From NCBI GenBank assembly GCA_964016885.1, contig OZ024740.1, positions 5,208,001 through 5,272,000 on the forward strand: a DNA stretch of 64,000 nucleotides, in the 5' to 3' direction. Below, in pieces: positions 1-64,000 of this stretch (position 1 is its first letter; each line of letters opens with the position of its first letter). Source of the DNA: Eledone cirrhosa (lineage: Eukaryota). Under the pieces are notes generated by a model. That model was not told where the DNA came from, searched no databases, and saw only the letters and a list, made by a program, of their open reading frames with translations. The translations under genes and the position numbers were made by a program.

Positions 1-2489
1 CTCATACATTACATAATACAGTAACATCATACATTACATAATACAGTAACATCATACATTACATAGTACAGTAACATCATACACTACATAGTACAGTAAC
101 ATCATACATTACATAATACAGTAATCTCATACATTACATAATACAGTAATCTCATACATTACATAATACAGTAACATCATAAATTACATAATACAGTAAT
201 CTCATACATTACATAATACAGTAACATCATACATTACATAATACATTAACATCATACATTACATAATACAGTAACATCATACATTACATAGTACAGTAAC
301 ATCATACACTACATAGTACAGTAACATCATACATTACATAATACAGTAACATCATACATTACATAATACAGTAACATCATACATTACATAGTACAGTAAC
401 ATCATACCCTACATAATACAGTAACATCATACATTACATAATACAGTAACATCATACATTACATAGTACAGTAACATCATACATTACATAGTACAGTAAC
501 ATCATACATTACATAGTACAGTAACATCATACATTACATAGTACAGTAACATCATACATTACATAGTACAGTAACATCATACATTACAAAGTACAGTAAC
601 ATCACACATTACATAATACAGTAACACCATACATTACATAATAGAGTAACATCATACATTACATAATACAGTAACATCATACATTACATAATACAGTAAG
701 CTCATACATTACATAATACAGTAATCTCATACATTACATAATACAGTAACATCATACATTACATAGTACAGTAACATCATACATTACATAGTACAGTAAC
801 ATCATACACTACATAATACAGTAACATCATACATTACATAATACAGTAAGCTCATACATTACATAATACAGTAATCTCATACATTACATAATACAGTAAC
901 ATCATACATTACATAATACAGATACAGTAATCTCATACATTACATAATACAGTAACATCATACATTACATAATACAGTAACATCATACATTACATAGTAC
1001 AGTAACATCATACACTACATAGTACAGTAACATCATACATTACAGAATACAGTAAGCTCATACATTACATAATACAGTAAGCTCATACATTACATAATAC
1101 AGTAATCTCATACATTACATAATACAGTAACATCATACATTACATAATACAGTAACATCATACATTACATAGTACAGTAATATCATACATTACATAGTAC
1201 AGTAATATCATACATTACATAGTACAGTAACATCATACACTACATAATACAGTAATCTCATACATTACATAATAGAGTAACATCATACATTACATAATAC
1301 AGTAACATCATACATTACATAATAGAGTAATATCATACATTACATAATACGGTAACATCATACATTACATAATAGAGTAACATCATACATTACATAATAG
1401 AGTAATATCATACATTACATAATACGGTAACATCATACATTACAAAATACAGTAACATCATACATTACATAATAGAGTAATATCATACATTACATAATAC
1501 GGTAACATCATACATTACATAATACAGTAACATCATACATTACATAATACAGTAATCTCATACATTACATAATAGAGTAACATCATACATTACATAATAC
1601 AGTAACATCATACATTACATAATAGAGTAATATCATACATTACATAATACAGTAACATCATACATTACATAATAGAGTAACATCATACATTACATAATAC
1701 AGTAATCTCATACATTACAGAATACAGTAAGCTCATACATTACATAATACAGTAAGCTCATACATTACATAATACAGTAATCTCATACATTACATAGTAC
1801 AGTAACATCATACATTACATAATAGAGTAATATCATACATTACATAATACAGTAACATCATACATTACATAGTACAGTAATCTCATACATTACATAGTAC
1901 AGTAACATCATACATTACATAATAGAGTAATATCATACATTACATAATACAGTAACATCGTACATTACATAGTACAGTAATCTCATACATTACACAATAC
2001 AGTAACATCATACATTACATAGTACAGTAATCTCATACATTACATAGTACAGTAACATCATACATTACATAGTACAGTAATATCATACATTACATAATAC
2101 AGTAACATCATACATTACATACAGTACATAACTATCATACATTACATAGTACAGTAACATCACACATTACATATACAGTATCATAATACAGTATCATCAT
2201 ACATTACATAATACAGTAATCTCTAATACATTACATAATATATAGCTATGTCATACATTACATAATAAAGTAACATCATACATTACATAGTACAGTAACA
2301 TCATACATTACATAATAGAGTAATCTCATACATTACATAATACAGTAATCTCATACATTACATAATATAGTAACATCATACATTACATAGTACAGTAACA
2401 TCATACATTGCATAGTACAGTAATCTCATACATTACATAATACAGTAACATCATACATTACATAGTACAGCAATATCATACGTTACATA
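1..2489. repeat. Minisatellite, 25-bp unit (ACATTACATAATACAGTAACATCAT), ~100 copies, runs off the left edge
   Basis: Direct 25-bp periodicity with recurring variants (AGTACAG, AATCTC, AAGCTC, ATAGAG). Confidence 0.97.
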
Positions 2490-5400
2490 ATACACTACAT
2501 ACCACACTACATATCACACTATATATCACACTACATACCACACTACATATCACACTACATACCACACTACATACCACACTACATACCACACTACATATCA
2601 CACTACATATCACACTACATATCACACTACATATCACACTACATATCACACTACATATCACACTACATACCACACTACACATCACACTACATATCACACT
2701 ACATACCACACTACATATCACATTACATATCACACTACATATCACATTACATATCACACTACATATCACAATACATATCACACTACATATCACACTACAT
2801 ATCACACTACATATCACACTACATATCACACTACATATCACACTACATATCACACTACATACCACACTACATATCACACTACATATCACATTACATATCA
2901 CACTACATATCACAATACATATCACACTACATATCACACTACATATCACACTACATATCACATTACATACCACACTACATATCACACTATATATCACACT
3001 ACATATCACACTATATATCACACTACATACCACACTACATATCACACTACATATCACACTACATATCACACTACATATCACACTACACATCACACTACAT
3101 ATCACACTACATATCACACTACATATCACACTACACATCACACTACATATCACACTACATACCACACTACATATCACACTACATATCACACTACATACCA
3201 CACATCACATTACATATCACACTACATACCACACTACACATCACATTACATATCACACTACATATCACATCACACTACATACCACACTACACATCACATT
3301 ACATATCACACTACATATCACACTACATATCACACTACATACCACACTACATATCACACTACATATCACACTACATATCACACTACATACCACACTACAT
3401 ATCACACTACATATCACATTACATATCACACTACATATCACATTACATATCACACTACATATCACAATACATACCACACTACACATCACACTACATATCA
3501 CACTACATATCACACTACATATCACACTACATATCACACTACATATCACACAACATATCACACTACATATCACACTACACATCACACTACATATCACACT
3601 ACATATCACACTACACATCACACTACATATCACACTACATATCACACTACATATCACACTACATATCACACTACACATCACACTACATATCACACTACAT
3701 ACCACACTACATACCACACTACATACCACACTACATATCACACTACATACCACACTACATACCACACTACATATCACACTACATATCACATTACATATCA
3801 CACTACATATCACACTACATATCACACTAAATATCACAATACATACCACACTACACATCACACTACATACCACACTACATATCACACTGCATATCACACT
3901 AAATACCACACTACATACCACACTACATATCACACTACATATCACACTACATATCACACTACATACCACACTACATATCACACTAAATATCACACTACAT
4001 ATCACACTACATACCACACTACATACCACACTACATATCACACTACATATCACACTACATACCACACTACATATCACACTACATATCACACTACATATCA
4101 CACTACATACCACACTACATACCACACTACATATCACACTACATATCACACTACATACCACACTACATGTCACACTACATATCACACTACATATCACACT
4201 ACATATCACACTACATATCACACTACATATCATACTAAATATCACACTACATACCACACTACATATCACACTACATATCACACTACATATCACACAACAT
4301 ACCACACTACATACCACACTACATACCACACTACATATCACACTACATATCATACTACATATCACACTACATACCACACTAAATATCACACTACATATCA
4401 CACTACATACCACACTACATATCACACTACATATCACACTACATATCACACTACATATCACACTACATATCACACTACATACCACACTACATATCACACT
4501 ACATATCACACTACATATCACACTACATACCACACTACATACCACACTACATATCACACTACATATCACACTACATACCACACTACATGTCACACTACAT
4601 ATCACACTACATATCACACTACATATCACACTACATATCACACTACATATCATACTAAATATCACACTACATACCACACTACATATCACACTACATATCA
4701 CACTACATATCACACAACATACCACACTACATACCACACTACATACCACACTACATATCACACTACATATCATACTACATATCACACTACATACCACACT
4801 AAATATCACACTACATATCACACTACATACCACACTACATATCACACTACATATCACACTACATATCACACAACATACCACACTACATACCACACTACAT
4901 ACCACACTACATATCACACTACATATCATACTACATATCACACTACATACCACACTAAATATCACACTACATATCACACTACATACCACACTACATATCA
5001 CACTACATACCACACTACATATCACACTACATACCACGCTACATATCACACTACATATCACACTACATACCACACTACATATAACACTACATACCACACT
5101 ACATACCACACTACATATCACACTACATATCACACTACATATCACACTACATACCACACTACATATCACACTACATATCACACTACATACCACACTACAT
5201 ATCACACTACATATCACACTACATATCACATTACATATCACACTACATATCACACTACATATCACACTACATACCACACTACATACCACACTACATACCA
5301 CACTACATATCACACTACATATCACACTACATATCACACTACATATCATACTACATATCACACTGCATATCACACTAAATACCACACTACATATCACACT

Positions 5401-7650
5401 ACATATCACACTACATATCACACTACATATCACACTACATATCACACTACATATCACACTACATATCACACTACATATCACACTACATATCACAATACAT
5501 ATCACACTACATACCACACTACATATCACACTACATATCACACTACATACCACACTACATATCACACTACATATCACACTACATATCACACTACATATCA
5601 TACTACATATCACACTACATATCACACTACATACCACACTACACATCACACTACATATCACACTACATATCACACTACATATCACACTACATATCACACT
5701 ACATATCACACTACATATCACACTACATATCACACTACATACCACACTACATATCACACTACATATCACACTACATACCACACTACATACCACACTACAT
5801 ATCACACTACATATCACACTACATACCACACTACATACCACACTACATATCACACTACATATCACACTACATACCACACTACATACCACAATACATATCA
5901 CAATACATACCACACTACATATCACACTACATATCACACTACATACCACACTACATACCACACTACATATCACACTACATATCACACTACATATCACACT
6001 ACATACCACACTACATATCACACTACATATCACACTACATATCACACTACATACCAAACTACATACCACACTACATATCACACTACATATCACACTACAT
6101 ATCAATACATATCACACTACATATCATACTACATATCACACTACATACCACACTACATATCACACTACATATCACACTACATATCACACTACATACCACA
6201 CTACATATCACACTACATACCACACTACATACCACACTACATATCACACTACATATCACACTACATACCACACTACATACCACACTACATATCACACTAC
6301 ATATCACACTACATATCACACTACATATCACACTACATATCACACAACATACCACACTACATATCACACTACATATCACGCTACATACCACGCTACATAT
6401 CACACTACATATCACACTACATATCACACTACATACCACACTACATATCACACTACATACCACACTACATATCATACTACATATCACACTACATATCACA
6501 CTACATATCACACTACATATCACACTACATATCACACAACATACCACACTACATATCACACTACATATCACGCCACATACCACGCTACATATCACACTAC
6601 ATATCACACTACATATCACACTACATACCACACTACATATCACACTACATACCACACTACATATCATACTACATATCACACTACATACCACACTACATAT
6701 CACACTACATATCACACTACATATCACACTACATACCACACTACATATCACACTACATATCACACTACATATCACACTACATACCACACTACATACCACA
6801 CTACATATCACACTACATATCACACTACATATCACACTACATACCACACTACATACCACACTACATATCACACTACATATCACACTACATACCACACTAC
6901 ATGTCACACTACATATCACACTACATATCACACTACATATCACACTACATATCACACTACATATCATACTAAATATCACACTACATACCACACTACATAT
7001 CACACTACATATCACACTACATATCACACAACATACCACACTACATACCACACTACATACCACACTACATATCACACTACATATCATACTACATATCACA
7101 CTACATACCACACTAAATATCACACTACATATCACACTACATACCACACTACATATCACACTACATATCACACTACATATCACACAACATACCACACTAC
7201 ATACCACACTACATACCACACTACATATCACACTACATATCATACTACATATCACACTACATACCACACTAAATATCACACTACATATCACACTACATAC
7301 CACACTACATATCACACTACATACCACACTACATATCACACTACATACCACGCTACATATCACACTACATATCACACTACATACCACACTACATATAACA
7401 CTACATACCACACTACATACCACACTACATATCACACTACATATCACACTACATATCACACTACATATCAATACATATCACACTACATATCATACTACAT
7501 ATCACACTACATACCACACTACATATCACACTACATATCACACTACATATCACACTACATACCACACTACATATCACACTACATACCACACTACATATCA
7601 TACTACATATCACACTACATACCACACTACATATCACACTACATATCACA
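2490..7650. repeat. Minisatellite, 12-bp unit (CACTACATATCA / CACTACATACCA), ~430 copies
   Basis: 12-bp periodicity. It produces the spurious (CSVI)n ORFs on the minus strand. Confidence 0.97.
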
Positions 7651-7760
7651 TCTACCCCTATTCCAATAGCACCACACATTACATGTTATTTTGACACCAC
7701 ACATGATATTATACAATAACCATATATATTATATAATACACCTCACACCTCACATATTGC

Positions 7761-9528
7761 ACTGACCTCACACATTACACAGTAAACTGACCTCACACAT
7801 TACACAATAAACTGACCTCACACATTACACAGTAAACTGACCTCACACATTACACAATAAACTGACCTTACACATTACACTGACCTCACACATTACACAT
7901 TACACTGACCTCACACATTACACATTACACTGACCTCACACATTACACATTACACTGACCTCACACATTACACAGTAAACTGACCTCACACATTACACAT
8001 TACACTGACCTCACACATTACACAGTAAACTGATCTCACACATTACACATTACACTGACCTCACACATTACACATTACACTGACCTCACACATTACACAT
8101 TACACTGACCTCACACATTACACAGTAAACTCACCTCACACATTACACAGTAAACTCACCTCACACATTACACATTACACTGACCTCACACATTACACAG
8201 TAAACTGACCTCACACATTACACAGTAAACTGACCTCACACATTACACAGTAAACTGACCTCACACATTACACAGTAAACTGACCTCACACATTACACAT
8301 TACACTGACCTCACACATTACACATTACACTGACCTCACACATTACACAGTAAACTCACCTCACACATTACACATTACACTGACCTCACACATTACACAT
8401 TACACTGACCTCACACATTACACAGTAAACTGACCTCACACATTACACAATAAACTGACCTCACACATTACACAGTAAATTGACCTCACACATTACACAT
8501 TACACTGACCTCACACATTACACATTACACTGAGCTCACACATTACACAGAAAACTGACCTCACACATTACACATTACACTGACCTCACACATTACACAT
8601 TACACTGACCTCACACATTACACATTACACTGACCTCACACATTACACAGTAAACTGACCTCACACCTTACACATTACACTGATCTCACACATTACACAG
8701 TAAACTGACCTCACACCTTACACATTACACTGACCTCACACATTACACAGTAAACTGACCTCACACCTTACACATTACACTGACCTCACACATTACACAT
8801 TACACTGACCTCACACATTACACATTACACTGACCTCACACATTACACATTACACTGACCTCACACATTACACATTACACTGACCTCACACATTACACTG
8901 TAAACTGACCTCACACATTACACATTACACTGACCTCACACATTACACATTACACTGACCTCACACACTACACAGTAAACTCACCTCACACATTACACAT
9001 TACACTGACCTCACACATTACACATTACACTGACCTCACACATTACACAGTAAACTGACCTCACACATTACACAGTAAACTGACCTCACACATTACACAT
9101 TACACTGACCTCACACATTACACATTACACTGACCTCACACATTACACATTACACTGACCTCACACATTACACAGTAAACTGACCTCACACCTTACACAT
9201 TACACTGACCTCACACATTACACAGTAAACTGACCTCACACCTTACACATTACACTGACCTCACACATTACACATTACACTGACCTCACACATTACACAT
9301 TACACTGACCTCACACATTACACATTACACTGACCTCACACATTACACATTACACTGACCTCACACATTACACAGTAAACTGACCTCACACATTACACAT
9401 TACACTGACCTCACACATTACACATTACACTGACCTCACACATTACACAGTAAACTCACCTCACACATTACACATTACACTGACCTCACACATTACACAT
9501 TACACTGACCTCACACATTACACATTAC
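7761..9528. repeat. Minisatellite, 25-bp unit with two interspersed variants (ACTGACCTCACACATTACAC+AGTAA or +ATTAC)
   Basis: Direct periodicity, ~70 copies. Confidence 0.96.
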
Positions 9529-9886
9529 ATGGTGGTGTTGGTGATGATGATTGTAGGGGTGGTGGTGGTGGTGGTAGCTCGGGTCATGGTGGAGGTAGCT
9601 CGGGTCATGGTGGAGGTAGTGAATGAGGTGGTAGTGGTGGTAGTAGAGGTGGTGATGGTAGTGGAGGTAGTAGTAGAGGTGGTAATGGTGATGATAGAGG
9701 TGGTGGTGGAGGTCGTGGTAGTTGGGGTCGTGGGCTGTTAATGGTGGTTAGTGATGGTAGCATGACGATGATGATGCTACTGATACTGCTGCTGATGATG
9801 ATGATGCTAATGATGATGATAATGATGATGATAATATGATATGAGGATATGAAGATGATGACGTTTATCACGATGGCGATGATGAT
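9529..9886. repeat. Degenerate (GGT)n/(GAT)n trinucleotide low-complexity tract
   Basis: Runs of GGT/GTA/GAT triplets. Confidence 0.9.
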
Positions 9887-9920
9887 TAATTGTCATATAT
9901 ATATATATATATATATATAC

Positions 9921-9974
<54 letters not shown>

Positions 9975-9979
<5 letters not shown>

Positions 9980-10166
9980 AACAAGTAAGACCCCGACGGC
10001 TGAGCTCAAGCCGTTTCGACGGCTAATTCTGTCCAGAATTATCCGTCGAAACGGCTTGAGCTCAGCCGTCGGGGTCTTACTTGTTCCTATTACCCACTCT
10101 ACTACCCTAAGTATTGAGTACTTTGGTGCGTTATGGTCTACCTGGTTACTTACCACATTTCCTTCG

Positions 10167-10168
<2 letters not shown>
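9975..10168 (+). mobile_element. Short palindromic element in (TA)n, probable Penelope-like pLTR remnant (57-bp-arm palindrome + 78-bp tail)
   Basis: Arms 9975-10031 and 10034-10090 are reverse complements with 1 mismatch. The right arm reads GAAA-CGGCT..AGCCG-TC (hammerhead stem III and GUC). A near-identical copy lies inverted at 19188-19379. Flanked by (TA)n. The PLE assignment is inference. Confidence 0.6.
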
Positions 10169-10218
<50 letters not shown>

Positions 10219-10221
10219 CAA

Positions 10222-10255
<34 letters not shown>

Positions 10256-10258
<3 letters not shown>

Positions 10259-11886
10259 TTAGCTTTTGTCGACTTGGAGAAAGGCTTCGACAGAGTCCCC
10301 CGTTCCATTATCTGGTGGGCTCTTAGAAAACTAGGTGTTGACGAATGGCTTGTGAGAGCTATACAAGCCATGTATAAAGAAACAGTCAGCAAGGTTAGAA
10401 TTAACACCGAATATAGTGAAGAGTTTAGCGTAAAAGTTGGTGATCATCAGGGCTCTGTTCTTAGCCCCCTACTATTTATTATTGCCCTTCAGGCTATAAC
10501 AGTGGAGTTCAAGACCGGCTGCCCATGGGAACTCCTATACGCAGATGATCTAACGCTCATAGCTGAATCAATGGCCGAGCTAGAGAAGAAATTCCAAACA
10601 TGGAAGCACGGCCTAGAATCAAAAGGCCTTAAAATTAACCTGGCTAAGACTAAAGTTCTAGTTTGTAGGAAAGAAAATAAGGCGCCGGTCCTTTCCGGGA
10701 AATGGCCATGCTCAGTGTGTAGGAAAGGCGTAGGTAGAAACTCCATTTTATGTCCCAAATGCAAAGTATGGGTGCATAAAAGATGTAGTGGGATCACAGT
10801 TAAGTTAAGAACATAGATTTTACATGTGGCCGGGGCTATGGTGCAATAAGTAGCAGCAAGTGCCCACAAAATACTAGCTCTTTCAATTGCGCAGAGGGTT
10901 CTATAGAAATAGTGAACAGCTTCCGTTATCTGGTTGACAAAATCAGCAGTGGGGGAGGGTGCTCTGAAAGTACAGTAGCTAGAATCAGAACTGGATGGAA
11001 AAAGTTCAGAGAGCTTATACCACTATTGGCCGCTAAAGGGTTCTCCCTAAAAATGAAAGGCAGGTTGTATGATGCCTGCATACGAACAGCAATGTTGCAT
11101 GGCAGTGAGACCTGGGCATTGTGTGCAGAGGATATACGCAGACTAGAGAGGAACGAAGCTTGCATGCTCCGCTGGATGTGTAATAGTAATATACGTGAAC
11201 AGCAAAGCATAAACGAACTAAGGAAAAAATTAGAAATAAGAGGGATCAGATGTTGTTTATGCGAGAGAAGGCTACGTTGGTATGGTCACGTGATGCGCAT
11301 GAAAGACGACAGCTGTATAACAAAGTGCAGGGCAATAAAGATAGACGGTAGCCACGGAGTAGGCAGACCCAGAAAAACCTGGGACGACCTGATAAATTCC
11401 GACCTCACACACTTACACCTCTCCAAGACAATGTCACTGGACCGAGATCTTTAGCGGTACTCAGTAATAGAGAAGACCCGCCTTACCTAAATACAAAGTA
11501 AAACCTACTACAGTCAGTAGGCATCTCTAACAAAATACACCCCCATCCCACCACCCCTACCCCATCCACACCGCCCCTTTCAATGTAAAGTTATGTTGGT
11601 GCCACAACATCCAGGCCGAAACAAATGAGATCGTGTAGGTATCACGACAAAAAAACACACAGTCCACGCTGTAATGTGGCCGTGTAGGTAACACGGTAAA
11701 AACCTCCCAGCCCCACACTGTAAATGTGGTTGGTGTTAGGAAGGGCATCCAGCTGTAGAAAACCCGCCAGACAGTCCTATGCGAGCAAGACAACCACTCT
11801 TGCCTCAAGTGGGAAAACTCCCGTCCAAACCCATGCACGCGTGGAACATGGACGTTAAACGGTGATGATGATGATGATGATGATGA
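10256..11886 (+). mobile_element. RTE-clade LINE family A, 5'-truncated and frameshifted (RT C-terminal half + ~370-bp 3' UTR + (GAT)n tail)
   Basis: ORFs 10274-10816 and 10912-11454 carry DLEKGFDRVPR, HQGSVLSPLLF, LLYADD, FRYL and RRLRWYGHVMR. Ends GGACGTTAAACGG(TGA)n. Confidence 0.92.
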
Positions 11887-11895
11887 TACATATAT

Positions 11896-12530
11896 CACTC
11901 AGCAAGACCTGTGTCAGCCGCTCTCCAGATATCTATTTAAGGCTGCACATGGCTATGGTGCGGCCACATTTAGAATTTGCATCATCAGTCTGGAACGCTA
12001 TCTTGCTCAGAACATTCACCACCTGGATCAGAGATGTGTAACCAAGCGAATACCCTCCATCAGGCATCTACCATACTCTGAACGCCTTGCTTCCCTGGGC
12101 ATGGATACATTGAAGCTCCGACGCCTGTCAACTGACTTGGTAAACACCCACAAAATTGTTAACCATCTTGCCAACAACAACCCTGAGCACTATTTTGATT
12201 TCCATGTGTCTAACACACGTGAACAAGCCCACAAAGTCAGAAAACAGCAGTTCCCATGACTTTCGGAAACATTTTTTCATGCTCAGAGTTGCTGAAGCAT
12301 GGAACAAACTGCCTGCATCAGTTTTTAGCTGTCGAGACACTGCATCCTTTAAGGCCTCCATGCTTCCCGAGATTCGCCAACATTACACTTAATGTTCCCC
12401 CTCCATACACATACACACATGTATATCATGACTCATACACTATTCACTTGTATATTATTCTATGTACTATACATGCACCTTTGACGAGTTGTAGTGCACC
12501 TGAGCACTTTACACAATAATTTCATTATTA
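11896..12530 (+). mobile_element. CR1-like LINE 3' fragment (same family as 55078-57045)
   Basis: Collinear with 56391-57045. Encodes RPHLEFA..W and FRKHFFMLRVAEAWNKLP, and ends in (ATT)n. Confidence 0.85.
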
Positions 12531-12539
12531 TATATATAC

Positions 12540-12572
<33 letters not shown>

Positions 12573-12632
12573 AAATATTAAAAAAATAATGAATAAAACA
12601 ATGAAACAGTTCCTTATATTAAACAAAAAAAG

Positions 12633-12786
12633 TTCATTATTTAACGATCGTTTCTAGGATATATATGTGTTAGAATTGGCATGCATATTCAACAGATCTA
12701 TGTACAAAATTATACAAAATTATACAAACTATCAAAATTAAATATACATACCAACACATATATATGCCGTCTTCAGAAATAATGAA
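12633..12786 (-). ncRNA. Type I hammerhead ribozyme (Penelope-like pLTR type) with extended stem II
   Basis: Minus strand reads UUCAUUAUUU-CUGAAGA-[stem II AUAUAUAUGUGUUGG..CUAACACAUAUAUAU]-GAAA-CGAUCG-UU-AAAUAAUGAA. Stem I is a perfect 10 bp, stem III is palindromic, and the cleavage triplet is GUU (cut between 12643 and 12642). Confidence 0.75.
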
Positions 12787-13442
12787 ATATATTTATTGAT
12801 AATAACAACAATTCAAAATTACAGGTCTGTTTGGGAACAGAGTTCAAATTGACCAATGAAAACACAAAAAGTTTATACAGTTAGGTGTGTGTATATATAT
12901 GTAAGTAACTTCGTTCACAGATATGCATAAAAATATATATGTGTTCACATGCATACGCATGCCGAAAAGATGTATGTAAATACAAAAATTCAAGGCTAAT
13001 GTCTCTGTATGTTTATAATCTACAGATAAAATACGTATACGCATATAAATATAAAAATAAATATATACACACATTCATATACTCACACATATACGTACAT
13101 TCACACACACACGCGCGTATACGCATAAAACATACACACAACCACGAACATACATTCACACACACACCCCCACACACATATATGTGTATATACTATTATC
13201 ATAAGCATATGGACATTAATGCGCGCACATAAACACTGCCACACATATTTAGATCCAGATACAGAAAGTAGGTGTGGGGGGGGGGGGGAAGGTCAGTATT
13301 TAGCGGTGTCAGCAAGCTGCCTATTTATAAATGTATCTATAAATTTAGAAATAAAAAGAAAAAGAAAAAAGAAATATATTAAGAAAATATACATATATAT
13401 ATATACATACACACACATATATACACACATATATATATATAT

Positions 13443-14050
13443 ATGGTGGCTGCCAACTCGTTTTCGAGTACGGCCACTGCTTTATATCCATGTAGGAGAA
13501 CCCCTACCGATGCAGTGAACGAATGTGACTTTTTAGTCCAGCCAGCGACTTGAAAACTCTGGTACAAAGACTACACTTGTGACCATTATTGACACATAGT
13601 GCATCATATTGACCATGTGATGACAAGTGCAGAGAGATCTCCAGATATAAAGCAATGCCTGTGCTGTGAAGCTTTTATAGTGAGCAAAGGCACTGCACAA
13701 AGCCAGTCCCACTCTCTTAACCAAGATGATATTTACCAAAAAGAAGAACAAGTCAACATCATTGGATACCATCAGGGTTGCAGGTGTTATATCAGAGTTT
13801 TCCTTCTCCTAGAATTCTGCCTTGACAAAGGCTAAGGGGTCATCTCTCCCGGTGATTTTGGATGGCTATTGAGTCTTAAGAGCTCCCTTGCCCTTTGACA
13901 GGTTTTGTTTTTAGTCCTGCAGGATGTCCAAAGTCACCCTCCTCACCAAGAAACCTTGGTGGGGTTGCCAGTTTAGTCGTCAACGACCCGACCATGAGAC
14001 AGGTTGTACTGGGATACATGTTACCAGTAGCACCAACTGGTGACCTGACA
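13443..14050 (-). mobile_element. Internally deleted non-autonomous RTE derivative (5'-UTR-like segment + last C2H2 finger + 3' tail)
   Basis: Minus 13580-13505 encodes KCSLCTRVFKSLAGLKSHIRSLHR*, homologous to the last finger of ORF 50072-51439. The terminus 13443-13478 matches 49583-49620. Flanked by TA-rich repeats. Confidence 0.7.
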
Positions 14051-14358
14051 TAATATATATATATATACATATATACACACATATATAAACAAGTAAAATA
14101 TAAAATATACATCAATATACATACATATACATATATATATATATATACGTATATATACATACATATACATACACATATACATAAACACATACATACACAT
14201 ACATATACATACACACACCATATAAATACACATACACATACACACATGCATACATATAGAGACACATACATATACACATATAAATACATAGACATATACA
14301 CATATACACGCATATATATATAAACATACATACATACCTATATATATATCCATTCATA

Positions 14359-14425
<67 letters not shown>

Positions 14426-14484
14426 CACATATCTACATACATATAAAACACACTCATGCATATACACACATACACATACATACC

Positions 14485-14528
<44 letters not shown>

Positions 14529-14533
14529 CACAT

Positions 14534-14586
<53 letters not shown>

Positions 14587-14698
14587 TATACATATATATA
14601 TATACACACATACATACACTTACATACACATACACATATACAAAGATATATATACATACACACACACATATAATAAATATATATATATATATATATAT
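14051..14698. repeat. (TA)n/(CA)n/(CATA)n compound microsatellite
   Basis: Direct observation. Confidence 0.9.
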
Positions 14699-26582: not shown

Positions 26583-28406
26583 CTCTCTCTCTCTCTCTCT
26601 CTCCCAGTGCTGTGTGTTGATCTCTCTCTCTCACCCACTGCTGTGTCTGTTTGATCTCTCTCTTTCTCTCAGCCCGACTGCTGTGTGTTGATCTCTCTCT
26701 CTCACCCACTGCTGTGTCTGTTGATCTCTCTCTCTCTCTCATCCACTGCTGTGTCTGTTGACTCTCTCTCTCATCCACTGCTGTGTCTGTTGATCTCTCT
26801 CTCTCACCCACTGCTGTGTGTTGATCTCTCTCTCACTGCTGTGTCTGTTGATCTCTCTCTCTCTCACCCACTGCTGTGTCTGTTGATCTCTCTCTCTCAC
26901 CCACTGCTGTCTGTTGTTATCTATCTTTCTCACCCACTGCTGTGTCTGTTGATCACTCTCTCTCTCTCTCACCCACTGCTGTGTGTGTTGATCTCTCTCT
27001 CTCACCCACTGCTGTGTGTTGATCTCTCTCTCTCACCCACTGCTGTATCTGTTGATCTCTCTCACACCCACTGCTGTGTGTTGATCTCTCTCTCTCTCTC
27101 TCTCTCTCTCACCCACTGCTGTGACCGTTGATCACTCTCTCTCTCTCATCCACTACTGTGTGTGTTGATCTCTCTCTCTCACCCACTGCTGTGTCTGTTG
27201 CTCTCTCTCTCATCCACTGCTGTGTGTGTTGATCTCTCTCTCTCACCCACTGCTGTGTGTTGATCTCTCTCTCTCACCCACTGCTGTGTATGTTGATCTC
27301 TCTCTCTCACGCACTGCTGTGTGTTGATCTCTTTCTCTCACCCACTGCTGTGTCTGTTGATCTCTCTCTCGTACCCACTTGCTGTGTGTTGATCTCTCTC
27401 TCTCACCCACTGCTGTGTGTGTTGATCTCTCTCTCTCACCCACTGCTGTGTGTTGATCTCTCTCTCTCACCCACTGCTGTGTCTGTTGATCTCTCTCTTC
27501 ACCCACTGCTGTGTGTTGATCTCTCTCTCTCTCTCTCAACCACTGCTGTGTCTGTTGATCTCTCTCTCACTCTCATCCACTACTGTGTGTGTTGATCTCT
27601 CTCTCTCACCAACTGCTGTGTCTGTTGCTCTCTCTCTCATCCACTGCTGTGTGTTGTTGAGCTCTCTCTCTCACCCACTGCTGTGTGTTGATCTCTCTCT
27701 CTCACCCCACTGCTGTGTATGTTGATCTCTCTCTCTCACGCACTGCTGTGTGTTGATCTCTTTCTCTCACGCATTGCTGTGTCTGTTGATCTCTCTCTCG
27801 TACCCACTGCTGTGTGTTGATCTCTCTCTCTCACCCACTGCTGTGTGTGTTGATCTCTCCTCACCCACTGCTGTGTCTGTTGATCTCTCTCTCTCTCTCC
27901 TGCTGTGTGTGTTGATCTCTCTCTCTCTCACCCACTGCTGTGTGTTGATCTCTCTCTCTCATCCACTACTGTGTCTGTTGATCTCTCTCTCTCTCTCACC
28001 TACTGCTGTGTCTGTTGATCTCTCTCCCCCCCTCTCTCTCTCATCCACTGTTGTGTGTGTTGATCTCTATCTCTCACCCACTGCTGTGTGTTGATCTCTA
28101 TCTCTCACCCACCTGCTGTGTCTCTTGATCTCTCTCTCTCACCCACTGCTGTGTGTTGATCTCTCTCTCTCATCCACTGATGTGTCTGTTGATCTCTCTC
28201 TTTCTCTCACCCGACTGCTGTGTGTTGATCTCTCTCTCTCACCCACTGCTGTGTCTGTTTGATCTCTCTCTCTCTCTCTCTCTCACTGCTGTGTGTGTTG
28301 ATCTCTCTCTCTCTCACCCACTACTGTGAGTTGATCTCTCTCACCCACTGCTGTGTCTGTTGATTTCTCTCTCTCTCTCATCCACTGCTGTGTCTGTTGA
28401 TCTCTC

Positions 28407-28462
<56 letters not shown>

Positions 28463-29217
28463 GCTCTCTCTCTCTGTCTCTCTCACCCACTGCTGTGTGT
28501 GTTGATCTCTCTCTCTCACCCACTGCTGTGTGTTGATCTCTCTGTCTCACCCACTGCTGTGTCTGTTCATCTCTCTCTCACCCACTGCTGTGTGTTGATC
28601 TCTCTCTCTCACCCACTGCTGTGTTTGTTGATCTCTCTCTCTCACCCACTGCTGTGTCTGTTGATCTCTCTCTCTCACCCACTGATGTATGTTGATCTCT
28701 CTCTCTCACCCACTGCTGTGTGTGTTGATCTCTCTCTCTCACCCACTGCTGTGTCTGTTGATCTCTCTCTCTCTCACCCTTTGCTGTGTGTGTTGATCTC
28801 TCTCTCTCACCCACTGCTGTGTCTGTTGATCTCTCTCTCTCACCCACTACTATGTGTTGATCTCTCTCCCTCTAACACTGCTGTGTCTGTTGATCTCTCT
28901 CTCTCACCCTCTGCTGTGTCTCTTGATCTCTCTCTCTCACCCACTGCTGTGTGTTGATCTCTCTCTCTCACCCACTGCTGTTTGTTGATCTCTCTTTCTC
29001 ACCCACTGCTGTGTTTGTTGATCTCTCTCTCTCACCCACTGCTGTGTCTGTTGATCTCTCTCTCTCTCACCCACTGCTGTATGTTGATCTCTCTCTCTCA
29101 CCCCACTGCTGTGTGTTGATCTCTCTCTCTCACCCACTACTGTGTTTGTTGATCTCCCTCTCTCACCCACTGCTGTGTCTGTTGATCTCTCTCTCTCAAC
29201 CCACTGCTGTATGTTGA

Positions 29218-29255
<38 letters not shown>

Positions 29256-29589
29256 TCTCTCTCTCTCACTCTCCTCTCTCTCTTTCTCTCACCCACTGCT
29301 GTGTGTGTTGATCTCTCTCTCACCCCACTTCTGTGTCTGTTGATCTCTCTCTCTCTCACCCACTGCTGTGTCCTGTTGATCCTCTCTCTCTCACCCACTG
29401 CTGTCTGTTGTTATCCTATCTTTCTCACCCACTGCTGTGTCTGTTGATCACTCTCTCTCTCTCTCTCTCTCTCTCACCCACTGCTGTGTGTGTTGGATCT
29501 CTCTCTCTCACCCACTGCTGTGTGTTGATCTCTCTCTCTCACCCCACTGCTATGTCTGTTGATCTCTCTCACACCCACTGCTGTGTGTT

Positions 29590-29643
<54 letters not shown>

Positions 29644-30066
29644 ACTGCTGTGTCTGTTGATCTCTCTCTCTCTCTCTCATCCACTACTGTGTGTGTTGAT
29701 CTCTCTCTCTCACCCACTGCTGTGTCTGTTGCTCTCTCTCTCACCCACTGCTGTGTGTGTTGATCTCTCTCTATCACCCACTGCTGTGTCTCTTGATCTC
29801 TCTCTCTCACCCACTGCTGTGTGTTCGATCTATCTCTCTCACCCACTGCTGTGTGTATTGATCTCTCCCTCTCACCCACTGCTGTGTGTGTTGATCTCTC
29901 TCTCTCTCTCTCTCACCCACTGCTGTGTCTGTTGATCTCTCTCTCTCACCCACTGCTGTGACTGTTGTTCTCTATCTTTCTCTACCTACTGCTGTGTGTG
30001 TTGATCTCTCTCTCTCACCCACTGCTGTGTGTTGATCTCTCTCTCTCACCCACTGCTTTGTCTGTT

Positions 30067-30118
<52 letters not shown>

Positions 30119-30360
30119 ACACACTGCTGTGTGTTGATCTCTCTCTCTCACCCACTGCTGTGTCTGTTGATCTCTCTCTCTTACCCACTGCTGTGTGTTG
30201 ATCTCTCTCTCTCACACACTGCTGTGTGTGTTGATCTCTCTCTCTCACCCACTGCTGTGTCTGTTGAGCTCTCTCTCTCACCCACTGCTGTGTGTGTTGA
30301 TCTCTCTCACCCACTGCTGTGTGTTGATCTCTCTCTCTCTCACCCATTGCTGTATCTGTT

Positions 30361-30422
<62 letters not shown>

Positions 30423-30564
30423 ACTGCTGTGTGTTGATCTCTCTCTCTCACCCACTGCTTGTGTCTGTTGATCTCTCTCTCTTACCCACTGCTGTGTGTT
30501 GATCTCTGTCACCCACTGCTGTGTGTGTTGATCTCTCTCTCTCTCACCCACTGCTGTGTCTGTT

Positions 30565-30631
<67 letters not shown>

Positions 30632-30744
30632 TACTGCTGTGTGTTGATCTCTCTCTCCCACCCACTGCTGTGTGTGTTGATCTCTCTCTCACACCCACTG
30701 CTGTGTGTTGATCTCTCTCTCTCACCCACTGCTGTGTCTGTTGA

Positions 30745-30812
<68 letters not shown>

Positions 30813-31728
30813 TCTCACGCACTGCTGTGTGTTGATCTCTCTCTCTCACTGCTGTGTGTTGATCTCTCTCTCTCACGCACTGCTGTGTGTTGATCTCTCT
30901 CTCTCACGCACTGCTGTGTCTGTTGATCTCTCTCTCTCACCCCACTGCTGTGTGTTGATCTCTCTCTCTCACTGCTGTGTGTGTTGATCTCTCTCTCTCA
31001 TCCACTGCTGTGTCTGTTGATCTCTCTCTCTCTCTCACCAACTGATGTGTCTGTTGATCTCTCTCTCTCTCACTGCTGTGTGTGTTGATCTCTCTCTCTC
31101 AATCCACTGCTGTGTAGGTTGTTCTCTCTCTCTCTCACCCACTGCAGTGTGTGTTGATTTCTCTCTCACCCACTGCTGTGTGTTGATCTCTCTCTCTCTC
31201 TCACTGCTGTGTGTGTTGATCTCTCTCTCTCATCCAATGCTGTGTCTGTTGATCTCTCTCTCTCTCTCTCTCACTTCTGAGTGTGTTGAACTCTACTCTC
31301 TCATCCACTGCTGTGTCTGTTGTTCTCTCTCTCTCTCACCCACTGCTGTGTCTGTTGATCTCTCTCTCTCACCCACTGCTGTGTGTGTTGATCTCTCTCT
31401 GTCACCCACTGCTGTGTCTGTTGATCTCTCTCTCTCACCCACTGCTGTGTCTGTTGATCTCTCTCTCTCTCACACCACTGCTGTGTGTGTTGATCTCTCT
31501 CTCTCACCCACTGCTGTGTCTGTTGATCTCTCTCTCTCACCCACTGCTGTGTGTTGATATATCTCTCTCACCCACTACTCTGTGTGTTGATCTCTCTCTC
31601 TCACCCACTGCTGTGTGTGTTGATCTCTCTCTCTCTCTCACCCACTGCTGTGCCTGTTGATCTCTCTCTCTCACCCACTGCTGTGAATGTTGTTCTCTAT
31701 CTTTCTCATCTACTGCTGTGTCTGTTGA

Positions 31729-31764
<36 letters not shown>

Positions 31765-32064
31765 ACTGCTGTGTGTGTTTATTTCTCTCTCTCACCCACT
31801 GCTGTGTGTTGATCTCTCTCTCTCACCCACTGCTGTGTCTGTTGATCTCTCACTCTCTCTCACTCTCTCTCTCTCTCACCCCACTGCTGTGTGTGTTGAT
31901 CCTCTCTCTCACCCACTGCTGTGTGTTGAGCTCTCTCTCTCATCCACTGCTGTGTCTGTTGATCTCTCTCTCTCACCCACTGCTGTGTGTGTTGATCTCT
32001 CTCTCTCACCCACTGCTGTGTGTTGATCTCTCTCTCTCACCCACTGCTGTATCTGTTGATCTCT

Positions 32065-32107
<43 letters not shown>

Positions 32108-33342
32108 ACACACTGCTGGTCTGTTGATCTCTCTCTCTCACCCACTGCTGTGTCTGTTGATCTCTCTCTCTTACCCACTGCTGTGTGTTGATCTCTCTCT
32201 CTCACACACTGCTGTGTGTGTTGATCTCTCTCTCTCACCCACTGCTGTGTCTGTTGATCTCTCTCTCTCACCCACTGCTGTGTGTTGATCTCTCTCTCTC
32301 ACCCACTGCTGTGTCTGTTGATCTCTCTCTCTCACCCACTGCTGTGTCTGTTGATCTCTGTCTCTCTCTCTCTCTCTCTCCCTCTCTCACCCACTGCTGT
32401 GTGTTGATCTCTCTCTCTCACTGCTGTGTGTTGATCTCTCTCTCTCACCCACTGCTGTGTGTTGATCTCTCTCTCTCACCCACTGCTGTGTGTGTTGATC
32501 TCTCTCTCTCACGCACTGCTGTGTCTGTTGATCTCTCTCTCTCACCCACTGCTGTGTCTGTTGATCTCTCTCTCTCACCCACTGCTGTGTGTTGATCTCT
32601 CTCTCTCTCTCACTGCTGTGTGTGTTGATCTCTCTCTCTCTCATCCACTGCTGTGTCTGTTGATCTCTCTCTCTCTCTCACCAACTGCTGTGTCTGTTGA
32701 TCTCTCTCTCTCTCTCACTGCTGTGTGTGTTGATCTCTCTCTCTCATCTACTGCTGTGTAGGTTGTTCTCTGTCTCTCTCTCTCACTGCTGTGTGTGTTT
32801 GATCTATCTCTCTCATCCAATGCTGTGTCTGTTGATCTCTCTCTCTCTCTCTCTCACACACTGCTGTGTCTGTTGATCTCTCTCTCTCTCTCACTTCTGT
32901 GTGTGTTGAACTCTCTCTCTCATCCACTGCTGTGTCTGTTGTTCTCTCTCTCTCTCACCACTGCTGTGTGTGTTGATCTTTCTCTCTCACCCACTGCTGT
33001 GTCTGTTGATCTCTCTCTCTCACCCACTGCTGTGTGTGTTGATCTCTCTCTCTCACCCACTGCTGTGTCTGTTGATCTCTCTCTCTCTCACCAACTGCTG
33101 TGTGTGTTGATCTCTCTCTCTCACCCACTGCTGTGTCTGTTGATCTCTCTCTCTCACCCACTGCTGTGTGTTGATATATCTCTCTCACCCACTGCTGTGT
33201 GTGTTGATCTCTCTCTCTCACCCACTGCTGTGTGTGTTGATCTCTCTCACTCGCTCACCCACTGCTGTGCCTGTTGATCTCTCTCTCTCACCCACTGCTG
33301 TGACTGTGTTCTCTATCTTTCTCACCTACTGCTGTGTCTGTT

Positions 33343-33411
<69 letters not shown>

Positions 33412-33492
33412 CACGCTGTGTGTGTGTTGATCTCTCTCTCTCACTCACTGCTGGTTGTTGATCTCTCTGTCTCACCCACTGCTGTGTCTGTT

Positions 33493-33532
<40 letters not shown>

Positions 33533-33897
33533 ACTGCTGTGTGTTGATCTCTCTCTCTCACCCACTGCTGTGTGTGTTGATCTCTCTCTCTCACCCACTG
33601 CTGTGTCTGTTGATCTCTCTATCTCACCCACTGCTGTGTGTTGATCTCTCTCTCTCTCACCCACTGCTGTGTCTGTTGATCTCTCTCTCTCTCACCCACT
33701 GCTGTGTCTGTTGATCTCTCTCTCTCACCCACTGCTGTGTCTGTTGATCTCTCTCTCTCTCTCTCTCTCACCCACTGCTGTGTGTTGATCTCTCTCTCTC
33801 ACCCACTGCTGTGTGTGTTGATCTCTCTCTCTCACCCACTGCTGTGTGTTGATCTCTCCCTCTCACCCATTGCTGTATCTGTTGCTCTCTCTCTCTC

Positions 33898-33956
<59 letters not shown>

Positions 33957-34002
33957 ACTGCTGGTTGTTGATCTCTCTGTCTCACCCACTGCTGTGTCTG
34001 TT

Positions 34003-34040
<38 letters not shown>

Positions 34041-34388
34041 ACTGCTGTGTGTTGATCTCTCTCTCACACCCACTGCTGTGTGTGTTGATCTCTCTCTCTC
34101 ACCCACTGCTGTGTCTGTTGATCTCTCTATCTCACCCACTGCTGTGGTGTTGATCTCTCTCTCTCTCACCCACTGCTGTGTCTGTTGATCTCTCTCTCTC
34201 TCACCCACTGCTGTGTCTGTTGATCTCTCTCTCTCACCCACTGCTGTGTCTGTTGATGTCTCTCTCTCTCTCTCTCACCCACTGCTGTGTGTTGATCTCT
34301 CTCTCTTACCCACTGCTGTGTGTTGATCTCTCTCACCCACTGCTGTGTGTGTTGATCTCTCTCTCTCTCACCCACTGCTGTGTCTGTT

Positions 34389-34443
<55 letters not shown>

Positions 34444-34556
34444 TACTGCTGTGTGTTGATCTCTCTCTCCCACCCACTGCTGTGTGTGTTGATCTCTCTC
34501 TCACACCCACTGCTGTGTGTTGATCTCTCTCTCTCACCCACTGCTGTGTCTGTTGA

Positions 34557-34622
<66 letters not shown>

Positions 34623-37042
34623 TCTCACGCACTGCTGTGTGTTGATCTCTCTCTCTCACTGCTGTGTGTTGATCTCTCTCTCTCACGCACCTGCTGTGTG
34701 TTGATCTTTCTCTCTCACCCTCTGCTGTGTGTGTTGATCTCTCTCTCTCACGCACTGCTGTGTCTGTTGATCTCTCTCTCTCACCCACTGCTGTGTGTTG
34801 ATCTCTCTCTCTCACTGCTGTGTGTGTTGATCTCTCTCTCTCATCCACTGCTGTGTCTGTTGATCTCTCTCTCTCTCTCACCAACTGCTGTGTCTGTTGA
34901 TCTCTCTCTCTCTCTCACTGCTGTGTGTGTTGATCTCTCTCTCTCATCCACTGCTGTGTAGGTTGTTCTCTCTCTCTCTCACCCACTGCAGTGTGTGTTG
35001 ATTTCTCTCTCACCCACTGCTGTGTGTTGATCTCTCTCTCTCTCACTGCTGTGTGTGTTGATCTCTCTCTCTCATCCAATGCTGTGTCTGTTGATCTCTC
35101 TCTCTCTCTTACCAACTGCTGTGTCTGTTGATCTCTCTCTCTCTCTCCACTTCTGAGTGTGTTGAACTCTCTCTCTCATCCACTGCTGTGTCTGTTGTTC
35201 TCTCTCTCTCTCACCCACTGCTGTGTCTGTTGATCTCTCTCTCTCACCCACTGCTGTGTGTGTTGATCTCTCTCTGTCACCCACTGCTGTGTCTGTTGAT
35301 CTCTCTCTCTCACCCACTGCTGTGTCTGTTGATCTCTCTCTCTCTCACCCACTGCTGTGTGTGTTGATCTCTCTCTCTCACCCACTGCTGTGTCTGTTGA
35401 TCTCTCTCTCTCACCCACTGCTGTGTGTTGATATATCTCTCTCACCCACTACTCTGTGTGTTGATCTCTCTCTCTCACCCACTGCTGTGTGTGTTGATCT
35501 CTCTCTCTCTCTCACCCACTGCTGTGCCTGTTGATCTCTCTCTCTCACCCACTGCTGTGAATGTTGTTCTCTATCTTTCTCATCTACTGCTGTGTCTGTT
35601 GATCTCCCCCTCTCTCTCTCTCTCTCTCTCTCTCACCACTGCTGTGTGTGTTTATCTCTCTCTCTCACCCACTGCTGTGTGTTGATCTCTCTCTCTCACC
35701 CACTGCTGTGTCTGTTGATCTCTCACTCTCTCTCACTCTCTCTCTCTCTCACCACTGCTGTGTGTGTTGATCCTCTCTCTCACCCACTGCTGTGTGTTGA
35801 GCTCTCTCTCTTACCCACTGCTGTGTGTTTATCTCTCTATCTCACACACTGCTGTCTGTTGATCTCTCTCTCTCACCCACTGCTGTGTCTGTTGATCTCT
35901 CTCTCTTACCCACTGCTGTGTGTTGATCTCTCTCTCTCACACACTGCTGTGTGTGTTGATCTCTCTCTCTCACCCACTGCTGTGTCTGTGATCTCTCTCT
36001 CTCACCCACTGCTGTGTGTTGATCTCTCTCTCTCACCCACTGCTGTGTCTGTTGATCTCTCTCTCTCACCCACTGCTGTGTCTGTTGATCTCTCTCTCTC
36101 TCTCTCTCTCTCCCTCTCTCACCCACTGCTGTGTGTTGATCTCTCTCTCTCACTGCTGTGTGTTGATCTCTCTCTCTCACCCACTGCTGTGTGTTGATCT
36201 CTCTCTCTCACCCACTGCTGTGTGTGTTGATCTCTCTCTCTCACGCACTGCTGTGTCTGTTGATCTCTCTCTCTCACCCACTGCTGTGTCTGTTGATCTC
36301 TCTCTCTCACCCACTGCTGTGTGTTGATCTCTCTCTCTCTCTCACTGCTGTGTGTGTTGATCTCTCTCTCTCTCATCCACTGCTGTGTCTGTTGATCTCT
36401 CTCTCTCTCTCACCAACTGCTGTGTCTGTTGATCTCTCTCTCTCTCTCACTGCTGTGTGTGTTGATCTCTCTCTCTCATCTACTGCTGTGTAGGTTGTTC
36501 TCTCTCTCTCTCTCTCACTGCTGTGTGTGTTGATCTATCTCTCTCATCCAATGCTGTGTCTGTTGATCTCTCTCTCTCTCTCTCTCACCAACTGCTGTGT
36601 CTGTTGATCTCTCTCTCTCTCTCACTTCTGTGTGTGTTGAACTCTCTCTCTCATCCACTGCTGTGTCTGTTGTTCTCTCTCTCTCTCACCCACTGCTGTG
36701 TGTGTTGATCTTTCTCTCTCACCCACTGCTGTGTCTGTTGATCTCTCTCTCTCACCCACTGCTGTGTGTGTTGATCTCTCTCTCTCACCCACTGCTGTGT
36801 CTGTTGATCTCTCTCTCTCTCACCCACTGCTGTGTGTGTTGATCTCTCTCTCTCACCCACTGCTGTGTCTGTTGATCTCTCTCTCTCACCCACTGCTGTG
36901 TGTTGATATATCTCTCTCACCCACTGCTGTGTGTGTTGATCTCTCTCTCTCGCTCACCCACTGCTGTGCCTGTTGATCTCTCTCTCTCACCCACTGCTGT
37001 GACTGTTGTTCTCTATCTTTCTCACCTACTGCTGTGTCTGTT

Positions 37043-37104
<62 letters not shown>

Positions 37105-37185
37105 ACTGCTGTGTGTGTTGATCTCTCTCTCTCACTCACTGCTGGTTGTTGATCTCTCTGTCTCACCCACTGCTGTGTCTGTTGA

Positions 37186-37217
<32 letters not shown>

Positions 37218-37775
37218 ACTGCTGTGTGTTGATCTCTCTCTCTCACCCACTGCTGTGTGTGTTGATCTCTCTCTCTCACCCACTGCTGTGTCTGTTGATC
37301 TCTCTATCTCACCCACTGCTGTGTGTTGATCTCTCTCTCTCTCACCCACTGCTGTGTCTGTTGATCTCTCTCTCTCTCACCCACTGCTGTGTCTGTTGAT
37401 CTCTCTCTCTCACCCACTGCTGTGTCTGTTGATCTCTCTCTCTCTCTCTCTCTCACCCACTGCTGTGTGTTGATCTCTCTCTCTCACCCACTGCTGTGTG
37501 TGTTGATCTCTCTCTCTCACCCACTGCTGTAAGTGTTGATCTCTCCCTCTCACCCACTGCTGTGTCTGTTGATCTCTCTCTCTCTCTCTCTCTCTCACCC
37601 ACTGCTGTGTGTGTTGATCCTCTCTCTCACCCACTGCTGTGTGTTGAGCTCTCTCTCTCATCCACTGCTGTGTCTGTTGATCTCTCTCTCTCACCCACTG
37701 CTGTGTGTGTTGATCTCTCTCTCTCACCCACTGCTGTGTGTTGATCTCTCTCTCTCACCCACTGCTGTGTCTGTT

Positions 37776-37821
<46 letters not shown>

Positions 37822-38830
37822 TGCTGTGTGTTGATCTCTCTCTCTCACCCACTGCTGTGTCTGTTGATCTCTCTCTCTTACCCACTGCTGTGTGTTGATC
37901 TCTCTCTCTCACACACTGCTGTGTGTGTTGATCTCTCTCTCTCACCCACTGCTGTGTCTGTTGATCTCTCTCTCTCACCCACCCACTGCTGTGTGTTGAT
38001 CTCTCTCTCTCACCCACTGCTGTGTCTGTTGATCTCTCTCTCTCACCCACTGCTGCGTGTGTTGATCTCTCTCTCTCACCCACTGCTGTGTCTGTTGATC
38101 TCTCTCTCTCACCCACTGGTGTGTGTTGATCTCTCTCTCTCACCCACTGCTGTGTCTGTTGATCTCTCTCTCTCACCCACTGCTGTGTATGTTGATCTCT
38201 CTCTCTCACCCACTGCTGTGTGTGTTGATCTCTCTCTCTCACCCACTGCTGTGTGTGTTGATCTCTCTCTCTCACCCACTGCTGTGTCTGTTGATCTCTC
38301 TCTCTCTCTCTCTCTATCTCTCACCCACTGCTGTGTGTGTTGATCTCTCTCTCTCACCCACTGCTGTGTGTTGATCTCTCTCTCTCACCCACTGCTGTGT
38401 GTGTTGATCTCTCTCTCTCACGCACTGCTGTGTCTGTTGATCTCTCTCTCTCACCCACTGCTGTGTGTTGATCTCTCTCTCTCTCTCTCACTGCTGTGTG
38501 TGTTGATCTCTCTCTCTCATCCACTGCTGTGTCTGTTGATCTCTCTCTCTCACCAACTGCTGTGTCTGTTGATCTCTCTCTCTCTCTCTCTCACTGCTGT
38601 GTGTGTTGATCTCTCTCTCTGATCCACTGCTGTGTAGGTTGTTCTCTCTCTCTCCTCACCCACTGCTGTGTGTGTTGATCTCTCTCTCACCCACTGCTGT
38701 GACTGTTGTTCTCTATCTTTCTCACCTACTGCTGTGTGTGACTGCTGTGTGTGTTGATCTCTATCTCTCACCACACTGCTGTGTGTTAATCTCTCTCTCT
38801 CACCCACTGCTTTGTCTGTTGATCTCTCTC

Positions 38831-38871
<41 letters not shown>

Positions 38872-39321
38872 ACTGCTGTGTGTTGATCTCTCTCTCTCAC
38901 CCACTGCTCTGTGTGTTGATCTCTCTCTCTCATCCACTGCTGTGTAGGTTGTTCTCTCTCTCTCTCACCCACTGCTGTGTGTGTTGATCTCTCTCTCACC
39001 CACTGCTGTGTCTGTTGATCTCACTCTCTCTCACCCACTGCTGTGTGTGTTGATCTCTCTCTCTCACCCACTGCTGTGTCTGTTGATCTCTCTCTCTCAC
39101 CCACTGCTGTGTGTTCATCTATCTCTCTCACCCACTGCTGTGTGTATTGATCTCTCCCTCTCACCCACTGCTGTGTGTGTTGATCTCTCTCTCTCTCTCT
39201 CTCACCCACTGCTGTGACTGTTGTTCTCTATCTTTCTCACCTACTGCTGTGTGTGTTGATCTCTCTCTCTCACCCACTGCTGTGTGTTGATCTCTCTCTC
39301 TCACCCACTGCTTTGTCTGTT

Positions 39322-39361
<40 letters not shown>

Positions 39362-41033
39362 ACTGCTGCGTGTTGATCTCTCTCTCCCACCCACTGCTGT
39401 GTGTGTTGATCTCTCTCTCTCACCCACTGCTGTGGTGTGTTGATCTCTCTCTCTCATCCACTGCTGTGTCTGTTGATCTCTCTCTCCTCTCTCACCTACT
39501 GCTGTGTCTGTTGATCTCCCCTCCCCCCCTCTCTCTCTCATCCACTGTTGTGTGTGTTGATCTCTATCTCTCACCCACTGCTGTGTGTTGATCTCTATCT
39601 CTCACCCACTGCTGTGTCTGTTGATCTCTCTCTCTCACCCACTGCTGTGTGTTGATCTCTCTCTCTCACCCACTGATGTGTCTGTTGATCTCTCTCTTTC
39701 TCTCACCCACTGCTGTGTGTTGATCTCTCTCTCTCACCCACTGCTGTGTCTGTTGATCTCTCTCTCTCTCTCACTCTCTCTCCCTCTCTCACCCACTGCT
39801 GTGTGTTGATCTCTCTCTCTCACTGCTGTCTGTTGATCTCTCTCTCTCTCTCACCAACTGCTGTGTCTGTTGATCTCTCTCTCTCTCTCACTTCTGTGTG
39901 TGTTGAACTCTCTCTCTCATCCACTGCTGTGTCTGTTGTTCTCTCTCTCTCTCACCCACTGCTGTGTGTGTTGATCTCTCTCTCTCACCCACTGCTGTGT
40001 CTGTTGATCTCTCTCTCTCTCACCCACTGCTGTGTGTGTTGATCTCTCTCTCTCACCCACTGCTGTGTCTGTTGATCTCTCTCTCTCACCCACTGCTGTG
40101 TGTTGATATATATCTCTCACCCACTGCTGTGTGTGTTGATCTCTCTCTCTCTCACCCACTGCTGTGTGTGTTGATCTCTCTCTCTCTCTCACCCACTGCT
40201 AGTGTGTGTTGATCTCTCTCTCTCTCTCTCTCTCACTGCTGTGTGTGTTGATCTCTCTCTCTCACCCACTGCTGTGTGTTGATCTCTCTCTCTCACCCAC
40301 TGCTGTGTGTGTTGATCTCTCTCTCTCACGCACTGCTGTGTCTGTTGATCTCTCTCTCTCACCCACTGCTGTGTGTTGATCTCTCTCTCACTGCTGTGTG
40401 TGTTGATCTCTCTCTCTCATCCACTGCTGTGTCTGTTGATCTCTCTCTCTCACCAACTGCTGTGTCTGTTGATCTCTCTCTCTCTCTCTCTCACTGCTGT
40501 GTGTGTTGATCTCTCTCTCTCATCCACTGCTGTGTAGGTTGTTCTCTCTCTCTCTCACCCACTGCTGTGTGTGTTGATCTCTCTCTCACCCACTGCTATG
40601 ACTGTTGTTCTCTATCTTTCTCACCTACTGCTGTGTGTGTTGATCTCTCTCTCTCACCCACTGCTGTGTGTTGATCTCTCTCTCTCACCCACTGCTCTGT
40701 GTGTTGATCTCTCTCTCTCATCCACTGCTGTGTAGGTTGTTCTCTCTCTCTCTCACCCACTGCTGTGTGTGTTGATCTCTCTCTCACCCACTGCTGTGTC
40801 TGTTGATCTCACTCTCTCTCACCCACTGCTGTGTGTGTTGATCTCCTCTCTCTCACCACTGCTGTGTCTGTTGATCTCTCTCTCTCACCCACTGCTGTGT
40901 GTTCATCTATCTCTCTCACCCACTGCTGTGTGTATTGATCTCTCCCTCTCACCCACTGCTGTGTGTGTTGATCTCTCTCTCTCACCCACTGCTGTGTGTT
41001 GATCTCTGTCTCTCACCTACTGCTTTGTCTGTT

Positions 41034-41093
<60 letters not shown>

Positions 41094-41491
41094 ACTGCTG
41101 TGTGTTGATCTCTCTCTCTCACCCACTGCTGTGTGTGTTGATCTCTCTCTCTCACCCACTGCTGTGTGTTGATCTCTCTCTCTCTCACCCACTGCTGTGT
41201 CTGTTGATCTCTTTCTCTCTCACCCACTGCTGTGTGTGTTGATCTCTCTCTCTCACCCACTGCTGTGTGTTGATCTCTCACTCTCACCCACTGCTGTGTG
41301 TTGATCTCTCACTCTCACCCACTGCTGTGTCTGTCTCTCTCTCACCCACTGCTGTGTGTGTTGATCCTCTCTCTCACCCACTGCTGTGTGTTGATTTCTC
41401 TCTCTCTCACCCACTGCTGTGTCTGTTGATCTCTCTCTCTCACCCACTGCTGTGTGTGTTGACCTCTCTCTCTCACCCACTGCTGTGTGTT

Positions 41492-41530
<39 letters not shown>

Positions 41531-41771
41531 CACACACTGCTGTGTGTTGATCTCTCTCTCTCACCCACTGCTGTGTCTGTTGATCTCTCTCTCTTACCCA
41601 CTGCTGTGTGTTGATCTCTCTCTCTCACACACTGCTGTGTGTGTTGATCTCTCTCTCTCACCCACTGCTGTGTCTGTTGAGCTCTCTCTCTCACCCACTG
41701 CTGTGTGTGTTGATCTCTCTCACCCACTGCTGTGTGTTGATCTCCCTCTCTCACCCATTGCTGTATCTGTT

Positions 41772-41823
<52 letters not shown>

Positions 41824-41960
41824 ACTTCTGTGTGTTGATCTCTCCCTCTCACCCACTGCTGTGTCTGTTGATCTCTCTCTCTTACCCACTGCTGTGTGTT
41901 GATCTCTCTCACCCACTGCTGTGTGTGTTGATCTCTCTCTCACCCACTGCTGTGTCTGTT

Positions 41961-42026
<66 letters not shown>

Positions 42027-43311
42027 TCTCACCCACTGCTGTGTGTTGATCTCTCTCTCTCACTGCTGTGTGTTGATCTCTCTCTCTCACCCACTGCTGT
42101 GTGTTGATCTTTCTCTCTCACCCTCTGCTGTGTGTGTTGATCTCTCTCTCTCACGCACTGCTGTGTCTGTTGATCTCTCTCTCTCACCCACTGCTGTGTG
42201 TTGATCTCTCTCTCTCACTGCTGTGTGTGTTGATCTTTCTCTCTCATCCACTGCTGTGTCTGTTGATCTCTCTCTCTCTCTCTCACCAACTGCTGTGTCT
42301 GTTGATCTCTCTCTCTCTCTCACTGCTGTGTGTGTTGATCTCTCTCTCTCATCCACTGCTGTGTAGGTTGTTCTCTCTCTCTCTCACCCACTGCAGTGTG
42401 TGTTGATTTCTCTCTCACCCACTGCTGTGTGTTGATCTCTCTCTCTCTCTCACTGTTGTGTGTGTTGATCTCTCTCTCTCATCCAATGCTGTGTCTGTTG
42501 ATCTCTCTCTCTCTCTTACCAACTGCTGTGTCTGTTGATCTCTCTCTCTCTCTTACCAACTGCTGTGTCTGTTGATCTCTCTCTCTCTCTCACTTCTGAG
42601 TGTGTTGAACTCTCTCTCTCATCCACTGCTGTGTCTGTTGTTCTCTCTCTCTCTCACCCACTGCTGTGTCTGTTGATCTCTCTCTCTCACCCACTGCTGT
42701 GTCTGTTGATCTCTCTCTCTCTCACCCACTGCTGTGTGTGTTGATCTCTCTCTCTCTCACCCACTGCTGTGTCTGTTGATCTCTCTCTCTCACCCACTGC
42801 TGTGTGTTGATATATCTCTCTCACCCACTACTGTGTGTGTTGATCTCTCTCTCTCACCCACTGCTGTGTGTGTTGATCTCTCTCTCTCTCTCTCACCCAC
42901 TGCTGTGCCTGTTGATCTCTCTCTCTCACCCACTGCTGTGAATGTTGTTCTCTATCTTTCTCATCTACTGCTGTGTCTGTTGATCTCTCTCTCTCTCTCT
43001 CTCTCTCTCACCCACTGCTGTGTGTGTTTATCTCTCTCTCTCTCACCCACTGCTGTGTGTTGATCTCTCTCTCTCACCCACTGCTGTGTCTGTTGATCTC
43101 TCACTCTCTCTCACTCTCTCTCTCTCTCACCCACTGCTGTGTGTGTTGATCCTCTCTCTCACCCACTGCTGTGTGTTGAGCTCTCTCTCTCATCCACTGC
43201 TGTGTCTGTTGATCTCTCTCTCTCACCCACTGCTGTGTGTGTTGATCTCTCTCTCTCACCCACTGCTGTGTGTTGATCTCTCTCTCTCACCCACTGCTGT
43301 ATCTGTTGATC

Positions 43312-43363
<52 letters not shown>

Positions 43364-43799
43364 ACACACTGCTGTCTGTTGATCTCTCTCTCTCACCCAC
43401 TGCTGTGTCTGTTGATCTCTCTCTCTTACCCACTGCTGTGTGTTGATCTCTCTCTCTCACACACTGCTGTGTGCGTTGATCTCTCTCTCTCACCCACTGC
43501 TGTGTCTGTTGATCTCTCTCTCTCACCCACTGCTGTGTGTTGATCTCTCTCTCTCACCCACTGCTGTGTGTTGATCTCTCTCTCTCACACACTGCTGTGT
43601 GTGTTGATCTCTCTCTCACACCCACTGCTGTGTCTGTTGATCTCTCTCTCTCACCCACGGCTGTGTGTTGATCTCTCTCTCTCACCCACTGCTGTGTGTT
43701 GATCTCTCTCTCTCACTCACTGCTGTGTCTGTTGATCTCTCTCTCTCACCCACTGCTGTGTGTGTTGATCTCTCTCTCTCACCCGCAGCTGCGTCTGTT

Positions 43800-43845
<46 letters not shown>

Positions 43846-44021
43846 ACCCACTGCTGTGTGTGTTGATCTCTCTCTCTCACCCACTGCTGTGTGTTGAGCT
43901 CTCTCTCTCACCCACTGCTCTGTCTGTTGATCTCTCTCTCTCAGCCACTGCTGTGTGTGTTGATCTCTCTCACCCACTGCTGTGTGTTGATCTCTCTCTC
44001 TCACCCATTGCTGTATCTGTT

Positions 44022-44087
<66 letters not shown>

Positions 44088-45618
44088 ACTGCTGTGTGTT
44101 GATCTCTCTCTCTCACCCACTGCTGTGTCTGTTGATCTCTCTCTCTCACCCACTGCTGTGTCTGTTGATGTCTCTCTCTCTCTCTCTCTCTCTCACCTAC
44201 TGCTGTGTGTTGATCTCTCTCTCCCACCCACTGCTGTGTGTGTTGATCTCTCTCTCTCACCCACTGCTGTGTCTGTTGATCTCTCTCTCTCACCCACTGC
44301 TGTGTCTGTTGATCTCTCTCTCTCTCTCTCTCTCTCTCACCCACTGCTGTGTGTTGAATTCTCTCTCTCACCCACTGCTGTGTGTGTTGATCTCTCTCAC
44401 CCACTGCTGTGTGTTGATCTCTCTCTCTCACCCACTGCTGTGTCTGTTGATCTCTCTCTCTCTCTCTCTCTCCCCCTCTCACCCACTGCTGTGTGTTGAT
44501 CTCTCTCTCTCACTGCTGTGTGTTGATCTCTCTCTCTCACCCACTGCTGTGTGTTGATCTCTCTCTCTCACGCACTGCTGTGTCTGTTGATCTCTCTCTC
44601 TCACCCACTGCTGTGTGTTGATCTCTCTCTCTCTCTCACTGCTGTGTGTGTTGATCTCTCTCTCTCATCCACTGCTGTGTCTGTTGATCTCTCTCTCTCT
44701 CTCACCAACTGCTGTGTCTGTTGATCTCTCTCTCTCTCTCACTGCTGTGTGTGTTGATCTCTCTCTCTCATCTACTGCTGTGTAGGTTGTTCTCCCTCTC
44801 TCTCTCTCACTGCTGTGTGTGTTGATCTCTCTCTCTCATCCAATGCTGTGTCTGTTGATCTCTCTCTCTCTCTCACCAACTGCTGTGTCTGTTGATCTCT
44901 CTCTCTCTCTCACTTCTGTGTGTGTTGAACTCTCTCTCTCATCCACTGCTGTGTCTGTTGTTCTCTCTCTCTCTCACCCACTGCTGTGTGTGTTGATCTT
45001 TCTCTCTCACCCACTGCTGTGTCTGTTGATCTCTCTCTCTCACCCACTGCTGTGTGTGTTGATCTCTCTCTCTCACCCACTGCTGTGTCTGTTGATCTCT
45101 CTCTCTCACCCACTGCTGTGTGTTGATATATCTCTCTCACCCACTGCTGTGTGTGTTAATCTCTCTCTCTCACCCACTGCTGTGTGTGTTGATCTCTCTC
45201 TCTCTCTCACCCACTGCTGTGCCTGCTGATCTCTCTCTCGCACCCACTGCTGTGACTGTTGTTCTCTATCTTTCTCACCTACTGCTGTGTCTGTTGATCT
45301 CTCTCTCTCTCTCTCTCTCTCACCCACTGCTGTGTGTGTTGATCTCTCTCCCTCACTCACTGCTGTGTGTTGATCTCTCTCTCTCACCCACTGCTGTGTC
45401 TGTTGATCTCTCTCTCTCTCCCTCTCTCTCTCACCCACTGCTGTGTGTTGATCTCTCTCTCTCACCCACTGCTGTGTGTGTTGATCTCTCTCTCTCACCC
45501 ACTGCTGTGTCTGTTGATCTCTCTATCTCACCCACTGCTGTGTGTTGATCTCTCTCTCTCTCACCCACTGCTGTGTCTGTTGATCTCTCTCTCTCTCTCA
45601 CCCACTGCTGTGTCTGTT

Positions 45619-45700
<82 letters not shown>

Positions 45701-46335
45701 TGCTGTGTGTTGATCTCTCTCTCTCACCCACTGCTGTGTCTGTTGATCTCTCTCTCTTACCCACTGCTGTGTGTTGATCTCTCTCTCTTACACACTGCTG
45801 TGTGTGTTGATCTCTCTCTCTCACCCACTGCTGTGTCTGTTGATCTCTCTCTCTCACCCACTGCTGTGTGTTGATCTCTCTCTCTCACCCACTGCTGTGT
45901 CTGTTGATCTCTCTCTCTCACCCACTGCTGCGTGTGTTGATCTCTCTCTCTCACCCACTGCTGTGTGTGTTGATCTCTCTCTCTCACCCACTGCTGTGTG
46001 TTGATCTCTCTCTCTCACCCACTGCTGTGTCTGTTGATCTCTCTCTCTCACCCACTGCTGTGTGTGTTGATCTCTCTCACCCACTGCTGTGTGTGTTGAT
46101 CTCTCTCTCTCACCCACAGCTGTGTCTGTTGATCTCTCTCTCTCTCTCTCTCTATCTCTCACCCACTGCTGTGTGTGTTGATCTCTCTCTCTCACCCACT
46201 GCTGTGTGTTGAGCTCTCTCTCTCACCCACTGCTCTGTCTGTTGATCTCTCTCTCTCCCCCACTTCTGTGTGTGTTGATCTCTCTCACCCACTGCTGTGT
46301 GTTGATCTCTCTCCCTCACCCACTGCTGTATCTGT

Positions 46336-46373
<38 letters not shown>

Positions 46374-46665
46374 GACTGCTTTCTGTTGATCTCTCTCTCT
46401 CACCCACTGCTGTGTCTGTTGATCTCTCTCTCTTACCCACTGCTGTGTGTTGATATCTCTCTCTTACCCACTGCTGTGTGTTGATATCTCTCTCTCACCC
46501 ACTGCTGTGTGTGTTGATCTCTCTCTCTCACCCACTGCTGTGTCTGTTGATATCTCTCTCTCTCTTTCTCTCTCTCTCTCTCACCTACTGCTGTGTGTTG
46601 ATCTCTCTCTCCCACCCACTGCTGTGTGTGTTGATCTCTCTCTCTCACCCACTGCTGTGTCTGTT

Positions 46666-46731
<66 letters not shown>

Positions 46732-46884
46732 TCTCACCCACTGCTGTGTGTTGATCTCTCTCTCTCACCCACTGCTGTGTGTGTTGATGTCTCTCTCTCA
46801 CCCACTGCTGTGTGTGTTGATGTCTCTCTCTCACCCACTGCTGTGTCTGTTGATCTCTCTCTCTCACCCACTGCTGTGTCTGTT

Positions 46885-46928
<44 letters not shown>

Positions 46929-47030
46929 ACTGTTGTGTGTTGATCTCTCTCTCTCACCCACTGCTGTGTGTTGATCTCTCTCTCTCACCCACTGCTGTGT
47001 GTGTTGATCTCTCTCTCTCTCACCCACTGC
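25450..47030. repeat. 21.6-kb satellite, ~31-33-bp unit GAT(CT)nCACCCACTGCTGTGT(CT/GT)GTT with variable embedded (CT)n and higher-order blocks
   Basis: Direct periodicity. Source of all LISLSHPLLC / RERDQHTQQW ORFs. Confidence 0.97.
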
Positions 47031-47084
47031 TCACTAATATAAGCAAATGGGGGCCTACACATTTGCCACCCTCGCAGTTCAGTA

Positions 47085-47460
47085 GAACAGAATAGAGAAG
47101 GTGTTTCCCCAGAATATGGTGAGGGAGATGTGCTGGAAGTGCCATTCCAGCTTGCGAGGCTCACACCTGCGGGTAGCCAACTCTGTGCCAATGGTGGTGA
47201 GTAGGGAGGTGGTCCTAAAGCCAAGGACAGCTGAAGTCTCCACTGCCAAGGGGTACCGATGGTGGTGAGTAGGGAGGTGGTCTGAGGACCAAGGACACCA
47301 GAAGACTCCACAGGTATGGGCTTGACCACAAACCTATCAGAGAGCGACCGATATTTGGAGAGTTTACCCTCCTTGGCACGAAGTGCAGCAGAACGTAGAT
47401 TAGTGACAGACTGCACCAGGTTGCCGCTAGAGAAAGTGTTGCTGCATGTAGAATCTCAGA
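47085..47460 (-). mobile_element. Remnant of a CRE-like (restriction-like endonuclease) non-LTR retrotransposon C-terminus
   Basis: Minus translation *DSTCSNTF..SAALRAKEGKLSKYRSLSDRFVVKPIPVESSGVLG, then EPRKLEWHFQHISLTIFWGNTFSIL. This resembles the WDxTCxDT..AAxxAExxKxxKY..FxPxxxExxG..QRxSxxxxRGN pattern. Confidence 0.65.
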
Positions 47461-47652
47461 TGAAGGGAGGGTTGGGAAGGTGTCTGTGTGTGTTCACAAC
47501 TGCATGGCACCTAAACTCCTATATGAAAGCATGGAAGATATGAAGGTCAACTGAAATGTTCATCGGCTGGCTATGGAATGATGCTGGAGCTGTGAAATCT
47601 TGCATGCATTAATGTCAATCCTCCTTACTAATAACTGCATTGTTTTTTTCCA

Positions 47653-47736
47653 GGGACTATGTTGAAAAATAAACCTCATTTGGTCATTCCTTGAGAATAT
47701 CTTAATCAGCCTATGAACTTTCCAGCCACCCTCATA
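47653..47736 (-). mobile_element. Mariner/Tc1-type terminal fragment
   Basis: Minus strand begins TATGAGGGTGGCTGGAAAGTTC, resembling mariner TA-CGAGGG..AAAGT termini. No partner TIR or transposase seen. Confidence 0.5.
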
Positions 47737-47962
47737 CAACCAAGTCCTACTCAATTGCTGATAACAGTTGAAGAAGTATAATAGTTTTTGTTGCACTCTA
47801 CCTGTATCTTTTTCCTGGTTACCCAAACAACACATGTGACCATTTCACCTTTCCCCTCACTTTCACCATAGTTAACAATATTCTATTATCTTCAAGTACA
47901 ACACAATCTCTATTGCACTCACAGCTTACACTCCTGGCTTACCAATATTATTCTTACCACAA

Positions 47963-49330
47963 GGGCGGTGGATTGGCAGTATTGGTAGAGGGTCAGATGC
48001 CATGGTAGGTGGTGGATTGGCAGTATTGGTAGAGGGTCTGACACCATGCTAGGGTGGTGGATTGGTAGTATTGGTAGAGGGTCTGACACCATGGTAGGGT
48101 GGTGGATTGGTAGTATTGGTAGAGGGTCTGACACCATGTTAGGTGGTGGATTGGCAGTATTGGTAGAGGGTCTGACACCATGCTAGGGTGGTGGATTGGT
48201 AGTATTGGTAGAGGGTTTGACAGCATGTTAGGTGGTGGATTGGTAGTATTGGTAGAGGGTCTGACACCATGTTAGGTGGTGGATTGGCAGCATCGGTAGA
48301 GGGTCAGATGCCATGCTAGGGTGGTGGATTGGTAGTATTGGTAGAGGGTCTGACACCATGGTAGGGTGGTGGATTGGCAGTATTGGTAGAGGGTCTGACA
48401 CCATGTTAGGTGGTGGATTGGCAGTATTGGTAGAGGGTCTGACACCATGCTAGGGTGGTGGATTGGTAGTATTGGTAGAGGGTCTGATGCCATGTTAGGT
48501 GGTGGATTGGCAGTATCGGTAGAGGGTCAGATGCCATGCTAGGGTGGTGGATTGGTAGTATTGGTAGAGGGTCTGACACCATGCTAGGGTGGTGGATTGG
48601 CAGTATTGGTAGAGGGTTTGACAGCATGTTAGGTGGTGGATTGGTAGTATTGGTAGAGGGTCTGACACCATGTTAGGTGGTGGATTGGCAGTATTGGTAG
48701 AGGGTCTGATGTCATGCTAGGGTGGTGGATTGGCAGTATTGGTAGAGGGACAGACGCCATGCTAGGGTGGTGGATTGGTAGTATTGGTAGAGGGTCTGAC
48801 ACCATGGTAGGGTGGTGGATTGGCAGTATTGGTAGAGGGTCTGACACCATGGTAGGGTGGTGGATTGGCAGTATAGGTAGAGGGTCTGACACCATGTTAG
48901 GGTGGTGGATTGGCAGTATTGGTAGAGGGACAGACGCCATGCTAGGGTGGTGGATTGGCAGTATTGGTAGAGGGTCTGACACCATGTTAGGGTGGTGGAT
49001 TGGCAGTATTGGTAGAGGGTCTGACACCATGTTAGGTGGTGGATTGACAGTATTGGTAGAGGGTCTGATGCCATGCTAGGGTGGTGGATTGGCAGTATTG
49101 GTAGAGGGTCTGACACCATGTTAGGTGGTCAATTGGCAGTATTGGTAGAGGGTCTGATGCCATGCTAGGGTGGTGGATTGGCAGTATCAGTAGAGGGTCA
49201 GATGCCATGTTAGGTGGTGGATTGCCAGTATTGGTAGAGGGTCAGATGCCATGTTAGGTGGTGGATTGGCAGTATTGGTAGAGGGTCAGATGCCATGTTA
49301 GGTGGTGGATTGGCAGTATTGGTAGAGGAT
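47963..49330 (+). repeat. Minisatellite, 44/45-bp unit (GGTGGTGGATTGGCAGTATTGGTAGAGGGTCTGACACCATGCTAG), ~31 copies, derived from a SINE head
   Basis: Direct periodicity. Each unit has an A-box-like TGGCAGTATTGG, and the last unit continues into the SINE body. Confidence 0.9.
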
Positions 49331-49480
49331 CATATGCAATGCTTTGCAACATAGAGTTACGGGCCTTTACGATCTGAGTTCAAATCCCACCAAGGTTTAC
49401 TTAGCCTTTCATTCTTACGGGGTCGATTAAATAAAGTACCAGGGATAATTGCTGGCCTTGTGCCAAAAGTAGAAACAATT
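49297..49480 (+). mobile_element. tRNA-derived SINE (Nin/Deu-domain type)
   Basis: A box TGGCAGTATTGG, B box GAGTTCAAATCCC (49376-49388), central GCCTTTCATTCTTACGGGGTCGATTAAATAAAGTACC, 3' TGGCCTTGTGCCAAAA..GAAAC. Confidence 0.7.
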
Positions 49481-49620
49481 ATTCGTACCACAATTTGATA
49501 TACACAAAACAACCACACACTTTATCTTAAACACCCTTTCACATATAGACATACATATATATAGACATACATACATATAGATATGATGGCTGCCCCCTCG
49601 TTATCGAGTATGGCCATTGC

Positions 49621-49652
49621 ACAAAAAAAAAAAAAAAAAAAAAAAATTAAAA

Positions 49653-49703
<51 letters not shown>

Positions 49704-49731
49704 AAAAAAAAAAAAAAAAAAAAGGGAAAAG

Positions 49732-49764
<33 letters not shown>

Positions 49765-49886
49765 TATACATATATACATATATACACATACATATACACA
49801 CACACATGCATACACATACATACATATATACACACACACATACATACACACACACTCACACATATATACACACATACATTAATAAC

Positions 49887-49944
<58 letters not shown>

Positions 49945-50023
49945 GCAATAATAATAATAACGACAACAACAATAATAATATACATATTCATATATATATA
50001 CACACACACGCACGCACATAAGC

Positions 50024-50062
<39 letters not shown>
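49621..50062. repeat. Compound microsatellite (A)n/(AAT)n/(TA)n/(CA)n inside the RTE-C 3' UTR
   Basis: Direct observation. Confidence 0.9.
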
Positions 50063-50063
<1 letters not shown>

Positions 50064-50071
50064 GATAGCAA

Positions 50072-53000
50072 CTAACAGTGCTGCGATCGAATGTGGCTTT
50101 TTAGCCCAGCCAATGATCCAAAATGTCTTGCACAGAGTCGGCAACCAAAACATTTACTGGGAATAGTCGGCTGTGGTTGGAGTTCGTGTACTTTTGCATG
50201 TCGCTTGAGTCCTCCTGCTGATTTACATTCTCTACCACATGTTTGGCAAGCATGATGAGTAGCATCTCCAACAGCAGCCTGGTAGTCAACCACTGGTCTT
50301 ACTTTATGACTGCGAAGATGACTTTCGAGTCCAGCTTTGCTTAGGCAGAGTCTCGCACAGACGCTGCATGTCAGAAACATAGGAGGACCCTCGCCGTCTG
50401 GAAGTGCAACAGCAATACCCTTCCTCACGTCCCGCTTTACTTTCTCGTGTGCGATTCGAGATGCCTCAAAGGCAACTTTTCCCTCATATACAGTCTTTCT
50501 CCATTTATTACGATCAGCAGCAACATTTTCCCATGTATCAGCAGAGATATTAGCGTCTTTCAGAGAGGCCTTCAAGGAATCCTTATACCTCTTTTTTGGT
50601 TTATGTGGCGGTCGTTTTCCTTTAACCAACTCTCCATAGAAGAGTTGTTTTGGTATTCTAGAATCCTTCATCCTGGCAAGGTGACCACTCCAACGGAGTC
50701 GCTGCTTAAGCACAAGAGCTTCTATACTGTCACACATAGAGCTTTCCAAAATCTCGACATCACTGATGTGGTCCCTCCAGTGAACGCCATGTATCCGTCT
50801 GAGACACATCTGATGGAAACGCTCCAATTGCTTAAGGTGGCGTCGATATGTGACCCAGGTCTCGCAGGCATAAAGAAGACAAGAGAGTACACATGCCCTG
50901 TACACCCTTACCTTTGTCCTCCTGCATATGTCTCGCCGACCCCAGAGTCGCCTTTCTAGCTTTCCGAAAGCATCACTTGCTTTCCTAATCCTAAGTGAGA
51001 TTTCACCGTCAAGGTTGCCGTATCGATTGACAGTGCTTCCCAGGTAGACAAACTGATCAACCACTCCAAGTCGTTTGCCATACACATAGATGTTTGGTTC
51101 AGTGTACTGCCTACCAGGTGCAGGTTGGTACATGACGACGGTTTTCTTGAGACTGACAGTCAAACCCAGGGCAGTGCAAGCGTCAGAAAATACATTCAAA
51201 ATGTGCTGCATATCACTCTCTGTGTGCGCTACAAGATCGCAATCATCTGCATACAAGAGGTCTCTTATGACTGATGTAAATACTTTTGTCTTCGCAGCAA
51301 AGCGCCTGATGTTAAATATGCTGCCTGAGGTTCGATATCGGATGTAAACACCATGCTCGCAATTCCTGAATGCAACACAGAAAACCATTGCAAAGTATAT
51401 GGCAAACAGGGTCGGTGCTGGAATATCCCCCTGTTTCACTCCATTTTTTTTTTTTTTTTACTGAGATAGGCTCCGACATGTTACCTCCGACATTAACCCA
51501 AGCCTTCATGTCGTCATGGAAAGACCTAACTAAAGCAAGGAACTTATCAGGGCAACCAAGTTTCTGGAGAACCTTCCATAATGCATCTCTGTTGACAGTA
51601 TCGAAAGCCTTTGTCAGATCGACAAAAACCTGATACAGATCCAAGCCCTGTTCAATGCACTTCTCCTGGAGCTGTCTAGCTGAGAAGATCATATCAGTAG
51701 TGCCGCGTCCAACACGAAAACCAGATTGACTTTCAGGAAGGACACAATCTGCAATGTGTGTCAGCAGACGGTCCAGAAGCACCCTACATAAAACTTTCCC
51801 CACGACAGAAAGCAATGATATACCTCTGTAGTTCCCACAATCATTCCTGTTACCCTTTCCCTTGTACAAGACCACCATTACTGCATCTCTCCAGTCCTCA
51901 GGCACGGATTCATTAGCCCATATCCCTCCAAACAGAGAGTGAAGATGTTGCAGGAGTCTCTCACCACCATATTGTAGGAGCTCAGCATGTATGCCATCCA
52001 TACCTGGAGATCTTCCACTGTTCAGCTTCGAAATAGCCACTGCAACCTCCACAAGTGTCGGAGGTTCTGCGAGAGCTACTTTCACAGGACTTTCCGGAAT
52101 GAGATTGAGGAAATCTTCACTGACGACAGACGGCTGATTCAAAAGATCATCAAAGTGCTCTCGCCACCTTCGTAGAATTCCCTGTGAGTCACGAAGAAGT
52201 TCTTTGCCATCCTTGCTGCGAATCGGTGTCACCAGAGAAGAAGACGGTCCATAAACCTCACGCAAGAGACTGTACAACAGCTTTGTGTTATTGCAATCAG
52301 ACACAGTTTGTATCTCACCAGCCTTCTCACTCCACCACTGATCCTTCATCTGAGAAAGACTCCGCCTAACACGTGATTTTACATCCCTGAGCTCCTCATG
52401 CAACGTATTCCTCTCCTGTGGTCTTGCCGTCAAGTAGCGTGACAGAGCGCGCCTCTTATCAGCCAACAAGTCATCTATATGCACATCTTTCTCATTAAAC
52501 CAGTCCTGATGTTTTCTCTGCACCAATCCCAGAACACGTCTGCCTACATCATAAACCGACTTTTTAAGGGTCGGCCAATCCTCACCAAGATCTGCAGCCT
52601 GCATCTCTTCTTCCAATGTCCTCTTCACATTTTTATCCTTAAGACGAGCAGCATTCAATCTTTTGGGCAGGGTAACACCAGGAGCCCGGATTTTACGTTT
52701 GGTGATTAGATTCACTTTTGCGCGTACCAGGCGGTGGTCCGTCCAGCACTCAGCTCCACGAAGAACACGAACACACCGCACATCCTGTCTGTCACGCATC
52801 CTGACTAGGACGTAGTCCAAAAGATGCCATTCCTTAGATGCAGGATGCATCCATGTGGTCTTGAATTTGTTCTTTTGTTGGAACATGGTGTTGGTAACAC
52901 ACAGATCCAGCTCCTCACACATCTGCAGCAAGAGCATACCATTGCTGTTACACCTTCCCACCCCATGCCTTCCGATTACATTCCATGTGTTAAAATCCCT

Positions 53001-53323
53001 ACCCACTCTAGCATTAAAGTCACCAAGCACGATGACTTTGTCTGCCTGAGGGATATTTCTTAAAACACCTTTCAAGGCATGGTAAAAGGACAGTTTTTCT
53101 TCATCGACAGAATTCATAGTTGGAGCATACACACTCACCAGGGTAGCATATCTTCCCTTGTCCAGCGGAACTCTCATGGACATAAGACGCTCACTAATCC
53201 CCACTGGGAATTCTTCTAATTTATTCACCAGTACAGTCTTAACAGCAAATCCTACCCCAGCCTCTCTTCTGGTTCCTTCATCTCTTCCTTTCCAGAAGAA
53301 TGTATATTCTCCACAAAATTCCG
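50072..53323 (-). pseudogene. APE-RT-3xC2H2 polyprotein of RTE family C, split by one frameshift at a 16-nt homopolymer (51444-51459)
   Basis: ORFs 51312-53714 (real part starts at TEFCGEYTFFW) and 50072-51439 join at SV[K]n-NGVKQG. No other stops over ~1080 codons. Confidence 0.85.
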
Positions 53324-53324
53324 T

Positions 53325-53732
53325 AGACATATATACATATAGACATACATACATATAGACATACATATATATAGACATACATACATATAGACATACATAC
53401 ATATAGACATATATACATATAGATATACATATAGACATATATACATATAGACATACATATATATAGACATACATACATATAGATATACATACATATAAAC
53501 ATACATATAGACATACATACATATAGACATACATATATATATAGACATACATACATATAGACATATATACATATATATATATACATATAGACACACATAC
53601 ATATAGATATACATACATATAAACATACATATAGACATACATATATATAGACATACATACATATAGACATATATACATATAGATATACATATAGACATAC
53701 ATACATATAGACATACATACATATAGACATAC
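53325..53732. repeat. Compound ATAGACATAC/ATAC microsatellite (related pieces at 49541-49582, 54907-55075, 57047-57188)
   Basis: The same ACATATAGACAT(AC) motif occurs in all four tracts. Confidence 0.88.
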
Positions 53733-54906
53733 ATCATCATCATCATCATCATCATCATCGTTTAACGTCCGTGTTCCACGCTTGCATGGGTTTGGACGGG
53801 GGTTTTCCCACTTGAGGCATAGGACTGTCTGGCGGGTTTTCTACAGCTGGATGCCCTTCCTAACACCAACCACATTTACAGTGTGGGGCTGGGAGGTTTT
53901 TACCGTGTTGCCTACACGTCCACATTACAGCGTGGACTGTGTGTTTTTTTTGTCGTGACACCTACACGATCTCATTTGTTTCGGCCTGGATGTTGTGGCA
54001 CCAACATAACTTTACATTGAAAGGGGCGGTGTGGATGGGGTGGGGGTGGTGGGACGGGGCTGTATTTTGTTAGAGATGCCTACTGACTGTAGTAGGTTTT
54101 ACTTTGTATTTAGGTAAGGCGGGTCTTCTCTGTTACTGAGTACCGCCAAAGGTCTCGGTCCAGTGACATTGTCTTGGAGAGGTGTAAGTGTGTGAGGTCG
54201 GAATTTATCAGCTCGTCCCAGGTTTTTCTGGGTCTGCCTACTCTGTAGCTACCGTCTATCTTTATTGCCCTGCACTTTGTTATACAGCTGTCGTCTTTCA
54301 TGCGCATCACGTGACCATACCAACGTAGCCTTCTTTCGAGTAAACAACATCTGATCCCTCTTATTTCTAATTTTTTCCTTAGTTCGCTTATGCTTTGCCG
54401 TTCACGTATGTTACTATTACATATCCAGCGGAGCATGCAAGCTTCGTTCCTCTCTAGTCTGCGTATATCCTCTGCACACAATGCCCAGGTCTCACTGCCA
54501 TGCAACATTGCTGTTCGTATGCAGGCATCATACAACCTGCCTTTCATTTTTAGGGAGAACCCTTTAGTGGCTAATAGTGGTATAAGCTCTCTGAACTTTT
54601 TCCATCCAGTTCTGACTCTAGCTACTGTACTTTCAGAGCACCCTCCCCCACTGCTGATTTTGTCACCCAGGTAACGGAAGCTATCCACTATTTCTATAGA
54701 ACCCTCTGCGCAATTGAAAGAGCTAGTATTTTGTGGGCACTTGCTGCTACTTATTGCACCAGAGCACTGGCCACATGTAAAATCTATGTTCTTAGTTAGC
54801 TTACCTGTGATCCCACTACATCTTTTATGCACCCATACTTTGCATTTGGGACATAAAATGGAGTTTCTACCTACGCCTTTCCTACACACTGAGCATGGCC
54901 ATTTCC
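53733..54906 (-). mobile_element. RTE family A, 5'-truncated copy with intact C-terminal ORF, 3' UTR and (GAT)n tail
   Basis: ORF 54110-55072 from KWPCSVC onward. Reverse-complement match to 10697-11886. (CAT)n at 53733-53759. Confidence 0.92.
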
Positions 54907-55077
54907 ATACATATAGATATACATACATATAGACATACACACATATAGACATACACACATATAGACATACATATATATAGATATACATACATATAGACAT
55001 ACATGAATATAGATATACATATATATAGATATACATACATATAGACATACACAAATATAGATATACATACATACATT

Positions 55078-57045
55078 AATAGGAAGAGGCGAAATAGATC
55101 GTCCAACCACCTCAAACAGGTGACAAAAAAGGCAGTGCTTCAATTTGAGCAGCGCATAGCAACCAGCCCTGACAGTAAGGTGTTCTGGAAGTATGTTCAC
55201 TCAAAGCAGAGGCCTCACTCTCCAGTTGGTCCTCTTCGCAATCCCCACACAAGCCAGGTTACTGGCGACCCCAAGGAATGCGCAGAGTTCATTGCTGAAT
55301 GCTATGCAGGCATTTTCACTATTGAAGACCAGAGTGTACCATCTCCACCACCTATGACACCGAACTCTATAACAACCATGGAATTTACACCTGCAATGCT
55401 GCGACATCACCTAAAAAATAAACGCAACCATGCCTCTCCTGGTCTTGATGGTGTTACGTACCTGCTTCTTAAACGTGGTGGGTACTTCCTTCTGCACCAG
55501 TTATCACGCTTCTTCCAATTCTGTCTGAACAACAGTGCTACTCCAGAACAGTGGAAAACTGCCAGTGTCATTCCTCTGTTCAAAAAGGGTGACCGCACAT
55601 CACCTGTGAACTATCGTCCAGTCAGTCTTACTAGTTGCATCGCCAAACTGATGGAATCCTGTGCCAGAGAAACACTTTGGAACTTTTGGATCACTCACAG
55701 TCTTATCCGGCCCTTGTAATTTGGATTTATCCCCAACTCCAGCTGCTGTGATCAACTTATAGAGTTTCTTGAGGACATCACCCGGATCACTGATGGCGGC
55801 TCATGGGTGGATGTTGTTTACCTTGACTTTGCTAAAGCTTTTAATTCTGTGCCACACAAAAGGCTTATGGCAAAACTCTCTGCAATGGGTGTGAAGGTTG
55901 ATCTTTTTAACTGGTTGAAGTCCTTCATTCTCAGTCAAAGAGAGGTAGTTACGGTTCTAGGACAGCATTCCTCACCATATGAGATGTCATCTGGTGTACC
56001 ACAAGGATCTTTTCTTGGCCCCCTTTGGTTTGTGGCGTATATTAATGACATAGATGCCAAATTAAAGAATGCCACAGTACTAAAGTACGTAGACGACATC
56101 AAGCTGTACCTTGAGATAAAAAGGACAGATCCTGAACACTATAGATCTTGCTTGCAGTCTGACCTGGACACAATGCAACAATGGATCTCAGACTGGCAAC
56201 TCAAGCTAGCTGTGGACAAGTGCACCACCATGCATTTTGGGAGTAAAAACCCAACGTCCACATACTCCATCCACAGCACTAATATCAAGAAGTCTTCTTG
56301 TGAACATGACCTGGGCATTACGGTCAGCAGTGATTTGCGTTGGATGAAGCACGTCTCTAAAATTGTCAAGAGGGCCGAGGGTCTTAACATCACTCAGCAA
56401 GACCTTTGTCAGCCACTCTCCAGATATCTATTTAAGGCTGTACATGGTTATGGTGCGACCACATTTAGAATTTGCATCACCAGTCTGGAACCCCTATCTT
56501 GCTCAGAACATTGACCGCCTGGAAACTGTTCAGAGATGTGCAACCAAGTGAATACCCTCCATCTGGCATCTACCATACTCTGAGCGTCTTGCTTCCCTGG
56601 GCATGGATACATTGAAGCTCCGACACCTGGCAACTGACTTGGTAAACACCCACAAAATTATTAACCATCTTGCCAACAACAACCCTGAGTACCTTTTTGA
56701 TTTCCATGTGTCTAACACACGTGGACATGCCCACAAAGTAAGAAAACAGCACAGTTTCCATGACTTTCGGAAAAATCTTTTCACGCTCAGAGTTGCTGAA
56801 GCATGGAACAAACTACCTGCATCAGTTGTTAGCTGTCGAGACACTGCATCCTTTAAGGCCTCCATGCTTCCCGAGATCCGCCAACACTACAGCTAATGTT
56901 CCCCCTCCATACACATACACACATGTATACCATGACTCATACACTATTCACTTCCCTGACATTTGTGTATTATTCTATGTACTATACATGCACCTTTGAC
57001 GAGTTGTAGTGCACCTGAGCACTTTACACAATAATTTCATTATTT
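55078..57045 (+). mobile_element. CR1-like LINE, 5'-truncated RT pseudogene
   Basis: Motifs SPGLDG, NYRPVSLTS, YLDFAKAF, SGVPQGS, YVDD, DLGI, RPHLEFASPVWNP and RVAEAWNKLP. Stop at 55717, frameshift near 56380, ATT-rich tail. Confidence 0.9.
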
Positions 57046-57189
57046 TATAGATATACATACATATAGATATACATACATATAGACATACGCACATATAGAC
57101 ATACACACATATATTCATACACACATATAGACATACATATATATAGATATACATACATATAGATATACATACATATAGATATACATACT

Positions 57190-59508
57190 ATATGAGACAT
57201 ATAGGAAGGTGTGGAGAAGAAAGGTCTGGAAGCTAAAAGACCTTTCACTAAAATACAAATTTAGGAAAGCCCTTCAAGATGTATATGACGAAAAAGAAGA
57301 CGATTTAGAGACGTATGACATAGATAATAACTGGAAGTTCTTACGTGACAACTTGCTGCAGGCTACTGATGAAATCTGTGGCTGGAGCAGAGCTCCAACC
57401 AGACAGAGAGTGACCTGGTGGTGGAACAGCACAGTAGATAAGGCTATTAGAGACAAAAGACTAGCATGGAAGGCTTGGAAAAAGGGTGGGAGTAGGGAAG
57501 AATATACAGCTACTAAGAGAGAAGCTAGACGTCAGGTGTACTTAGCACGCAGGGAGGCAGAGAGTAGGAGGTTTGCCAATGTTCTGCGACGGGAAGATCA
57601 GAGGCGTGCGGTGTTCCACATTGCAAGGCAGTGTGTCAATGCAAATCAGGATGTTGTTGGAGATAAATGTGTCCAGGATGATGCCGGTGTACTTAGTGTC
57701 ACGAATGACCAGAAAAAGGAGGCCTGGAAATGTCATTATGAGAGACTGATGAATGTGGAGAACGAATGGGAGAGAGAGAAATTACCCTTGGTAGATCCGA
57801 CAGAGGGACCAGCTATTGAGATTGACGAATATAGGGTCCAAGAGGTGATTAGGGAAATGAAAAATGGTAAGGCGGCCAGACCATCGGGAATAGTTGCTGA
57901 AGGCATCAGGGGACGTAGGCACTAAACTGGTTGCACGCATCATCACTCAGGCTATATATGGTGGTGTCATACCCAAAGACTGGTGCAGCAGTATTCTCAT
58001 AAATTGCTACAAAGGTAAAGGGGATGCTTTGGAGAGGAGCAATTATAGGGGTATAAAACTGATAGATCAGGTTATGAAAGTGGCAGAAAGGATTTTAGCA
58101 CAACTAATTAGAGAAAGGGTCAAACTAGATGAGATGCAGTTTGGTTTTGTGCCTGGGAAGAGTACAACAGATGCCCTCTTCTTGGTGAGACAAATGCAAG
58201 AGAGGTTCTTAGAGAAGAATAAGCCACTATACTTAGCCTTTGTTGACCTAGAGAAGGCCTTTGATAGGGTACCCCGATCTGTCATCTGGTGGTCCCTAAG
58301 GAAGCTAGGTGTTGAGGAATGGCTTGTGAGGACAGTGCAAACTTTGTACAGAGGTACTCTCAGTAAAGTCAGGGTAGGAATGGAGTTTAGTGAGGAATTC
58401 CAGATACAAGTAGGAGTACATCGAGGTTCGGTCCTCAGCCCGCTCTTGTTCATTATAGTCCTCCAAGCCACAACAGAGGAGTTTAAGACTGGCTGTCCAT
58501 GGGAACTTCTCTATGCTGACGATCTGGCTCTTATAGCAGAATCAGTAGAGGAGCTGGAGAATAAATTCCGGCTATGGAAACAGCAGTTGGAAGCAAGAGG
58601 ACTGAGAGTAAATCTAGCTAAGACAAAAGTGTTGATGAGTAGAAAAGAGGACAAAACCCTGATTCCGTCAGGGAAATGGCCATGTTCGATATGCAGAAAA
58701 GGAACTGGCATAAATTCTATAAAATGCACACAATGCAGGTCCTGGGTACACAAGAGATGTAGCGGGATAGCAGGCAAACTAACAGGTAGGGAGAAATATG
58801 TATGCAGTAGATGTACAGGGAAATTAGACAGTAGAAGTCGCACTGATAGACACATTTTTCAAATGCGAGAGGGCGCTATAGAAGTGGTGGATAGCTTCCG
58901 GTACCTAGGAGATCAGATTAGCATGGGAGGAGGGTGTTCCGAGGCCATAGTATCTAGAATAAGGATGGGTTGGAAGAAGTTTAGGAGCTGCTTCCTCTGT
59001 TGACGAAGAAGGGTTTCTCCCTGCGTACGAAAGGCCGGTTGTATGATGCCTGTGTGAGGAGCGCGATGCTGCATGGTAGTGAGACATGGGCAGCAACCGC
59101 AGAGGATATGCGACGGCTGGAGAGAAATGAGGCAAGCATGCTCCGTTGGATGTGCAGTGTAAATGTGCGTGAACGACCCAGCATAAATGTGTTGAGAGAG
59201 AAACTGTGTCTGAGAGGGATAGAATGTAGTGTATGGGAGAGGAGACTGAGGTGGTATGGACATGTGATGCGCATGGAGGATGACCGATGGGTGAAGAAGT
59301 GCCAGGAAATGCCAGTTGAAGGAAGACGTGGTAGAGGTAGACCACGAAAAACATGGGCGGAGGTGGTGAGAACAGACCTCAGATCATTGAAGCTCACGGT
59401 GGAGATGACGAGGGACCGTGACGAGTGGAGAGATGCTGTGCTGAATAAGACCCGTCCCACCCTTGCAAGCAGGGAAAAGCGGACGTAAAATGATGATGAT
59501 GATGATGA
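57190..59508 (+). mobile_element. RTE family B, 5'-truncated copy with complete 3' end
   Basis: Highly similar to 16210-18444. 8-bp deletion near 57898 and 1-bp deletion near 58985. Stop at 59488 followed by (TGA)n. Confidence 0.93.
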
Positions 59509-59510
59509 TA

Positions 59511-60020
59511 GATAAAAATGGAGTTTATGCCTACTCTTTTTCTACACACTGAGCATGGCCATTTCCCAGAGGGGACCAGTGCCCTATTTTCCTTCCTACA
59601 AACTAGAACTTTAGTCTTAGACAGGTTAATTTTAAGGCCTTTTGATTCTAGGCCATGCTTCCATGTTTGGAATTTCTTCTCTAGTTCAGCCATTGATTCA
59701 GCTATGAGCGTTAGATCATCTGCATATAGGAGTTCCCATGGGCAGCCGCTCTTGTGAACTCCTCTGTTATAGCCTGAAGGGCAATAATAAATAGTAGGGG
59801 GCTAAGGACGGAGCCCTGATGAACACCAACTTTTACGCTAAACTCTTCACTATATTCGTTGTTAATTCTAACCTTGCTGACTGTTTCTTTATACATGGCT
59901 TGTATAGCTCTCACAAGCCATTCATCAACACCTAGTTTTCTAAGAGCCCACCAGATAATGGAACGGGGGACTCTGTCAAAGGCTTTCTCCAAGTCAACAA
60001 AAGCTAAGTATTGGGGGTTT
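59511..60020 (-). mobile_element. RTE family A internal RT fragment
   Basis: KPQYLAFVDLEKAFDRVPR..HQGSVLSPLLF..YADD..KWPCSVC. Reverse-complement match to 10256-10750. Confidence 0.88.
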
Positions 60021-60156
60021 ACTCTATCACTATTTCTCTCTCACTATCTCTCTCTCTCTCTCACTATCTCTCTCCCTCTCTCTCACTATATCTCCCTCTC
60101 TCTCTCACTATCTCTCTCTCTCTCTCTCTCCCTCACTATCTCTCTCTATCTCTCTC

Positions 60157-60205
<49 letters not shown>

Positions 60206-60233
60206 CTTTCACTATATATCTCTCTCTCTTTCA

Positions 60234-60296
<63 letters not shown>

Positions 60297-60297
60297 C
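60021..60297. repeat. (CT)n-rich compound microsatellite
   Basis: Direct observation. Confidence 0.9.
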
Positions 60298-60914
60298 ACA
60301 GACACGCACATATATATAGAGAGAGGGAGAAATCCTAAATTATTCAGAAGGATATAAATTATGTTGGCACCAGTAATACAAAGAAAATTTATACAACATT
60401 AAAACTGATATTGATGATGATGATGATGATGATATCCATATTGAAGCAATAAGATTCTCTGCAGAGTAGGCTTTGCCATTTTCACAGCTGAATATACCGA
60501 CTATGACATAGATCACAGTATTATCTACACAATTCATTGGTAATTCATATTTTATAGGAGACAAAAAACAGTAAAAAAATATCAACCAGAAAAATAATGA
60601 TTGATTTTGTCTGGAGGTGATTGAGAAAACAGGAATTAGAATTTTGCTATGATATGAAGACAAGAATCTATTGAATGAGATATTCATAAATTAAATAGAG
60701 TAAATCTAAGTGAAAATGTCTTTAAAACTCATAATGGAATGGATCTTCACCACTTTCTATGATGAATGTTGCAGTTATTCAATCAATGGAATTGCCTGTT
60801 CTAATATACAAATGGCTGATCATTCTATGAAACTCTTATCTCTAATGTAATTTTCAGGAGGATTTAGAGTGAAATAGTGGGTGATAAATCTGGACTTTTG
60901 AAGTGCAGTTACAC

Positions 60915-61020
60915 ATACAGTCCATGCAATGGGCTTCCAAATGGTTTCTGTCTACCCAAGGCTTGGGTTGATCTGAAACTGTGGTAACTTACCATACAAT
61001 AAGATCAAACCCAGTACCTC
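60915..61020 (-). mobile_element. Possible highly decayed SINE fragment
   Basis: GCAATGGGCTTCC..GTTTCTGTCTACC..CAAGGCTTGGGTTGA resembles, from memory only, the antisense of a mollusc SINE body. Confidence 0.3.
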
Positions 61021-61975
61021 ATAATTTTTATCCAGCCAGAATTCTCACATCTCTTTCTGTTCAAACCAGCCATAACTAGCTGCTCATACTGATGTTAAGG
61101 TATTGTTCTCAACATAAATGATATCAAAATCTCATAGATTTGATATTATGTGAGATATTTATGTGAGATATTGTGTGAGATAAAGCCTTTACCATGAAAA
61201 TACAATAGTAAATATAGAGTAATGTAAATTGCTAAAGGGTTAAACTTCTAACACATTCAGCCATGGTTGTAAAAACCTCACTAGCTATCAACATATTCTA
61301 CACTTTTTATGAAATACATAGTTTTATTATTTATCAGATTTTCCAGATATTATAGGCTGTGACTTGACAGAGATTTGTAGTATTTGTTATTGTCACAATA
61401 GAGTAATCTCCCCTTAATACATAATACAGTGTCAAGGGAAGCATAAAAATAATTCAGCATGCTAAAGGTTAATCCAGAAATTATAGGCCATGAATTAGCA
61501 GAGATTTTGAAGTATTTCTTCTGGTTCTCTGCCTTCTGAGTTAAGATATTTCCTATATTTTTGATAACTTGCTATAACATGATATTGATAATATTCAATA
61601 GTACCAGGAATTGTATCCACTCAGATGTGATGTATTCAAACTATCTAGAAGATGGCTCAAGTTAAACTTCATAAAAATATACCATAAACAAACAAACAAA
61701 CAAATAAATAAACAAAGAAAAAAAATATAAATAAAGAAAGAAACAAATAAATAAATATGTGAATGAAAAGGAAAGAAAATAATATATAATAAACAAAAAA
61801 AAACATATAAAAGTGAATATACAAATTTTACATTTTTGTTAATTTCCAGAATACTGAATTAATTTACATAATTACTTTAAAGCAATTATTTTCCTAGGCA
61901 GTAATTTTTCACAATGTCTCTCGCAGTGATTCAGCATATATATAATATTCTAAATGTTTTCTTCCCTGTTTGCAG

Positions 61976-61995
61976 CTAAAAAAAAGAAATTTCAG
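61976..61995 (+). other. Candidate 20-nt micro-exon
   Basis: TTCTAAAT (branch-like) + TTTTCTTCCCTGTTTGCAG | CTAAAAAAAAGAAATTTCAG | GTAAAA. Confidence 0.3.
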
Positions 61996-62399
61996 GTAAA
62001 AGTCACATCGTAAATGAGCTTCTCCTTGAAATGATTTCTCCCTAGAAGAATGTATCATCATTAAACTAATTTTAATATATGCTTCCCTTGCTAGGGTTGG
62101 ACATGTCTATATACAGCAAGTCAGTACTGAAGTGGTGGCTACTGATCTCCCAGACAGGTCAGGCAACTATGTCTTGCCTATGTAAGGTCTCCTGCTCTAC
62201 CAAGTGCACGGGGGAGGTTGACAAGTTTTTGACACAACTGAGAGACATTTTCCAAATCATGGAATATTTCAACTACCAACTAAATACCTGTTACAACCTG
62301 AAACATACACAAATATATACCTGTTTCTGTATTTTATTAAGATATGGAAAAGATTTTGAAATATGAAACAATATATAACGTTCAGAAACCTGCAAGATG

Positions 62400-64000
62400 T
62401 TAGTGTTACCTGAATGGTGGTAGTGTCATCTGTAGAGTGGTAGTGTCACCTGTAGAGTGGTAGTGTCACCTGTAGTATGGTAGTGTCATCTGTAGTGTGG
62501 TAGTGTCACCTGTAGTGTGGTAGTGTCATCTGTAGTGTGGTAGTGTCACCTGCAGTGTGGTAGTGTCACCTGTAATGTGGTAGTGTCACCCGTAGTGTGG
62601 TAGTGTCACCTGTAGTGTGGTAGTGTCACCTGTAGTGTGGTAGTGTCACCTGTAGTGTGGTAGTGTCACCTGTAGTGTAGTAGTGTCACCTGTAGTGTGG
62701 TAGTGTCACCTGTATGTGGTAGTGTCACCTGTATGTGGTAGTGTCACCAGTAGTGTGGTAGTGTCACCTGTAGTGTGGTAGTGTCATCTGTAGTGTGGTA
62801 GCATCACCTGTAGTGTGGTAGTGTCACCTGTAGTGTGGTAGTGTCACCTGTAAGGTGGTGGTGTCACCTGTAGTGTGGAAGTATCACCTGTAAAAGGGAA
62901 GTGTCACCAGTAGTGTGGTAGTGTCACCTGTAGTGTGGTAGTGTCATCTGTAGTGTGGTAGCATCACCTGTAGTGTGGTAGTGTCACCTGTAGTGTGGTA
63001 GTGTCACCTGTAAGGTGGTGGTGTCACCTGTAGTGTGGAAGTATCACCTGTAAAAGGGAAGTGTCACCAGTAGTGTGGTAGTGTCGCCAGTAGTGGGGTA
63101 GTGTCACCTGTAGTGTGGTAGTGTCACCTGTAGTGTGGCAGTGTCACGTGTAGTGTGGTAGTGTCACCTGTAGTGTGGTAGTGTCACCTGTAGTGTGGTA
63201 GTGTCACCTGTAGTGTGGTAGTGTTACCTGTAGTGTGGTAGTGTCACCTGTAGTGTGGTAGTGTCACATGTAGTGTGGTAGTGTTACCTGTAGTGTGGTA
63301 GTGTCACCTGTAGTGTGGTAGTGTCAACTGTAGTGTGGTAGTGTCACCTGTAGTGTGGTAGTGTCACCTGTAATGTGGTAGTGTTACCTGTCGTGTAGTA
63401 GTGTCACCTGTAGTGTGGTAGTGTCACATGTAGTGTGGTAGTGTCACCTGTAGTGTGGTAGTGTCACCTGTAATGTGGTAGTGTTACCTGTCGTGTAGTA
63501 GTGTCACCTGTAGTGTGGTAGTGTCACATGTAGTGTGGTAGTGTCACCTGTAGTGTGGTAGTGTCACCTGTAATGTGGTAGTGTTACCTGTCGTGTAGTA
63601 GTGTCACCTGTAGTGTGGTAGTGTCATCTGTAGTGTGGTAGTGTCACCTGTTGTGTGGTAGTGTCACCTGTAATGTAGTAGTGTCATCTGTAGTGTGGTA
63701 GTGTCACCTGTAATGTAGTAGTGTCACCTGTAGTGTGGTAGTGTCACATGTAGTGTGGTAATGTCACCTGTAGTGTGGTAGTGTCACCTGTAATGTAGTA
63801 GTGTCACCTGTAGTGTGGTAGTGTCACCTGTAATGTAGTAGTGTCACCTGAAGTGTGGTAGTGTCACCTGTAGTGTGGTAGTGTCACCTGCAGTGTGGTA
63901 GTGTCACCTGTAGTGTGGTAGTGTCACCTGTAGTGTGGTAGTGTCACCTGTAGTGTGGTAGTGTCACCTGTAGAGAGCTAGTGTCACCTGTAGTGTGGTA
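62400..64000. repeat. Minisatellite, 20-bp unit TGGTAGTGTCACCTGTAGTG, runs off the right edge
   Basis: Direct periodicity with internal 160-bp and 100-bp duplications. Confidence 0.97.

What the first reader, a model, noticed from the sequence alone, without database searches (positions are those of the whole stretch)
12633..12786. Hammerhead ribozyme with perfect 10-bp stem I and ~115-nt stem II insertion
Seen on the minus strand: complete core CUGAAGA..GAAA..UH, 10-bp stem I, about 15-bp stem II base enclosing a long AU-rich loop, and palindromic stem III ACGAUCGU. Established: tiny palindromic stem III is typical of PLE/retrozyme hammerheads that cleave as dimers. It lies in an otherwise anonymous AT-rich island. 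A C/A mismatch at the first stem II position may lower activity.
Basis: partly seen in the sequence, partly recalled or inferred. Interest (0 to 1): 0.75.

Follow-up and report, generated by a model that had tools for sequence, protein, structure and literature searches.

The report
Long-armed hammerhead of Hydra retrotransposon
This hammerhead (self-cutting RNA) motif is the end-piece of a broken copy of a jumping gene with over 12,000 related copies in this animal genome; its unusually long hairpin arm is conserved and is predicted to keep the ribozyme mostly folded off, while likely hiding a splice site and likely being edited by the host.

Summary
It is the pseudo-LTR hammerhead at the 3' end of a 5'-truncated Penelope-like retroelement (12570-15418) whose protein carries Hydra-clade motifs. 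Three sister families give 7,455, 4,287 and 669 exact motif hits. The 115-nt 'insertion' is a long hairpin whose base covaries between families (58, 62), not an AU-rich loop. The C/A mismatch is kept in all three families, and 15 of 25 published Hydra hammerheads have a mismatch there (70), so it is not decay. The arm is over four times longer than in any of them. At least 3,105 copies begin 7 nt before the core and about 50 near the cut site (78-80, 83), so templates are mostly uncut; folding predicts an off state for such RNA (59). The arm holds a conserved splice-donor-like word; no spliced read was seen. One run of unrecorded kind shows six A>G changes that are rare or absent in genomic copies, a hint of ADAR editing (35). 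The scan noted long-armed Hydra hammerheads before on other DNA. Verdict: new variant of a known kind; cleavage untested.

The parts
12633..12786 (-). Type I hammerhead motif in the pseudo-LTR of a Penelope-like element
12777..12786 (-). Stem I, 5' strand (10 nt; only 7 nt if the RNA starts at 12783)
12783..12783 (-). Common 5' start of truncated copies; likely transcription start (inferred)
   Evidence: 33 of 64 non-continuing copies; 649 + 2,456 genomic copies with a non-element base before it; loose ends here in 3 of 4 runs
12792..12797 (-). AATAAA upstream of the common start, seen in families A, B and C; role unknown
   Evidence: read by eye
12770..12776 (-). Catalytic core C3-A9
   Evidence: 94-96% identical between families with stem I
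12655..12769 (-). 115-nt stem II: C.A mismatch, 2 pairs, C.C mismatch, long covarying helix, bulge, second helix, apical hairpin
12744..12752 (-). Splice-donor-like site (exon end 12752, GT at 12751), paired within the arm
   Evidence: 100% identical between the three families while the arms are 43-48% identical between C and A or B; use untested
12698..12751 (-). Conserved GT...AG block (54 nt here; mostly 42 in family B, 47-48 in C); candidate mini-intron or structural element
12644..12654 (-). GAAA core and 8-nt palindromic stem III (dimer interface, predicted)
12642..12643 (-). Predicted cleavage site after GUU
   Evidence: no enrichment of copy starts here
12633..12642 (-). Stem I, 3' strand
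12570..12632 (-). Rest of the pseudo-LTR up to the element's 3' end
   Evidence: shared end point in copies
12529..12569 (.). (TA)n target microsatellite
12787..15380 (-). 5'-truncated, microsatellite-rich 3' UTR of the element, with two nested unrelated insertions; no ORF; the far boundary is approximate
   Evidence: 80-95% matches to other copies
15387..15418 (+). Inverted 32-nt end of the element's 'tail', closing the insertion
   Evidence: exact match to the tail end of full-length copy L037

Best explanation
The motif is the pseudo-LTR hammerhead at the 3' end of a 5'-truncated copy of a Penelope-like retrotransposon with Hydra-clade protein motifs, and its long, conserved stem II likely works as a masking hairpin that is predicted to hold element RNA uncut and would hide a likely splice donor. 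SHOWN: copy numbers; the full-length layout (hammerhead, tail, 813-aa RT/endonuclease ORF, long 3' UTR, hammerhead, (TA)n); inverted 5'-truncated partners; covariation of the arm; a common copy start at 12783; no excess of copies starting at the cut; no precisely spliced genomic copy. INFERRED: 12783 is the transcription start. RNA starting there has only 7 bp of stem I and is predicted to fold off, the 5' core strand pairing with A11.1-GAAA as an extension of the arm. This uncut, unspliced RNA would be the reverse-transcription template. Splicing from the donor in the arm to the single acceptor just before the ORF would give an mRNA without the ribozyme and without 9 of 10 upstream ATGs. Cleavage, if any, would occur in read-through 3' copies with the 10-bp stem I, as a dimer through the palindrome and perhaps with protein help. 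This particular copy has no ORF and is likely a passenger. Odds: identity about 0.95; mostly uncut template about 0.85; off fold about 0.55; functional donor about 0.5.
For: Copies: 7,455 / 4,287 / 669 exact hits, controls 0. Ends in (TA)n, inverted pairs and tails match the described PLE layout. Full-length L037, and L045, L031, L040 with 97-99% identical proteins. Protein motifs RWR, DKT, YRDD, CxCX5C, CxxC and CxH match the Hydra description. Stem II base: 4 of 7 counted pairs change on both sides, 97% of cells paired; slid controls 28-59%; per-family pairs. Short-armed relatives share the 3-position-then-mismatch register. Copy starts. Off fold favoured by 3.1-8.5 kcal/mol from +1 in 6 of 6 natural copies, against -1.2 to +1.8 in read-through context. 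Donor word invariant across families; only one YAG between tail and ATG. Precedents: 5' UTR introns in Penelope and Chlamys-3; uncut RNA is the dominant substrate of the anole element.
Against: No cleavage, promoter or splicing data. No splice joint in 4 runs or in X4 on L037:235-770 (its one joint, 401-502, has CT..AT ends). The G-before-start test for a capped template was inconclusive: 649 of 3,105. The off fold partly follows from stem I ending in UUU, so it may be incidental. Covariation rests on three related families, i.e. few independent events; the pair-count measure was reached by 35 of 500 shuffles. The element is about 7 kb, Hydra elements are generally under 3 kb.
Confidence: 0.7

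Rival explanations
1. The ribozyme is routinely active, as a dimer of tandem or neighbouring copies, and processes element RNA; the long arm is tolerated.
For: Core, palindrome and stem I are conserved across families; on and off folds are about equal in read-through context; PLE hammerheads are described as weakly active dimers.
Against: 103 hits lack the normal base before the cut; of 25 read, 9 are point mutants, 4 inverted junctions and 12 start near the cut, about 50 genome-wide, no more than the background truncation rate I estimate. This speaks to templates only, not to all transcripts.
Confidence: 0.25
2. The ribozyme is catalytically dead or nearly so; the arm is kept as an internal promoter or protein-binding element and the GT...AG words are incidental.
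For: No G10.1-C11.1 pair; no spliced reads; Penelope's promoter overlaps this region; ribozyme mutants did not affect insertion in vitro in the anole element.
Against: The core is more conserved between families than the arms; the arms covary as RNA pairs, including G.U intermediates, which a DNA promoter does not need.
Confidence: 0.25
3. The conserved 54-nt GT...AG block (12751-12698) is a mini-intron inside loop II; splicing shortens the arm and leaves the core intact.
For: Donor, branch-like word, U tract and YAG are conserved while lengths vary, mostly 42-54 nt.
Against: 42 nt is very short for an animal intron (own knowledge); removal changes neither the on/off balance nor the upstream ATG load, 10 to 9; no joint seen.
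Confidence: 0.15
4. A-to-I editing of A11.1 turns the C.A mismatch into a C-I pair and switches the ribozyme on.
For: Run X4 reads G at 12655 in 15-17% of depth (19 and 28 contigs), X1 in 0 of about 843,000 depth, the genome in 4 copies of family A. All 6 of the 15 X4 differences not explained by genomic variants are A>G. Reading 11.1 as G shifts the fold 2.0-3.5 kcal/mol towards on.
Against: X4's kind is not on record and it is a different sample from X1; alleles can mimic editing. A15.1 of the core is changed as often (19-20%), which should inactivate (own knowledge). Linkage of the two changes is unknown. Most edited sites in untranslated regions of a squid overlap repeats, so collateral editing is the simpler reading. 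15 of 25 Hydra hammerheads have a U.U or U.C mismatch there that editing cannot repair.
Confidence: 0.1
5. The whole insertion is a 98-nt intron (12751-12654) whose removal rebuilds a compact minimal hammerhead.
For: GT donor, branch-like word 19 nt before an AG that overlaps G12; YAG kept in all three families.
Against: The 3' arm that would be removed is homologous to the stem II of short-armed relatives and covaries with the 5' arm; the branch word is not kept in many B and C copies; 0 precise intron-less copies, the 3 short hits being deletions that keep the AG.
Confidence: 0.05
6. It is a retrozyme: a small tandem, non-coding element.
For: Type I hammerhead with palindromic stem III; many short copies.
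Against: No tandem array here; copies are truncated pieces of an autonomous RT/endonuclease element.
Confidence: 0.02

Closest known systems
Hydra clade of C-terminal EN+ Penelope-like elements and their hammerheads (Craig et al. 2021, PMC8557442; read: passages, section 11, supplement parts 1-2 and search hits; preprint 10.1101/2021.04.23.441226: passages)
   Same: Protein motifs DKT, RW(K/R), CxCX5C linker, CxxC and CxH; (TA)n targets; inverted 5'-truncated partner and tail; type I hammerhead near the 3' end; a mismatch between core and stem II in 15 of 25 listed elements (counted by eye); one Chara element in that table has C/A there.
   Different: Stem II region 115 nt against at most about 26 nt (loops of 3-10 nt); element about 7 kb with a 4.3-kb microsatellite 3' UTR; tail about 135 nt against 30-40; 10-bp stem I; a different hammerhead from the listed Hydra-1_Obim.
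Minimal hammerheads in metazoan PLE pseudo-LTRs (Cervera and De la Pena 2014, PMC4209133; read: parts 1-2 of 4)
   Same: Type I, palindromic stem III suited to dimers, extra base after A9, tandem and opposite-strand copies, mostly truncated relics.
   Different: No G10.1-C11.1 pair directly at the core; extra base on both sides; arm far longer than 7-8 bp.
Penelope of Drosophila virilis and Chlamys-3_cRei 5' UTR introns (PMC2377424 passages; PMC8557442 passages; PMC4209133)
   Same: Start site inside the pseudo-LTR followed within about 50 nt by a donor (32 nt here, 46 there); intron retained in genomic copies; intron overlaps the ribozyme region in Penelope.
   Different: There splicing is shown and the intron end maps to helix I; here the donor-like site lies inside stem II and splicing is untested.
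Poseidon element of Anolis, PAc (Frangieh et al. 2024, PMC11167929; read: parts 1-2 of 4)
   Same: Tail from internal start of reverse transcription; uncut RNA as main template; no sign of cut ends among copies.
   Different: Other clade; no long arm described in the parts read; its ribozyme was shown to cleave with protein help.
Engineered editing-dependent hammerheads (PMC3923133; read: abstract, one passage)
   Same: Cleavage made to depend on the A-to-I state of one site.
   Different: Artificial and trans-acting; here natural and only hinted at.

Membership tests
Type I hammerhead ribozyme | Core C3-A9, G12-A14, A15.1-U16.1, H17 in three-helix order, ends in stem I | tested here: met
Type I hammerhead ribozyme | Stem II closed next to the core by a pair (usually G10.1-C11.1) | tested here: not met
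   C.A in 76 of 85 distinct cores; a mismatch here also in 15 of 25 published Hydra hammerheads, hence filed as a variant
Type I hammerhead ribozyme | Match to an Rfam hammerhead model | tested here: not met
   no hit at gathering score or E up to 10; the short-armed hammerhead in the window was missed too
Type I hammerhead ribozyme | Site-specific self-cleavage | not testable with these tools
   needs an in vitro assay
PLE dimer-type hammerhead | Short palindromic stem III | tested here: met
   8-nt self-complementary word, duplex -10.0 kcal/mol; invariant in 29 of 29 aligned copies, which were picked on this word
Penelope-like element (EN+) | Single RT + C-terminal GIY-YIG ORF between pseudo-LTRs | tested here: met
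   in other copies of the family: L037, L040, L045; domains read from motifs, no Pfam hit; absent from the window copy
Penelope-like element (EN+) | Partial tandems, inverted 5'-truncated partner, tail on one end | tested here: met
Penelope-like element (EN+) | Retained spliceosomal intron in the 5' UTR (some members) | tested here: inconclusive
   signals conserved; no joint; no intron-less copy
Hydra clade | DKT and RWK motifs | tested here: met
   DKT and RWR in the L037 protein; related family has RWK
Hydra clade | CxCX5C linker; CxxC and CxH beside the conserved E and N | tested here: met
Hydra clade | CCHH motif absent from the endonuclease | tested here: inconclusive
   two widely spaced cysteines lie inside the GIY-YIG core of L037; judged by eye only
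Hydra clade | Insertion into (TA)n | tested here: met
Hydra clade | Placement in the clade on an RT tree | not tested
   published sequences could be read but were not brought into the tools; similarity to Hydra-1_Obim seen by eye
Non-LTR retrozyme | Tandem, non-coding monomers each with a hammerhead | tested here: not met
   definition from 10.64898/2026.07.22.740005, part 1 of 5

The most novel reading that the evidence does not exclude
The long arm is a natural three-way RNA switch: one hairpin masks the splice donor, holds the hammerhead core in an off fold, and is the ADAR substrate whose editing at position 11.1 makes the missing C-I pair. Host editing and splicing would then decide whether a retroelement RNA becomes template, mRNA or is cut: a natural editing-gated ribozyme, and a concrete answer to how Penelope-like elements keep their introns.
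Probability: 0.12. Interest if true: 0.75.

Novelty: new variant of a known kind. Interest (0 to 1): 0.4.

Why it matters
Hammerheads in Penelope-like elements are known, and their role and the retention of PLE introns are open questions. This family makes both testable in one 150-nt RNA: a conserved arm that pairs with a donor-like site and predicts an on/off fold depending on where transcription starts. It also shows that more than 12,000 hammerhead-bearing ends in one genome include forms that Rfam missed in this window. The single copy in the window is probably an inert relic.

Tried and rejected
Rfam: nothing. DNA search of the own genome with the 221-nt stretch returned nothing, not even the window itself, so patterns were used. 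Pfam, PDB sequence search and a single-sequence fold of the ORF were uninformative (mean pLDDT 34.5, not searched further). My recalled label 'Nematis' was dropped after reading the Hydra description. No RNA holder listed. X4 has no cover over the ORF start; not used as evidence. One X4 contig leaves the element exactly at the donor-like site with 255 foreign letters; the foreign end did not map (the best hit was a fragment of another repeat), so the 120 kb fetched around it served only as background. Apparent clustering of A>G changes at L037 358-383 was not counted, because the table lists only sites about 31 letters from contig ends. Cap-G test inconclusive. A search for other families with a donor in stem II found one short-armed family and much noise, 244 hits against 20 control. 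Counts include 4 loci picked for G at 11.1 and 3 picked as deletions. PMC5785218 (dimer cleavage of PLE hammerheads) is not held; I know it only from its citation. Seven paper searches listed nothing on a PLE hammerhead with a stem II of about 100 nt or on a natural editing-gated hammerhead; most listed papers were seen as listings only, and supplements of preprints and most of the Craig et al. supplement were not seen and may hold such cases.

Full report
Observation. On the minus strand the window reads, from 12786 down to 12633, a 10-nt stem I strand, CUGAAGA, 115 nt, GAAA, an 8-nt palindrome, U17 and the complementary stem I strand. The predicted cut is 12643|12642. The stretch folds at z = -5.91. 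A long-loop descriptor found 3 motifs in 10.4 kb around it and none in 1.04 Mb of shuffles. Rfam does not see it.

What it belongs to. The 3' 18-mer occurs 7,455 times in the genome, control 0. Copies end about 70 nt after the cut site at a (TA)n run, or run on into a tail of about 135 nt; many form head-to-head pairs. This is the layout described for Penelope-like elements (passages). Of 20 stretches fetched between paired hits, L037, L040 and L045 show hammerhead, tail, ORF, a long microsatellite-rich 3' UTR and a second hammerhead, and L031 has the ORF between inverted ends. The 813-aa L037 protein has no Pfam or PDB hit and 118 unnamed homologues, but carries RWR, DKT, YRDD, CxCX5C, CxxC and CxH, the motifs that define the Hydra clade; it resembles Hydra-1_Obim by eye. 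No tree was built and the CCHH test is unclear. The window copy runs from 12570 to an inverted 32-nt tail end at 15387-15418, has no ORF, and holds two nested insertions. The host is an animal with a 3.0-Gb genome; my guess of a cephalopod comes from recall and was not tested.

The arm. Two sister families have the same kind of arm: B with 4,287 and C with 669 exact hits. Among 85 distinct cores, position 10.1/11.1 is C.A in 76 and position 10.4/11.4 is C.C in 81, while the pairs around them change together: 10.2 is G.U, A-U and G-C in A, B and C, and 10.5-10.7 are A-U/U-A in A and B but G-C in C. On 29 picked copies, 4 of 7 counted stem II pairs change on both sides and 97% of cells pair, against 28-59% for slid controls of the whole structure; the number of such pairs was reached by 35 of 500 shuffles, and three families are few events. 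Short-armed relatives, one of them in the window, show the same register with an A-U first pair. In the published Hydra table 15 of 25 elements have a U.U or U.C mismatch between core and stem II, with loops of 3-10 nt (counted by eye). So the mismatch is a clade habit and the arm length is the oddity.

Templates are uncut and unspliced. Of 119 distinct contexts, 64 do not continue into upstream element sequence, and 33 of these begin exactly at 12783. Genome-wide, 649 + 2,456 copies have G or A/T before that base instead of C. Loose ends fall there in three of four public runs. By contrast 103 hits lack the normal base three places before the cut; of 25 read, 12 start near the cut, about 50 in all, which is the background I estimate (about 20 of 98 hits start within the 125 nt upstream). 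No copy has lost the inside of stem II precisely. This agrees with the anole element, where uncut RNA is the main substrate. That 12783 is a transcription start is inferred; the cap-G share of 21% decides nothing, and an AATAAA just upstream leaves a poly(A) cleavage site open.

Predicted switch. RNA starting at 12783 has 7 bp of stem I. In 6 of 6 natural copies from the three families an off fold, in which the 5' core strand pairs with 11.1-GAAA and extends the arm, is favoured by 3.1-8.5 kcal/mol; in read-through context the difference is -1.2 to +1.8. This is computation only, and partly follows from stem I ending in UUU.

Splice signals. An 8-nt donor-like word 32 nt after the start is identical in all three families while the arms of C are 43-48% identical to A and B; it is paired with a downstream strand in 99% of cells. 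Three acceptors are possible: 54 nt on (12698), 98 nt on (12654), or the only YAG between tail and ATG in full-length copies (L037 709). Only the last removes most upstream ATGs, 10 to 1, and would also remove the ribozyme; it parallels the 398-nt Chlamys-3 intron and the Penelope intron 46 nt after the start. No joint was seen in the laid runs. One X4 contig leaves the element exactly at the donor, but its other end did not map.

Editing hint. Run X4, of unrecorded kind, differs from L037 at 15 listed places. Nine are genomic variants. The other six are all A>G on the element's sense strand: window 12676, 12664, 12662, 12655, 12652, 12651, at 1-34% of depth. Genomic copies show G in 1 of 89 at 12676 and 0 of 94-96 at 12664, 12662, 12652 and 12651; genome-wide 4 and 6 copies have G at 12655 and 12651 in the contexts searched; run X1 has none at those two. 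One family B copy has G at the 12662 position. None of the six follows a C or G, which fits ADAR preference (own knowledge). G at 11.1 shifts the fold 2.0-3.5 kcal/mol towards on, but 15.1 is changed as often. X1 and X4 are different samples, so this is a lead, not a result.

Comparison and verdict. It works like the dimer-type pseudo-LTR hammerheads of Penelope-like elements and its element fits the Hydra clade by motifs. It departs from canonical hammerheads at 10.1/11.1 and from all listed Hydra hammerheads in arm length. Seven paper searches listed no description of such an arm. Earlier notes of this scan report long-armed Hydra hammerheads in other genomes and another piece of this one; these are unchecked and not counted as support. 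New variant of a known kind; interest 0.4; the editing-and-splicing switch reading has about 0.12 probability.

Noticed in passing
window 14828-14893 (-), within about 14700-14920: A second complete type I hammerhead with a short (31-nt) stem II and 8-bp stem I, from a related family, nested in the 3' UTR of the element; Rfam missed it too.
   Followed up: partly
window 9978-10160, 18730-18790, 19190-19376: Three insertions in (TA)n of another repeat, two of them as inverted pairs with a tail, each arm carrying GAAA, a 5-bp hairpin and UC like the 3' half of a hammerhead; earlier scan notes describe rearranged hammerheads in this genome, which I did not compare.
   Followed up: no
window about 18940-19020 (-): Weak hammerhead-like match with 5-bp stem I, 51-nt stem II region and palindromic stem III.
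   Followed up: no
window 13445-14052: A 600-nt dispersed repeat, about 95% identical to copies in unrelated loci, inserted in the element's 3' UTR.
   Followed up: partly
window 10260-11450 and 15880-18480 (+): Frameshifted reverse-transcriptase fragments that look like RTE-type LINEs (label recalled, no family search).
   Followed up: no
window 2-9529, 19928-25243, 25450-47031, 47962-49328, 62401-64000: Long minisatellite arrays with periods of 12-45 nt fill most of the window.
   Followed up: no
L178-L186: A short-armed hammerhead-like family with a donor-like word in loop II but no acceptor within the loop; found by selecting for that word.
   Followed up: partly
L037:3184-7240: The full-length element carries about 4 kb of degenerate (TA)/(TG) microsatellite in its 3' UTR and transposes it; other repeats insert into it.
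   Followed up: no
L041, L044, L048, L052: At least four further Hydra-type ORFs, 40-53% identical to L037, lie next to or inside copies of this family.
   Followed up: no
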